Positions 1 through 64,000 of a stretch of 64,000 bases of DNA are shown here, one piece after another. Each line of letters starts with the position of its first letter. The stretch's first letter is position 1. The stretch lies in the NCBI GenBank assembly GCA_024704765.1, contig JAKMXF010000044.1, forward strand, positions 372,001 to 436,000, given 5' to 3'. A model generated the notes under the pieces. That model was not told the origin of the DNA. It saw only the letters and a program-made list of their open reading frames with translations, and did not search any database. A program made the position numbers and the translations under genes. This DNA is from Oopsacas minuta. Taxonomy: Eukaryota > Animalia > Porifera.

Positions 1-873
1 TTTAAACGTAAATGTAATTCAAGCCTGGAGAGTGGACTGGTACATGAGTCGGTGCTTGTCTTAACTGCCACACCAGTTGTGCCGATATAAATCATAATCT
101 TGTATATTAAATCTCGACGGATTTTGTTTTATGGGTTTGTCCAAGTTGATCGAAGAATTGGTAAGAGCTACGTACTTGAAAATTGGCATGTGTATGTAAC
201 TTGGTAAAACTTAGATGAAATGATAATTTAATAGCGGTTTGTATTCGAAATTCATACTTGGAAATAAAATAAAAATTGAAGAAATAAATATTATAATAGT
301 TGTGAATGTGTTAGTATTTTAGAAAATTAATATAACCAATCGAGCAACTAAAACACGTAATGAAGTTATAAATTCAAATCCTTACCAAGTACCAACAGCT
401 TGAGGAACACATTAAGTCCATAGTGATGTTCGCATTCCCCAAAATTGTTACTCAATCATCTCAGCATAATTGTATTAGAAGTACGTAATAATCTGCAAGT
501 AATTTTGCTTAATAAAAGAATACAAAATTCATTAAAAGCAATTAAATTTGCATTTCAAGGATGTAAACTTGTTCTCTGAAATGTTATTACGTATCATAAT
601 TAAATCTTGAAAATCCATTGTAATTGCAAATGTGAACTGTGAATTAGCTAAAGGTAAAATAGAAATTTATAAATTACTGGAGATTTGGAAATTTAGAGCA
701 AATTTTGTGTAAGAGTTTTCCGTGTAAAAGAATTTCGTGGGTTACATAAAACAAGAAATCAAAATATCCATGGTTGTAGTAAATGGAAAATCAAAAAAAT
801 TATTAAAAGCCTAAAGCAGTTGTCCGCGAAATATTTGTACAATTTAGTATTCGATATAAGCGGGTATTTCGAT

Positions 874-1041
874 ATGTAGAACTCGGATAAGACGTACCTT
901 TGGTTTGTACTTTTCCCAAAACAGATCATCAATTTCCTTGTATAGAAAAAATATTCGGATAAGACGTACTTAGCTTCAGTTATGGATAGTACGTACTATT
1001 TTTGTTTCCCGAGAGGCGTACGTCTAATCCGAGCTCTACTG
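874..1041. mobile_element. Non-autonomous Tc1/mariner-pogo-type MITE (family A, TIR CAGTAGAACTCGGATAAGACG), nested in an older MITE remnant
   Basis: Left end (at)GTAGAACTCGGATAAGACGTAC; right end GTACGTCTAATCCGAGCTCTACTG followed by TA. Same termini as the copies at 2198, 4855 and 50232. It interrupts another element whose right end (GTTCGATATAACTAGAGCTGACTG) finishes at 1072. Confidence 0.75.
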
Positions 1042-2197
1042 TATCCATGTTCGATATAACTAGAGCTGACTGCAATACGTACCATGTATAGGGCGTAAGG
1101 CGATCCTTAATAAATTATCCCTATACATAATTCCCGATCTTTCCTTTAAAAAGGATTGACGATCATGGGTGCGATAATTTATTGAGGGTCGAATTACACA
1201 CTAATAATTTCAAAATATGTGTATTCATTCAATCCCTAACATTCTTGCGATCTATTCTATATAGTGAAACCGCACTATACAAAACACTCGTGGGACCGAA
1301 AACTACCAGCTATATACTTAAATAGAGGTGTTCCCCAGGGATGTATTGTGGGGAACGTGAACGCGCTTCTTTATGGATAATTTAACTGTATTTTCAGTTT
1401 AGAAATTATAATTTAACATTTTATGGCCAAGTAATATATTTTTGTATTATCCTATTTTGTGTTAATATCGTTTTCATGTTGGATTGCTTATTATCCTTCG
1501 ATTTTCAACTAACAAGTACTAAATATGATAGCATCCACGTTTTTGTACTCGGAATCTTCCACAATTAATGAAAATATCTTGTATCTCAAAGGATGTAGAC
1601 AAGTTTGGGAACCTAGGATATCAAAAAGATGCAGAAATTAGTGGAGGAGGGGGCAGTGCTTTGGAGTGTTCCCTTACTTCTATACTTAGGAATACACCCC
1701 TGGTGTTCCCTAATGAGAGGGTAAAGTAGTCATTAGCTCCCCAACTGTAGTACAGGAGTATAATTATCACACACTAGTGATTCTTAAACTATTAAATTTT
1801 AAGTACACTCTTGTGCCTATGAATTGCGTAATACATATATTTTGCCTAAGATAATGTATTGAAATAATTAATTGGATGATAATAAACACCACATGGCCAT
1901 TACTCAGATGAATGGCATGTAGAACTGATACATTTACCACCAACAGCCTTATTAATATTCTCTCGATAATTAAAATTAACCTTCATCATTAATATATGAA
2001 AAATGTTCTCTTTGAAATTTGTGATACAATTTCCTAAGGTTAACTGTTGTGGTGTGTAATAAATTAGTAAGCATTACGTTACAAATATTTATGAATAGAT
2101 TATTCAGTTAATTAGTGCTACATAGCCATGATTCGAGCTTTACTGTCTTGTCATCTTAAGTAGAACCGAAAAGTTATCAGCAACTTGTTGCTGAATA

Positions 2198-2426
2198 CAG
2201 TAGAACTCGGATAAGAAGTCAAGGTTGCCGTGGGGGATTTGTATCCCCATTCCTACAGGATTCTTTGTGGGAAAACCCATCATAAGGAATCATTTCCCAT
2301 TCCCATCCTCAAACCAACAATCTAGTTCTCATTCATTTAATACAATCCCTATTTAGTACACTCGAATAGTGTTAAGTAATACTATTTGGTTTTCCGAGGG
2401 GGGTGCGTGTCTTCTATATCTAGAGT
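2198..2426. mobile_element. Degenerate family A MITE copy
   Basis: TA|CAGTAGAACTCGGATAAGA left terminus is intact; right terminus is degraded (TTTTCCGAGGGGGGTGCGTGTCTT...). Confidence 0.55.
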
Positions 2427-2796
2427 AATTTTCCCAAGGTCATGAGACAAAGTAGGTAAGTTGCCCACAAAAAGGCGACCATTATTATGCAAAATTACCA
2501 TAATAGCTTGTGAATGATCTGAGTATTATAGCCTTGAGTTTTGTTCAATTTCATATCGACACAACAAGAACTAATACTATTTAAAGTGAAGAGCTCCTGC
2601 AAAAGATTAAATTGCGTTTTAATGTATAGGAAAGAGTAAACTATACCAAATTCACTTACGATAGAATATTAAAAGTGAAAAACGAATACACATTCCAGTC
2701 CAAGACAATGAGAACAAAGTTTGTGTTCGTGTCTTGTTCACTCAACTCTAATACTTGGGTCAGACATAATTCTAATTAAATAAGCGAGATCATCTA

Positions 2797-2968
2797 TGGG
2801 GCTGTTCAAACGTTACTAACGCAAATTTCCCTAGATTTTGACCCCCTCCCCTCCCTGTGTCACGTTTTTTAATAGTTTGTAATACAAGAGAATAGGGCTG
2901 TCACATTTTGCATACCAACCCGTACGGCCCTCCCTTTGGTAGCGTTACGTAACGTTTGAACGGCCCCT
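2797..2968. mobile_element. PIF/Harbinger-like MITE
   Basis: Inverted termini GGGGCTGTTCAAACGTTAC ... GTAACGTTTGAACGGCCCC with CTA/TTA flanks. A partial related copy lies at about 36692-36768. Confidence 0.65.
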
Positions 2969-3183
2969 TTACGTATATTAGACAATTGTACAATTGTCTA
3001 GAATGCTATAGTAATGAATACTTAACATAATTGTCGGAACATTATAATAATTGCTTGCAATCTTTACATAGAATCCCATAAATATAAGCTGAATCATCAC
3101 AGAATAAATTGATACTGACTAGCACTGATAAGTAACCAATTAAGGAATCATATAGAGTAGTTGAGAACTTAACTATTGCTATA

Positions 3184-5804
3184 CTACACGATAAGCATTC
3201 CAAGACTGACTGGCATTGTAATTAGTGCTGTCAGTAAAGGAATAGAGACAGAATCCTTAGTGATGACGACACGAATAGCTTCTGTCACTCCTGTATCGGA
3301 AAGACACTCTACTGTTGCTTCGTATGTGTAATTTATGGAAGGAACAAGAAAGGGAATAGGTATAGCATTAATCGTCATACCGTATATAGTAGGATTGTAA
3401 ATGAATGTAATCAGTAATCCTGTAACAGCTATATTGGAGGCATTCTGTACACTAACGGACAGTTTGAATCCAGGACCAAGACCCTGAACCTGTGCGGACA
3501 GTTTAATGTTCTCTGTTGTGACTGAAATAGGAGCAAGACGAGAACCAATAGCTTTCGCATACTCACGTGTTATGTACAGTTTAATTAATTCAAGATCTCT
3601 GTGAAATGTTTGAAATATCGGGATAGAATTCTCTCTCTCTCGGATTGCTTGCTCAGTGTAGAGCTTAGTTTTCTTTGGAAGATTAAGTTTTCCAGGAGTA
3701 ATACTCTTCAACGTATCTCCTACAATTCTTGTCTCTAGATTTGCAGTTCGTTTCAGCATTTTTATAGATAACTTACCACTGCCTGTGATAAGAACAAGAG
3801 TACTGTCCTCTCTCCCAAACCTCCCAAACTTCATACCAATAGCAAATTCCGGTAACATTAACTTATTCACTAATAACTTGTCTCTGTACAATCTAATCTC
3901 TCCACTCTTCAATCCCAAGATGACTCCCTTTATGCCTTTTGATTTAATCTCAATAGCTTCCATTGTAGTGATGCTACTAGGCAACTGTATAGTCCATAGC
4001 TTCTTACCACGTGATGTGTAACATGAGAGAGAATCGTCCATTGCTCCAACTAAAATGTTTTTACCTTGTTTTTCAATACCAACAGCATGTGAACCTGTTT
4101 GTATACAAATCTTAGCTATTTTACTGCCTCCCTTAACAAGATAAATATTTCCATCTCTACAGGAGACATACACCTTATAATCTACCTCATACACCCCTGT
4201 AGTGTATAATAGTACAGGTACACTCGGTAAGTATACACGAGCTAATGCAGTGAAAGCTTCTGGATCTAAAATAAATATTTCTCTATGTTCAGAGCCTATG
4301 ACAATACAACTTATGGCCTTCTCTTCATTGTGAGTTTTCTTTATAGTATCAATACAGGTTATTACAGTTTGCCGCTTGAGAGGACTGTGTTTGTACATGT
4401 TGAAAAATACTTCTAGTTCCTCAGGTAAACATTGCAGTAGTTTCAGTGATCGGGATGTCAGAGGAATTTCAGTGTCTGTAGCCTAAGAACAAAATACAAG
4501 TTTTAATTACAACAACGAGATTTGTATATGTCTCTTTACAAAAGTAATAATAAGAAATTCTATTTTGTCTTGTTTATATTGAAGAATACATAAAAACAAA
4601 TGTAGAGACAAGCCAATATTAGGGAATCGAGTTCAGCATTATATCTAATTAATTCAATACAAATCAGGCAAAAGACAAACAAACAATTAATAAATAGCAG
4701 AGATCTAACACGAAATATTAATGAGATTTTTTAACTAGTAACCTAACGGATCATGGGTCTGGTATTTTCGTGTATAGCAACCTAGGTTGCTGGTTAGAAG
4801 AATCCAATTTAAATTTAAGTGAATGGAGACATATAGTCTATGTAAATACATATACAGTAGAACTAGGTAAATACATACTCGGCTTAAGAGGTACTCTCGG
4901 GTGATACTTACTTTTCTCCAAAACCGATTTTCTATTCTTGTATTAATTGTACCGTATAGGAAGAATATTCAGATAAGACGTACTTAGGTTAGAACGCACT
5001 AATTTTTGTTTCCCGAGAGCACACGTCTTATCCGAGTTCTACTGTATTTATAACTGAATTGATAGACTGCGAAATTTTATCCTCAAAAGATCTAAAATAT
5101 TCCAAAGTTGAGGAGGACAACACAATCATTATTATTTAAAAATACAGCTTCCTCCCAGTTTGTAACAATTAAGCCGAGTTCCAAATTAACCTAAAATTTG
5201 TTCTATTTATTTGAGCTATTTTCCAATTAATCCTGAAAAATAACTCGATTAAACAGAGTCAAATATATATTTAAAATTACTCTACCTGCAACTCTTCTAA
5301 CATTTCCCTAAAGGAAAGTAACTCTAGTTTCTCCTCCTTAGCTTGTTTCCAATACTGAGCTTCAGTCGGGTTTATGTCAAGAGATGGAAGTGTGAATTTG
5401 AAATAAGGCCTTAAGTTTTTGTACACATATACATAAGGTCCTGATGCTACAGCTATAGCAGGAGTCATGGGTTCATTTGTGTCAACAAAGAATGTACATA
5501 AACCTGAAGGTAGGTTAATCAGCTGCATATTAGCCAAGAGAGAAGTACCTTTGTATACCTTTAGACGCATATCAAATGGTGTAGTACCTACGTCAGCAAT
5601 AATTAGTTTATTTTCTCCATCTCCATTCAAATCTTCCAGAGCCATACAGCTTGATGAAGTCTTAATTCCAGCTACCGGATCCTGGTAAGCATTTATCCAA
5701 AAGTCAGAAGCATCAGTGATATTTTTAGAGGGAGAATTCTCTACTTGCTCGCTAGTGGCAGTGAATGAATCTTGTAGATCAGTGCTAACTACTGGAGTAG
5801 CCAT
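3184..5804 (-). CDS. BBS1: Bardet-Biedl syndrome 1 protein (BBSome subunit), 2 exons, 605 aa
   Basis: Exons complement(5286..5804, 3184..4482). Phase-0 intron 4483..5285 with GTAGAG donor and TTCTTAG acceptor joins EELQ|ATDTEIPLTSRSLKLL. Motifs DLNGDGENKL, YVYKNLRPYFKF, KRQTVITC, FGRFGREDSTL, QVQGLGPGFKL match BBS1. First real ATG is 5804; the ORF track starts at an upstream GTG. Confidence 0.96.
4855..5044. mobile_element. Family A MITE inside the BBS1 intron
   Basis: TA|CAGTAGAACT ... CGTCTTATCCGAGTTCTACTG|TA, with TA target-site duplication. Confidence 0.8.
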
Positions 5805-7224
5805 ACACAGACAAACTAGCACAACCGATTTATTATACACAAGTTAATCCTATTATAAAATATTCTGACCGCGTGATTAATCTCAATTTACTAATATATA
5901 CGAACCTCGTTAAATAAGTACACTGTTAACACGTACCTCTGGTTATTGAGTACTAATTTTGATAGTATCCTAGGAAATATGTCATTCTCAGGTACATCAT
6001 CAATACATAGCATGATCACTAGAATGCTATCATCCCTTAGTAATGAAATTATTTCTATTTTTAATATCCGATTAACGAGATTGCGTCCATTTTACGTCGT
6101 TTAATACCGGTATCTTCATAGCAAACCTGGTCGCAGATAGACAAACAATAAAACTTCTGCTCTCTATGATGAAATTACAAACTAGTCTATTATACAAGAA
6201 AATTATTCTCAGTCAATTTCACTTAGCCTAAACCAACGCTCTATTAGGGTAAGCAGTTATCGTTTTTGAAGTGACTTATTCATCCTTTTTGTGTTGTATT
6301 ACAAGTGAGATAATAATGATGACAGCAAATTGCATAATAACTGGACAATGCTCACAGCCCCTTGGTATTCTGTTTCCTATCTGTCTGACAAGGTTGGGCA
6401 AATATCAATACCACTTAAAATCTCCGATAACGATATGCGATACAATTTATCGGGAAATTACCCCATAATAAATATCGATAATGTCAAAATATCAAGAATA
6501 TATCTGGAAGGAAATCAGAAAATATCTGGAGGGAACAAATTTTTGATATTTTGATATTATATACTATTACTGTTAGGATAATTATAGCATGCAGATTCAA
6601 AACAAATTGTGAAATGCCCGAACCAAGCTCTTTAATTCTAATAGGAAATATCTCACCAATTAGAATGAAGAATATTTGACCCCCAACCAATTTGAAACCC
6701 AAATCTCCACACAACTCGATATTTTCGGAATGTGCTATTATCCGCTATATCGCAACCAAACCTCTTTTCTCAAATGTATCTGGGATACAAAGAGGAATTA
6801 CTATTACTATTAGCCTTTAGTTAAATGTAAACTGAGAGGCAGTATACATCGAGCAATTTAATAAACAAATCAGCAGTGGAGTCCACAATTTATAAATGTA
6901 TTAAATCTAGTCATGAATATGTATATACATCTACTTCCAGCTGTGAATGATATAAAAGTTCTAACATATCATAATCAAGTAAAAATGAAATAAGTATACA
7001 TGCTAGAGTGAGATTGAGAGAGATAGAGGGAGGAGGTCTCCTCTAATGTAAGTCGACAACACATATCAAGATTAAAACAGAGTTCAATTGGAAGTGTGAG
7101 TGACATAAATATATATATACAACGCATGATTGATGTCTGACAGGTGTAACATGTCAATCATCCTAAGTGCGATGCCAACTAATATTGATCGAAAGTCGGG
7201 ATTTGGGTTGAACGGAGCTAACTA

Positions 7225-10200
7225 TTAATTATTAATGTCGTATTGTAAAGAGAAATTAGGCTTGTAATCCATAGGAGATACAGGGTTTATTGCAGTGATT
7301 CCCTCGCCTAGGTTTACACCTTCATGTTGAAACTGGTGTACAACTCCTGGAAAATGGAGAGGAAGCTTCAGGCGTCCACTCAGATCAGTTTTGAGATAAG
7401 GAGAGCTAGTAGGTTGACAATTGGGGTCAACCATATGCTCTTCCTGCGGACAGGTAAATAAAGGCATGTGATTAGCAAATGCTGATGCAGCTACGTGTCC
7501 GTTAAGTGGTGATATTATTTGGTTCTGTCCTAACAGGGGTGTAGTTGGTAGGATACCCCCTTTCTTCCCTTTGTTGCCACCTGGTCTTCTGTTACGTGTA
7601 CGAATACATGGCTTCTTCATGGAGAGTGGACGATCAACCTGTAGAAAATAATTGATAAATTAGTCAGTACAAAGCTCTAGAACAAATCGAAAATATGGAT
7701 TCTAACGAGTAAATAATATGAAATTCCAGTAAACTGAACGTAGAATTGTTGACAGATATGTTATGGAATTGGCAAAGAATGAACGCAATTCAATATGGCT
7801 TACAAAAAATATGCAATTTAAATTAATCTCAAAGTTAAGTTCATTAATTTTGTACACACCTAAGTCAATAATTTTGATGCGAAAGGTTACGCTAGTATAA
7901 AACACGAAAATTAATACATATTTAGGTTTTGAAATCTATGAAGATAAGTAAGAATAAGTATGAGAATAGGAAGTATTCTATCTATGCTTCATCACATAAT
8001 CACGGAGACTCATAGTTGAGTGAATCACAAGGGAATCAGACTGTAAGTAAGATAAAACACCTGTAGAAGTTCTTGAGTTAGGATAGTAAGAAATATGTCT
8101 CTGTACATAATGCCACACAATCTATATTGGCTTAGCTGGCATAAGTATAGGAAAAGTGATGATTCACAGGCAAAACTATAGCATTGAGTTATTATGAAGA
8201 CTTTAAATAGCAATGTGTGAAGCAATACAAACTGGTTGATGAAAGTACATTCCTACACTGACGGGATTCAGACTTTTGGAGAATATTATCGAGTGCGACA
8301 GGCTGGTTCCAATTCTTGTAAATGCAATGTGTGTCTGTTCCGAGAATTTTTATTTGATTCGCAGAAAGAGAATAATTAAAATAGATTCCTTAGAAGACAG
8401 TACAACTATGAAGCAATTTTAAATTTGAGTGGATAAAATATTATGCGATTTGATTGAATATCAACACGCTGTCAACATCTACCCAAATTAACTGTCGATT
8501 TATGTGAATTTAATCTCTATTGAGGGAACAATACTTCATCCGTCATAACAATGATAAAGAATTTAGTACTTCGTTGAGATCAATGTTAACTATTAAATGA
8601 TCAAATGTAAATATTATGCAAATGACAATCATACAGAAATATTATATTCTAATACTCTACAGGCTAGTTTGGGAATAGTTCTGAAAAGTAGCTTTATATA
8701 ACAAATTCTAAGAAGGGTGAAGGATAGTTACATAATGCTCAAAGTATAAAGGAATGGGAAATTATTTACAAATATCTTCTTCGTTAACCTATTGAATGGC
8801 TATTCAAAAAATGTCTTCGAATAAATTAACAGTAATCTCATTATTATGACTGTTTAAGTGATGCATTATCTTAAGGAGGGGACATAAGTCGATAAATTGT
8901 AGCAATTTAATCATACGATGAAGACTTAAAATGAGATTTTCAATAAATTATAGAAATGATGAAATTCTCTCATTCAAAGATTAAGGATTCTCTTGAAGTG
9001 ATGAGTTATAAGACAACATTCGTAATTTGAAACGTAATTTAAGAATTTGATTAATAGTTAAGTTATCAAATTACTTATATGTCGACGGCCTACATCGTCG
9101 GTCAGATTTTTAAGTGTGTTGAAAGGTCATTTTTCTAGATAAGTGAAAGGTCACCTTTTATTCTGAGGGGATTGGGTTTTGAATATACAAATTTCGCCTG
9201 ACTTTTAAGTAAACTGAAAATTAATTATTATCCAGGTACAGTGGTGTTCGCCTATTAGCAATATTCGCCCTATAGCAAGTTATTTTCTGGGATTTAGAGT
9301 CAATTTTGTATTGGAATAATTACTCTAATAGCGAGTTCGCGTATTAGCAAGGGAATTCGTGCAAATACGATTTGTTAATAGGCGAACTCCACTGTATGTA
9401 TCAAATAATTTCTGATGAATGTGACAGTAGAAGGTATGATACGGTGCTACAAGTTATCAGTACAAAATGTGCAAATGCGAATCAAGCGTCGATTGACACA
9501 AATAACATTAGGAAATATCAAAGAGCGAAGACCCCATTTCACAGGACACCCTAATATTACTTTATAATTACCATGGATTTAAAACAGTACAAAAAGAGTC
9601 ATTCCCGATAGTGTATTGCATAAAAATGTGTTACACCGTCTTAGTAAAAGATTAAGATCTTAATCTGGCAATACTCTAGGACTCTCCCAATTTTGGAAAA
9701 GGATCACAAACCGGATTGTGTGATTTGTTCCAGGAATCCTAATGCTTTATCTAAATAATTAATTCTGAAAATATGCTAATGTAATTACAGTTATTTATTC
9801 CTTTTACTACATAGACAAAATGTAAAGTAATTAAATTGTCTGTTGTAGTATTCAACTCAAAGCGAGTGATGACAAATTGTGCAATACCGCTACATGCGGA
9901 GGCAAGAGAATGTACAGCTGTTGGGTAATTAAGATGTAAATTGATATCAAACGTTTCAATCATTTCAAAGATTATATAAGTTGTTAATTTTGAATGGATA
10001 TGTTATAGGTTATGCTACAAAGGTGAGAACAGGTACGTAACTCAAATTAATTAAAATATTGTTTTCTATATTTATTCAATTCCAGTATGACCACCAATGA
10101 GAAAAACCACCAAACAAAATCATTTACCCTATTTAACTGATATTAATAGATATCATAACTTCCTTTAAAGTATATTCCTCAAAAAGATAGCTTCTTAATA

Positions 10201-13200
10201 AATTGAAATATTTTGACGTATTTATGTTACTATTATGTTAGCTTTGAGCTGGAAGAATTAATTACCTACATTTCTGTAATTTGGTAGAAACTTTTTGAAT
10301 AAACCAAACATTATCTATATTGTACAATGTAAAATTCGGGTATTTAGTGAGGAAACAGATTGCAAGATCTTCATATATTATTTATAACAATCTCACGCGT
10401 GAAGTGCTTAGTATAATCTTTGGATTATAATTTAGCTCGAATACGTTCTCAATCCATATATTTATCTTTTACATAAATGCATAATCTTTCTGTATAGTAC
10501 AGTGAAACCTCCAAATAAGGGCTTGTGTAACCGAGGAACTTCTGGAAACGGAGTGAAAACGAATAGTACAAATTGCAGCCCCATACAAATGAACCTACAT
10601 AAACGGGGTTGCCCTTTTCGGTGTCCCTGACACTCCGTTTAGAGAGTTTACCTGTATTCATAATTTGTTGGAAAGATTTTGATAAATTATACGATATAAA
10701 CAGATAAATGTAGAATTACATGCTAAAAAAACATAAACTCACCGAATGCAGTTTGTAGTAGAGTCCACATGCATTACATACAACTTGGCCCTCTTTTCTT
10801 CTCCATAGAGATGTGACAGTAGTACCACAGTTAGAACATGCAATTCCTTGTCTTCTGCTTGGTGTCGTCTAGAATAAATTAATGATAATTAAACGAATAG
10901 ACAATTAACTAATTTCCTAAAAATTCGCCAAACCAATCTGTTACATTGCCAAATCAAGTACTGCTACGAATTGATGTGTAATCAAGAGTTTTGAACAGGT
11001 AAGTCAAGTAGGTGTACAAGTGTGTGCAAATAAAATATGTAGGAGGCAAGATAATACAGTAATGGTATTTAGCCTCTCAGATTTCGAATGACGACAAGAC
11101 ATAATTATAATAATTATAATAATTATAATAATTATAATAATTATAATGTAGCGTAATATTAATTTGATCGATTTAGGAATAGTAATTAATATATTCTAAA
11201 ATAATTATGAATCAGAGAATTGAATTTAGAAGATTGATTACATAAGAATCCGCTGAGCTTCTAGTTCGTAGAATACAACAAATATTAAGGAATTTATAAA
11301 ACTTACACTTTTCTTTTTCCTCTGTGCAGGGCGGTCAATGCCATTAGAGCGTTTATATAGTCCACATGCGTTACAGAGATAATTCCCATCTATGTTCTTT
11401 CTCCAGAGTGGAGCATACATTGCACCACAGTTTGTACAAGCACGAGCTATAATAAATTAAAAGACTAATAATATATACTCTACTTTTCATAATCGGGAGA
11501 GATTTTTGTAAAATATTTAAACCAGGTGATAGATATTAATTATAATACAAATTTTGCTGAATATAGACCTAAACTCCTGAAAGAAGGTGTCGCAAAAAGA
11601 GATTTGACAAAATTAATTTTCTTACAAATAAAAAATACTCACTTAAGGCATAATCCAGTTTAACAAGGCCAGGACCAAGCCCATTGAAGCATGAAAATTG
11701 TTGGTCATGTGGAAGTTGTGATTTGATTGATTCTCCTTCGAAAGACTTCTTCATTAAATCATTTTCGAGAGAATGTTGATGTACTGGAGATGTGAGAGGA
11801 TAGTTGTAAGATGGGACTGTATTGTACCAGAATTGAGGAATGGTGTTAGAAGATGGAGCGTATACTGGACTCTCTGTTGTTTCTAAAGAAAGAATTTAAT
11901 CAGAATATATAAATACAAGGTGAATGTAAGGTTCTCATAGATTCAATACTACTTGACAACGAGATTCGAAAGAGATAGTGTAAATCTCGCGAAATTAGTT
12001 AATTGAGAAATCCATGTTTATCCACAAATTTTGTGTAGAATTCTTGATAATTCTGGAAATTTGCATTATTTTTGAATAATTCATAGACTTAGCAATAAGT
12101 ATGCGTATTATGTTATAATTTTGATATTCAACAGGAGCCATAAATTAATAGACAAGAAAAATATGACGTATCAGTGTAATTGAAATTAACGGATTTGAGA
12201 GGAAGCCCTGGGTTAATGTTAGTTCCTAAATAATTGAATTCAATCCATAATTTATTGGTTTCTCACAAAGACACTTGGCGAAGCTGCCTAACAATATTTA
12301 AATACATAGAACTATTGTTACAGCGTTTCAAACTGTATCGTAAGATAATTCAAAATCAATGAATATTTATTAATCGTGGAAAGTAGCCAAACAGTCAAAT
12401 CTTTAATCTGAAGTAAGAATAATGCAAGAATTCGTGTTTAGTCGTAGTTTTCAAAGCACGTTTCAAATTTCATGTTAAATATCGTAAAGATAAAGATTGG
12501 ATTGTCAGGAGAGATCGTAATTAATGTGACAGTATCTCTACTATTGATGACAAAACGGAATCACCAATATTTATGTACTTATGTTGTAAGGAAATTGAGT
12601 AGAACATGCGTAATACGTTTCTCGTTGGGTCATCGAAATACATACATAGGATTGTGGAGACTTCCGCATTGTACAGTACTCGGTCTAGTCGTTCTACTGT
12701 GTTTTCAGTCAATAGTATTGAATGCAAATATTGTAAATATTGAGTGCTGCTAGTGAGTCAGGCCAGATGTCGTGCATAAATTTTACGTATGAATAAATAA
12801 TTCAATGCTGAGCTCTTAATATTGCAACGTTGATGTAAAACGATACGATTCAAAACGTCTACATATAATGCATATATAAAGAATGGATATAGCATGTCAT
12901 ATGGCGCTGGCTAGTACATAGTTTAGATTATCAATACCTCCCCTAATAATAAATCATAGTCCAGGAATGAGAGTATACTTTCATCAGTGGTCTCTCCAGT
13001 ACAATGAGACAATGCTTGGTAACAAATATACCATTTACTGAGCCCAATAGGAGCCATCACGGATAGATACTGAGGATACAGTCAGGAGAATTTGATTGCG
13101 TTAGTTGCAAGTTGGTGCTAATCGTAGTAATACAAGCCAACACAGGGTTGTTCTATCATAACTCTTAGAGTGTAAAGATTAGATTACATGTGCTATACCT

Positions 13201-15448
13201 TAGTTAGTCCTTTAGTTCCTGTAGATGCTAGACGAACAGGAACATATGTGATACGAATCGTTGTTGCGAACAAGTAGAGACATTTGCATAATATGAGTAG
13301 ATCAAAAATTGATTGACTTATCAAATTGTATCCGGACTCCTGGTACCAATAAAATAGAATCCAGACCCCTGGTACCAATATTAAATACAAATTGATAAAA
13401 TATCCAATTTAGATTTCTGGTGAAGGACGAATAAATTTAACAAATAATTACAAGTATTAGCAATACAGAGTTGAGTGTATTTTCATAAAATCGTTAGTAT
13501 ATTCTATATTTCCGAATTATTCGAGTATTAATTACATTATGCTAATTTACTAAATAAATGGAAAAAAGATAAATTAATATATTAGGGAGTTCGAAAAATG
13601 AAATTATGTTGATATATTTGTGAATCAAATGTGTAGAAACTTATCTTAGAGCTAATCAAGTGAAACATCAAAAATAAACGTAGAAGATATATTTTAGACA
13701 TATACGACCGGTTACGAGAATGAATATTCAAAGATACCCATATAACATCAATGAGGTTTTGGAGTGTATCAAATATAGCTATTATTTTACATGTAACAAC
13801 CTATACATTATCTCTGTAAGATTAGCTTCCCAATTATTACACTGACTGATAACACCGGTAATGTATCAGCCATCATATTCCACACATAATAAATCATAAT
13901 ATCGAATTGAAACTACTAAATGTAAGTTTTCTAAGGAGATATGGAGAGAGAGAGAGATAACAGTATTCATATAATCCCACAGAAATTTTGATAAGAAATT
14001 TAAAAGTGTAATCTCGAGATAATGAAAACATCCTGGCTCCAGGGATATTTTCGAGATTTGAATGGTCAGTAGACAGAAGCAAGAATCCAATATTATAATA
14101 GAACCAATTAGTCGAAAATTCGACTGATAAGATAAAAAATGAATTCTGAACAAAGTACGTATTTGATAGACCACGTTTTGGAAGACAATACCTTTTAATC
14201 TAGTGTTGGACATGATATGGAATAAATTTGAGATTTTCAAATATTTCAGGATCAAACCCATTGTTCAAAATGTTTTCCTATTAGGACGTATTCTTTTATA
14301 AATTGAGTGACTATGAAATTAACAATATTATAAAGTGTGCATTTTTTTGAAAACGATAAAACAAAATTTTTTGTATTTCATCCTAATTAAAGTTTCCCAT
14401 TATAATAAATTGAATAATAACTACTAACTATAAGGTATGTTAATCCATTTATTGATCTCTCAAGCTTGATAAAATCTACCATAGAAATGAATAAATTTAG
14501 ATAAAATTTTACAAAATGTGCACGAGGAAATACATGTATAGAACAAATTTAAAGACAGTCTGTATAGAGATTCAACTAGCCGTTTGAAAACAGGAAGAAT
14601 GTATTTATTTAATTATTTAAATAATATCTAGGTTAATTTATCTCAAATAGATTTGGGAAATAGGGGATAGCGGATTAAAAATAATATGCATATGTAATTC
14701 TCCTTTGTGAGTTTCTACGCTGAATAATTTGAAGATTAATTAAACGATAATACCGGCTGAATAAGAAATTGATATGAAATAATCTTGCTGAGATAAAAGA
14801 TCACCAGATATATAATTACAATACACTATACATATAAGCAATTTAATTTAGAATATATTCGCGATTATCTACACCAAGTTTATGAATATAATTCGTTTGT
14901 ATTAGTGATCGGGTCAGCAATTGTCCATTTTGTAATTAACAAGACTATGCGAAAGCTAGATTGACTTATTAATAATCACTTACTACATTTTTTCAAAATT
15001 CAAAACATATCGTTCGAAGGATAATCAAAATATTCGATTATGTGAGAGAGAAAATGGACTGATAAACGAAGCTATTTGAAATGCGATAAACCCACACAAA
15101 GATTAATCGGCACAAATATGTATAGGTACAAGTTAATACAACAAATCCATAAGCAGATGAAAAATGTAAATTATAAATTAAATATAATAAACTAACAATC
15201 AAATACTTACCACCCTGTGATAGATAGTGTTGCCATTGAGCATTGTGACGGTCGAGGCAGGTAGGATTTGGATTCGTCATTGATGGAGATTCGGACATGG
15301 AAGCTGGCGGTGTTTGTATGTAATTAACAATATTAACAGTTGGGAAGAAGGCTTGTGGACGTGATAATGAGTCGATAGGAACTGAGAGCGGTGGTTGTGA
15401 AGTTGGTGAAGTTTGAGTAATTGGATTAGCAGCACAGGGACTCTCCAT
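7225..15448 (-). CDS. GATA: GATA transcription factor with two zinc fingers, 5 coding exons, about 385 aa
   Basis: Exons complement(15211..15448, 11643..11882, 11307..11446, 10743..10868, 7225..7638). All introns are GT-AG with consistent phases (1,1,0,0). N-finger CTNC-x17-CNAC ([12 protein letters not shown]), C-finger CSNC-x16-CNAC (GLYYKLHS), basic tail [18 protein letters not shown]. The two 5' exons are low-complexity P/S-rich and rest on splice signals and phase only. Confidence 0.9.
9239..9394. mobile_element. TA-flanked MITE (TIR CAGTGGWGTTCGCCTATTARCAA) in GATA intron 4
   Basis: 23-bp inverted termini with 2 mismatches and TA on both sides. Confidence 0.8.
10500..10654. mobile_element. 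Degenerate TA-flanked MITE in GATA intron 4
   Basis: TA|CAGTGAAACCTCCAAATAAGGG ... CCGTTTAGAGAGTTTACCTG|TA; imperfect inverted termini. Confidence 0.5.
11101..11147. repeat. Tandem repeat (ATAATTATA)x5 in GATA intron 3
   Basis: Five perfect 9-bp units read directly. Confidence 0.9.
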
Positions 15449-17837
15449 AAATGAATATTCCGTTTGTATAGAATACTTGAGTTTTTATTATGTAGGAAAT
15501 TTACTTGATAATTTCAATGATTTGTAATTAAGGTACAAGTTTATGATAATAACACTTATCATTGAATAGCCACCTCATTTTATATAAGATCTTCAGTCCA
15601 GATTCTCATCTACTCAGACGATCTACTCAGTTATACTGTGAATTAGAATAATACATGCATACGTACGAGTGAAATTCATTATAGTGATATTATAGATATG
15701 TATAATACTCAACTATGGATACTTTTATCTCTGATAAGAGTACCCTTCTGATAATATATGAGAATAATTGAAAATATTTGTTGATAATATAACAACTGTA
15801 AAGTTGAAAAATAAATGTTCAAAAAGGAACTCAAATATATTTTACACTCAATTAAGTGTTAAAATTGTGTTGAGAGAAAGACGAGAAATGAAATAAATGT
15901 ATTTAAACAATATATCCATGGTATGTATGTGAGAGGAAGATGAAATGCTATTTTCTCTAATTTATTAACGAATTTATACTAAATAAAAAGTAAAGCCCAG
16001 TTACCACAAAAAATATTACGAAAGTTAAAAGGGAAACTAAAATCCAATTATTGATATTTTAGCTATCAAACAGGTGTAGTATACAATACGTCTCCTGTAT
16101 CAATTATTTCAATATCAAATTGCAAACAAATGCTTGCTTTCTGTTAAATGCAAGCAAGCATCTGTAAGACCATTTCTAATATATAAAAAAACAAGTAAGC
16201 TTATTTTCCATGCAATCAACATAATTTGGGAAGGGCAGGTATCCCACCTACTTAAACCCTGACTCAATTCAATGCAATAATTAAGTTTCAAAGAATTTCA
16301 AATCAATGAATAATCAATTATTATTAATTTGGCGATATACAAGTTTGTAGCATTTTAACTATTGGATAGCAAAACAATGACAATTGTATTATCCAAGATA
16401 AAAGAACTAATTTCACGAAAATGAATTATCACAATTCAGTCATCTTAAGAATAATTATATTATCTAACAATATAATCACTCAACGAATGAGAGATAATAT
16501 TCTGATAAAGATCAACTTATCAAATGAGTAGAGAAATAAAATTGAGATGAGATGAAAAATCAGTCAAATAAAATACATTTCTTGGAATTGCGACAATGAA
16601 TTGTAATCAACTCCTTTAAACATATTAACAACTAGAAACTAAATTCATAAATCTAGTAAAGAGCACGATAAGAATAAATGAGTATGCTACTCATGCTTGA
16701 TAAAGTGCTGCTATGGATATTCGTTGCGATTATAGAAATATCGTGTAATAGCAATTAGTAAGAAAAATTCTCATCAGGCTTTCGCTAACAATGCAAAATG
16801 AAAGATGTATTTCTAACAGAATTTTATTGGGTAATAAATATATTCAAAATGTTATATGTACACGTAGATAAACATGATTGCATTAACTTCATAACACCTC
16901 TAGCTTACGGAGTTTAAGAGGAGAGGATTTAATGAGAATTGAGCAAGTAATTCATTTCGTTAAAGCTGCGGATCCCAACCAGTGGTCCACGCTCCCCTGA
17001 CCTTGGTGGTCCACAGATCACAACAGGGGCGCCACAAAATCTATTGCAGTATACAGAATGTGGCAAAATTGGTATAGAGGGTCCAAGGAGTGAAAAGGTT
17101 AGAAACCGCAGCCTTTGAGAGATGCACAAAACTGTCATGATCATGAGTTTATTCTAGAACACATTTGCAAATCTATTTTCACAGAACATTAAAATATGTT
17201 ATCTTTCCTAGCCTAGATCTTAGCACAGTTGGGTTACGTATTATTTTATCAATTTACCGATAATTATTCTTAGCAAATTTTTTCGTTTATTCGATATGAT
17301 TAGAGATACATTCAGATAAAAGAAAACTAACCAACATAGCAGAGAACACTCACTCCATCGTATTTATTAAAAGTCACAACTCAATGATTATTAATATAAG
17401 ATAGATTGAATAAGAGCTACTGGTATGTGCGTGAAATGTTATTGCAAACACGAAGTGGCATCGCTGACACTTCGCATTATATGAAAGCGAAGCTTACTTG
17501 TTTCAATTATAATTATAATATAAATACCAATTCATTACAATTATCAATTTAAACAAAACATTAAGTTCGTTCCCACATTGATTGGATGATATTAAATTTC
17601 ATCCAATAGGATTAGCACTGCTAGTTTACTAAAATAAAATGCTCGAACTAAAGCTCAGTTATCAAAATAAATATAATTCATTTTCACCACTGAATCGTGA
17701 ATTACGATGGAGCAATTTCTATACAGCTACCTCGATGAAAGGTTTATGGATAGAAGTATTTGAGAAAATTCATTATAATAGAATAATTCTTGAATACGAG
17801 ATCGGTAATTGTGATTTTTCTTTGAAAACTTGAAAAT

Positions 17838-17990
17838 GCGAAATTCGGATTCAGCATACTTAGTTACCCCTGGGTAGCCGTTTAGAGCAAGGCTGTGTGT
17901 ATATTTGAGATTTGGATAATTTGTTTACTTTATATTCATAAAAACAACAATCAATTTACACATGATTAATCCAAAAGTGTGAAAATATAA
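17838..17990. repeat. Copy of interspersed repeat family R (ATGATTAATCCAAAAGTGTG core)
   Basis: Aligns by eye with the reverse complement of 41636-41755 and with 38970-39100. Confidence 0.65.
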
Positions 17991-20776
17991 TTAGGTAGAA
18001 TTAGCAGATCAAAGGAATTGAAAGTATGCAAATTAACGTTTCAAACTTCTGAAGGATTTGAATAATTTGCGGAGGCTTATTGCATTGCAGCCGGCAGCAA
18101 GACAGGTTCAAAAAATTACTGAAAGTATTTCCATTAGACCAGGTGTTTTTAAATTTGATTATCGATGTCCAAGTTGGATAGTTGTGGATTGAAGAATTCA
18201 TAAGTTACTTGTTTGTACCCACTGATTGCTATATGTTGTGCGGGTGAACATTTGGCTAAGAAAAACAAGCAAGAATTAACCACAATTGAATGGAATCATA
18301 CAGTTAGTCGAAATACTACATTTGCACTTAGGTGTGAAAAATAAAGACTGCTAATTAGAAGAGGATAGAATTAAAAGCGTGGACATGCTATGGCGTGGAT
18401 ATACGAAAAAATTGATTAACCATCTCTTATTCAGTTCTGTTGCGTCCAAGCGAGACAGCACCTGGTTACCTGTGAACATAATTGGAATGTAAACAGACAC
18501 TCTAATCAATTTAATAGAAAGTTGAGCTCAATAAAAATGTAAAAAATTGAATCCCACAGCAAAATATAAGACTCAAGAAGAATATACACTTGTACCTGTT
18601 TGTGAAAAATATCGTCAAACTGTCAAGTAATACATGTACATATGTTATACTGTATTTACAAGTACCGACAAAACTGCCGTCTTTTGTTTCACACTTCAAT
18701 ATAATATAATTATATGAAATTTAGCAATTCAGGCAAGAAATGGATATACTATGTGAAATTGTATTCGTTGCAGAAAAATACCTCAAATCGTTGTATATGA
18801 AGTATTTATAAGTATAATAACATTCAATAAGTAAATCTAACAATACCCTACTATAGTACATTCTGATTCAAGGATCAAGAGGACAAAGATTGAAAAAATG
18901 TACAATACATATCCTTTTGAAATACAGTCATGAGTCACAAAATATCTGTTATATATTGTTAGTTTACAATAAAAGTAGGGTACACACCAATTATAAGATC
19001 ATGCTCTTATCATATCATTATTTATACGTATACGCTGTAATCTAATTAATTAAAATATCTAGAGAACTCTCATGAAATTAGGTGGAGCGATCTTATTCAT
19101 ACTCTTGTCTAGCGCATATATTGCTCTGGTATAAAACTATCAATGTAATGCTGTAACAGTTGGTAAGTAACAATTGCTGACTCGTGTAACGTCTATAACT
19201 CCATAAAAATATTTAAGTAATTTAATCTCTAATTAAGGTAAGAGACACTCCCTTTATCAGAATTATTATCAAACCAATAGGAGGGCGGTGTTGATGAATA
19301 AATAATATAAAATATTATGTAACCCATATACGTTTGGTTATGGTTGCATTTTGGCCTTATAAATTAGCCCGAAAAACATCCTTCAGTGGACACACACATG
19401 GCACAAACACTTATTTCACTTTTAAAGAATTAATCCGATTAAATTAAATGAGTTTCCATCCCAATAGATAAAGTATTCAAAAGCGGATTGAGCTTAGACA
19501 TGAATTGAGGGTCATATTGCTTGTAACGTTATATAGGGATATTACTCACAAGTTGATTGTACAATTGTAAGATACATATAAACTCTACTTTAAAAATATG
19601 TACTGACAGCCCTGTAGTATTGTAGTAGAGGAGTTACAAATATAGTTTTGGGTTGGACGATGCAATTCAGGGTAACAAAATTCTTGGAACTATAAGTGTT
19701 TAACATCCCATCTTTATCTATGCGATGTCTTTGAGGTTATGAAGGATATCGTAACGTTATATTAGTTATATATAATCAGATCTATGTCCTCTCAGAATGA
19801 ATGAGCTGATGATTGATTATACGGTGGCTAATTAATAATTTTGCAATTTGTTATGGGAGAGAAAGGGGTGATTGTGTTCGTTTTAACCTACAGCAATCTT
19901 GTTAAAACTGAATGCATATTCCTCTCCTTAAAACAAATCAATCCAATCCAATAACTTCAATGTGATTTTGAAGAACACTTTTGTTCGAGATGTACATGAC
20001 TGCCATACTAGATTTAACACCCCTGTAAAACTGTATACTCCTAAACCTTAACAAACGGTGGAAGGCGGACTTTCAAATATTAGGGAGCACAGTACTGGAA
20101 CGAACTAAACTTTTCAATTGTATCCTCTGGGGTTTAAATAATAAGGAGTATATTCGGAGCAACCCCCTTTAGTGACGTAAAGCATGGGGTCAGGGGGATC
20201 GAATAAATTCCTATAATAATAATAATATACACAAAACTCTACTTTTAAAAACATAAATTGTAAACAAAGAGGAAATTTTCCAATATATAACCTAAAGAGT
20301 TCGTATATAATGTAAGCACTAATCATAAGAGTGTTGATATAAAGATATTAATTCTAGTCCCACTTGCTTGCGAAAATATCGTGTTTAAGAGAGAAATCAA
20401 TTATGGCGATTAGGGTAAGCAGTTTTGTGTGTATAATTATTAGCTATAGAGTCAGTGCTATTCTACAATTATTGGATATGACTGATAAATGGTTTACACC
20501 CTATAACATTTCTGATTAAAAGTTTGAAAATAATAGAAATAAAACAAATACTTGAGATAATTTTATCTCTAAGCGATTATTATTTAACCTTAGAATTGCT
20601 TTTTGTAATGTAAATAGCATGTGCATTTAGTGGAGGTGGAAAGTAGCATATATTTCCAAGGTATATTTAATGTGATTAGAACAAAATTACAATTACTAAC
20701 CTTTATTGAATTACAAACATCTTACATCAAAAGGCAAGCGACAAAATAATGCAAATTAAATGCTACTCACAGTTTC

Positions 20777-23700
20777 TTATTTTTGGTTATTCCATAAAAC
20801 AGCTGAGTTGAAAGATAGAAAGCGAGATGGTATTGAAGATTTAAATCGTATTGCGGTAGCTTCTAATTTGTAACCAGCTTGGTGGAGCTGTAAACAGATT
20901 AAGTCAATTCCTTTCTGATTATCAGAGGCCAGTTGCAATTTCTTGTTCACCAAGCATCCAAGTCCTGTGTCAGGAAATGTAGAGATTTGTTGGAAATGTG
21001 TTAGAAACTCATCCCATAAATTACTATGCATAACCACATGTGTAAACCCATTAAGAAGTATAAGTTCATAAAGTTCATTCTTATATATAAAATTATTCTC
21101 TTCTGTCAGTAGAGGGAGATGTGTCTCTATTGCAGCTAAAATCATATGTTTGTGTGGAGTGACGAGTAGATATAATAACGAATTTAACTTATTCGTCAGT
21201 ATTAGTGTGTTGTAAATCAATGTATCTTGAGCTTCACTGAATTCTAAGATCGCTCTTTGACAAATAAAACTCTTGAAATTGCATAGAGATTGAGACCAAG
21301 CACGCATTAAGGAACACCAAGATTCTACCAACGAGTGTTCAGTATCTGGTAAACATTTCAATATAGTGCAGAGAGTTGAGTAGTGATTGTCAGTTGTTGA
21401 AAGCTGTAAGAGATGAGTTATTAATTCAATCTGATTTGTTCGTAATTCTAATTCTGTATTTGTTACGTCATAATCCCACCATAGATCTATCTGGGATTTA
21501 ATCTTCAGTTTAATAATACACCAGTCAGTTCCTATTACATCAGCTGATGAGGAATATTGGAAAAGTTGAGATACAAAACTCTTTATGTCAGGAGAATAAT
21601 CTGGTGAATTTATAATATGAAGTAATAATTTAGAGAGCATATCGAGAGTAATGGTATCGCTAGGAAGTGATTCAAATAAAGTTTTGATAATTTTATAAGC
21701 TGGATAAGAAGTAATAGAGTTACTGGATTGTGTTTCTGTTGAACACTTTTCTTGTAACTCGGTGCTTAGAGATATTATGGTGTCATGGAATGTATTAGCT
21801 AAATCAAATACTTGAGGAGTGATAGATGTCGCAGCTGTCAATATTTGTTCAATAAAAGGCACAGGTGTTCCTGATCTTAGATAATTGGATAAGATACCTG
21901 ATACAGTCTCAGGATCTGATCTGGATATAAAGAATTCATTCCTAAGCTCAGTTAATTGGAATGACTGTATTGCGGGAGAGAGATACACATGCATGTGTTT
22001 GGAGTAGAGTGATACTTTAGGTAGAACTTCTCTCTTGATTGTATTATCAGATATCTGGTTAATAGCAGTGCAAATATATTGGAATTTGAGTTGTAATTGT
22101 GTGGGATTTAATGAGAGGCCTGTATTCGAGAATAATACTTCTTCAAATAATTTCAAAATATGATTTATAGGTAAATGATTCATAGCTGTAATTAGCGACA
22201 AATTATCAACTTCAATATCATCAAGTGATGGATTATAAGAATCCACAAATTGAGAACAGAGAGCAAAATATAAATCATTTTCAGTTATTGAACCGCCAGG
22301 GGGCAATGTAACAGACAGAGGACCTACTTTTGAGAGAATTGGAATATTTTTAAATGTCAAATGTTCCTTGAGGATGTCTATAGGGTTTGAACTATTTGAA
22401 TATTCTTTGAAATCTAACAAAGGAACTGTTTGGAATAAAACTGTCAGCAAACTAATTAACTCCACACAAGACATGAGGCAATTAGCGATAAAGTAAATAG
22501 GCCTCCCAATAACAGACTCACAACGACCTAATAACTCAATGCATGCCAATAACTGATCATAGTGTGTTCCGATTATACGTGGGTATATGTCCTTGTGCAA
22601 GGATTCAGCGAATATATTCGGATGATCGCTCAGACAATCTACTATCCCTTTCTCAATAAATAAATCTTGCATATGTTGTAGTCTCAAATCAGAATGAGTA
22701 AGTATTACAGTTAGAAATTCTACAAATAAAGTTTCTCTGTCAATGTTGTGATGTCCTGCAATAGCGAGAGCAAAATCAAGTGTATCACTGCTATGTGCTA
22801 ATTTTCTTATTACTACATTCTGATAATTAATATCAGCTAGATAGAAATCATAATCAAATTCTGAAAGCTTTCCTTGACTTAGAAAATCTGCTTCCCATAA
22901 TGCCTGTAATTGGTATATGCTATTTTTAAATTCCAACATCAAGCTATTGTTGCTATGTTGGGCGTGTTCGAAATTATGCACCATTATTCCTGGTGGAATT
23001 AACAATAGATCTCTTATTTCATTTTGTTCCATCTCTTGTGAACTGATAAGTAAAGCTAGATAGTAAATGTATAATTCTAAGGTAAGACGTTGTTGAGGCA
23101 ATTCCTGCAGTATATTGCAGGTGTTATCGTTATTACAGATAGTCAGCATGTAACCGATAGTTAGGGTAGAGTCAGAATAAATGTTTGCCCTCATGCAAGA
23201 TGTAAGGTAGGAATTGAGGCTCGTGAGATAACTAGAATCTTCAAACAACTCTTGTATGGTAGCATTTTCTTGAACCAGCGTGTAAAATCTAAATAATTCT
23301 GTTTGGGAAGCAATTAAATGAGTGAATAGAGAAAACTTAGTGTGGGAGTTATAGAAAGAATGTTTCTTGATTGAAAGTTGCATAGAACTGTTAGAATTAT
23401 CTATTTCATTATTGTTCTGTGTAAAGCCAGTTAAGTAAGACAATTTGTTTAGGCCAGTTGTTCTAAATGCTTTACCCATAATTCTGGAAACTTTATTGAT
23501 AACCTGTACTCCAGTGCTAGTAGATGTAGCTACCTCTAGCAATTGGTTTGTTAGACGTGTTGAGCTAGATAATACATTCTCGAGTCTATCTATAGGGCAA
23601 TGTTCCATTGCGTAGCCAAGTAAATTCTTTCTACTTGAGAGATTGCTGAAGCTATCTACAGCTCCTAGTTTATGACAAATAGCCCAGGCATTAGCATAGT

Positions 23701-26700
23701 TTGAACGTATTAGAACGTAGCAATAGTCTTCACAACTCCTCCAGTCTTCAAATGAATAAGCTTTTTCTGCTAGAAAAATTTGAATCTCAAAACAATCTAT
23801 ATTCCCATCTCCTCCAAGTGTAGTCTGTATTCTCAATAAAGTTAATAATTTTTCTAGTTTCTTTTTCGATCTGTAATTCTCATGTCTCGCATTAATTACA
23901 TCTCTAAGTAGCATAACATTGTTGACACAAGCTCTAAGCTGAGCAGGCAATATTTCGAATTTAAGATCATCGAATAATGATAGAATAGCGATTAGGTTGA
24001 GTTCTTCCTGTAATATTTCAATAGGAGGCTGCATAAGCTGTAAGCAGCTCCGTGCTAACTGCATGTGCTCATCCATAAAGTGGCTAGAAGCGTTGAAATA
24101 ATGCTGACTCGCATGTAACACTACATTAACAGATTCCTCGTAGGTTAAATAACAATTCCAGATATCATTTGAATAAGTTTCATTTGAGAGTCGGTTCACT
24201 CCACTAGGATCCAGTCTGATTAGCGAAGCAGCTAACCTGATCCCCTCCTGACATTGTGACGTCATGAGTGCCTGAGAAAAGAGAGCGTAACAAGTGTTTC
24301 TCTCAAGTTGTGGAAATACTGTCTCCTTTAAACTTAGGATATCTATCAACAGCTGCTCCCATAACTTCTGAGGAGGGAATACTCTCTGATTAGCGAGTTT
24401 ATGAGCTAACCGGAGGATGAGAAGACGTACTTCTTGTTCTTCCTCTTTCTGGTGATCTAGGATTTCATTAGGACACAGGAAAATAGAGTAATTCTGTAGA
24501 ATAGAGGCTGATTTAAGTATCATCTCCAGCTGTTTAAGTTGTGTAGAGATTTCTCCATTAGATCGGGGTATACACTCAAATATGCTGAAAGCGTTAGCTA
24601 ATTGGGCGGGGGATTGACACGAGTATATACAATCAATTGCAAGGGTAGTCATCGATACCGTGTCAAGAATGCAGAACTTATCAACAAAACATGTTTGGAA
24701 TAGAACTTGACAGAGGGGGAGATTATCTTGTGCAGTTTCCAACATAAATCCTCTCATTAGGCCTAACTTGTCTCCTTCCTTACATTTCTCAGTAAAGTCT
24801 AAAATTGGTTTTATATACTTCATGAATCTGTCAAAAAAGTTTGTAACCACAACTCCTTCCAAGATAACTCGAATTCTCTGCAAACTACTTAATTCTTCAA
24901 CCTCACTTAACCCGATTAGACTGGAGCTATTGCTACTGAGATCCTCAACTAAAGTCTTCAGGAACCAGAGATCGTGTTGAACCTGCAAGAGATTAGGTAC
25001 ATTTTTTGCTATTCCGTACTCGACTAACCAAGTAGCATTCTGGTATTGACCGGATATGTTATCAATTTGACGAGCTCTGTAAACAAACCAATCAGTTACA
25101 ACCTCAGTATCAGTAGGGAGGGAATTTCTAAAACGAACCAGTCCAGAATGAGAAGCATAAAATTCAGAATCACCAATATCATCATGGAAAGTATCGCTGT
25201 ATCCAGTAGCTTCTGATTGAGCTCTGAGTATTGGTATCAAAGTTTTGTAGTTAGAAGGATGTTCGATCTCAGGAATGAATATAAGAATAGCTAAGAAATG
25301 TGGGCTTAGTTGGGAATAAAATCTCTCATAGAGCACCTGTATAGCAATATAGTCTCTGTCTATTGCAAGTAGTGACAATAGTTGTAGCAGGGGAGTTAAG
25401 CACATCTTACGAAACATAACTGTTTCAAACTTAATATAAGATTTAGTGTGTAGAATGCTAGAATAACAATCCAGCATTGTCATCATCCTCAAAATAACTG
25501 TATTCTGATATTCATAACCATTCTGTATAGAGTCTGAATCTTCACGAACAGAACCCTATAATATCATAAAACTCTTTTAATTAGCATTTTAGATATCAAA
25601 TAAATCACCAGCATATACTTATCACTCAACCAAGACAGTCTGAAAACTGATAGTAAATTAAGTGATAGCAACTCCTAATAATTAGTGCTAATAGAGGATG
25701 AAATACTGCATTCATACAAAAGAGAGGGATAGTTTCTCAGTTTATTTAAATACACTATATTTCCACATTTGACCTCAGTAATATACGAATAATTCCCCAA
25801 TTATTCAGTATAATACATTATCAACAGATATCATTGTATGATCCAATAGTATGATTGAATTATTGCTCTCTATGTCATCTAGGTAATTAAAATGCAAATA
25901 TACTTTCTTGCTTATTATATTATAGAGGACGTGTTGTCTAAAATAGTTAAAATAACGAATAAGGTAACGCAAGGCATTTCAAACAGGCTGCATTCCGGTT
26001 ACGACATAATACGTTGTGTGGATTGTTAGAGCACAGCACCTGAGTATGCTGTAGGAGTATTCTTATGGTGATGGGAAATCTCACACTACTGTGAAATATT
26101 CAAATAGCCCACTTGATCTGACTAGATCATGAGAGTAATGTATATATTATTGTCATGAAAATGACCAAGTAATCCAGTTATTTCGTTGACATGCTAAACT
26201 TGCAAACAATATTTAAACATGGAATGTGGTCCCAATTCAAATAACAAGCTAACCATACTTTTAGGCAATAAGCCAACACAAATTCCTTCGAGATATTTCA
26301 TGAAGAAACAGATTTAGTATTTGATGTGGAAACTAAAGACGGAAAGTAGAATTTAAATTATCATGAGCTCTATAATCGCGTGGTTTGAATAATATATTTC
26401 TTTGCTAGAATATTAACAACTAATTCAAACACCTTAACAGTAATAATATTAACTCGAAAATGAAATGACAAATTTAAACAGAATCAATACTTTTGATTGA
26501 AAGATAATAAAATATATCCAAACATTAGACCAAACTATCTCAAAAGATATTCGTGAAACGGATTCAGTTATATTGTTTTATAGTATTCGTTTAAGTAGTA
26601 CTGAAGGACAAATTTGTACTCTTTATCAGAAGTTAAATGGAGTCGTGTTCGTATGACGAGAAAAACTTGTGAGAGGAAGAAGTGATAAGATAATTTAATC

Positions 26701-29700
26701 TAGTTAAAAATATTTATATAAATAAAAGAACAAATAATTTAGATTTTAGAAATTAGAACAAAGATTAAGGGGTCCTTAAATTTGGGAATTATTTCTGTAA
26801 AGTTGAGCACTTATTGTCAGGCTGTGAAAAGAAGTTAATTAAAATGCTTAAAATTCAATAGAGAATTTTCATAGAATGTATTAAATGTAGAGTAGTGAGT
26901 AGATTATTGCTTTAGTTAGAAAGATCGCAGGCAAATGCGAAATGTAGATAGACAGATATCCAGATAGAGAGCAGAGTTGTCATGAACATGAGAATTTTGT
27001 TTTAGCATTACTATCACATAAGATTAGAATCGTAAAGAACATGTAAATTTGTAGAGCTGTTGCGTGAGATTTTAACTCATCTATTCTTAAGAATCAGTAG
27101 CGTGCGAGAGACAGGGATGGGCCGATGGATGGGGGAACACATATATTTTGTATTACCTCTATGCTTTCCTAACCAATCCAGGAGAGCGTAAGCTACCTGC
27201 CCTGCACCGAGTTCAGAGCTTGTTTTTGTAATTGGCAATTAAACAAGTGATATACTCACAGTGAACATTAAAAGTACCTACAATGGAACCTGTATACTCC
27301 GGAAGACCTCTATAATCCGACAGTGTCTATTTTCTGTAATAGCTTCCGATAATACAAATTCACCTGCATAATGCGATAATTTAGTAAACCGACAGAATTT
27401 TCATGTCCCAACGAGTGTTAGTTTATGAACTGTATATCTCTTGCTCTGTAACCATGTCGTTAATCGTTATTAGTAAGTATTGTTACAATAATTAATGCCT
27501 TGGGACCGCAAGTATTGTCTGCACATCTGTTCGTTAATTTGTTCGTTTCCTTGTTTATCTGTTTGTCTATCTAGATATCGGCTTGTAACCGTTCGAAATC
27601 AACAATAGCTCATAGAATTGAGACTAGTACCAAACCAAGTGCCATCAACTATTACCTATGTGGTTTTGTCATTTGCATTAATTGCTGTAGATGAATTGGT
27701 TTAATACACAGGATAACGTATAGAAACCTAGAGTAGCAACCTTGACATAACGTATACTTAGGGAACACGAAGGTTAAATATACATAATTTGTAATTGCAA
27801 CATTTTGTTTATCGAATATCTGTTCTACTAATATTTTACCAACTAGTTATCCAAACACATTTAGTTTGCAGTGTGTATGGTGATACTGTTGAGAATTACT
27901 TAAAACTTATTCAACATACAATAGAACCTCATTAATACGCACACGGTAAATACAAACAGGCCGGGGCCGGATAGGAGTACCAATTTTGACGGTCCCTGGT
28001 GTTTACTGTGAGGATGACAGTTGTGATAAAGCTAATATATTATACCATGGATAAGTAAAGGATAACTAACCTGAATACGAGACAGTCCTAACTCAATGCT
28101 CTTCCTAGTACTCTCTATGTCAGGACTCTGTACTAACAAGATCTGATCTAACACATAGTTAGTATCTGTTATACGAGACAAATATAGATTTACTGAGTCT
28201 AGTGAGTAAGAGGAAGATTCCCATTGGTTCTGATAGAGCAGGTTTATGTCTAGAGTGAACTCGTTAGCTAGTAGCAGAGCCTCTGAGTACAACTGTTGAG
28301 AAATCTTATGCTTATATAAATCAAGAGCTGAAACTTGTTTCAACAACATAATACGATAATCACATGCAAATTCTGACACTTCAAATTGCTGTAGAGATAA
28401 TATACGAGTAAGAGAGAATAGAAATTGAAATATCCTTTCCTTTATAGTCATAGTATTCTTGTTAGAATATCCACCAGTTTCTTTATAACAAACAGCTAGA
28501 ATAGATTTATTGCCATAGAAAGTATCCATAATCAGAGGTGTATCTATTCCTCTATCTTGCTTCACAATATTACGTTCATGTTCTAGTTCGTATATAGCTA
28601 GTCTCCCTGTAGAGTAACTAGCTGCTATATGATGCTCTGACCACCAACAGCAAGAAACTAGTGTCTCTGTAACAGGTCTAGTTCTGTCTGGTTGTATACG
28701 TCTGTAAGGAGTGAGGGAGGGTGTGTACCAGACCGCTAAAGTACCATTCTGGTGAGAGGTCAATAACCGCTGAGGTTTATTGGAGCTGAGTGACATGTTG
28801 ATAACGTCATTACTTCTTCTAGATACAGAAGTACTTCTAACTTCTAAATTGTGATGAACCTTGGAGAGAGAATTTGAATTATTGATTAGAAACTATAAAT
28901 TCACTGATATATAAGTTAACTTGTTTCAGCTCCACATCAAATCAATCAAGCATGCGGGCAGGCGATACTTCTTTATCATTATTTCATTATGTTATGACAT
29001 ATCAGGGACTAATTTGGTTGATTTAAAAGATTTCAAATGACTATAAAGTCAAATTTGATACGACAACATGCTAGACGAAGAAAAGTCATCATTATTGTCC
29101 TGTTACCCAGTTAATATATAGTGACGCTGGATTATATTTATTATGAGTGAAATAACGACGAAAATATATATGCTATGCGGCGGTTGAGCTGAAACAAATT
29201 TCCAACTACAGTGGTCTACCATATGAAAGTATAATACACTCACTTGTTCAAATCCATTGTCCTGATCTACAACCCTCCAAACAGATATTGTACTCTTAAG
29301 CACATCAGTATTACTCTCTGTTCTTACTACCCCAGATCCTCCCACGTATAAGAGCTCTGTATCAGATTGATAACACATAGAGGATACACCCTGTGGATGA
29401 ACATGTCTTAATCCAACCTGGTAACACACCCCTCCTATCTCTCCACTATTCCTAACATCAAACCAGTAGAGAGAACCTGTACGACATACAATGATACATC
29501 TATGTATCAGCTGATGGGGTCCATATCCCATGAGTAACAGATGTGAAGGATCCATGATACCATGGACTGATAGGTCTAAATCTCCAATCTTATTCCCTTT
29601 AGTATCAAACACCATAACGAGGCTATTAATACTAGTAGCTAGCAGTACCATAAGGTATTTACTATCTATGGACCATGTTACTTGAAGAGGAGAGGATCGT

Positions 29701-30089
29701 GTAATTATGACGTCATCACTGAGTGTATACATGTAACCTGATTGACGGGAAAATACAGAATGATTGGATGGAGACAATTTAGAGTTTCTGATAAGAATGA
29801 ATAGAGTAGAAGGGGAGAGAACTGCTAGGTGTTTGTGGCAGGGAGAAGCAGACAGGGACACAGAAGGAGGGGGAGTAGTATGTTTTAATTTGGAGCGATA
29901 ATACATTTGATTAGGTATTGAAAATATTAATATTATAGGAATTAGTATATAGTAGGAGATGATGTGTATATATCTTATGAATGTGTTAGAGGGATGTGTC
30001 CAGCGAGATGACTTAGTGTGGAATAGATAAGTGTCTCTCCATTGGTCATATTGGATAGCGTCATAGAGAATCTTATCGTTTGTAGACAT
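20777..30089 (-). CDS. NBAS: Neuroblastoma-amplified sequence (NBAS; Sec39-domain NRZ tethering subunit), 3 exons, about 2137 aa
   Basis: Exons complement(29244..30089, 28071..28859, 20777..25555); both introns are GT-AG, phase 0. N-terminal motifs ILYDAIQYDQW, HPQGVSSMCY..LLYVGG and ISVWRVV match the NBAS beta-propeller. Further motifs: LYKHKISQQLYSEALLLA, WFVYRARQIDNISGQ, ASQHYFNASS, SSRKNLLGYAMEHCP. Confidence 0.9.
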
Positions 30090-30731
30090 TAACTGAAGGT
30101 TAGAGTAAACAAATTGTATCAAAAAGTGATAATTTACTGCACTGAGGGGCAATTCTATGATAAGCTAAGGTAGAGGATAGTTTTGAGGTAGTGACTATAT
30201 TAATAGCAACTAACTTGCTGTTAACAGTGTAGTATAATCAAATTTGGAGAATCGTAAATGGGATTTTGAGGGAGGAAAGGTTTACTAACAGCACTGCTAA
30301 CGGTTAACAGGATTTCTACCATCCCTGCTTATTATCATAAATACCGAGATAACTAGAAATAAGATTAATCACTGTGTGAAGGTTCAGAAAAACTTATTGC
30401 CTAGTTACTCACATAATTTCATCCAATTTGTATCTATGTATCAATTTCATTATTGAACAGCTGTTTCTCAGGATTGCACGAACAGAAGTCTGTACCATTC
30501 ATAGCATGCTATGTGGTATGTTATGCCTCTAGAGTGTAAATTCACAGATCAATATTTGATATTTTGTATATTAACCGTTGCAACCGAATAGTTATAGTTG
30601 AATGTGATTATTCGTTTCGGTTCGACGCGATTTCAACTATTAACCAATATAGCAAACAATTAGGATAATAAGTGTAATATTAAGTGTACGAGATAGAATA
30701 ATGTGATCAGTTTACCAACAAGAAAGCAGTG

Positions 30732-31331
30732 TTACAACTTCCCAGAAAACCAATATACACTACACCAAGATGGAAGGCAGGGTCCAAAAGCTTCAAGCAA
30801 CAGAGGCTCAGCTTGTACTGATTTCTCGAAGTCACCAGGACTCAGCTTACCATCATGATCTAGATCCATTTTCTTGAGTATCAGCTCGATCAGGTCTTTT
30901 ATCCCCTCTTCTGGATCCTCTTCTGTGGGCTGCTTTATCATAGACGTCTTCAGCATGTGGAACATCTCCTCCCGTGATATATAGAAATCGTTGTTCAGGT
31001 CATACACGTAGAAACAATATTTTATCTTTTCATCAATTGTACCACGCAGGAAAATTGATAGACCTTTCACCCATTCTATCTCATCAATAAATCCATCATT
31101 GTCTAGATCAAATGCTTTAAATACTCGCTCCATGAAGAATAGGGTAGTCATGTCAAAGTCATTGTGTAGGATTTCCTTGAAAGTTGGTCTGTCAATTCTA
31201 TTCTGTGTTATACTGTAGAATAAGTGGAGAAGCTTTTCAGTTTCAGATTTAGAGAAGTGAGTAATTGTACACAGCTGTTCTGCTTGCTTTGCGAGAGCCT
31301 TTTTCTCAGTTATGTTCATGTGCTCTACCAT
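30732..31331 (-). CDS. EFCAB1: Calaxin (EF-hand Ca2+ sensor of outer-arm dynein), intronless
   Basis: EF-hands FDLDNDGFIDEIEW, YDLNNDFYISREEM, MDLDHDGKLS; calaxin-specific KQPTEEDPEEGIKDL and LLEAFGPCLP. Confidence 0.93.
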   Translation of the reverse strand: MVEHMNITEKKALAKQAEQLCTITHFSKSETEKLLHLFYSITQNRIDRPTFKEILHNDFDMTTLFFMERVFKAFDLDNDGFIDEIEWVKGLSIFLRGTIDEKIKYCFYVYDLNNDFYISREEMFHMLKTSMIKQPTEEDPEEGIKDLIELILKKMDLDHDGKLSPGDFEKSVQAEPLLLEAFGPCLPSWCSVYWFSGKL

Positions 31332-31522
31332 GTCGGCTAACGGAATAAGTCAGAATTACATACTCATGGTCATGAAGGTAAGACAATTATGATTAGTACC
31401 AATCCTGTTCAGCAAAGTTTGATTAAAAATGTATCCATAATGACTCTGAGTGGACCAATTATATTGTAAGAGATTCGGAATATATAAAATCTAAGTGAAA
31501 TATCAGCAAACAATTCAAATTC

Positions 31523-32362
31523 CTAAACATTTTTAATTCGATGAAGTATTCTTTCATAGAAAGCCCAATTGAAAGCACTAACTAACATTTTACGACACAC
31601 CCTGACAGTGAGTCCTGCCATCATTCCCCTAGCCCCTCTCTCCTTCAGGATATCAAGGACAGCTTGTCTCAAACTAAATCTTGAGGTATTGACCTGCATT
31701 CTAGTTTTTATGACGTCAAACGGATGAGTAAGCATTGAAGCGAAGAATCCACTGATAAGTCCACATCCAAAAGTAACAATAAACGGTAACTCTGTATCTG
31801 TCCATTTTTTATCCGCATGTTGTTTAAGTTCAAAATATAATAACAAGAACAGGCCAGAGTATGGCGCATCCCTCATGACCGTGGCTACACCCCCTGAGAA
31901 CATTCCACTAATTCCTTCCTGTCTGAATATGGTAGTCAGAGCTTGATAGACTGATTTGTATTTGAACCAACCACTCTCAAATCGGGTTTTAACTATAGTG
32001 AGAGGCATCATGGTGGCTGAACTCACTCCTCGGGCACAAACCCCAATCATAAGGTTACCCAATCGAGACTCTGGTATGTTCTTACCATACCTAAGGCCTC
32101 TGAATATATCTATCGTTGTGAAGTATATGCCTGTACCTGGGGCAGTACGGAAGAGAGAGGGCATGGTACCACGCCAGAGAGAAGAGACATGAATCTCTCC
32201 ACGAGTTATTGAGTGTAAAATACTTCTGACATTCCTATTGCTGTTCCTGGTAACTATGTTGTTGGATACAGGGAGTTGTCTATAAGTTTTGATCGTGTCA
32301 AGAGGTTGTAGCAGCAATACTGTACAACTACCACTCAAACTGCCTGCAAGGAATTCCCTCAT
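31523..32362 (-). CDS. SLC25A38: Mitochondrial carrier, glycine transporter SLC25A38/Hem25-like, intronless
   Basis: Three carrier motifs (QPLDTIKT, MPLTIVKTRFES, HPFDVIKTRMQ); LWRGTMPSLFRTAPGTGIYF and RDAPYSGLFL resemble SLC25A38. Confidence 0.88.
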   Translation of the reverse strand: MREFLAGSLSGSCTVLLLQPLDTIKTYRQLPVSNNIVTRNSNRNVRSILHSITRGEIHVSSLWRGTMPSLFRTAPGTGIYFTTIDIFRGLRYGKNIPESRLGNLMIGVCARGVSSATMMPLTIVKTRFESGWFKYKSVYQALTTIFRQEGISGMFSGGVATVMRDAPYSGLFLLLYFELKQHADKKWTDTELPFIVTFGCGLISGFFASMLTHPFDVIKTRMQVNTSRFSLRQAVLDILKERGARGMMAGLTVRVCRKMLVSAFNWAFYERILHRIKNV

Positions 32363-32761
32363 CAGAAGCAGAGCTCAAATTAAGTTCAAAGTAACAAAAT
32401 TGAATTCTCCGTAACAGTGAATTATTTATGAGCGTCAGACGCTCCTTTTTAGGAGTATGATTTGCGACCAACTTAAAAATTAGGATTTAGGAGCCTGTTA
32501 ATTGAAGAACTTACATCGAAGCAATTAACTACTGATTTAGGCGTATTAAATTTCACGGGAGGAGAACTAGGAGCGTGCTCCAATAACCTGTATAACTTAC
32601 TGCTCCGTAATAGGTTGATCTTTTGCCTCATATGCAGTATTGACAATTTGATCTCAATCTCCTCCCACTCAAATTCCTTTTATGGCTAAATCGTCATATA
32701 AAATTATACACAGTTATATTGATATGCAGGATTATATCCTCAGATATGTGTCATATAACTA

Positions 32762-33089
32762 CAGTAAACTCTAGTTATAACCAAGTCGGAAACAACGAAA
32801 CTCCGCTTATAACGAAGTTATTTGTTACCCCCTTTAGGTCACACGCTATTGAATTTCAGCCCGTTATAATGAAGTCCACTCATAACAACCCCAGGTGAAC
32901 TAATTTCACTCAAATTACTATTTTATTACATAAAACTCCGTATTTAACGAACCTGATTAAAGACTTCCGCTATTATTGACACAATTTTACAAACAAATGT
33001 GCATTTAACGTACTCTGGTTACAACAAACTCCGCTTATAATGAAATGAAACCGAAGTCCCGGACACTTCGTTATAACGAGAGTTTACTG
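32762..33089. mobile_element. TA-flanked Tigger/pogo-like MITE, 328 bp
   Basis: TA|CAGTAAACTCTAGTTATAAC ... GTTATAACGAGAGTTTACTG|TA; internal repeats of AACTCCGCTTATAA. Confidence 0.85.
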
Positions 33090-33772
33090 TACAATAGAAC
33101 CTATTTAATACGCACAGTTATATCCGGTTAACTAGGGTGACCATTGTCCAGGATTTTCACCATAATTCTTATGTGTCCAGGATGTCAATACATATGTACA
33201 GGATTCTAGAGATTATTACTTTGAATAGAAGGATATTAAAATTCTTAATCTGTCTATCAATACAAGCAGCAACCAATTTAAATGAGGTTTCAATCTATTT
33301 CTATTACAAAATTAAACATACATTTATAGCATTATACATAACTTCAAATAATAGTGTCCAGGATCTTGTACTGGAATTTTGGGGTACAAATGCTCAAATG
33401 TACAGGATTTAGAGCTAAACATGCTGCTCGCCTGGATTGGCTGGATAAGTATGAAAATTCGTCGCGAAAATATGGAAGCAAGCCTGAACACTAACCTAGA
33501 ACGACGAATCTTCCGGCGAGAATTTCCGATAACAACATCAAACAATAATATAAATGTGTTATGTAATTCTACGTACTAGTTCATACAATTCATTCAGATA
33601 AATGTGTAGTGAGGAGGAAGAAGAAAGAATGAAAGAAAGAGTTGAACATATACAGTCAGATAAGAACTTAGTGTATTACGTATTGATACAGTAATGTGTT
33701 AAATAATTATTCAGCTTGTAATTACACTAAATCATAAGTGACCGGGTAAAAGAGAGGAGAGTGAGATTATAA

Positions 33773-34327
33773 TCATTTCTTCTTCTTCTTAATAGCCATA
33801 TTCTTACACAGCCATTCCATACCTTCTTGAATTCCAGCTCCTGTAAGTGCTGAACACGGCTGTATCTGCCATTGCCTTTCTCGGATGTTACATAGTTTGA
33901 GTCTTTCTGCGATATCTCCCACATTAGTAGCAGCAACCAAATCTTGCTTGTTAGCGAATATGAATAGAGGAACGTTTGCTAGCTTGTCTTCTTCCAGGAG
34001 ATTGTACAACTCCTGGGAAGTCTCTAGGAATCTCTTCTCATCTGTAGAATCTATGACATATATGAGAACATCAGTGTTCTCGAAGTAGTTACGCCAATAA
34101 GGACGTATCTCTCTTTGTCCTCCAATATCCCAGACATTCAGTTTGAAGCCTTTGGATTGAACAGATTTCACATTGAAGCCAATAGTAGGCGTTACAAAGC
34201 TCACATCCTCAGAGGCCAGCTGTTTCAAAAGGGTTGTCTTACCAGCGTTGTCAAGGCCGAGCAAAAGAATGCGCATCTCATGAGTAGGAGAGCTATGGAG
34301 TTTTCTGAGTAATGCGAGTAATCCCAT
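33773..34327 (-). CDS. ARL3: ADP-ribosylation factor-like protein 3, intronless
   Basis: [11 protein letters not shown]-terminus, [10 protein letters not shown]-loop, [36 protein letters not shown]. Confidence 0.95.
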
Positions 34328-34557
34328 TATTGGAGAAAAGTTTTAGAAATCTAAGAGTATTGAATGAATTCTGTTACAATTGCAAATGTATAATTTCAAT
34401 TAACAAAACTCAAATATGAATTATTTTTCTTAGAATAAGATCACTAATATAATTTTAGTGAACTACACGAGAATCTATAACAAGTTATCTACCAAATACT
34501 GACAATATTACCTAATACACATAATGCCTAAATTCTATGGGATGCTAGCCTAATAGG

Positions 34558-35124
34558 TTAGGCCTTGTATGCACGACTATTTCTGCGACCACGAGCTCGC
34601 TCGAATTTTCGGCCTTTAGAACGTACGTATGGTTTAGAGCGGCTGTGTGGGACACCAGGAGCTGGTCCAAAGTGTCGCACTGCCTCTCTGGCTCTGCGGG
34701 GGCCCTGTAGCAGAATGGTGTTCTGACCCTTAGGAGCCTGGAGTGCTAGTTGATCGAATGTAAGTACCTCTCCTCCTGACTTGATTATCCTTTCTCTAGC
34801 TTTCTCTGTAACACGTAGAGCACATACTCGTAGCTTAGGGACATCAAACAGTCTGATGTCATTAGTAACAGTACCTACTACAACAGCTAGCTTACTCTTC
34901 CTGTCATCAGATCGCATTTGTTTGGCAACTCTAGCTAGAGATAGGGGCGGTCTGTTGTTCCTACTCATTATTAGGCGTTTGAGGATAACTTGATTGAATT
35001 TAGAGTTTGTTCGTCTGTTTAGGAACTTGTAGAGTTTTACTAACAGACGGAGATATACGTTGTCTGATCTTGGGGAGCGACGGATTACTTTCCGTTTGTG
35101 TTTCTTCTCAATGTCGATACCCAT
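34558..35124 (-). CDS. RPL18: 60S ribosomal protein L18 (eL18), intronless
   Basis: MGIDI start, [52 protein letters not shown]. Confidence 0.98.
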
Positions 35125-35643
35125 TACTATACAGTGAAAAATATAATTGTATAGAGTTAGTGTAAATGTAACAGATGCTATATTTTCTAGATCACAGCGA
35201 TAATACTCAAGGTGAATTAATGCTGCTTGCTAACATAAATTGCGCCAGAATAGTAAGGAAGGATTGCCATTTGAATTAATTTAGTGGATGCAATGGATTC
35301 CTCATATCTAGAACCCCTAAGAGACTCAACTTTACACTCAATAGTGGGCTTAGGTTCCAATAATAATATTACTGGCATTCTCGAGGACATACATGTATAT
35401 ATCCGTCGTATATTACATGTAGGTCTCACAGTGACTCAGCTTAGTATAATATAGTTTTTTGTTTAAAATAATGTATAAAGTATAACGCGTATTTTCGGAA
35501 ATAAATAGCACAATTCATATATAAACAGGCATTCAAAATTACATAAAGGATAATTCAGATATTATAATACATACACACAAAGTGATGTTAGAATAATTAT
35601 ACAAATTGATAATAATACAAAATTCACAAAAATAATGTCAAAT

Positions 35644-36618
35644 TCATTTCTGAAATTGTAACAATGCCTGTAGATCAGCAATGATATTATATTTATTCAT
35701 TGCTTCAACACGTTTGTATTCAATTGCTACAAAAATACAATAAAGTATCAAAGGAAGTATTGAGATAATGCGTAACAAATCGAAAGGTGTCAAAATGGCC
35801 ATGACACAAATATATTGTTCGAAAACAAAACCGTTTATAAAGAAAATTGGAAACAATTCTGCTGTCTGGAAAATCAACGCTATAACTAAAAGGACCTTCG
35901 CGAAGGATTTTGGTTTCGAATGTCTTGTGTTTTTACAGATTACAGCTAAGCCAATTGCATAGACAGTACATTGCATTAGAACCAATGCTACTATGTAACA
36001 TAACAACAGGATAGGTAGGATGGAATGTTCACGTTTAACACCCAAAATGATCAAAATTGAAACTAGTACCAACGCTTGGAATAAAAACAACAAACGACTC
36101 CAATTTATGAAATAGCTGAAAACGCTTTTTACTTTAGATTTCATAGAATATGGGTTGATTGTTAATGTGGCGGTAGCAGTGGTTCTGAAACGCCATTCGT
36201 GGTCCAAAGCTCCACACAGGAAGAAATATGTCATGATATGTAATGTGTTAAGTAAGAAGTATGCAATAATGTCCTGTATATGCGTGTTATCATCTGAGTA
36301 TACGGGTAGCAAAAATAGGAGAGATAAATACTCGCATAAATGTATTGACAAGAATAGTAACCACCAGACACTAGAAGTAGATGTTGTATAAGTCTTCTTG
36401 CCCAAAACTTTGACAGAGTTGAAGCAAAAGAATATGACTAATGCTATTAACACAGATATTATCACGTGAACCAGGGATATGAAGAAAGTAGCTGGAGCAC
36501 CAAGTTTATACAGCTGGTATTGAGATGTATTATTAGACAGCTGTTGATCTGTTATGTTGCAGAAGTATCGTATTTTAGTCAAGTTAACACAGCTAAACTG
36601 GATCTGTAGGAAATCCAT
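35644..36618 (-). CDS. Uncharacterised seven-transmembrane protein, 324 aa
   Basis: Seven hydrophobic 20-25 aa segments by eye, N-terminal sequons (NLT, NNT) and a polar C-tail. No family motif recognised. ATG at 36618. Confidence 0.75.
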   Translation of the reverse strand: MDFLQIQFSCVNLTKIRYFCNITDQQLSNNTSQYQLYKLGAPATFFISLVHVIISVLIALVIFFCFNSVKVLGKKTYTTSTSSVWWLLFLSIHLCEYLSLLFLLPVYSDDNTHIQDIIAYFLLNTLHIMTYFFLCGALDHEWRFRTTATATLTINPYSMKSKVKSVFSYFINWSRLLFLFQALVLVSILIILGVKREHSILPILLLCYIVALVLMQCTVYAIGLAVICKNTRHSKPKSFAKVLLVIALIFQTAELFPIFFINGFVFEQYICVMAILTPFDLLRIISILPLILYCIFVAIEYKRVEAMNKYNIIADLQALLQFQK

Positions 36619-38470
36619 CACATTAGAATAAGCTATTTATAGAACACGTAAGTTAGATTTGTGTAAACATTTTACAGTTCTTATACATATTGAGTCGTTC
36701 AAACGTTACTTAACGCTTCCAAGGGGAGGAAGAAACGGTCAAAACCGGGAATTTGCGTTACGTAACTTTATATAAAATACATGTCTACATTGTCTAGTTG
36801 TTTTACCATAGTAAATGCAGCAAGATCTTAATATTATCTTGTAGCGATTGAGTTGCTATGTCATGTGACATTCTCTATCGGTAATTGTTCCTTTTACATA
36901 TCAGGCAGAACTACTAATTATATTGGAAATCCAAATGTCCGGGTTATGGTAAATATCCTCTAGTCAGCCTGCATAGTCGTATATACCACTTCTAATCGAT
37001 ATGTCCTCAATTCATGAGATTGCATGTCACATAATATGAACTATTAGAAACTGCACTGCTATGTAGTTTATTGGTCAAATTTTGTGGTGTAACGGGCCTT
37101 TAAACGGTTCCATATAACATTCGCGATTAGAATGATAAATAGTTGAGGTATTACTAGATATTGTATTTCTCTTCAAGAGAGAGAAAATTGATTACCACTA
37201 TCAAAAGAAATGCTCGACAAGTTACAACCTCATGAAACAATATTCTGTGATTTACAAGGTCCAATATGCAACAACAAAATTTACATTTCTTCGAGATAAA
37301 CTTTTCTGTTACGTTCCGTGAATTAGGAAGCCCAGGGATCAGGGTCTACATCCAATTTTTTGATGCTGAGGAAGGTGTTTGCATTGGTGGTTTCACATGT
37401 GGCAGAATAAAGGAGATATTAAATATACCTATTTAATATATCCTATATTCTGCATGCGATTCCTCATGCGGATTTACATTCTTAACAGCTCATTGAAATA
37501 TTAAAATATTCTAAATCAAAGTGTAACAATTATCCCAGATTATTGTCAGTCATGTTCTATGTAAAAGATTGTCTATGAGAGTTTGAGAAACCATAACCTA
37601 GAATAGTGGTCGGGGAGTTCAATAATTTTGTCATTTTTTAATTGGATTTCGCCAACTCTGACAAAAAGGGACCAAAACATCCCAAAGTCAAATATGATCG
37701 TTTTTATCAATTAATAGATTATATGAACTGGTTACTGACAAATTTGGTACAACAAGCCGAACCAAATAGCCTATTAAGCCTATAGTTCATATGTGCAGGC
37801 CCTGAAGTGGTCATACGTAGATCAGAAGCAGCGTCCTTCGCTGACACAAACCTTACCTCATACAGTTACTTAAATATTTCGAACCGTGAAAGAATTCAAA
37901 TATTATGAAAACTAATGAAACTAGCTAAGAAGAATATCATGAATTGGAAAACAAGGATACTTATATTGAAGTAAGAGGTTTATTCAAAAATGAATACTTG
38001 TCAATGCGTCAGTTATAGGAGTACAGGTAGCCCATAAAGTTATCCATGCTGAGCTAAGTATTGGTAAATTTATGAGAAGAAGATCTAATGATTGTATTAA
38101 TTGTATAATACTCTCATGAAGTATAAGTTTTATGCCTTCCCTATTCCTTAAGAACCTCAGTCACATCTTCATTTATTATTAAATGTGTTTCTCTAGTAAA
38201 CATCGAGCAGCATATGCATATCTTCTAATGTTTCTCTTGAGGGAGTCTTGGAGTCTGAGACAGAATTTCCATACGAATTTGATACAGTATAGCCACTGCA
38301 CTAGTCTTGATTGTATAGTTCTTGAAAATAAATTATTATTACACATCAAAACAAACGAATAGGAAATAGATGCACGAAAGGTATCGTAGATGTACAAGCG
38401 TACAGAGCATTAACGCTTCTCATTTTTGGAGCGCGCTCCCGCCCTGAAAATAATTTGTTTACATTATATC

Positions 38471-38677
38471 CATAAAAACAACCAATAAATTTACATGTGA
38501 TTAATCCAAAAGTGTGAAAATCGGACTCAGCATGTTCGATATTTACCGAAGTTTTATTGGAATTCTATTTACTTCCTTGATAAACACGATAAATACATAG
38601 TGATGCGACAATTTCAAAATTGCATACCATAAATCCTTTCCTTGGTAAGGATAAACAGACAACAATTGAGATTTAAT
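38471..38677. repeat. Family R copy, inverted relative to 41471-41678
   Basis: About 207 bp aligns to the reverse complement of 41471-41678 with long identical blocks (GATAAACACGATAAATACATAG, ATGCGACAATTTCAAAATTGCATAC, TAAATCCTTTCCTTG). Confidence 0.85.
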
Positions 38678-39396
38678 GATATTGAATTGTATTTTTGTAA
38701 TCAGGGTTGAATTTAACAATTTTACATTTGAAAATTGCTAAATGTGCATCGTCGATTTCACTGCTGAACAGTTCTTTACGTATCCGCAACATAATTCCAT
38801 AAATATTCAATTTTATTAAATAATGAGCACTTGACTCGTCTCTCTTTACGGATCTATGTGCACTTTATCATCCAAATTGACGAACCTTTGGGACCATAGT
38901 TCGGTAATTCATCATATCAACAATAAGTTTATGTTCAATATTACAATAGTATAAGAAACTTTGCGAGATTCGGATTCTGCGGAATTAGTTACACCAACAT
39001 ACCCGTTAAAGCAAGCTCTATGAATATTTTCAGATTTCAATGATTTGTTTACTTTATTGTTTATATTCATAAAAGTTGATAAAACAACAATAAATTTACA
39101 TATGAGAAACTTAAAATTTTGTTCAGGGAAATACGGTATTTGTTAACTTCTTGATAAACACAATATATACAATGATAACATATTGAGATGGGAAATTCCA
39201 GGATTGCGAAATTCGAATACAAATAATATACATAAATCATTTCCATACCTTGACAACGAACAAACAAGATAGATTAATTAATTAATTAAATAATAGAAAT
39301 GATAAGTAAATTTCCTGTAATTTAATTCATGCGATATCCTATACAATATATTCTAATTTTAGATTTTAATATTGCTGTTAGTGTCATTATTCTATA

Positions 39397-40103
39397 ATGA
39401 AGTCTACATCATAACACTACTGTATTTATTTACTTATTTACATATTTCTTTGGCAACGGGACCCCTCAATACAACAAATTCCTACAGTGTAACATTGAGA
39501 CCAGGAGCTGTATTCTTCCCACAGTTTGTATCTTTAACATCTCACATCTACCAATACATTAACTTCTCGTCTAATGGTACAGCTCTGAATGAGTATTTAA
39601 GTGAGAAGGATTATGCTAATCCAGAAGACAAATTACCCAGATTCCAGTTTTATCTTAATACTGAAACAGGCTACGTTTACTACGTAGATGGTGATAATTG
39701 TGTGAAAACTTCTATGTCCTATGTTTCAATTTTCTGCCTCTATGTGCCTTCTTATATAACCTCTCTATTTCTGAATGGATTCTTCGAGGACGGATATACA
39801 TTCAACAAAAGTTTTACTGAATGTCCTTTTCACACTGAAATACCTTGTGATAAATGGTATGCTAAAGAAGATGACATAACTCTATATGCAAAGGGAAACA
39901 TTTTGGAAGCAATGGTTCTGTCTGGAATATTGTATAAGCCAATGGTTCATGACGATTTTAAACCTACGGGAGCTATTCCTGAGAATTTTATACCTAAAAT
40001 GGAGTGTAAGGAAACTGATTCGTTTCCTTTATGTGAGCTAAACAATAAGGAAATGAAATTCAACCATCTGAAGTCTAAAATGGAGAATTTACTAGGCTTA
40101 TAA
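39397..40103 (+). CDS. Putative secreted ependymin-related (EPDR-like) protein; start codon out of frame by one base
   Basis: Signal-peptide-like VYIITLLYLFTYLHISLA|T and N-glycosylation sequons. Cys/aromatic pattern GYVYYVDGDNCVKT ... CDKW ... DDFKPTGAIPENFIPKMEC recalls ependymins. The only nearby ATG (39397) is out of frame unless one G is restored (ATG AAG [G]TC TAC). Confidence 0.5.
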
Positions 40104-40218
40104 CCAGAGTAGAGTATTACAAAACTTTAGGGAATAACTGAGTTAATTATTTTTACATTAGTTTTGTAATTTTTATAGGAACAATACTAAATTGATTTTT
40201 ATCATAAGTTAAGTATTA

Positions 40219-41102
40219 GGGCATGTAAATTAATTACTTGTTTCGCATCCGGAAATTCTTCGGAAACTGGCACGGCGGGGCGGTATTTTATATGTACTAG
40301 CGCGCTTCGCTTGCTAGGTCGCTGCGCGACAGCTTAGTGCCTCTAGTTAGATTAAGTATTAAATAGCTAGATTTCTTGATGGTTTGGGCCGCTACGCGAC
40401 TGGGTATTATACTCAGCACTATGTACCTCATGGATAATTTTTTGTGGAAATTTTTACTTTTTATTACCCATGGTCTATCTAAATTACATTTAATGGCCTT
40501 CTGTGGTGACACTAGAGATGCTATGTCGCTTTTGGTTAGTAATCTCGGCACTTTGTGCCTCGGATATTAAGAAATTCTGAAATTTTATCTGGAAAATTTT
40601 GATGTTTTGGTACAGTCATGACGATTTAATAATCCCATGATGAGTTAGCTTTTGGTCAGAATCATGATATTGGGATGTTTGTCACATTGAGGGGTACCTG
40701 TGATTCAAATTTCAAACTACTATCATGCATATTGGCTGAGTAGTGGTTAATAATGACAATGACGTCATAATTTCGTCATATGTGTGAATTTTCGTCCAAG
40801 ACTCGAACTTATACGGGCCATAAATATATACATATAGATTAATTGCGTTTTAACAGTATAGAGTTTTTATAGTTCAGTTAATATATAAAATATTTTGACC
40901 CTTCGATCATCTCGCCACATTCTCTCTGGGCATTAAAAATATTGAATTTTTCAACTATCAACTAGTAAAATTTTGATTGCACCACTCTGTGATCAAAGAA
41001 TTATTCATAAATTTGGAAAAAATACAAATATAATCTTTCCGGACGGAAGACAAAATTTGGGGCGGGCGGGGATGAGAAACAAGTATATTACTTTACATGG
41101 CC
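40219..41102. mobile_element. Non-autonomous PIF/Harbinger-like element, 884 bp
   Basis: About 30-bp imperfect TIRs (GGGCATGTAAATTAATTACTTGTTTCGCATCC versus the reverse complement of the right end, GGCCATGTAAAGTAATATACTTGTTTCTCATCC), flanked by TTA on both sides. Confidence 0.8.
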
Positions 41103-41470
41103 TTATGTGTGTGATTGTATTAACGGGTCCGAATAGCTAATGAGCGAGTTGGCGACACGAATGTGGACAACTGTCTACAGAGGCTCTAATCTGACATCCT
41201 CTCTTTATCCCCTTGTTTATTTTGTTTATTCGTTATTGTCGTTTATAATAAACCATACTAAGCCTCCTCAGTGTAATTACACTATACAGTATACTCCCTC
41301 TTATTACAAAATTGAAGACCATTTTTTAGGTTCAATGTATCTATTACAATTGATGGACTCAATAATAATGAACCACAAGATTCTTAGTCGAGACAGGTGC
41401 ATACAACAATTTATGAGATACTTCCCAACCATTATTACACGCTACAAGTTTACATAAATAAAGCTATACT

Positions 41471-41755
41471 ATTAAATCTCAATAGTTGTTTGTTTGTCCG
41501 TTGTCAAGGAAAGGATTTACTGTATGCAATTTTGAAATTGTCGCATAACTATGTATTTATCGTGTTTATCAGGGAAGTAAATAGAATTAAATAAAGCTTC
41601 ATTAAATACATCGTACATGCTGAATCCGATTTCCACACTTTTGGATTAATCATATGGAAATTTATTGTTGTTTTTATGAATATAAAGGAAACAAATTAGC
41701 AAAATCTCAAAATTTAGGCAGATGCTTGCTCTCAACTGCTACAAAGTGGGTTGAT
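41471..41755. repeat. Longest family R copy
   Basis: Reverse complement matches 38471-38677 and 17862-17988. Confidence 0.8.
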
Positions 41756-42009
41756 CTTACAAAATAATTCAATAACATATATCCCATATCCCATATCCCA
41801 TATACGTATATTTGTTAATTACATTGTCCTAAATATATCTATATTATAATACTTAAAGGGTCCGTCAATTTGGAGAATAATGGATACCTCAATGTGCAAT
41901 GCGCCGAGTTCATCGCTAAGCGACGAGCCAAAGGCTCGTATACTATACATTAAGAATATTTAATGTCTAAACTGGTTTTAATATAGTTTGGATCACAGAT
42001 TACCCATTT

Positions 42010-42860
42010 ATGAAGGCGAATCAGAAGTAAAGAATGAAGTATCTAACCAAAGTCTATCCCATGCATCAGAGATTCTCTTCCGCAAAGGCATTGATGGTAA
42101 TGTCGCTGAGGAATGTATTTGAATTAGATAGTTCATTTAAGCATTGTTCACGAACAGATTCATGCAGAATTGCCAAGTGGACGCCCCTAAGAGGAGACAA
42201 TGGAACGGCTCCTGATAGTGTAGCGAGTGAAGTGCATTCGGGTAGTGTACTGGGTGAATCACAAATCAAGCAATCACTAGAAGTTGAAACATCCTAATGT
42301 TCATCGTCTTTTGAATCAACTCAATCTGGAAGTGGATGTATCTGTGATATTTCCTGAGTAATATTTGAATTGTCTTCTTCAATTGATGAACGTATGGGTG
42401 ATGTATCCTTAGTCAATTGCAGATTGTTCTTCATAGTTAAATTCTGGGGTAGGAAAGTATGATATTTATCAATTCCTTCTTCCTTAATTTCCTCGATATC
42501 TTACTAACACGTTTTGTCTGGGAGTGCATTCCATCAAATTTATCATGTCTTCATCCCTTTCTGGAATTTGAATTTCTTCTTTTCTCCTCCTTACAAAGGC
42601 TAGAGTCGGCCAAATTTGTTCCATACTTTGTTCCACATAATTACGGGAGTTATCATTCCCTAAAGCAGATAGCTTGTTCCTCCAGGTATGTACGACACCA
42701 ACAGGTTCCTTCGTGTTTGTCTGAAATCTTTCAATTGTTTTAGATAACGTTTCACGGGCACTCTCATTAGTCATTTGTTTGTAAATATAGAAAACAGCGA
42801 AAAAGCTCTTATATAACTCCATCAAGATGTGCCTAACCCGCATCGCTACATACTTTCAAT
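42010..42860 (-). pseudogene. Decayed coding sequence, possibly a transposon relic
   Basis: Long protein-like frames broken by isolated stops and a frameshift near 42490 (DIEEIKEEGIDK...PLPD*VDSKDDEH*DVST...FLSDITINAFAEENL*). Confidence 0.4.
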
Positions 42861-42945
42861 ACCTCATTTATGCTGCATCCACTGTATCTTATACCACGGT
42901 ACTTGTATAAATACGTTGAATCAATAATGTAATTATTTTAGAAAT

Positions 42946-45267
42946 ATGATGTACTCAGCCAACCAGCCATTATCAAACAGTTCTAAAATAAAGGAGAACG
43001 CAGAAATTTCTCACTATCGTATAGCCTCTCTGCAGTATTCATGCCTAGAAAGTATGGAGAATATTCTCAACGCGATTGCCTCGATCTCTGACCTAAAACA
43101 CAGCCAAATGACATTACAATACTATTTATTCGAAGTAAATAGATCAGCTGTTAAAGATTCTACCCGCATACCATCTTCCTACTCTAACATCCTGATGAAT
43201 TATCTCCTAGCGAGTAGGAAAACTAGTGAGAACCTAATCAAGTTGATTACTATGCTAGGCAGCTCATTTCTATTAAATACATTAGTAGTTCCTCGTAATT
43301 TTTTCAACCCAACTCTTCTTGAGCCTATTTTTAATCAATTCCAGCTACACACAGTCGATTTCTCTTTCTGCCTATTTGTAGACAACTCTCTAGTCAATGT
43401 CCTTGTACAGTGTATGTTATATCATACTCAGTCTCTGAAGACACTAGTGTTACGCGGTACAATGTTCACTCAAATTAATATACTAAATGCTTTAATATCT
43501 CTGGAGTGTTTGGATATCAGTGAGCTGAATTATTTACAACCAATCCCAGAATGTAGATCAGTACAGGATTATATTAATAAAATATCTCAAACATTTCCTG
43601 CTCTAACAAGACTAAATATCTACAATACCAACCTGTCTTGTCAAAAGGAATGTATGCCTGGGGTTGGATATGAAATTTCTTTACAGGCATACTTTAGAAC
43701 ACAACTTGTACAGTTGGATTTATCCTGCTCACAATCACAAAACACGCCTCCTTGGATAACAGGACAAGTTATGAGGTTTATGGCGAACCTCTCATCCATA
43801 TCCTCTCTTAAATATTTGGATGTTTCTTTTTGGCCAATTAAAATAGAACATTTGAAGTGTTTCCAGGAAGCTAACAAGGTGTTGGAATTCCTTGGCCTTT
43901 TAGGTACACAAGTAGTTAGCAGTAGTCCTATATTGAGTGCTATAACGAATGAAGTTACTTGTACATTTGATGAGAATTCCATTATCAATAGCATCCACCA
44001 GTACGGATATCGTAGAGATTACATTCATTATATTGTCAATTGTCTAATTGAAGATATGGATAGAGATGGTCACCAGTTTCAACAACCTTTTGAATTGACT
44101 AATACTCTGTTAGATATTATAGAAGCTAATTATCTCTACAAGAAGATTTCTTTCCCTCTTCAAATTCATATGCCTACTTTTGTAGACATTACTTACATCA
44201 TTAGTCGTATCCTTGACAAAGTTTGCTTAGAACATTTCTCTATAAAATTACTGAAAAGAATTGTATTCATATTCATTGAATTGCTTAAGATATCTACGGT
44301 GAATATCTCTTCTAATTGTGAACTTCTCCTGAATATATTTACAGTGTTTGTCAACTTTAATGTTTCAGAGTATATCTCATTTCTAGAGACGTTTGTTTCA
44401 GAATTATTCATCGTCGTGTTTGAGCTACTGACTAATTATTCTACCAAGATGAACTCTATTATTCCTGATGAAGATAACCTATTAGAAATATCTACTTTAG
44501 TATTATCAAACTTGAGCTGGAAAGATTTTAGGAAAATTAACCAAGAACAGATGATTCAGTTTTCACTTATTATATTAGAAGCAATATCTAACTCTCTATC
44601 AAGCTCGAGCCAAGCTAATCCTATTCTCGGATATCTGACTGTAATATTAGCGAATATATCCTGTTACAGAATTGAGGCTTGTAGATGTCTAGTAAGTGAT
44701 CAGCTGTTTTCGATTCTCACTAGAGCTCAGGATTACAACCTTAAGATTGTAATTGAGAATATTTATAGATGCTCTGAGCATGTTATGGAGAGTTTCCTCA
44801 AGTCTAATGGAGAATTTTATTCCAGGGGAGATATTCACAAATTTGTTGAGCATGCATTTTGTAGTTTATCTACTGAAGTGCTAGATGAAGATACGACATA
44901 TTCTCTTTCTGCTATTATTATCTACTACTGGTATACTGTAGAGAAGAATCAACTATCTTCTCCAATTGTAGAGAAAGAAGCTACCCTCAATCTTGTTAGG
45001 GCAAAACTTTCTGAGATCAGTGAGTATGTGAGAGTGAATATTGACACTTTTAGTCTCGAAGCACCTCTCGTTTGTTTGAATAGCAAAAATTCAAATATTC
45101 AATATTTCGCGTTATGTGCAATCCATGGATATCTGAAAAGTGATTTCGACACAATTAAGAAAATTTTCAGGGAAAGTCAATATTATCAACTCGTGTTTAG
45201 TCTCCAATCATCTGATGAAGTTGAAATTAGGGAAAAAGTACATTCAATTGCTACTCTCGTTTTGTAA
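42946..45267 (+). CDS. ZER1/ZYG11-like LRR + armadillo-type protein, divergent, intronless, 773 aa
   Basis: LRRs LKTLVLRG, LECLDISEL, LTRLNIYNT, LVQLDLS, LKYLDVS, LEFLGLLGT, followed by a helical repeat region. This architecture is typical of ZER1/ZYG11 CRL2 receptors. Confidence 0.7.
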   Translation: MMYSANQPLSNSSKIKENAEISHYRIASLQYSCLESMENILNAIASISDLKHSQMTLQYYLFEVNRSAVKDSTRIPSSYSNILMNYLLASRKTSENLIKLITMLGSSFLLNTLVVPRNFFNPTLLEPIFNQFQLHTVDFSFCLFVDNSLVNVLVQCMLYHTQSLKTLVLRGTMFTQINILNALISLECLDISELNYLQPIPECRSVQDYINKISQTFPALTRLNIYNTNLSCQKECMPGVGYEISLQAYFRTQLVQLDLSCSQSQNTPPWITGQVMRFMANLSSISSLKYLDVSFWPIKIEHLKCFQEANKVLEFLGLLGTQVVSSSPILSAITNEVTCTFDENSIINSIHQYGYRRDYIHYIVNCLIEDMDRDGHQFQQPFELTNTLLDIIEANYLYKKISFPLQIHMPTFVDITYIISRILDKVCLEHFSIKLLKRIVFIFIELLKISTVNISSNCELLLNIFTVFVNFNVSEYISFLETFVSELFIVVFELLTNYSTKMNSIIPDEDNLLEISTLVLSNLSWKDFRKINQEQMIQFSLIILEAISNSLSSSSQANPILGYLTVILANISCYRIEACRCLVSDQLFSILTRAQDYNLKIVIENIYRCSEHVMESFLKSNGEFYSRGDIHKFVEHAFCSLSTEVLDEDTTYSLSAIIIYYWYTVEKNQLSSPIVEKEATLNLVRAKLSEISEYVRVNIDTFSLEAPLVCLNSKNSNIQYFALCAIHGYLKSDFDTIKKIFRESQYYQLVFSLQSSDEVEIREKVHSIATLVL

Positions 45268-46519
45268 GAAGTTAATTGCCTTTTTTATTATTATTTTGTA
45301 TTATATTACATGTTCAAGCTTTTAATTATTATCATTATGATGTTACTATTCTCAGTTTACTTACGTACGTATATTACTCTTTAGTAGCTATCGGGAATAA
45401 CTTAATACGTAATAAATTTTCTGAATCATATTGACAATCATCATTGATTTCTATGTCAATTTAACTAAGTTAGAAGGTACCTTTTTCTCCTTCTCGAGGG
45501 TTATTTTCGAGTGTACTTTTAAAGGGCCAAGAGGGAAATTGACTTTCATTATTAAGCTTTGTAAGTACTAAGTTGTATTTAAGTTAACAAATCGATTTTA
45601 AACAAGAAAAGGTCTGAGTGCAACAAACATGCTACTGTTCGATCTCTGGCAACTCTGAAACGTGGCCTCTTTGGAAAATCTATTTATTCTAGTATATCAA
45701 ATTATTTGTCATATTCTCATCAAATTTCTAGCTTAATTTTTGCATAAAACTCTGTCAAAAGATTTGGATGTCTCGCATAGTTAACTACGAGTATCTCCAT
45801 GTATCACCAGTGCAATACTGATTTAATGTCCCTTGAATCTGACTGATTAAACATCACTTATATTGTATTATGGTCGTAGGAGACGATTCGTTTGGCCAGG
45901 CTTCAAATGGACCACCATTTGGACAGCTAATAGAATTAGTATTACTGTAATAGTCAACCGGTGTCACAGCGAATACTCTTCCCCCATATTCACTAAGGGA
46001 ATAGTGTTCGGTGGGGGGAACATTATCCTCTAGGGGAATTGTGTTCCACATTATACACGAGGGAATCCATTTTTTAGGAACTAGTAAAAGGGTATATCCG
46101 CATGCGGAATCTATGAGATATTAAATAAGTATATCCACATGCGGAACTTGTGCAAATTTAACCCTCTCCAACATAAAAAGTTTGTAAATAAAGATCCAGA
46201 TACCCTTCCGATGGAATTGTGTTTAACTATTACAAAAATCTTTTTCTAAAATCAAAATTTGTGAATACATACTCGTATTCCGCATGCGGATTTACAATTT
46301 TAAAACCTCAACTTTGAACTACATGGAGTACAATATTCTCTAGATAATGTTTGGGGACATTATTCACTGTGGCACCGGACCACTTTGGTAGCTCCATATA
46401 TTTTGTATTGTTTAAATTTACATAGTTTGTTTTTATATGACATAATCACTCTAGACCCTAATATTGTTTGTAGATAATACAACACGAATTAACTGTATTT
46501 AGCCAAAATTTATCAAACA

Positions 46520-46681
46520 CAGTGGAACCTGCATAATCCGACACTTGTCTCTCTAGGATATGAAAATAGTGTTGGATTATTTTGTATTATCAGAGTTATT
46601 TTAGATCAGAAACACTGTCAGATTACAGCAGTCTTAAGATAGGACCAGATAATACAGGTATCGGATTATGCAGGCTCACTG
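46520..46681. mobile_element. CAGT-terminus MITE
   Basis: CAGTGGAACCTGCATAATCCGAC ... TCGGATTATGCAGGCTCACTG; a related fragment lies near 27283-27380 in NBAS intron 2. Confidence 0.7.
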
Positions 46682-46782
46682 CTTATAGTTTTCTAATAAT
46701 TAATGGCTATTTACTTATGTTACGTGATTGTTCTCTATATTGCACAATAATTTCCTACTAAATCTAGTGAATTATGTAATAA

Positions 46783-47196
46783 TATTACTATTACTATTAA
46801 TATTACTATTACTATTACTATTACTATTACTATTAATATTACTATTACTATTAATATTACTATTACTATTACTATTACTATTACTATTACTATTACTATT
46901 ACTATTACTATTACTATTACTATTACTATTACTATTACTATTACTATTACTATTACTATTACTATTACTATTACTATTACTATTAATATTACTATTACTA
47001 TTACTATTACTATTACTATTACTATTACTATTACTATTAATATTACTATTACTATTACTATTACTATTACTATTAATATTAATATTACTATTAATATTAC
47101 TATTACTATTAATATTACTATTACTATTACTATTACTATTACTATTACTATTACTATTAATATTACTATTACTATTAATATTACTATTACTATTAC
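46783..47196. repeat. Hexanucleotide microsatellite (TATTAC)n, 69 units
   Basis: 414 bp in perfect 6-bp phase: 58 TATTAC and 11 TATTAA units by my count. Confidence 0.98.
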
Positions 47197-48527
47197 TGTA
47201 CAGTTTTCAGGGATAATTACACAGAATTTAAATATTTATTGCATAATTATTCTCACCTTATTATCAGTTATTATTATTGTGCAATCGTATAAATCAAAAT
47301 ACCAACTTGTATAACAATGAACATTTGATTACTGATTACACTAATTTCCATATTTGTACACTTGCAACATAAAAATGCATGATATTACGTAGTGTTAAGG
47401 GTATATGTTACGGAACATGTTGACATCTTACTGCGGTAGATGTCTCAAATATTTGTCATTCCAGAGCCATTGTGGTGTCTAGCGCAGGGTTTCTCAAAGT
47501 ATTTTGTTCTTTTTCGAAACTAATTTAATCCTTGGCTCACTTTAATTTCACTCAATACAATTAATTTTTCAAAGCTAATTCAATACAAAAATTGACGTAG
47601 TACACTATAAGCTAATCTAACTCTCAAAGACAGCTCTAATATTATATTATTTATTTAATACATTCATCCCGGAGAGAGACACTTGTGTACAGATTTCTGT
47701 ATACTATGTAAAGATTAAGATTAAGATCCATCTATTGAATTTACAAGTATTATAGTTTCTTTAAAGTTACAATTTGGACTAAGAGAATGATCCACGCAGA
47801 CAAAAATATTCAAGCATATTGTTGTTACTATGTCAAGTGTTTGTGTATGAATTCTATGAATTCATCATCCAAATAAGTGTACTTTTAACTAATATCAAGA
47901 ACTCATTTTCGTAACGTGTAACTCATTCAAAAATTAGTTGTTGAAAATTCACAATGAATTGATACAGTTTGGCTCATGATTGTAAATACGTAGGATTGCT
48001 TCTCAGTCCAGTTTACGTCTCTTATATATTATTTATTCCTAAACTCTAATTAATACATTCTGAATTCAAATGGATTATTTATTGATATTCGGGGATACAT
48101 TCATTGAACACAAATGGACTGATCTCGTCCAGATAACACACGCATCGTCTCTCAACCGTGAAACTACCCTCGTAAACACAGAAAGGATTTATCTTTACTG
48201 ACAAATAAATCATCGGAAGTATTAATTGCCCTGGCCTTCCCGAAACTGACCTGTAAGCCAATTTTGAGAGTTTGTCCCTGGAATTGGATGAAGTATATGT
48301 GAAGCTCGGAAACCTTGCTTGAAGGCAGCATACAAAATCCCGTTAGACAAACCCTTTTAATTAATAGAATCAATAGTACAAATGAATTTGAACTTTCCTG
48401 GAAAATTGAGTAGATCTCGAATCTTCTTAATTTGGACGTAGGGATTAATTAAAACTTGAGGCTTCCTTGAATTTTCTCTTAAAAAATATTCGCATAATTT
48501 CACTAAACAAAGAAAATAATTGTACTA

Positions 48528-48628
48528 CAGTCAACATCCGCTATCTCGAATACCCGCTAACTCGAACATTCGTTATTTCGAACAGAATTTTATTTCCTTT
48601 GAGGGTTCAAGATAACGGATGTTGACTG
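48528..48628. mobile_element. Short TA-flanked MITE, 101 bp
   Basis: TA|CAGTCAACATCCGCTATCTCGAA ... TTCAAGATAACGGATGTTGACTG|TA. Confidence 0.85.
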
Positions 48629-49267
48629 TATATGTGTACGAGAAGAGAAATTCAATATATTATCACAAGTTAAAGATTCTACTGGTATGCAGTTCATCGA
48701 GTTAAAGGGAGCTGTAACCTTAGACTGATTTCTAAGAATTCACACAGAAATCTGTACACCAATGTCGTACTTCCATTCATCCAGCTTTGGTTTGCTGATA
48801 TATTATTTCCAAGTTTGCAACCGAATAGTTCAATATTTGGCTGGCTCCTGAATATCAGTATTCAGTATTCGGTTGACCATATATATTTCATACGCCAACC
48901 CTCACGGGACCCCCTGGATTATCCCTGATTTACAATAAATCCATAGAAATATTCAAAAATCCACGGAAATATCATACGATAAGGGATTCGTAAGAATGAC
49001 ATTTGATCTAATATATTTGGCCACCCGAATATTTGGTTATTCTACTATTGGTCAAACAACTATTCGGTTGGAGCGGTTTCAACCTGGATTATTCTCAGAA
49101 GAATTTTCTTATTCGATAACTAATATTTGATTGATCTGATAGAAAACAATTTTACATTCAAGACTCCAAATTATCAATCATTTTTCCCCAAATGCTCTGA
49201 TTTTGAAACAGTTCGTCTCTTTGTTGTGGCTTATCAAATGTACTCTGTGGCCGTGTGTATACTTACA

Positions 49268-49315
49268 CACTGAATTTATCTCATGTGTACACGTACACAT
49301 GAGATAAATTCAGTG
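49268..49315. repeat. Perfect 23-bp inverted repeat with 2-nt spacer
   Basis: CACTGAATTTATCTCATGTGTAC-AC-GTACACATGAGATAAATTCAGTG. Confidence 0.95.
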
Positions 49316-50231
49316 GATACGCGTACACATAAAATTCTTTCATGCACTACTGCAACATATTTACCATATGATATTGAGAATCGGGCTCAAATTACTTCAT
49401 AGGGGATAAGCTACATCAAACTTACTAAGTTACACTAGGGGGACACTCTACTTCGGGACAGTTCATTAATTAGTTTTCTCATACCAATTGGTGTTCTCAC
49501 TTTATAATATTTGATTTTAATATCTACTTCGGTAGATGTCATCATGTTCCGGGGTAGATGTCAACATGTTCCGTAGCATTTATAATGAGCTCTTAACAAA
49601 ATATATTCAAATTTGTAAATTATGAATCCACATATCCGGGTCAGGTTTACTTCAAGGTTACGTATATTTGAACATTTCACAATGTTTAGTTACAGCGTGT
49701 CATATTTTATGTTAGAGAGTGCTAGCTATGAATGAAGCTGAAGTATATGATGTCATGATAATTGGAGGACATTTCGTCAAAAAACGTCCCAACTTTTGAC
49801 GAAGTATCACTCTGAGCTAATTACCTCTTTGAGGCTAAGTTTCAGACTTCAGAGCCTCAACTAGATTTGGGCTCCTTCAGGCGGTAACAGGATCATATGA
49901 CACTTGTGCCTCCCTACCCTGATAGAACTCTGTCCACATATTTTAAAGCCACACGACATGACATCACTAAAGACTAGTCAGGAGGTAATAGGACATATAG
50001 AAAAACTAGAGTATTATCCTGTATGTATTAGTGTATTTCCTAATTTAATAGCTAAGTTCATGTAACTACAGTTGAAAATTGTGAGTGCAGCTGCTATAGG
50101 GAGATATCATAATGTCATGGACGATGTGCGACGTCCTTCCGTGCGGCCGTGCGAAATATAGTGGTCCGATATGCTAAATTGAAAATTGGTACACATATAC
50201 ATATTTGCTCAGGGGGTATCAATTTAATATA

Positions 50232-50367
50232 CAGTAGAACTCGGATAAGACGTACCCCCTCGGGAAACAGAAATTAGTACGTCTTATCCGAATATGTTTG
50301 CATTACAAATAATGATGACTGATATTTTGGGATATAAGAAATAGTACGTCTTATCCGAGTTCTACTG
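50232..50367. mobile_element. Family A MITE, best-preserved copy
   Basis: TA|CAGTAGAACTCGGATAAGACGTAC ... GTACGTCTTATCCGAGTTCTACTG|TA; perfect 24-bp TIRs. Confidence 0.92.
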
Positions 50368-50624
50368 TATGTGATATTTTCACATATTTCTTGTAGAATT
50401 CAAAGGAATGCTAGAAATTAGATTTTAATATTCTCCATGTTGTCAGGTGTATTTGGGTATATAGAGCCCGATTTTTGAGATTTTAAGAATCTGTAACTTA
50501 CAAACTCTAGAGATATCATACTTGTATGATTAATCATATTTTAACATACTTTTTCCAGAATTCCTACTTATTATATTTTCCATCTATTTCCATAGCTTGA
50601 TTAAAATTACACGTTAAACTTGTT

Positions 50625-52171
50625 CTGCCTATTGATTGGCTGTATTATATTCTGCCAATTATAATTGGTTTTGGTATATTTTTGTATTTCGAATTTGAAT
50701 ACATAATAACATACCACAGATGGTAGTTTGTATGTTTCTTTCTTCTTCCTCTATCATTCCTCTATGAAGGCTATTTCTACCTACGAAACCTTGTTGTAAT
50801 GCACATGCATAGCGCCCCAACACAGCACGCGAAGAGGGTTACAGAAGTGCAAAATTGTGTGAAGAAATGGCAAAAAGAGGGAAATGGTCGTAAGATGTGC
50901 ACTGCGCGTCCTTCCTTCCTCTCCATGACTTTAAGGTATGGTGCATACAAGGACACTAATTGGAAAGTGCCAATTAATTTGCATGATATTCTGGAGATAA
51001 ATGTAAGAGATGAAACCATTAAAGCAGAACCCTTAGTGACGATGGGTCAGATTCTGCTAGTTTAATCCCCAAAGGTTGAACCTTGGCTAGTGTACCAGAA
51101 CTTGACGACTTGACAGTCGGGGGCCTAATCATGGGTGTAGGCGTGGAATCTTCTTCACACATATACGGACTGTTCCAACACATTTGTGTGTCTTTCGATA
51201 TTATAACCTCAGATGGTGATTTAGTGCATTGTAGCAAAACAGAGCACCAAGATCTATTCCATGCTATCCCATGGTCTCACGGTAGTATCGGATTTCTAGT
51301 AGCAGCTGAGCTAAAGATTATTCCTTCTAAGCCTTTTGTTAAGTTAAATTATTTTCCTTTTGAAAGTAAAAAAGTCATTTATTGAAAGTTTTACTAAAGA
51401 ATCAAACGATGATAAAAATGATTTTGTTGAAGGAATTTTATTAACAAAATGTTCTGGAGTGGTGATGCTGGTACTTATTCCGACGCACCTAAAGCTGCAA
51501 GCGCGATTAACCGCATTGGACAATTTTGGAAGCCTTGGTTCTACAAATATTTGGAGACGATACAATCTACAGGCTCTTGTACTGAGTATATTCCTCTGAG
51601 AGATTATTATCACAGACACACAAGCGGGATGTTCTGGGAGATGGAAGAGATCATACCATTCGGTAATCATCCTGTCTTCCGTTTTGCCTGTGGTTGGTTA
51701 ATGCCACCCAAAGCGTCCTTACTAAAGTTAACGCAAGGAAAGACAATAAAACGACTCTATGAAGAGAAACATGTGATTCAGGACATGTTCATGCCAGTTG
51801 ATACTCTCTCTGAAATTTTGGAGGTTTTTGAAGAGCAATTTAAAGTTTACCCTCTCTGGTTGTGTCCGTTCAAACTTCCACAAAATCCAGGTCTAGTCCA
51901 CCCCAAGCAAGATAAGACTATGATGTATGTAGATGTAGGAGCTTACAGTGTGCCTAAAGTTGAAAACTTCCAAGCGAAAAAGGCTTTGAAATGTGTCGAA
52001 CATTTCGTGTGTAAGAAGGATGGGTTTCAAATGCTGTATGCAGATAATACATTAACTCGTGAGGAGTTTGGTGAGATGTTTGATCGTGAGCTTTATGATA
52101 ATGTTAGGGAGAGATATGGATGTGTGAATGCATTTCCTGATGTCTATGATAAGGTAGGAAGACATGCATAG
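50625..52171 (+). pseudogene. DHCR24: Delta(24)-sterol reductase pseudogene (full-length homology, disrupted 5' half)
   Basis: The reconstructed reading follows DHCR24 end to end (HRW*FVCFFLLPLS, MCTARP, EPLVTMGQ, PELDDLTVGGLIMG, YGLFQHIC, AIPWSHGSIGFL, KPWFYK, PLRDYYHRH, YPLWLCPF, FQMLYAD, AFPDVYDK). Lesions: no ATG, TAG 50724-26, -1 near 51053, TGA 51077-79 at a conserved Trp, +1 in A-run 51368-73, -1 near 51470. Confidence 0.9.
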
Positions 52172-52628
52172 AAGTGATTGCAATAATTTGAATCAAAGCT
52201 CTCTATGTTTATGTACATGTATACGTATATTTGATTATCCCCCTTTCTTAATTCGTTATTCGTATATTTTGCTAGATCGTATTTTTTGTATATTTTTGGT
52301 TGATAATGTTTTCTTGAAATAATATGTATTTATGCTAAATTCATTCGCTATACTCTTCCTTTCAGTTTGAATTACACTTTGAATAGTATACAAACATATA
52401 ATATACGTGTGTTTTGTAGTGGTCATGAATTCAATGGAACTTCTTTAATACGATCACCAACGGATGGTTTGTTCGCTTTATCAGGAGTTCGTATTAACCT
52501 GAGTAATACCAATTGAACAAATATTCAGGGATCTGATTTTGTGTGAATATTTGTTCGTCTTTCCTGAAATTCGTATTATCGAGGTTACACTTTCTTTATA
52601 CTATTGGATAGTCACATTAGCTTATAAA

Positions 52629-53306
52629 ATGGCTACAAATACTCCAACTAGTCCTGATGACGTAGCATCTGAGTTAGATACAGTTACTCTACTAGAGAGC
52701 ACTGTAGAACAAGAGATGGATGTGTTAGATACTCCTATCAATATTAAAAACAAGAAACAAGCTGTTGATTTCCGCAGAATCCCTGTACCCCCGAATCGAT
52801 TCACTCCCCTCAAGAACAACTGGATGAAAATATTCACACCTTGTGTTCAACATATGCAGCTACACATTAGAATAAATTTACGTAATAAATGTGTAGAACT
52901 CAAAACTTCAAAGGAAACGACAGACCCGGGCGCCATTCAGAAAGCAGCTGATTTTGTCAAAGCATTTATGCTAGGTTTTGAAGTTGATGACGCAATAGCT
53001 CTACTAAGATTAGATGAATTGTTTATTGAATCATTTGAGATACAGGACGTTAAACCGTTGAAAGGAGACCATCTCTCCCGAGCTATTGGAAGGATCGCTG
53101 GGAGGGGTGGTAAGACTAAATTCACTATTGAGAATATAACAAAGACTAGAGTCGTCCTAGCTGAAAGTAAGATACATATTCTAGGTGCATACCAGAATAT
53201 TAGGGTGGCAAGAACCGCGATTTGTAATCTTATCCTCGGCAGTCCTCCTTCTAAGGTGTATGGTTCTCTGAAGATTATTGCTAGCAGAATACAAGCTCAA
53301 CTCTAA
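52629..53306 (+). CDS. PNO1: RNA-binding protein PNO1/Dim2 (KH domains, 40S biogenesis), intronless
   Basis: [65 protein letters not shown] at 52629. Confidence 0.97.
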
Positions 53307-53429
53307 TAGAATATTTACCAGTTCTATAGTATCATTTGAATATAGTGTATTGTATTAGAACGATAAATTCATTTATTTTAATGTTTATAATTTGTAATTG
53401 TATTTATTCGTAGAATTTAGTTAATTGAA

Positions 53430-54461
53430 ATGGCGATGGAAGAACCAAACTCTTCCACCTTCAACATAGAGTTGTTAGAAGATCCTCAGGACTCTATCGA
53501 TCCCTCCCTTATATCTGAAAATTGTAGCCTATTCTACGAGAGAGCGGAACAAGGCTACATATGTAAGGTATGTGATCACCAATACGCATCACGAAGATAC
53601 GTACTATTCCACCTAACCAACTCTCATAACATACCTACACACTCCTGGCCTACTTGTGATAAATGTGGTAAGATATTCACGAAACCTTCAAAACTAGCAG
53701 TTCATATTAATAACCATCCTAAGATGAAACTTGAAAAAGATTCTGACATAATTGATAATTTTCAGGTAATCTATCCTTGTAAAACTACTGACATTAAAGT
53801 AATAAAATCGCCACCTACAGCTACAGAGCATCATCCTAAGAGCACCAAGCACAGGACACCAAAACCTAAGCTTTTGACAGTTTATTTCATCAGATCATCT
53901 CTCCCGGAAACTTACAAGTCTAATCCTCATAAGTGTGGTAAATGCTTCAAATCTTTCCTTACACTACAAGATAGAGATATTCATAGAGAATTGATACACA
54001 CGGAAATATCCTCTCTCACTCCTCAGAGCAAAGCTGTTACCAGAAAGACAAAACGTAATTTGAAAAGGATGAAACTAAACAAATTAAAGAACAAACAAAC
54101 ACACAGATCTAGCAAACCAGTAAGCAATGCTACATCATCAAAAAACTCTACGTTTTCTGATGCTAATGATCCAGGTCCCTCTCAGAGAAAGAAAATAGGG
54201 AGACCACTCGGTTCTATGAGCAGAAAGTATTCATATTCTCATCCTGACAGTCTAAATGAATCTGCACGGCTAGGAGATACAGATAATGATTCTAATCTCA
54301 TCACCTTTATTAGGAGAGAAAATTCAACATCTCCTATAGATTCTGAGTTAATGAACATGTCAAGTTTCCTGATTCCTAAAGAAGAGATAGAAGATGGAAA
54401 ATACTCTCCTCCTCGCGAATTTAATATTCTAATGAATGACCCTTCTACTAATATTATGTAG
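53430..54461 (+). CDS. C2H2 zinc-finger protein (3 fingers) with AT-hook-like motif
   Basis: CKVC..HLTNSH, CDKC..HINNH and CGKC..HRELIH fingers; basic stretch and RKKIGRPLGS. Confidence 0.85.
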   Translation: MAMEEPNSSTFNIELLEDPQDSIDPSLISENCSLFYERAEQGYICKVCDHQYASRRYVLFHLTNSHNIPTHSWPTCDKCGKIFTKPSKLAVHINNHPKMKLEKDSDIIDNFQVIYPCKTTDIKVIKSPPTATEHHPKSTKHRTPKPKLLTVYFIRSSLPETYKSNPHKCGKCFKSFLTLQDRDIHRELIHTEISSLTPQSKAVTRKTKRNLKRMKLNKLKNKQTHRSSKPVSNATSSKNSTFSDANDPGPSQRKKIGRPLGSMSRKYSYSHPDSLNESARLGDTDNDSNLITFIRRENSTSPIDSELMNMSSFLIPKEEIEDGKYSPPREFNILMNDPSTNIM

Positions 54462-56335
54462 ACACAGTCTCTTAAATGATTTGTTTCAATCCTTTTGAGT
54501 TTTGTATTTTTCGTTGATTAATTGTATAAAACTCGAATAATTACAATATCACATAATTAATATTACATGGACATTACATCAATATTTTCAGTTTACTATA
54601 TACAAAGATTTTAAGGAGGTTTTAATTGCGAGGGAGAATCTTTGAGTTTTCTTTTTTGGATAATGTATTTTACTCAAGGTTCACAATTTCGCAGATTCAT
54701 CATAATTCATATGATTAATCATATTTTTTTGCATATTATTCAAAATGATGCTAAATTTTTTTAAATACTGTTTGTCACGAGTAATCAAGCATGTGGATAC
54801 TGATTTTGACATTTTCAAATCTCTCACTCAGTGATTAATCATATGATTAATCATATTTTCACACCGTTTTACACCTTTTCAATTTGATGCTAGAGATTTC
54901 GGTTCATTAAGTTAGACAGGGGTAATTGCAGGAGGATAATTATTCGGAATCCTATCCATAGGATTTGCGGATAAACCAGTACAGTAGGGGACTAATAATT
55001 ATTGAATATACTAAAATATTTCTCAAATCCAGGAACCCAAAATAATACGGGGTATGGTGCATGAGGTATCTACACTACGGGGTTAGGGAGCACGCCCCCC
55101 TGGAAAGAACAAAAACAAATACCCTGAGCTGCACTACCAGTTTGTCGGCTGGACACTTTTTGGTTATCTAACACAAGGTTTCCCAATTAGTAGGTCGCAG
55201 TGCCACTTGTCATTGATAACAAAGTTTGAAGCGCCAATATCCCTTACAACAACACAAATTATATTATGTATAATCATAATTGAGGTTAGTGAACTATTCC
55301 GCACCAATTCCGATTCTAAGATCTGCCCGAAATCCGCGCGCATTCATTTGATAAACCCTGCTTTCAAGGATTCTTAGGTATCCTGAGTGTAAATTAATTA
55401 GAGAAATCTATTAATTGGGAATGATGCAGATGGCCAGTGCAACTTGAAAATGTATAATTGGACAGCTAGCTTATTCAAATCGAATCATAGAATTTCATAC
55501 TTAAACAGCATCACCTGGATAATGGAGCACCATCATCGGCTGACACATTTTGTGTATCCTTGTCGATTTCGCTCAATTGGCATATTGTCATAACTACAAC
55601 CGTGAACTATGTAGTTCACTCTACAACTTATGCCTAGCAGGGTAACAGGGGCGGTCTTAGTATTTTACATGGTAGCTAATTCTATTCTTATGGCCTAGAA
55701 AGAGCAATATATCTAAGATTAACTACGATACAAAGTGGCTCTAGAACGTTGTATAATTAATTATGTTGCATCAAATGTAACGAATTACATCACGGCCAAA
55801 ATACGGGCAAAAAGAAGACTAAAAAATGACACGTAGCCGTAAGAAGGATTTCTTCCAAAAGAAAGACATCTAATCATCCTTTAACCTTATACCATAACAT
55901 AGTCAATAACTGTATAGGGTTCATAGAAAGCCATTTTAACTTGGTTATAACTATGGATACATGACATTTAGAGAAAAATCATAATGAGAAAAATATAAAT
56001 ATTCCCACACAATAAAAATAATTGGTCATCTGATACCAAAATCAAATTGCCAATCTCCTTAACTAGATCAAAAGATTTATCGCTAAATTTGTGAATTTCT
56101 CCCGAAATTCATGCGCATTGTCTTGGTTAGGTTACTCTGCTCTTCATTGAGAATTTCGAGGTAATGAGCTATCGCTGTATTCTCCACCAGTGCAAGGAAT
56201 AAACTCACTGGCCATATCGTGTAATCTGATATAAAGAAATAGGCACCATTTATCATACTAATCTATATTAGAAGATTGCTATGCTATAATTATGCTTATA
56301 AGGAAAACTTATTCGTTATTTATATTTGATTGATA

Positions 56336-58180
56336 ATGTCTCTAGTTCGAAAAGTAATTCTTGCTATTTCCATCTCATTGCTCATTTTGACTATTCAAAC
56401 AGAACGGGTCTGTCCTCCTAACTTTTCTACTGAATATCAATCTCTCTGCTCTATTCCTTCTGTTTGTGACTGTGACTATTATCGTGGTTGCAGAGAATGC
56501 TGTTCCTACATTCCAATATCAAACTTGTGTAACTACACATCATCTAACTATTTCTCTATCGATAGCAGTAGCACAGTATTGAGCTGTGACACAGGCTACT
56601 CTCTACTCTACGTAGATTCTCTCTCTTTCTTTAGAAAGTGTTCTGAATACTGTGAATGTGATGCAAACACTAACAATTGTGAATATTGCTGTAAGGTAAC
56701 AGAGCTCTCTTGTTATAGAAGAGAGTCAGTAGTTGTAAATACTACCATTAGTTTCACTGATATCAAATCTATCGCATCATTAGCCACTCTCCCAACTAAC
56801 TATACTGCTACTCTTCGCAATCCGATTATTGATCAGGGAGCATGTGGATCCAGCCACGCCATATCAGCTGCTAGCGTATTCTCAGAGAGATTGAGTAGAT
56901 TCTACGGTACGATGGTATCTGTATCTCCTCAGAACTTTCTATGCCAAGGAACTTCTATCTTTAATTCCACGATTAACCTGTATCCAGGCTGTTCGGGTGG
57001 TATTGCATACGATGTACTCAGTTCTCTGAGTGAGTATCCAGGTCACTTGACTTGTACTGGAGGTTGTAGGACAGGATGTCTACCTTATGATGGGTACTAC
57101 GGGGGAGTGATTGATGTCAGTTCTGCTAGCCAGTGTAGAGTTGGATTCACAAAAGATGAGTCAGTTGTTACAGAAATAAGATGTCTAACTGCTTGCAATT
57201 GTAGTACACAAGCTAATTGTGATTGTTGTAAGCGAGAAGACAACTTCTGTTTAGCAGATGTATTTAACTACTCTACTGCTTGTGATGCTCTCCCCCCTGA
57301 CACGCCATACCGTACTTCTTGTACTGACACCTGTACCGCAGGATGTTCCAACCCCGCCTTCTCTTCACAGGAGAGATATCGAGCTAGAAATGTAACAACT
57401 TGTTTGATATATAACGGAAATTGGCCAGCTATGCCCAATGCTGATTTAGAGAGTGTAGTTATGTGTAATCTCTTCACTGAGGGTGTTATGACTGTAACAA
57501 TGCTAGTGAATGACACATTCCTTACTTTCTTTCAGGACAACCCTGACAGAATATTCAACAGCTCGTCTCCCCAGGGTCTGTCTATCGGGGTACAGACATT
57601 CGTGTTGATAGGCTGGGGAGTAGGGAGTGGTAGTCCTGGGATAAAGTTCTGGAGATTGGCCACCAACTGGGGGACTAAATTCGGGTTAGATGGGGTTATT
57701 TTGGTAGAACGAGGCATCAATTTACTCAATATAGAGAGTGAGATCTGTATGATTGGAGCTGCAGCAGATCTCCCCAACCCTCAGCAACAGGTCAGCGGAG
57801 AATCCCCGGGCATTCCCTTCCTCTCCAGTCAGAGAGATCTGCCTGAAACAAACCAATGGTTTTCTCTCCAGACAGACGATACAGACTTGCAAGCTGCCAT
57901 GTCAAAGCTATATGGCAGTAACATAACAGTTGCTAATGACGTCACTGTCCTAATTTCTCAAGGACAACTAGCTTCTGGACTGTTAATATATGCTAACTTT
58001 AGTGTTGGGAATTTTAGTTATGAAGGGTTGGTGTTACGTCCAGCTTACGACAGCAGTGAGTATGTGATTATTAATAATGTACCTCCAATAGATCGTCTTC
58101 TCAGTTCTTCTCCACTCATCCTGGGTAACGCTCTCCTGCTTGCTATCTTGCTTGTTTTTCTACCCATAATATTGTTTTAG
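56336..58180 (+). CDS. Secreted, membrane-anchored, Cys-rich cathepsin-B/TINAG-like papain-fold protein, predicted inactive, 614 aa
   Basis: Signal peptide; IIDQGACGSSHAIS, SPQNFLC, GCSGG, FVLIGWG, FWRLATNWG, FGLDG, NLLNIES match the peptidase C1A framework; hydrophobic C-terminus. Confidence 0.85.
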   Translation: MSLVRKVILAISISLLILTIQTERVCPPNFSTEYQSLCSIPSVCDCDYYRGCRECCSYIPISNLCNYTSSNYFSIDSSSTVLSCDTGYSLLYVDSLSFFRKCSEYCECDANTNNCEYCCKVTELSCYRRESVVVNTTISFTDIKSIASLATLPTNYTATLRNPIIDQGACGSSHAISAASVFSERLSRFYGTMVSVSPQNFLCQGTSIFNSTINLYPGCSGGIAYDVLSSLSEYPGHLTCTGGCRTGCLPYDGYYGGVIDVSSASQCRVGFTKDESVVTEIRCLTACNCSTQANCDCCKREDNFCLADVFNYSTACDALPPDTPYRTSCTDTCTAGCSNPAFSSQERYRARNVTTCLIYNGNWPAMPNADLESVVMCNLFTEGVMTVTMLVNDTFLTFFQDNPDRIFNSSSPQGLSIGVQTFVLIGWGVGSGSPGIKFWRLATNWGTKFGLDGVILVERGINLLNIESEICMIGAAADLPNPQQQVSGESPGIPFLSSQRDLPETNQWFSLQTDDTDLQAAMSKLYGSNITVANDVTVLISQGQLASGLLIYANFSVGNFSYEGLVLRPAYDSSEYVIINNVPPIDRLLSSSPLILGNALLLAILLVFLPIILF

Positions 58181-60036
58181 ATACTTTTGTACTTACCAAT
58201 AGCTGCTTCATTTATACTATAGTAATTCAGTGTGTTAAGTATTTTACAGGTGTTTCTTTATTTACATTTAATTAATGAGTTCCGGTTACTTGTGAAACAA
58301 ATGGTGGAATTTCATTTATAACCAAGCAAAGAAATGATCCACGCACGGCATGATTAATTCAGATTATAACAACATAGTCTACACTTGATCAACTTAAAGG
58401 CTGCAATTACAACTGGTGCATGCAACAATGTTGCGATGTGCATAGCCATGTTGAATTTCCATGCAACTTTGTTGAAATATGCAGGCAACTTCAGATGATA
58501 CAAGCCGCTTAGCCAAACCTTGTGTAACGCTACAAGGGGGAGTGTAGTAAGCAGAGTAGCAACCGGCATACCCATTCTTAAAATTATCTAATACAGGCAA
58601 ACCTCCGAGATACGGAAATCATCAGAGGTTACCCTTATACACTCTTAATATACTATTTTAAGGCCGAAATATCAGATGTTAGCAATAATAAGTACTACCA
58701 ATATTTATTGAAAACCGAGTAACCGAGGAGCAAGTTTTGGCCTAGAGATTCCAAGTGTCTCCAGTCTGTAATCTATAATAGATATAATATAGATATAGAT
58801 TCTATATATGGACCTAAGATTTAAATAGATAAAATGAAGGATATTTTGGCCATCCAGTCTTCAGACGAACTCCTCTAGTTTCTTTGTATCTGCTCCTCCA
58901 ATATGACACGGGCTCCGCCCCCAAATTCCTAAATGGAGCCGCCAACTAAGGCTCAGCTCCTCAGAATTGGCGAGCTCACCTAGCCCTAGCGCCGCTCTTT
59001 GGTGCGCGTATATTTAACGTTGTGGCTACACTTCTGGCCAGAAGGATAAATATATGGGTGCCGTTACCAGCATACAAGATTATCCTCTAAAAATACCATA
59101 AACCACGTCCACTTTAAGAAACAAAACTTTGGGTGCATTGCCAGCACTGTAACCACTTCTCTCTTATTGAAATAGATATACAATCAACAAATAAAAATAC
59201 AAACATATATGCATATATTCCCTATATTTGAATTGCTTCTATAATTTGTTCTTGTCGGATCAATGGTGTGTAAATCATCAATTATTTCTAGTCATTACTG
59301 CTAATTACAAAGCCACCATTTGTATTAAACTGCTTCCATCACCCTTAACATTCCAGATTGAAACGTTGTTTCTATGATTTTGATAGAATTTAATTCCAGA
59401 GATGTATTTCCTGTCGAATACTGTGTGAATTGAACTAAAAACCACAATTCAATATTCAACAAGAATCTCAGTAGCAGCTGCTCTATTCTGAGATTGTTAG
59501 TTGCACAACAGAAATACAATTTACATCATTTCTTGATTAGAGAGATTATATGCTTTCAGAGAATCTTGTTTCAACTTGGTTTTCTATAAGAAGGGTTGTT
59601 TCTCGTATCGAGCATTTCCCCTCATATTTTTCTCTCTTTCAATATTGTTTCAAGAATTGCTCTGATTATTATAATTGCTATTATACAGGTTGCTTGAGAG
59701 AATTGTCTTATCGATGTACAGAGACCCTTTCTAGATTGGGCTCAGCTTTTTCGTTGTCAAATTTAGAAATATTTATCTTCAATATTCAGATATTGCAGTT
59801 CACCCCTGGGACTATTTCCAGACTTTAGGTGAGTAATTTTATAATATATTGCAATTACGTTTGCATAAATTTTATGAATCTCTTATATTCTTTGATAATT
59901 TGGGGAATATGATTCATATTAATTAATCATAAGTAATCTTCTCTTCTTTGAGTTCTGCAATTCATTCAGTATTTGATAGTTCTATCATCAAATACTTTTA
60001 TATATCAGTTTGATTTCAATTCTGTATTCGTATCCG

Positions 60037-60891
60037 ATGGAGTCTGACTTAGTTTGTAACTTTGCTAAATGTCGTCAAACGCTTGGGAGCTTCGGCTGGA
60101 TCACCTCATGTTCCCACGTGTTCTGTGACGAACACGGTAACCATGAATTCAACAGATCAGCGAACAAGCGGTGTCCGGCTTGTAAAAGCGATATGAACGG
60201 CAAGTTCAATATTGTCCGAGCAGACCTACACCCAAGCGAGGAGTATAAGTCAATGGCACTAGCTGGACAGAGACCTGAGGTAGTGATGGAGATCTGTAGT
60301 CGTGCTATCGCTCTCTGGATGTATCAGTCTACTCAAGAGAAATTGTATCACGAATATTCTGCTAGACAAGCTAAGGAGAAAGCTTGTGATCTGGAGCAGT
60401 ATTATGAGAAGCAAATTGTGGATACAAAGACCGAACTAAATGTTATCCAAATGCAACTAAATGGTTTGAGGAAAGATAACGAAGAGTTGAAGAAGAATTT
60501 CAATTTAGTTTCAGATAAATTACAGGAGCGCACTAGACACTGTCATAAACTGCAATCACAGAACGATTCTCTCAAAAGGCAAGCAATCAAACCGGGTATA
60601 TTCATTGAAGATGACGTCACCCCTCCATCACAAGCTGCGATGACTGGACAACCTTCTGACTTTCACTTTGTGTTCGATCACTCAGCTGATTCCCACCCAA
60701 TTCAACAACAATTTGATATGCAACCATTCCGACCCATCTCTCCCCATCATCCTTTATCTACCCTACATAGCAATACATTAGCTCCTCATGACGCTAATCT
60801 GGAGAATGTGCCTCGGGTCATTATGCCGTTTGGAACCCCACCTCTTGATGGCGAGATTACCAAGAAATTGGGACGGAGGAAACTCAACTAG
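60037..60891 (+). CDS. CCNB1IP1: E3 ligase CCNB1IP1/HEI10 (meiotic crossover RING protein), intronless
   Basis: LVCNFAKCR..L...WITSCSHVFCDEHG RING, CPAC, LHPSEEYKSMALAGQRPE, SRAIALWMYQ, then coiled coil. ATG at 60037. Confidence 0.95.
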   Translation: MESDLVCNFAKCRQTLGSFGWITSCSHVFCDEHGNHEFNRSANKRCPACKSDMNGKFNIVRADLHPSEEYKSMALAGQRPEVVMEICSRAIALWMYQSTQEKLYHEYSARQAKEKACDLEQYYEKQIVDTKTELNVIQMQLNGLRKDNEELKKNFNLVSDKLQERTRHCHKLQSQNDSLKRQAIKPGIFIEDDVTPPSQAAMTGQPSDFHFVFDHSADSHPIQQQFDMQPFRPISPHHPLSTLHSNTLAPHDANLENVPRVIMPFGTPPLDGEITKKLGRRKLN

Positions 60892-62022
60892 AACACTATA
60901 TATATATATATGCGAAATAGGATCCAGATAACTATGAGATTGTTGACATCTTACGAATGATATTGTCACGATGTAATATTTAAATAGACTCTCGTTAATA
61001 TGAACACAGTTATCAGTTAATACGTAACTTCTGAAAAGGACATACTTGACAATTTTCCGGGGATTTGACATGACATCCATTATCCATGAAAATATTGTTT
61101 GTTATTTCTCCTAATTTTCTGACAAAATAATGAAATGTTCATATTATTTGCATATAAAATTTGAAATCCATTGAAATTTTTGAAAATCGCAGGATTTCGA
61201 GATACATCCAGGGAAATAGTTAGAAAGGGTTGGTGTGTAAGGAGTATAAATTTGTAATTTATACTATCCGCCCCTTCAATGCTTTATCAATTATCTATAA
61301 TTAATTGATTTACGACGTATACCAGATAATAAGATTTGAATTTCGACTATATTGCGGTGTACAAATTCGCAAGTCTGGTAGTACGTATGATTCGATGTAT
61401 TGCTAATTAGTCACAACTTGTGCTTCGATTAGTGTGAAATTTATCCCCTGAGTGCTGTCTAAGGGTCTTTCAATGCGTTTTTGTGTTGTTGAGAGAGATT
61501 TTATAGATTAGCCCTATTTCTGGCCCCGATTTAGTTCCACAGTCTATTAGCTCACTTTTTCAATTATCTGGATACATTTATAATAGATTAATGGATGCTT
61601 GTTTGACTAAACACTCCCAACCTGAAACCTACAAAGCATTCATCCAGTAATAGTAGCTGCAGCGATTAGAAATTCTATTATTTCTAATTGATTTATTTTG
61701 TATTATATGACAATAACTCGAACATATTAATGTAATGTAGATCTTCTGTAGATTACTTATTTTTCGAATTTTACTTGCTTTTGATTGATTATCATTTAGT
61801 TGTTTTAGCCTGTGTAATTACATTTATTATATTTGTTTGTACAAATATTACTTGCTTAGTTTCGAATTTTACAATAAGCTATCTGACACAATAGATATTA
61901 CTTGGAAATTTGTGCTACGGAATTACTTCATACTTTAGCAGATTATTATGTGACCTTTTATCTATAATCTGGAAGTTAATAATTATTCTTACTTACCCAC
62001 TTAATAATATCCCTTATTATAG

Positions 62023-62106
62023 ACTGTTGTATGACAGAACAACTACTTTGTATAACCATATCCATGGTTATGGTTATACAAGGTAGTTGTTCTGTCATAC
62101 AACAGT
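62023..62106 (+). other. 84-nt near-perfect hairpin (38-bp arms, 8-nt loop)
   Basis: ACTGTTGTATGACAGAACAACTACTTTGTATAACCATA-TCCATGGT-TATGGTTATACAAGGTAGTTGTTCTGTCATACAACAGT; the single non-Watson-Crick pair is T62047:G62082. Confidence 0.9.
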
Positions 62107-64000
62107 ACTAATAATCTTATACTTAGCATTATTTATCCTTTGATTATTTGATTAATTTACTTTCATTTAATTAGTTTTGTGATCTACATGTTTTTGTTTT
62201 TCAAGCCAGCTAGATTAGAAATCCAAAATTTTACATTACGAACGAACCTGCCATCTTGGCCGTGTGATTCCTGTGATATATATTTTGCACGCTAACGTAA
62301 TGTTTATTTATAAATGATTAGTAATAGTTCTTTCTAGTCAAAATTTGAGATTTTTAAAATTAATATATAATCAATTTTAATCATTACGCCCACAAGAATT
62401 GCCTTAAATATTATTGTCATATCATTATTACATTTGAGGTTAATTGATGTAAACTGTTAATGCCATACAAATTGCATTATCTGAATTATGAATATTATTG
62501 TATTGATTATTGATGCTCTAATTAATATACATAATTACACAACCCCAAATTTGTATTTATTCCAGACCAACCTATAATATTTACTGTATGTAATATTTTG
62601 TTATTTTATATGATAATATTCCAATTATGTAATTCATTGTTCAATTATTTATTTTCTGTTTAATCTATAGCAAAAATGGGGGTATTCAGACTGATCACTG
62701 TTTCTCTTTTATTTGCGGTAGGTTGCCTCTCTATTTTCAATATTTTCACATTAGTAGAAAACTTCAAATGTTTTACTCTTTTGGCGGCCAAAATTCCACA
62801 TTGACTGGAATTTGTTCGTTACAAAATGAGACATGGGATTTTCTTCATATGGTGTACATGATTTTTTCACGACCAAATTGTCGCTATCCAACAATAGAAA
62901 TTCATAGGTACTTGAGGTTGTTGACAATTTCTATCCAAAGTATCTCACTCAAATATTCCTTTCGCTTGTTATCCAAAATTCGAAATCATTGAGTTTCCAT
63001 ATTATGTAGGAGTTAAGCTCTGTTTCCCTTTTCTAAAAGTACGTACGTGGTATATAGCTATGATACGTACGTATAATTATCTCTCTAAAATCTTAATTTC
63101 CGTGGATATAGACTATAGAGGGATTTTCTATAACCTGAGGCTGTTGGGTAGACGTAGATTCCGTAAACTCCTTCTTGCTACAGGTTTTCTTTCACTGTGC
63201 TCATGCTACTCTGGTTTATCCATTTTCCGTAGCTCTAATTGTATTACATAAATGTTTTGGAACTATCCACACATGAGTTGATTGTTTTGTTTATATTGTG
63301 TAACCTCGTTATACGAAAACCAAGGACGGTCAAATTTTGTTCTTCTTATCCAGAGTCTGTATTAACCAGACTCACTCGCGGGCTCTATCAACTCATTTTC
63401 TTGAATGAGTTTTTAATCCCGGGATTCCCGATCCCCAAACCCGGTGCATTAATCCCGGATGACAATCTACATTTCCGACAATGGGAAATTAGGGGACATT
63501 GGGCTAATACGGATAAAGGACAAAGGTCTACTGAAACAGGTTTGAATTTAATACGAAACAACCTGTAAATAATTTGGCATAGAAATTGAAAGGATATTAT
63601 TGATTTATTGCCATCGAAAGTTCACAAACCACTGTTTGCAACTATGAAAAGTTGATGCAGATCGTGCGTTATGTACTTACCAAAAACCAGTGATTTAGAA
63701 TTTGACTTTATTATAATACTTTTTTACAAGTACTGCACTGTCAGGAATAATTTGAATAAATCACAGAAGTTGCACTCTATTTAGTATATTATATTATCTT
63801 ATTGTTTAAACTTAGATAGACAATCAATCTGAACTCTGTAAATAATAATATTTACAATTTTTGTAATACATTGAGGAAAGATAAGTGATACATTGTTGTA
63901 ACTTTTGGAAAAATCTATCCTTGAGATTTGCCTAGGATCAATTGAATTTCACAAGTTTTTGAAACGAAGCGGATGGCTAACAGGAATTCTACCCATCAAC

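What the first reader, a model, noticed from the sequence alone, without database searches (positions are those of the whole stretch)
50625..52171. DHCR24 is multiply inactivated: candidate recent loss of sterol side-chain reduction
Seen: six lesions in the 5' 850 bp. They are a missing ATG (CTG at 50625, 29 nt behind a TTTCCATAG acceptor-like site), TAG at 50724, -1 near 51053, TGG>TGA at 51077, +1 at 51368-73 and -1 near 51470. The last 240 codons are open and well conserved. Established: DHCR24 is the FAD-dependent reductase converting desmosterol to cholesterol, and Delta24 sterols are substrates for C24-methyltransferases in sponges. Inference: recent pseudogenisation implying dietary or symbiont sterol dependence, or diversion to alkylation. 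The three indels fall in short homopolymers and could be assembly errors. However, the two nonsense substitutions and the clean 4.8-kb NBAS exon nearby favour real decay. It may instead be a dead duplicate.
Basis: partly seen in the sequence, partly recalled or inferred. Interest (0 to 1): 0.8.

Follow-up and report, generated by a model that had tools for sequence, protein, structure and literature searches.

The report
Dead spare DHCR24 copy in glass sponge
The broken sterol-reductase gene is real, but it is the second of two old DHCR24 copies in the glass sponge Oopsacas minuta; the main copy is intact on another scaffold, so the sponge has not lost sterol side-chain reduction.

Summary
Window 50625-52171 (+) is a single-exon DHCR24 sequence with two premature stops, three frameshifts and no start codon. 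Contigs from two runs of the source sample, at about 100x depth, match the assembly with zero differences, so these are not assembly errors. One correction: comparison with the orthologue puts the lost ATG at 50631-50633 (now ATT), not at the CTG at 50625.

The interpretation does not hold. The genome is Oopsacas minuta (GCA_024704765.1). It carries an intact 516-aa single-exon DHCR24 (P0146) on scaffold JAKMXF010000003.1. That gene sits in a neighbourhood conserved in three other glass-sponge assemblies.

The window copy is an old glass-sponge paralogue, 65-67% identical in protein to the main copy. It lies upstream of PNO1. Two other assemblies have a more decayed copy at the same syntenic place, with different lesions, and two have none.

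The O. minuta copy keeps 110 of 115 universally invariant DHCR24 residues. Its own branch is shorter than that of the main copy. A relative about 3% diverged reads GTG (Val) where O. minuta has TAG. So the copy was functional until recently.

Verdict: recent death of a dispensable paralogue that glass sponges have lost repeatedly. This is ordinary gene turnover, of modest interest.

The parts
50631..52171 (+). Pseudogene of the second glass-sponge DHCR24 paralogue ('DHCR24b'). It is a single exon, colinear with full-length DHCR24.
   Evidence: It is 67.7% nt identical over 1517 nt to the intact O. minuta gene.
50631..50633 (+). ATT at the ancestral start codon. The ERZ25072730 orthologue has ATG here. 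There is no other in-frame ATG downstream of the TGA at 50598.
   Evidence: alignment, columns 36-50.
50724..50726 (+). Premature TAG in place of GTG (Val).
   Evidence: Organism B reads GTG and organism C reads GTA at this place (table 3).
51052..51053 (+). 1-nt deletion (frameshift). Ancestral CAG ATT TCT is now CAG ATT CT.
   Evidence: alignment column 549.
51077..51079 (+). Premature TGA in place of TGG (Trp).
51368..51373 (+). A6 run carrying a 1-nt insertion (frameshift).
   Evidence: insertion at alignment column 871.
51467..51468 (+). 1-nt deletion (frameshift). Ancestral ATG ACT GGT is now ATG CT GGT.
   Evidence: alignment column 973.
51449..52171 (+). Surviving open 240-codon C-terminal ORF. 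The native stop is TAG at 52169.
52629..53306 (+). PNO1 gene, used as the synteny anchor downstream of the pseudogene.
42946..45267 (+). 773-aa ORF with no Pfam hit of its own. Its 3' end (45001-45227) matches the end of the gene upstream of PNO1 in L006, L010 and L012; in L006 and L011 that gene has faint LRR_Zer-1 hits. Used as the upstream synteny anchor.
50221..50378 (.). High-copy MITE-like repeat just upstream of the pseudogene. It is context only, not part of the gene.

Best explanation
Window 50631-52171 is the recently inactivated copy of a second, glass-sponge-specific DHCR24 paralogue ('DHCR24b'). DHCR24 was duplicated before the sampled glass sponges diverged. One copy stayed in the Metallophos-DHCR24-FeADH-RPS18 neighbourhood and is intact in all four assemblies examined, including O. 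minuta (P0146). The other copy settled between an LRR-like gene and PNO1. It diverged quickly at first and was then held under purifying selection for a long time. It has since become dispensable and is being lost lineage by lineage. It is absent from two assemblies. It is heavily decayed in ERZ25072730 and mostly deleted in ERZ25072740. In O. minuta it has been freshly hit by six private lesions. Sterol delta-24 reduction in O. minuta is presumably carried by the intact main copy. The duplication, the synteny, the private lesions, the conservation and the intact paralogue are shown here. That the main copy is enzymatically sufficient, and what DHCR24b once did, are inferred.
For: - Identity: named delta(24)-sterol reductase hits at 55-58% identity, and an FAD_binding_4 domain on the 100-aa piece.
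- Organism and record: O. minuta GCA_024704765.1, scaffold JAKMXF010000044.1.
- Intact paralogue: P0146, 516 aa in one ORF at L002:6001-7551 on JAKMXF010000003.1. It is 65-67% identical to the window pieces.
- Main-copy synteny and single-exon structure are shared by three other assemblies.
- Syntenic decayed copies lie upstream of PNO1: L012:4235-5584, 72% nt identical over 1412 nt, and remnants at L011:5966-6550. L010 and L006-L009 have none.
- Lesions: O. minuta and ERZ25072730 share none. O. minuta has 3 frameshifts and 2 stops in this count, plus the lost start codon. ERZ25072730 has 13 frame-breaking indels and 4 stops.
- Tree: the two decayed copies form a clade (support 100/99) inside or next to the glass-sponge main-copy clade (100/100). 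The stem is 0.33. The O. minuta branch is only 0.13, against 0.22 for its main copy.
- Substitution rates: non-synonymous difference between the two decayed copies (pN 0.135) is no higher than between the two main copies (0.150). Synonymous sites are saturated at about 0.78.
- Conservation: 110 of 115 residues invariant across 20 intact DHCR24s are retained.
- Reads: no differences in X1 or X2. Organism B has GTG at the TAG site, and its contig over 50762-51406 has two gaps of net length zero.
Against: - No expression or enzyme data exist for either copy, so the sufficiency of P0146 is inferred from intactness and conservation only.
- X1 and X2 come from the sample that gave the assembly.
- Organism B's state is printed for only one of the six lesion sites.
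- The position of the decayed-copy clade relative to the four main-copy genes is unresolved (a polytomy; sister with support 94/89). The duplication is therefore dated only as older than the O. minuta / ERZ25072730 split.
- The species behind the ERZ assemblies are unknown to me.
- A small excess of contig depth at 50912-51253 is unexplained.
Confidence: 0.85

Rival explanations
1. One reading: O. minuta has lost DHCR24 activity, in a unitary gene loss. It must therefore take saturated side-chain sterols from diet or symbionts, or it channels delta-24 sterols into alkylation.
For: The window copy is dead. [quoted passage not shown]
Against: An intact, conserved, syntenic 516-aa DHCR24 exists in the same assembly. 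It shows strong purifying selection between species: pN is 0.15 while pS is saturated.
Confidence: 0.04
2. The lesions are sequencing or assembly errors, and the gene is intact in the animal.
For: Two of the three indels sit in short homopolymers (TTT and A6). The assembly used PacBio reads (PMC10280926).
Against: Contigs from two runs at about 100x depth reproduce every lesion with zero differences. The assembly was built and polished with Illumina reads. Two lesions are substitutions to stop codons, one is a start-codon substitution, and one indel is not in a homopolymer.
Confidence: 0.03
3. It is a null allele that still segregates. The dead copy is one haplotype of O. minuta and functional alleles persist in the species. 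On this view organism B, about 3% diverged with Val at the TAG site, is a conspecific or near-conspecific carrier.
For: Organism B reads GTG at 50724-5. Its contig over 50762-51406 has two gaps of net length zero, which fits an unshifted frame. The lesions are few and the sequence is otherwise very well conserved.
Against: In the source sample the pseudogene contig has the same depth as its neighbours and no listed alternative letters, so that sample is homozygous. Organism B carries a different organism label. Six lesions on one haplotype point to some time spent as a dead gene.
Confidence: 0.12
4. It is a retrocopy that was dead on arrival: a processed pseudogene of the main gene that was never functional.
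For: It has no introns.
Against: The parent gene is itself intronless in all four species, so intron absence is uninformative. There is no poly-A tract after the stop. The copy sits at the same syntenic site in at least three species. It shows long purifying selection.
Confidence: 0.01

Closest known systems
Animal DHCR24 (delta(24)-sterol reductase, seladin-1), including O. minuta P0146
   Same: It is colinear over the whole length: N-terminal membrane segment, FAD_binding_4 domain and C-terminal domain. It is 65-67% identical to P0146 and 55-58% identical to echinoderm, mollusc and cnidarian DHCR24. It keeps 110 of 115 invariant residues.
   Different: It has no start codon, two premature stops and three frameshifts. 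It lies at a different locus, upstream of PNO1. It forms its own clade with a long stem.
Plant DWF1-family paralogues (SSR1/DWF1, SSR2 and sterol delta-24 isomerase in Solanaceae; PMC6112714, title and abstract seen)
   Same: It is a precedent for lineage-specific duplication of this enzyme family followed by divergence of the paralogues in sterol side-chain chemistry. Here too a paralogue evolved fast after duplication and was then conserved.
   Different: No functional data exist for the sponge paralogue. Here the extra copy is being lost rather than recruited. The parallel is an analogy, not a test.
Decayed DHCR24b copies in other glass-sponge assemblies (L012:4235-5584 in ERZ25072730; L011:5966-6550 in ERZ25072740)
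   Same: They have the same syntenic position and orientation upstream of PNO1. The ERZ25072730 copy forms a clade with the window copy (100/99).
   Different: They are much more degraded. ERZ25072730 has 13 frame-breaking indels, 4 stops and an inverted C-terminal piece. ERZ25072740 has lost more than 800 nt. Neither shares a lesion with O. minuta.

Membership tests
DHCR24 / delta(24)-sterol reductase family | FAD-binding domain of the FAD_binding_4 (PF01565) type | tested here: met
   PF01565 at E=8.5e-07 (29.2 bits, cut-off 26.4) on the 100-aa piece 51083-51382.
DHCR24 / delta(24)-sterol reductase family | Full-length colinear similarity to named DHCR24 proteins | tested here: met
   Searches give named delta(24)-sterol reductase hits. 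Searches give 65-67% identity to O. minuta DHCR24 across the N-terminal, middle and C-terminal pieces. One search gives a glass-sponge DHCR24 clade with support 100/100.
DHCR24 / delta(24)-sterol reductase family | Uninterrupted reading frame with a start codon (a functional gene) | tested here: not met
   Searches show ATT at the start, 2 premature stops and 3 frameshifts. It is a pseudogene of the family, not a working member.
DHCR24 / delta(24)-sterol reductase family | Reductase activity on delta-24 sterols | not testable with these tools
   This needs an enzyme assay. The broken frame makes activity implausible.
Unitary pseudogene (loss of the only functional copy) | No intact paralogue in the same genome | tested here: not met
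   P0146, 516 aa, intact, on JAKMXF010000003.1.
Processed (retrotransposed) pseudogene | Lacks introns that the parent gene has, and carries a poly-A tail and target-site duplications | tested here: not met
   The parent is intronless in four species. There is no poly-A tract after 52171. The locus is syntenic in other species and shows long purifying selection.
Duplicated-gene pseudogene (non-processed) that was functional before its death | An orthologous copy at the same locus in other species, low non-synonymous divergence, and private lesions | tested here: met

The most novel reading that the evidence does not exclude
Glass sponges ancestrally ran two DHCR24 enzymes with different side-chain jobs. 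One example would be delta-24(25) reduction in cholesterol synthesis versus reduction of delta-24(28) alkylidene sterols taken from the diet or made by methyltransferases, in parallel with the plant SSR1/SSR2 split. The second enzyme is now being discarded independently in several lineages. O. minuta (dead copy) and its about-3%-diverged relative (possibly intact) would then form a natural knockout pair for sterol side-chain chemistry in an early-branching animal.
Probability: 0.2. Interest if true: 0.45.

Novelty: new member of a known kind. Interest (0 to 1): 0.2.

Why it matters
This result stops a false inference from spreading. O. minuta should not be scored as lacking DHCR24 or as a sterol auxotroph on the basis of this locus.

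The positive residue is small but usable. Glass sponges had a second, long-conserved DHCR24 paralogue that no paper in the searched library describes. It is being lost repeatedly. That is relevant to reconstructions of sponge sterol pathways and to how sponge sterol biomarkers are read. A neighbouring lineage may still carry the paralogue intact for functional tests.

Tried and rejected
- A PDB sequence search with the 240-aa ORF found nothing.
- Pfam has no model that hits the C-terminal half.
- The word search with the 240-aa piece cannot see full-length proteins because of its length window. It found nothing closer than 58% identity.
- Alignments A1 and A2, which included the short N-terminal pieces, were misaligned by MAFFT. 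I replaced them with A3, in which the window pieces are separate, trimmed rows beside a 419-aa homologue. That profile found P0146.
- A formal dN/dS estimate was impossible because synonymous sites are saturated (pS 0.75-0.82). I used pN and protein branch lengths instead.
- I tested whether the main paralogue explains the extra contig depth at 50912-51253. It reaches at most 76% identity in any 80-nt window, so this is not convincing.
- Accession searches to name the ERZ, SRR and SAMN samples found no paper.
- The scan's notes hold nothing on SQLE, LSS or CYP51 in this genome, so the rest of the sterol pathway was not assessed.
- I did not run the exhaustive representative search. Its 50% clustering would merge animal DHCR24s, and the question was already answered.
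- No structure prediction was needed.
- The read-through translation, with X at each break, was used only inside scripts for the trees and the conservation count. It was never sent to a search tool.

Full report
**What is in the window.** Translating 50500-52200 in three frames shows one DHCR24-like reading that hops between frames.
- Frame 0 runs from about 50625 to 51053 and is interrupted by TAG at 50724.
- Frame 2 runs from 51053 to 51373 and is interrupted by TGA at 51077.
- Frame 0 resumes from 51375 to 51467.
- Frame 2 then runs from 51470 to the stop at 52169-52171.

The last stretch lies within the 240-codon ORF 51449-52171. The 100-aa middle piece hits Pfam FAD_binding_4. The 240-aa piece finds many proteins that their sources name delta(24)-sterol reductase, at 55-58% identity and E-values down to 1e-89. 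So the sequence is DHCR24-like far beyond chance, and it is contiguous, with no introns.

**Are the lesions real?** The single read-laying run laid Logan contigs of four runs on 50000-53400. Runs X1 and X2 (organism A, one sample) give contigs 50344-51465, 51436-52513 and 50873-52047 with zero other letters and zero gaps. Their depth is about 85-105, the same as neighbouring PNO1. Every lesion is therefore present in the reads and appears homozygous. The caveat is that this sample is very probably the one the assembly came from. The genome paper says Illumina reads were used for assembly and polishing (PMC10280926). Assembly error is thus very unlikely, but this is not an independent animal.

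**Which genome.** The 240-aa ORF is encoded on NCBI GCA_024704765.1, scaffold JAKMXF010000044.1. That accession prefix belongs to the Oopsacas minuta (Hexactinellida) genome paper. The paper does not mention sterols or pseudogenes.

**The decisive result: an intact paralogue.** The word search only sees proteins of 0.55-1.75 times the query length. I therefore built an alignment of a 419-aa homologue with three window pieces as separate rows (A3) and searched with that profile. Among the hits is P0146, 'Delta(24)-sterol reductase [Oopsacas minuta]', 516 aa. It is encoded as one uninterrupted ORF at L002:6001-7551 on a different scaffold, JAKMXF010000003.1. It has the FAD_binding_4 domain. It is 65-67% identical to the window pieces and 67.7% identical at the DNA level.

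**The main-copy locus is conserved.** The three next-closest proteins (P0135, P0189, P0222) come from three ENA assemblies: ERZ20067936, ERZ25072740 and ERZ25072730. All lie in the same neighbourhood as P0146: Metallophos, DHCR24, then Fe-ADH or RPS18 or both. Extended to the first ATG, all are single ORFs of 514-518 aa. DHCR24 is therefore intronless in glass sponges generally. The window copy's lack of introns says nothing about retrotransposition.

**The window copy is an old paralogue with its own locus.** I found glass-sponge PNO1 orthologues and fetched their surroundings. The gene order LRR-like, PNO1, C2H2 zinc finger, papain-like, RING matches the window.
- In ERZ25072730, the interval upstream of PNO1 holds a DHCR24-like sequence at L012:4235-5584. 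It is 72% identical over 1412 nt to window 50631-52038. Its last ~105 nt lie inverted at L012:6704-6600.
- In ERZ25072740, only remnants survive, at L011:5966-6051 and L011:6268-6550.
- ERZ20067936 (L010) and the ERZ26869290 / BUSC20 / SRR11455659 group (L006-L009) have nothing there.

**Lesions are private.** In the DNA alignment with two main-copy genes, scored, O. minuta has exactly three frame-breaking indels (51052, 51366-73, 51467) and two premature stops. In each case the ERZ25072730 decayed copy and the main copies keep the ancestral state: GTG, ATTTCT/ATTCCT, TGG, ATGACTGG. The ERZ25072730 copy has its own 13 frame-breaking indels and four stops at other positions. The ERZ25072740 copy has large deletions.

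The alignment also shows ATG in ERZ25072730 where O. minuta has ATT (50631-50633), followed by the shared D-W-L-Y-Y motif. The lost start codon is therefore most likely there, not at the CTG at 50625. The in-frame TGA at 50598 rules out an upstream coding exon.

**Evolutionary history.** In a protein tree (LG+C20) the window copy falls in a 100/100 clade with the four glass-sponge main-copy genes, as their sister (94/89). I then added the ERZ25072730 decayed copy, read by main-copy codon columns with X at breaks.
- The two decayed copies form a clade (100/99) on a long stem (0.33).
- The O. minuta terminal branch is only 0.13, shorter than that of its own main copy (0.22).
- The ERZ25072730 decayed copy has 0.29.
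- The branching order among the decayed-copy clade and the main-copy genes becomes a polytomy.

Pairwise counts show synonymous sites saturated (pS about 0.78) between O. minuta and ERZ25072730 for both gene pairs. The non-synonymous difference between the two decayed copies (0.135) is no larger than between the two main copies (0.150). The window copy keeps 110 of 115 residues that are invariant in 20 intact DHCR24s from fungi to mammals.

Together these results indicate four things:
- The duplication predates the split of these species.
- The paralogue changed quickly at first and was then held by purifying selection for most of its history.
- The deaths are independent.
- The O. minuta death is recent.

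**How recent.** Run X5 (organism B, another study) lays on the region at about 97% identity. This includes the non-coding upstream stretch, so it is the orthologous locus. It reads G and T at 50724-50725, which makes GTG (Val) instead of TAG. Its contig over 50762-51406 has 22 substitutions and two gaps with net length zero. That is what an unshifted frame across the deletion at 51052 and the insertion at 51368-73 would require. However, the table did not print those sites, and 51407-51658 is not covered. Organism C reads GTA (Val) there.

My inference, which is rough: three indels and three disabling substitutions in 1.5 kb correspond to one or two percent of neutral divergence. That places the death near or after the A/B split. 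Whether B is a separate species or a divergent population of O. minuta is unknown, so a still-segregating null allele cannot be excluded.

**Mechanistic reading.** The shown facts are a dead DHCR24b, an intact DHCR24 main copy and repeated independent loss. The inference is that side-chain delta-24 reduction in O. minuta is done by P0146, and that DHCR24b had become redundant or its substrate irrelevant.

What DHCR24b once did is open.
- DHCR24 is proposed to reduce the 24(28) double bond of fucosterol in animals that make sitosterol (bioRxiv 10.1101/2022.04.22.489198).
- Hexactinellids are said to modify dietary steroids by reductive steps (PMC12541326 citing Blumenberg 2002).
- DWF1-family paralogues have diverged in function in Solanaceae (PMC6112714).

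A substrate split is therefore a reasonable but untested idea.

**Novelty and verdict.** No paper in the searched library treats DHCR24 in glass sponges. The paralogue and its repeated loss appear undescribed, but the phenomenon is ordinary gene turnover. The striking claim, loss of sterol side-chain reduction, is refuted. Interest is low.

**Limits.**
- No RNA data are available.
- The rest of the sterol pathway was not examined (one search found no notes).
- A small excess of contig depth at 50912-51253 is unexplained.
- The exhaustive protein search and structure tools were not used because the question was settled without them.
- The X-joined read-through stayed inside scripts.

Noticed in passing
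window 50221-50378: A MITE-like element of about 158 bp with 35-nt inverted ends that are 91% complementary. Summed contig depth reaches 10^4-10^5 in runs of all three organisms, so it is a very abundant repeat family shared across these glass sponges.
   Followed up: partly
window 52394-52621: A second high-copy repeat directly 5' of the PNO1 start (52629). Depth is 10^3-10^5, and it has an internal 29-nt direct repeat at 52468 and 52550. Many contigs end or branch here.
   Followed up: no
window 46780-47200: A long (ATTACT/ATTAAT)n hexanucleotide array. It produces a spurious 162-aa ORF at 46728-47216.
   Followed up: no
L012:6600-6704 (ERZ25072730): The last ~105 nt of the decayed DHCR24b copy lie inverted about 1 kb downstream of the rest. 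This is a small rearrangement inside a dead gene.
   Followed up: partly
window 42946-60891 versus L006, L010, L011, L012: The gene order LRR-like, (DHCR24b), PNO1, C2H2 zinc finger, papain-like pseudo-protease, RING is conserved across several glass-sponge assemblies, although synonymous sites are saturated. In L006-L008 an NHL-repeat gene occupies the DHCR24b slot.
   Followed up: partly
window 50912-51253: An extra 20-40 units of summed contig depth appear in X1 and X2 (about 3 in X5) above the single spanning contig. No alternative letters are listed. The main paralogue is at most 76% identical here, so the source is unclear.
   Followed up: partly
I did not confirm its identity.
   Followed up: partly

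Follow-up and report, generated by a model that had tools for sequence, protein, structure and literature searches.

A putative surface glycoprotein of glass sponges with a triple-dead cathepsin-B-type core and a cystatin-like domain

Gene structure and domain organization

The window analysed here is a 64,000 nt stretch of the Oopsacas minuta genome. A complete single-exon CDS of 614 codons plus stop was identified on the forward strand at 56336..58180 from the ORF list and the sequence itself, and the reading frame is uninterrupted across this interval. The exact protein, termed P0001, is annotated at NCBI in the O. minuta WGS assembly (GCA_024704765.1, JAKMXF010000044.1). The original prediction had ended the gene at 57760, which was too short: the ORF continues to 58180, and the additional stretch encodes a cystatin-fold domain and a hydrophobic tail. 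In the orthologue alignment, both the start and the stop fall at equivalent positions.

All of the features described below are on the forward strand. The protein begins with a putative signal peptide (aa 1-22, 56336..56401), read directly as a basic n-region followed by a hydrophobic core; its relaxed dN/dS of 0.2-0.6 fits a signal that depends on composition only. Alignment of repeated copies defined three 7-Cys modules: module 1 (aa 38-65, 56447..56530) with the pattern C-x5-C-x-C-x5-C-x2-CC-x8-C, module 2 (aa 102-126, 56639..56713), in which the Cys residues are invariant in all orthologues, and module 3 (aa 283-305, 57182..57250), which lies within an insert in the protease domain. Every copy aligned in register with its seven Cys invariant, and one copy is also present in the euglenid-labelled relative P0021. 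At E<=10, Pfam returned no family for module 1 or for aa 23-150, and the N-terminal, insert and C-terminal pieces taken singly gave no meaningful Pfam match.

The central part of P0001 is a cathepsin-B-type papain fold (Peptidase_C1, aa ~151-480, 56786..57775), identified by Pfam, AF2, Foldseek and VIA-align and split by a Cys-rich insert (aa 236-372, 57041..57451). The insert was delimited by motif spacing, is located in the occluding-loop region and opens with a C240/C244/C248 framework. The Q..CG and His motifs lie 253 residues apart, compared with ~150-180 in ordinary C1A proteins. The position of the GC.PY motif suggests that the insert sits at the occluding loop, making this region ~100 residues longer. 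The cystatin-fold domain (aa ~506-589, 57851..58102) was defined from AF2, VIA-align and alignments to active relatives, and is followed by a GPI-signal-like tail (aa 590-614, 58103..58177), read directly as an invariant SSS, a short spacer and a hydrophobic run to the last residue.

All of the orthologues end inside the hydrophobic stretch, without basic cytoplasmic residues, and the tail is that of a protein that is probably GPI-anchored. The predicted surface location is borne out, in that the protein would be secreted and membrane-anchored. All but one of the 37 Cys of P0001 are invariant in the family, and 8 of its 13 sequons are conserved, consistent with a secreted, disulfide-rich protein that would be heavily N-glycosylated.

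Replacement of the catalytic triad

The catalytic positions were read directly from the sequence and from alignments, and each of the predicted substitutions was found. The nucleophile position is occupied by Ser173 in QGACGSSHA (AGC, 56852..56854), the catalytic His by Gln420 in GVQTFVLIGWG (CAG, 57593..57595) and the Asn position by Thr443 in LATNWG (ACC, 57662..57664). Among 93 aligned relatives, C, H and N each make up at least 90% of the corresponding column. The phmmer alignment to Trypanosoma brucei cathepsin B (7e3e) places CGSS opposite CGSC, Q opposite the H of GGHAVRLVGWG and T opposite the N of ANSW. Measured against the Cys25-His159-Asn175 triad of active C1A peptidases (papain numbering), the triad is absent from P0001. 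The oxyanion Gln is kept, as had been noted before: Gln167 and Cys170 are invariant in the 93-sequence alignment.

The cathepsin-B-like character of the core was equally clear, with cathepsin B being the top match in both sequence and structure. Pfam assigned PF00112 (Peptidase_C1) with E 2.9e-14; VIA-align of the P0001 model against cathepsin B 1qdq_A gave Z 25.5 and rmsd 2.5 over 224 aligned residues at 26% identity, and Foldseek against 1cte_A gave E 1.7e-12 and TMt 0.76. The AF2 model was built with the 93-sequence alignment (a 6-sequence family alignment gave pLDDT 29); the papain core has pLDDT ~90, and confidence is low in the N-terminal region and in most of the insert (256-345). Neither Propeptide_C1 (PF08127), which was matched in the canonical rows P0100 and P0127, nor the I29 propeptide was detected in P0001 by Pfam.

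With substitutions at the nucleophile, the base and the orienting residue alike, P0001 should be incapable of cysteine-protease chemistry. We considered whether it might still be an enzyme through other residues, for example an esterase, transferase or atypical hydrolase using Ser173 and the adjacent His174. Both residues are invariant in all orthologues, His174 stands where relatives have an otherwise nearly universal Trp or Tyr, the oxyanion Gln167 is still present, and conservation within the protein is highest in the motifs that form the cleft. However, neighbours in an i/i+1 arrangement at the start of a helix have poor geometry for a dyad, and the His159-equivalent position offers no general base. 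To our knowledge, there is no precedent for a neighbouring dyad of this type. The conservation of the cleft motifs does not in itself imply catalysis, because the same motifs form the core of the fold, and we regard residual enzymatic activity as very unlikely. The predicted non-enzymatic reading is upheld by a cathepsin-B-type papain fold that lacks a usable triad and is under purifying selection; this selection leads us to view P0001 as a working non-enzyme, most likely a binding protein that does not cut.

A C-terminal domain with a cystatin fold

In the AF2 model, the C-terminal domain consists of a helix (516-526) and four strands, with QLASG at the position of the QxVxG loop, and has pLDDT ~90. 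VIA-align of model residues 506-588 against human cystatin F (2ch9_A) gave Z 10.1 and rmsd 3.0 over 79 aligned residues, and the comparison with CRES (6uio_A) gave Z 8.8. BLASTP and HMM alignments of P0001 to its active relatives extend through this domain, with the alignment to P0014 reaching the QxVxG loop. A profile search of the PDB with the domain yielded only chance-level matches, and hhalign against cystatin-domain alignments gave a weak match in register (prob 6%, E 0.006). The domain is not recognizable as a cystatin by sequence alone. Contact between this domain and the cleft of the protease core is plausible.

Conservation and selection in other presumed glass-sponge assemblies

At least five further assemblies, presumed to represent glass sponges and including ERZ25072730, ERZ25071281, ERZ25766962, ERZ25072740 and ERZ26869290, contain intact orthologues, and the gene order PNO1/C2H2/gene/RING is conserved in five of them. 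The neighbourhood of the gene keeps a conserved animal gene order, and contamination was therefore rejected as its source. Ser, Gln and Thr are kept at the three catalytic positions in all of the orthologues.

Loss of all catalytic residues might also be expected of a gene that is decaying or no longer expressed, on its way to becoming a pseudogene. Against this, all six assemblies, including O. minuta, have an intact ORF of 612-617 codons although synonymous divergence is saturated (dS from 0.6 to more than 3), all 36 framework Cys are conserved, and dN/dS for the whole gene is 0.09-0.22 (0.06-0.28 by domain). We therefore consider it extremely improbable that the gene is a relic. In at least six assemblies the gene is present as a single, syntenic copy under strong constraint, which makes P0001 a candidate for a surface protein specific to this class of animals, whose syncytial tissues are biologically little understood.

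Nearest relatives are membrane-tethered C1A-cystatin proteins

An exhaustive HMMER search revealed no close family outside the sponge orthologues. The next-best matches were P0009, P0012, P0013, P0014 and P0021 (E 1e-20 to 1e-13), which combine a C1A domain, a cystatin domain and a transmembrane (TM) segment and have an intact triad. The members labelled with an organism derive from two protists, P0021 (Peranema in EukProt) and P0012 (Haptolina brevifila), and members with an intact triad also occur in environmental data. The C-terminal domain of these relatives is matched by solved cystatins (E 1e-5) and by the Pfam Cystatin family, and Pfam found neither Propeptide_C1 nor I29 in them. The BLASTP alignment of P0001 with P0021 (9e-21) spans aa 7-491, including the Cys-rich N-terminal region. 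P0001 shares with the C1A-cystatin-membrane family the extra C240/C244 pair before GC.PY, the SPQ motif and the lack of a propeptide; in the 93-row alignment the Cys pair is present in 5/5 sponge sequences, 11/11 members of the C1A-cystatin clade and 6/77 others. Identity between P0001 and these relatives is only 22-27%.

Of three word-index protein searches, two added nothing: the mixed alignment A2 retrieved only the sponge family and unrelated C1 proteins, and P0021 retrieved unrelated architectures from Pristionchus and Dendronephthya. In the literature searched, we found no description of a C1A-cystatin-TM fusion or of a sponge cathepsin-B pseudoprotease.

Phylogenetic placement and the TINAG hypothesis

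In maximum-likelihood trees, the sponge clade fell within or beside the C1A-cystatin-TM clade. The tree of the C1 domain recovered a 15-row group joining the two with an SH-aLRT of 84, and the stem branch of the sponges was very long (1.81).

Cathepsin-B-like pseudoproteases also include TINAG, TINAGL1 and Drosophila Swim, secreted non-enzymatic binding proteins whose N-terminus is rich in Cys and whose nucleophile is replaced by Ser, and P0001 could be a divergent orthologue of the matricellular TINAG/TINAGL1 proteins. In P0001, too, a Cys-rich N-terminal region precedes a cathepsin-B-like domain in which Ser takes the nucleophile position; its 7-Cys pattern loosely resembles that of somatomedin B (SMB), and TINAG-like clusters appear in the Atlas structural list at TM 0.41. 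The 7-Cys spacing differs from that of SMB, and Pfam found no SMB match in aa 23-150 at E<=10, nor did it find one in the TINAG-like row P0053. However, the two TINAG-like rows in our data set, P0053 (so called from Atlas structure neighbours only) and P0129, have S, H and N at the catalytic positions, compared with S, Q and T in P0001, and lack the C240/C244 pair. They ranked far lower in the exhaustive HMMER search (E 1.5e-9 versus 1e-20), and TINAG-like proteins have neither a C-terminal cystatin domain nor a membrane anchor.

The alternative placements were compared by an AU test on a 47-row LG+G4 fast tree search, which is less thorough than a full mixture-model search on 93 rows. The free and constrained fast trees agreed on the C1A-cystatin group. 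Constraining the P0001 clade to group with P0053 and P0129, with no named vertebrate TINAG included, made the tree 14-21 lnL units worse (bp-RELL 0.03), but with p-AU 0.137 the test on these 47 rows did not separate the alternatives. The tree based on the core alone is weak, and the TINAG grouping is disfavoured without being formally rejected. Glass sponges, furthermore, have no basement membrane (PMC10280926). Because its architecture, nearest relatives and tree placement all differ, P0001 is probably not an orthologue of TINAG or TINAGL1, and we consider such descent improbable. The independence from TINAGL1 proposed in the original prediction agrees with these three lines of evidence, short of formal rejection by the AU test.

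Relationship to the silica skeleton

The host is a silica-building glass sponge, and P0001 resembles silicatein in having Ser at the Cys position, raising the idea of a skeletal or silica protein: a functional analogue of silicatein, or a component of the spicule matrix or silicalemma. Minor bands of more than 70 kDa were left unassigned in hexactinellid spicule extracts (PMC10772126), and a glycosylated protein of 614 aa could fit these. Nevertheless, the Ser-His pair of the proposed silicatein chemistry is absent from P0001, because Gln holds the His position, and the protein is of cathepsin B type rather than L type and without an I29 propeptide. These features agree with the earlier view that it is not a silicatein, and both glass-sponge genome papers report silicatein as absent. 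P0001 contains only 2 His, neither of them in the occluding-loop region, and no His/Asp-rich or Ser/Lys-rich tracts.

The silica proteins identified in hexactinellids represent a different set of folds; P0001 is not among the known spicule proteins hexaxilin, perisilin and glassin, and identity with any of these was rejected on the basis of fold. No match was made between the Ser-cathepsin Avas.s001.g1214.i1 of Aphrocallistes vastus and the P0001 family. The suggested association with matrix or skeleton found no linking evidence, and we judge a role in the skeleton to be unlikely. For the silica question this is a useful negative, showing that Ser in place of Cys in a glass-sponge cathepsin is not evidence of silicatein.

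Proposed nature and origin of P0001

We propose that P0001 is likely a secreted and probably GPI-anchored surface glycoprotein of glass sponges, with a non-catalytic cathepsin-B core derived from the C1A-cystatin-membrane family. The original prediction of a non-enzymatic, B-type surface protein distinct from silicatein stands; its matrix or skeleton role gained no support, and the cystatin domain, tail, 7-Cys modules and family descent had escaped it.

The ancestors would have been membrane-tethered C1A peptidases lacking a propeptide and carrying a cystatin domain C-terminal to the protease. We suggest that the triad was lost on the stem of these sponges, ahead of the divergence of the sampled species, that the TM helix and cytoplasmic tail were exchanged for a GPI-type signal, and that a third 7-Cys module was gained in the occluding-loop region, with purifying selection acting on every extracellular domain since then. 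P0001 would now most likely function in non-catalytic binding or adhesion on the outer face of the membrane or the lumenal face of vesicles, its former substrate cleft and cystatin-like wedge being retained as a single structural or binding unit.

A bolder and rather doubtful extension is that P0001 is the fossil of an undescribed mode of papain-type control, in which a membrane-tethered C1A enzyme without a propeptide was governed by a cis cystatin serving as intramolecular inhibitor or chaperone. The enzyme would have died in glass sponges, while the locked pair persisted, gained a GPI anchor and additional Cys modules, and served as a surface receptor or adhesion module specific to the class. 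The gene would then either go back to a unicellular ancestor, with loss in other animals, or have reached the sponges by transfer from a protist. More broadly, P0001 points to a wider, uncharacterized family of membrane-tethered C1A peptidases that lack a propeptide and carry a cystatin in cis, an arrangement that raises the testable question of how such enzymes are activated.

Comparison with known systems

Dead papain-fold proteins are already known, namely TINAG, SERA5 and the silicatein-like proteins, and P0001 appears to represent an independent origin of this state. We found no description, in the literature searched, of a protein that joins a cathepsin-B core dead at all three catalytic positions to a cystatin fold of its own, a GPI-type tail and three 7-Cys modules.

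Cathepsin B (C1A, MEROPS C01.060), the top match of the core, has the GC.GG and GC.PY framework in common with P0001, and the insert lies in its occluding-loop region. Unlike cathepsin B proper, P0001 has neither PF08127 nor a His-His occluding loop; it lacks the catalytic Cys, His and Asn, and adds ~100 residues in the loop region, N-terminal Cys modules, the C-terminal cystatin-fold domain and a membrane anchor. TINAG, TINAGL1 and Swim share with it a Cys-rich N-terminus and a Ser-bearing cathepsin-B-like pseudoprotease, but TINAG-like rows group away from P0001 in trees, without formal rejection of the alternative, and are devoid of the extra Cys pair, cystatin domain and anchor. Demosponge silicatein is likewise a sponge C1A protein with Ser for the catalytic Cys, but it is of cathepsin L type, has an I29 propeptide, keeps His and Asn and forms axial filaments; P0001 has none of the three sequence features.

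Plasmodium SERA5 and other C1A pseudoproteases offer a parallel in combining a papain fold and a non-Cys nucleophile position with non-catalytic action, as predicted for P0001. SERA5 (3ch3_X) was among the VIA-align structural matches (Z 19.4), but it is unrelated in lineage and architecture, and it keeps His and Asn. Cathepsin F-type enzymes carry a C1A domain and a cystatin-fold domain on one polypeptide, and an Atlas cluster among the structural matches combines PF00112, PF08246 and PF00031. In cathepsin F-type enzymes, however, the cystatin-like domain is N-terminal, before the I29 propeptide, and the enzymes are L-type, active and soluble, unlike P0001.

The closest parallel is the C1A-cystatin-membrane family, which has the same domain order as P0001: signal peptide, optional Cys-rich N-terminus, C1A domain, cystatin domain and membrane anchor. 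These relatives keep CG.CY...H...N and appear to be active, whereas P0001 is triple-dead. They end in a TM helix and a basic RKKR-type cytoplasmic tail and have a canonical QxVxG loop, in contrast to the hydrophobic GPI-signal-type end, the QLASG loop and the third 7-Cys module that distinguish P0001.

Loss of the catalytic triad

The gene is a single unbroken ORF on the + strand of the window, read directly from the ATG at 56336 to the stop at 58178–58180 and encoding 614 aa; an identical protein appears in the annotation of NCBI GCA_024704765.1 (scaffold JAKMXF010000044.1), JAKMXF being the whole-genome project of Oopsacas minuta (PMC10280926). The original prediction ended the gene at 57760, which is 420 bases too short. 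Peptidase_C1 (Pfam) matched the protein in two stretches at E 2.9e-14, and the top phmmer matches among solved structures were trypanosomatid and mammalian cathepsin B (E 4e-10).

All three predicted substitutions were found, each at the expected + strand codon: Ser173 (AGC, 56852–56854, motif QGACGSSHA) at the catalytic Cys position, Gln420 (CAG, 57593–57595, motif GVQTFVLIGWG) at the catalytic His position and Thr443 (ACC, 57662–57664, motif LATNWG) at the catalytic Asn position. The phmmer alignments placed CGSS opposite CGSC, Q opposite the catalytic H in the motif GGHAVRLVGWG, and T opposite the N of ANSW. In agreement, Cys, His and Asn, respectively, accounted for at least 90% of the residues in these columns among relatives in a 93-sequence alignment, in which Gln167 of the oxyanion hole and Cys170 were invariant, as had also been anticipated. 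The residue directly after the dead nucleophile, His174 (56855–56857), is invariant across the sponge orthologues, and its position is occupied by Trp in 61 of 77 relatives and by Tyr in 10 of the 11 members of the nearest clade. His174 is one of just two His residues in the protein.

Domain architecture and predicted fold

A signal peptide (aa 1–22, read by eye) is followed by a Cys-rich region with 16 Cys (aa 23–150), which holds two copies (aa 38–65 and 102–126) of a 7-Cys module, C-x3-5-C-x-C-x5-6-C-x1-2-CC-x6-8-C. The papain fold (aa ~151–480) is split by a Cys-rich insert (aa 236–372) containing a third copy (aa 283–305), and the three copies align in register. A short linker (aa 481–505) leads to a helix and four-stranded sheet (aa ~506–589), and in the tail (aa 590–614) an invariant SSS is followed, after a short spacer, by a hydrophobic stretch that reaches the final residue. 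The protein has 37 Cys, 36 of them invariant within the sponge family, and 13 N-glycosylation sequons, of which eight are conserved; it is probably N-glycosylated.

An AF2 model built from the 93-sequence alignment (pTM 0.70) had pLDDT ~90 for the protease core and aa 500–590, but most of the insert and the N-terminal region stayed below 50. The predicted cathepsin-B-like fold was upheld: as with phmmer, the top Foldseek match was cathepsin B (1cte_A, E 1.7e-12, TMt 0.76), and VIA-align against all representatives matched model residues 152–479 to bovine cathepsin B (Z 25.5, rmsd 2.5, 224 residues). The C-terminal domain is assigned a cystatin fold because, in the model, VIA-align matched residues 506–588 to human cystatin F (Z 10.1, rmsd 3.0, 79 residues) and to mouse CRES (Z 8.8); in the predicted fold, QLASG occupies the place of the inhibitory QxVxG hairpin. 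By sequence the match to cystatins is weak, though in register (hhalign probability 6%, E 0.006), and the assignment draws on the predicted fold and on the domain's place in a shared architecture.

Conservation among sponge orthologues

A word-index search identified five relatives at 62–75% identity, every one from ENA assemblies. The genes flanking the locus are ordinary animal genes: PNO1 (52539–53306), a C2H2 zinc-finger gene (53430–54461) and a RING-finger gene (60010–60891). The order PNO1, zinc-finger, gene, RING is preserved in all four orthologue loci retrieved with flanks. Synteny and identity suggest that the orthologue-bearing assemblies are hexactinellids. Further upstream, a Pfam scan of the ORF at 51449–52171 (240 aa) gave no match at E≤0.001; the syntenic place in another assembly carries a short FAD_binding_4 ORF (L001:480–899).

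Two orthologues seemed truncated. The ORF upstream of P0002 runs on in frame to a signal peptide, and two assemblies (L007:3389–5326 and L008:3389–5326) place P0006 inside an intact ORF of 645 codons. The entries P0006, P0007, P0008 and P0029 are one truncated call and off-frame ORFs over this intact gene, which makes the database 'fragments' artefacts of gene calling, produced by metagenome pipelines applied to eukaryotic DNA; the truncation of P0002 and P0006 reflects prokaryote-style gene calling.

At the triad positions every orthologue has Ser, Gln and Thr, and the Ser is followed by His174. Whole-gene dN/dS was 0.09–0.22 (Nei–Gojobori), with synonymous sites saturated between two subclades. 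By domain the ratio was 0.06–0.28, except for the signal peptide and tail at 0.4–0.6, as expected for composition-only signals. These sequence comparisons indicate a working gene and place the loss of the triad before the split of the sampled species.

Active relatives and the TINAG alternative

The sponge-family profile, run exhaustively with HMMER against 1.84 billion cluster representatives, gave 750 matches at E≤1e-3; below 1e-21 these were only the sponge family and its mis-framed fragments. The next-ranked proteins (P0009, P0012, P0013, P0014 and P0021; E 1e-20 to 1e-13) have an intact active site (QG.CG.CY ... GHAVVIVGWG ... NSW), a C-terminal domain with QxVxG, and a TM helix with a basic cytoplasmic tail. 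Pfam found Peptidase_C1 only, and no propeptide, in the members scanned; Propeptide_C1 does appear in canonical cathepsin B rows of the same set. A profile of the relatives' C-terminal domains matched solved cystatins (tick cystatin-2 at E 1.1e-5, multicystatin and mialostatin). P0021 and the sponge protein also have the Cys-rich N-terminal region in common (BLASTP 9e-21 over aa 7–491), and the BLASTP alignment to P0014 crosses the linker and enters the cystatin domain, reaching QLASG/QVVNG.

Only two active relatives carry organism labels, a Peranema trichophorum transcriptome (EukProt) and the haptophyte Haptolina brevifila, the others being environmental, so the term 'protist' rests on few labels. 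The Haptolina protein (P0012, UniRef A0A7S2IK26, aa 1–1013) has ShK and MACPF/perforin domains N-terminal to the C1A–cystatin–TM unit, uniting a pore-former and a protease on a single membrane-tethered chain. A Frizzled-domain ORF (L006:8105–8818) on the JGI 3300010052 contig carrying another active relative, P0052, hints that the latter may come from an amoebozoan or a holozoan. Outside the clade that includes the sponge protein's closest relatives, many soluble C1A proteins also have a C-terminal cystatin domain (P0018, P0054, P0078, P0112, P0087, P0152 and P0026); three score above the Pfam threshold for Cystatin, and hhalign against the domain of that clade gave probability 96%. In unlabelled environmental eukaryote data, a cis cystatin C-terminal to the C1A domain seems to be widespread.

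A quick, weakly resolved ML tree was built from 93 C1 cores. In it the sponge clade, with support 100 and a stem length of 1.81, fell inside a 15-row group (SH-aLRT 84) of active cystatin/TM relatives, the CG.CY group, and the rows P0053 (Owenia) and P0129, which bear Ser, lay elsewhere. The nearest Atlas structure clusters of P0053 are 'tubulointerstitial nephritis antigen-like', and P0053 was therefore taken to represent TINAG. With 47 rows, the sponge clade was in or next to the CG.CY clade both in the free tree and in one keeping that clade whole. Constraining sponge and TINAG-like rows together cost 14–21 lnL units (bp-RELL 0.03); as p-AU was 0.137, this grouping is not formally rejected. 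Independent characters agree with the placement in the trees. The extra Cys pair C240/C244, present in 5/5 sponge, 11/11 CG.CY-clade and 6/77 other sequences, is absent from P0053 and P0129. These two retain the His and Asn that are Gln and Thr in the sponge protein, and TINAG-type proteins lack a C-terminal cystatin domain and a membrane anchor. We consider it very unlikely that the sponge protein is TINAG. The prediction that it is no plain TINAGL1 orthologue is favoured by the trees and the Cys pair, which point to the CG.CY clade.

Proposed role and comparison with known systems

The sponge protein belongs to the secretory pathway; its cathepsin-B cleft is dead, it has a cystatin-fold domain, its C-terminal end is hydrophobic, and all of these are under constraint. 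The dead yet constrained cleft bears out the non-enzymatic part of the original prediction; the binding part is our inference, namely that the protein would act via binding, not catalysis. The cystatin-loop hairpin glycine is near-invariant both in the active relatives and in the dead sponge proteins, and the QLASG loop is invariant within the sponge family, a pattern that would fit the hypothesis of a conserved cleft–cystatin contact.

The suggested association with matrix or skeleton found no positive support. Published hexactinellid silica proteins are hexaxilin, perisilin (CAP-like) and glassin (His/Asp-rich), all unrelated to C1A, and silicatein was not found in either glass-sponge genome paper. 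The A. vastus paper mentions a cathepsin, possibly of this family, whose catalytic site bears Ser and which is not differentially expressed at the growth zone. Spicule extracts do show unidentified bands >70 kDa (PMC10772126), which leaves a small opening for a skeletal role. The composition of the 614 aa includes no His-, Asp- or Lys-rich tracts, and the proposed chemistry of silicatein needs the catalytic-position His that the sponge protein has lost.

Literature searches found no description of this sponge family or of a C1A–cystatin–membrane fusion. The active relatives end in a TM helix with RKKR tails, whereas the sponge protein, with SSS, a spacer and a terminal hydrophobic stretch, ends without cytoplasmic residues and is probably GPI-anchored. 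It belongs among the papain-fold pseudoproteases, a kind already known.
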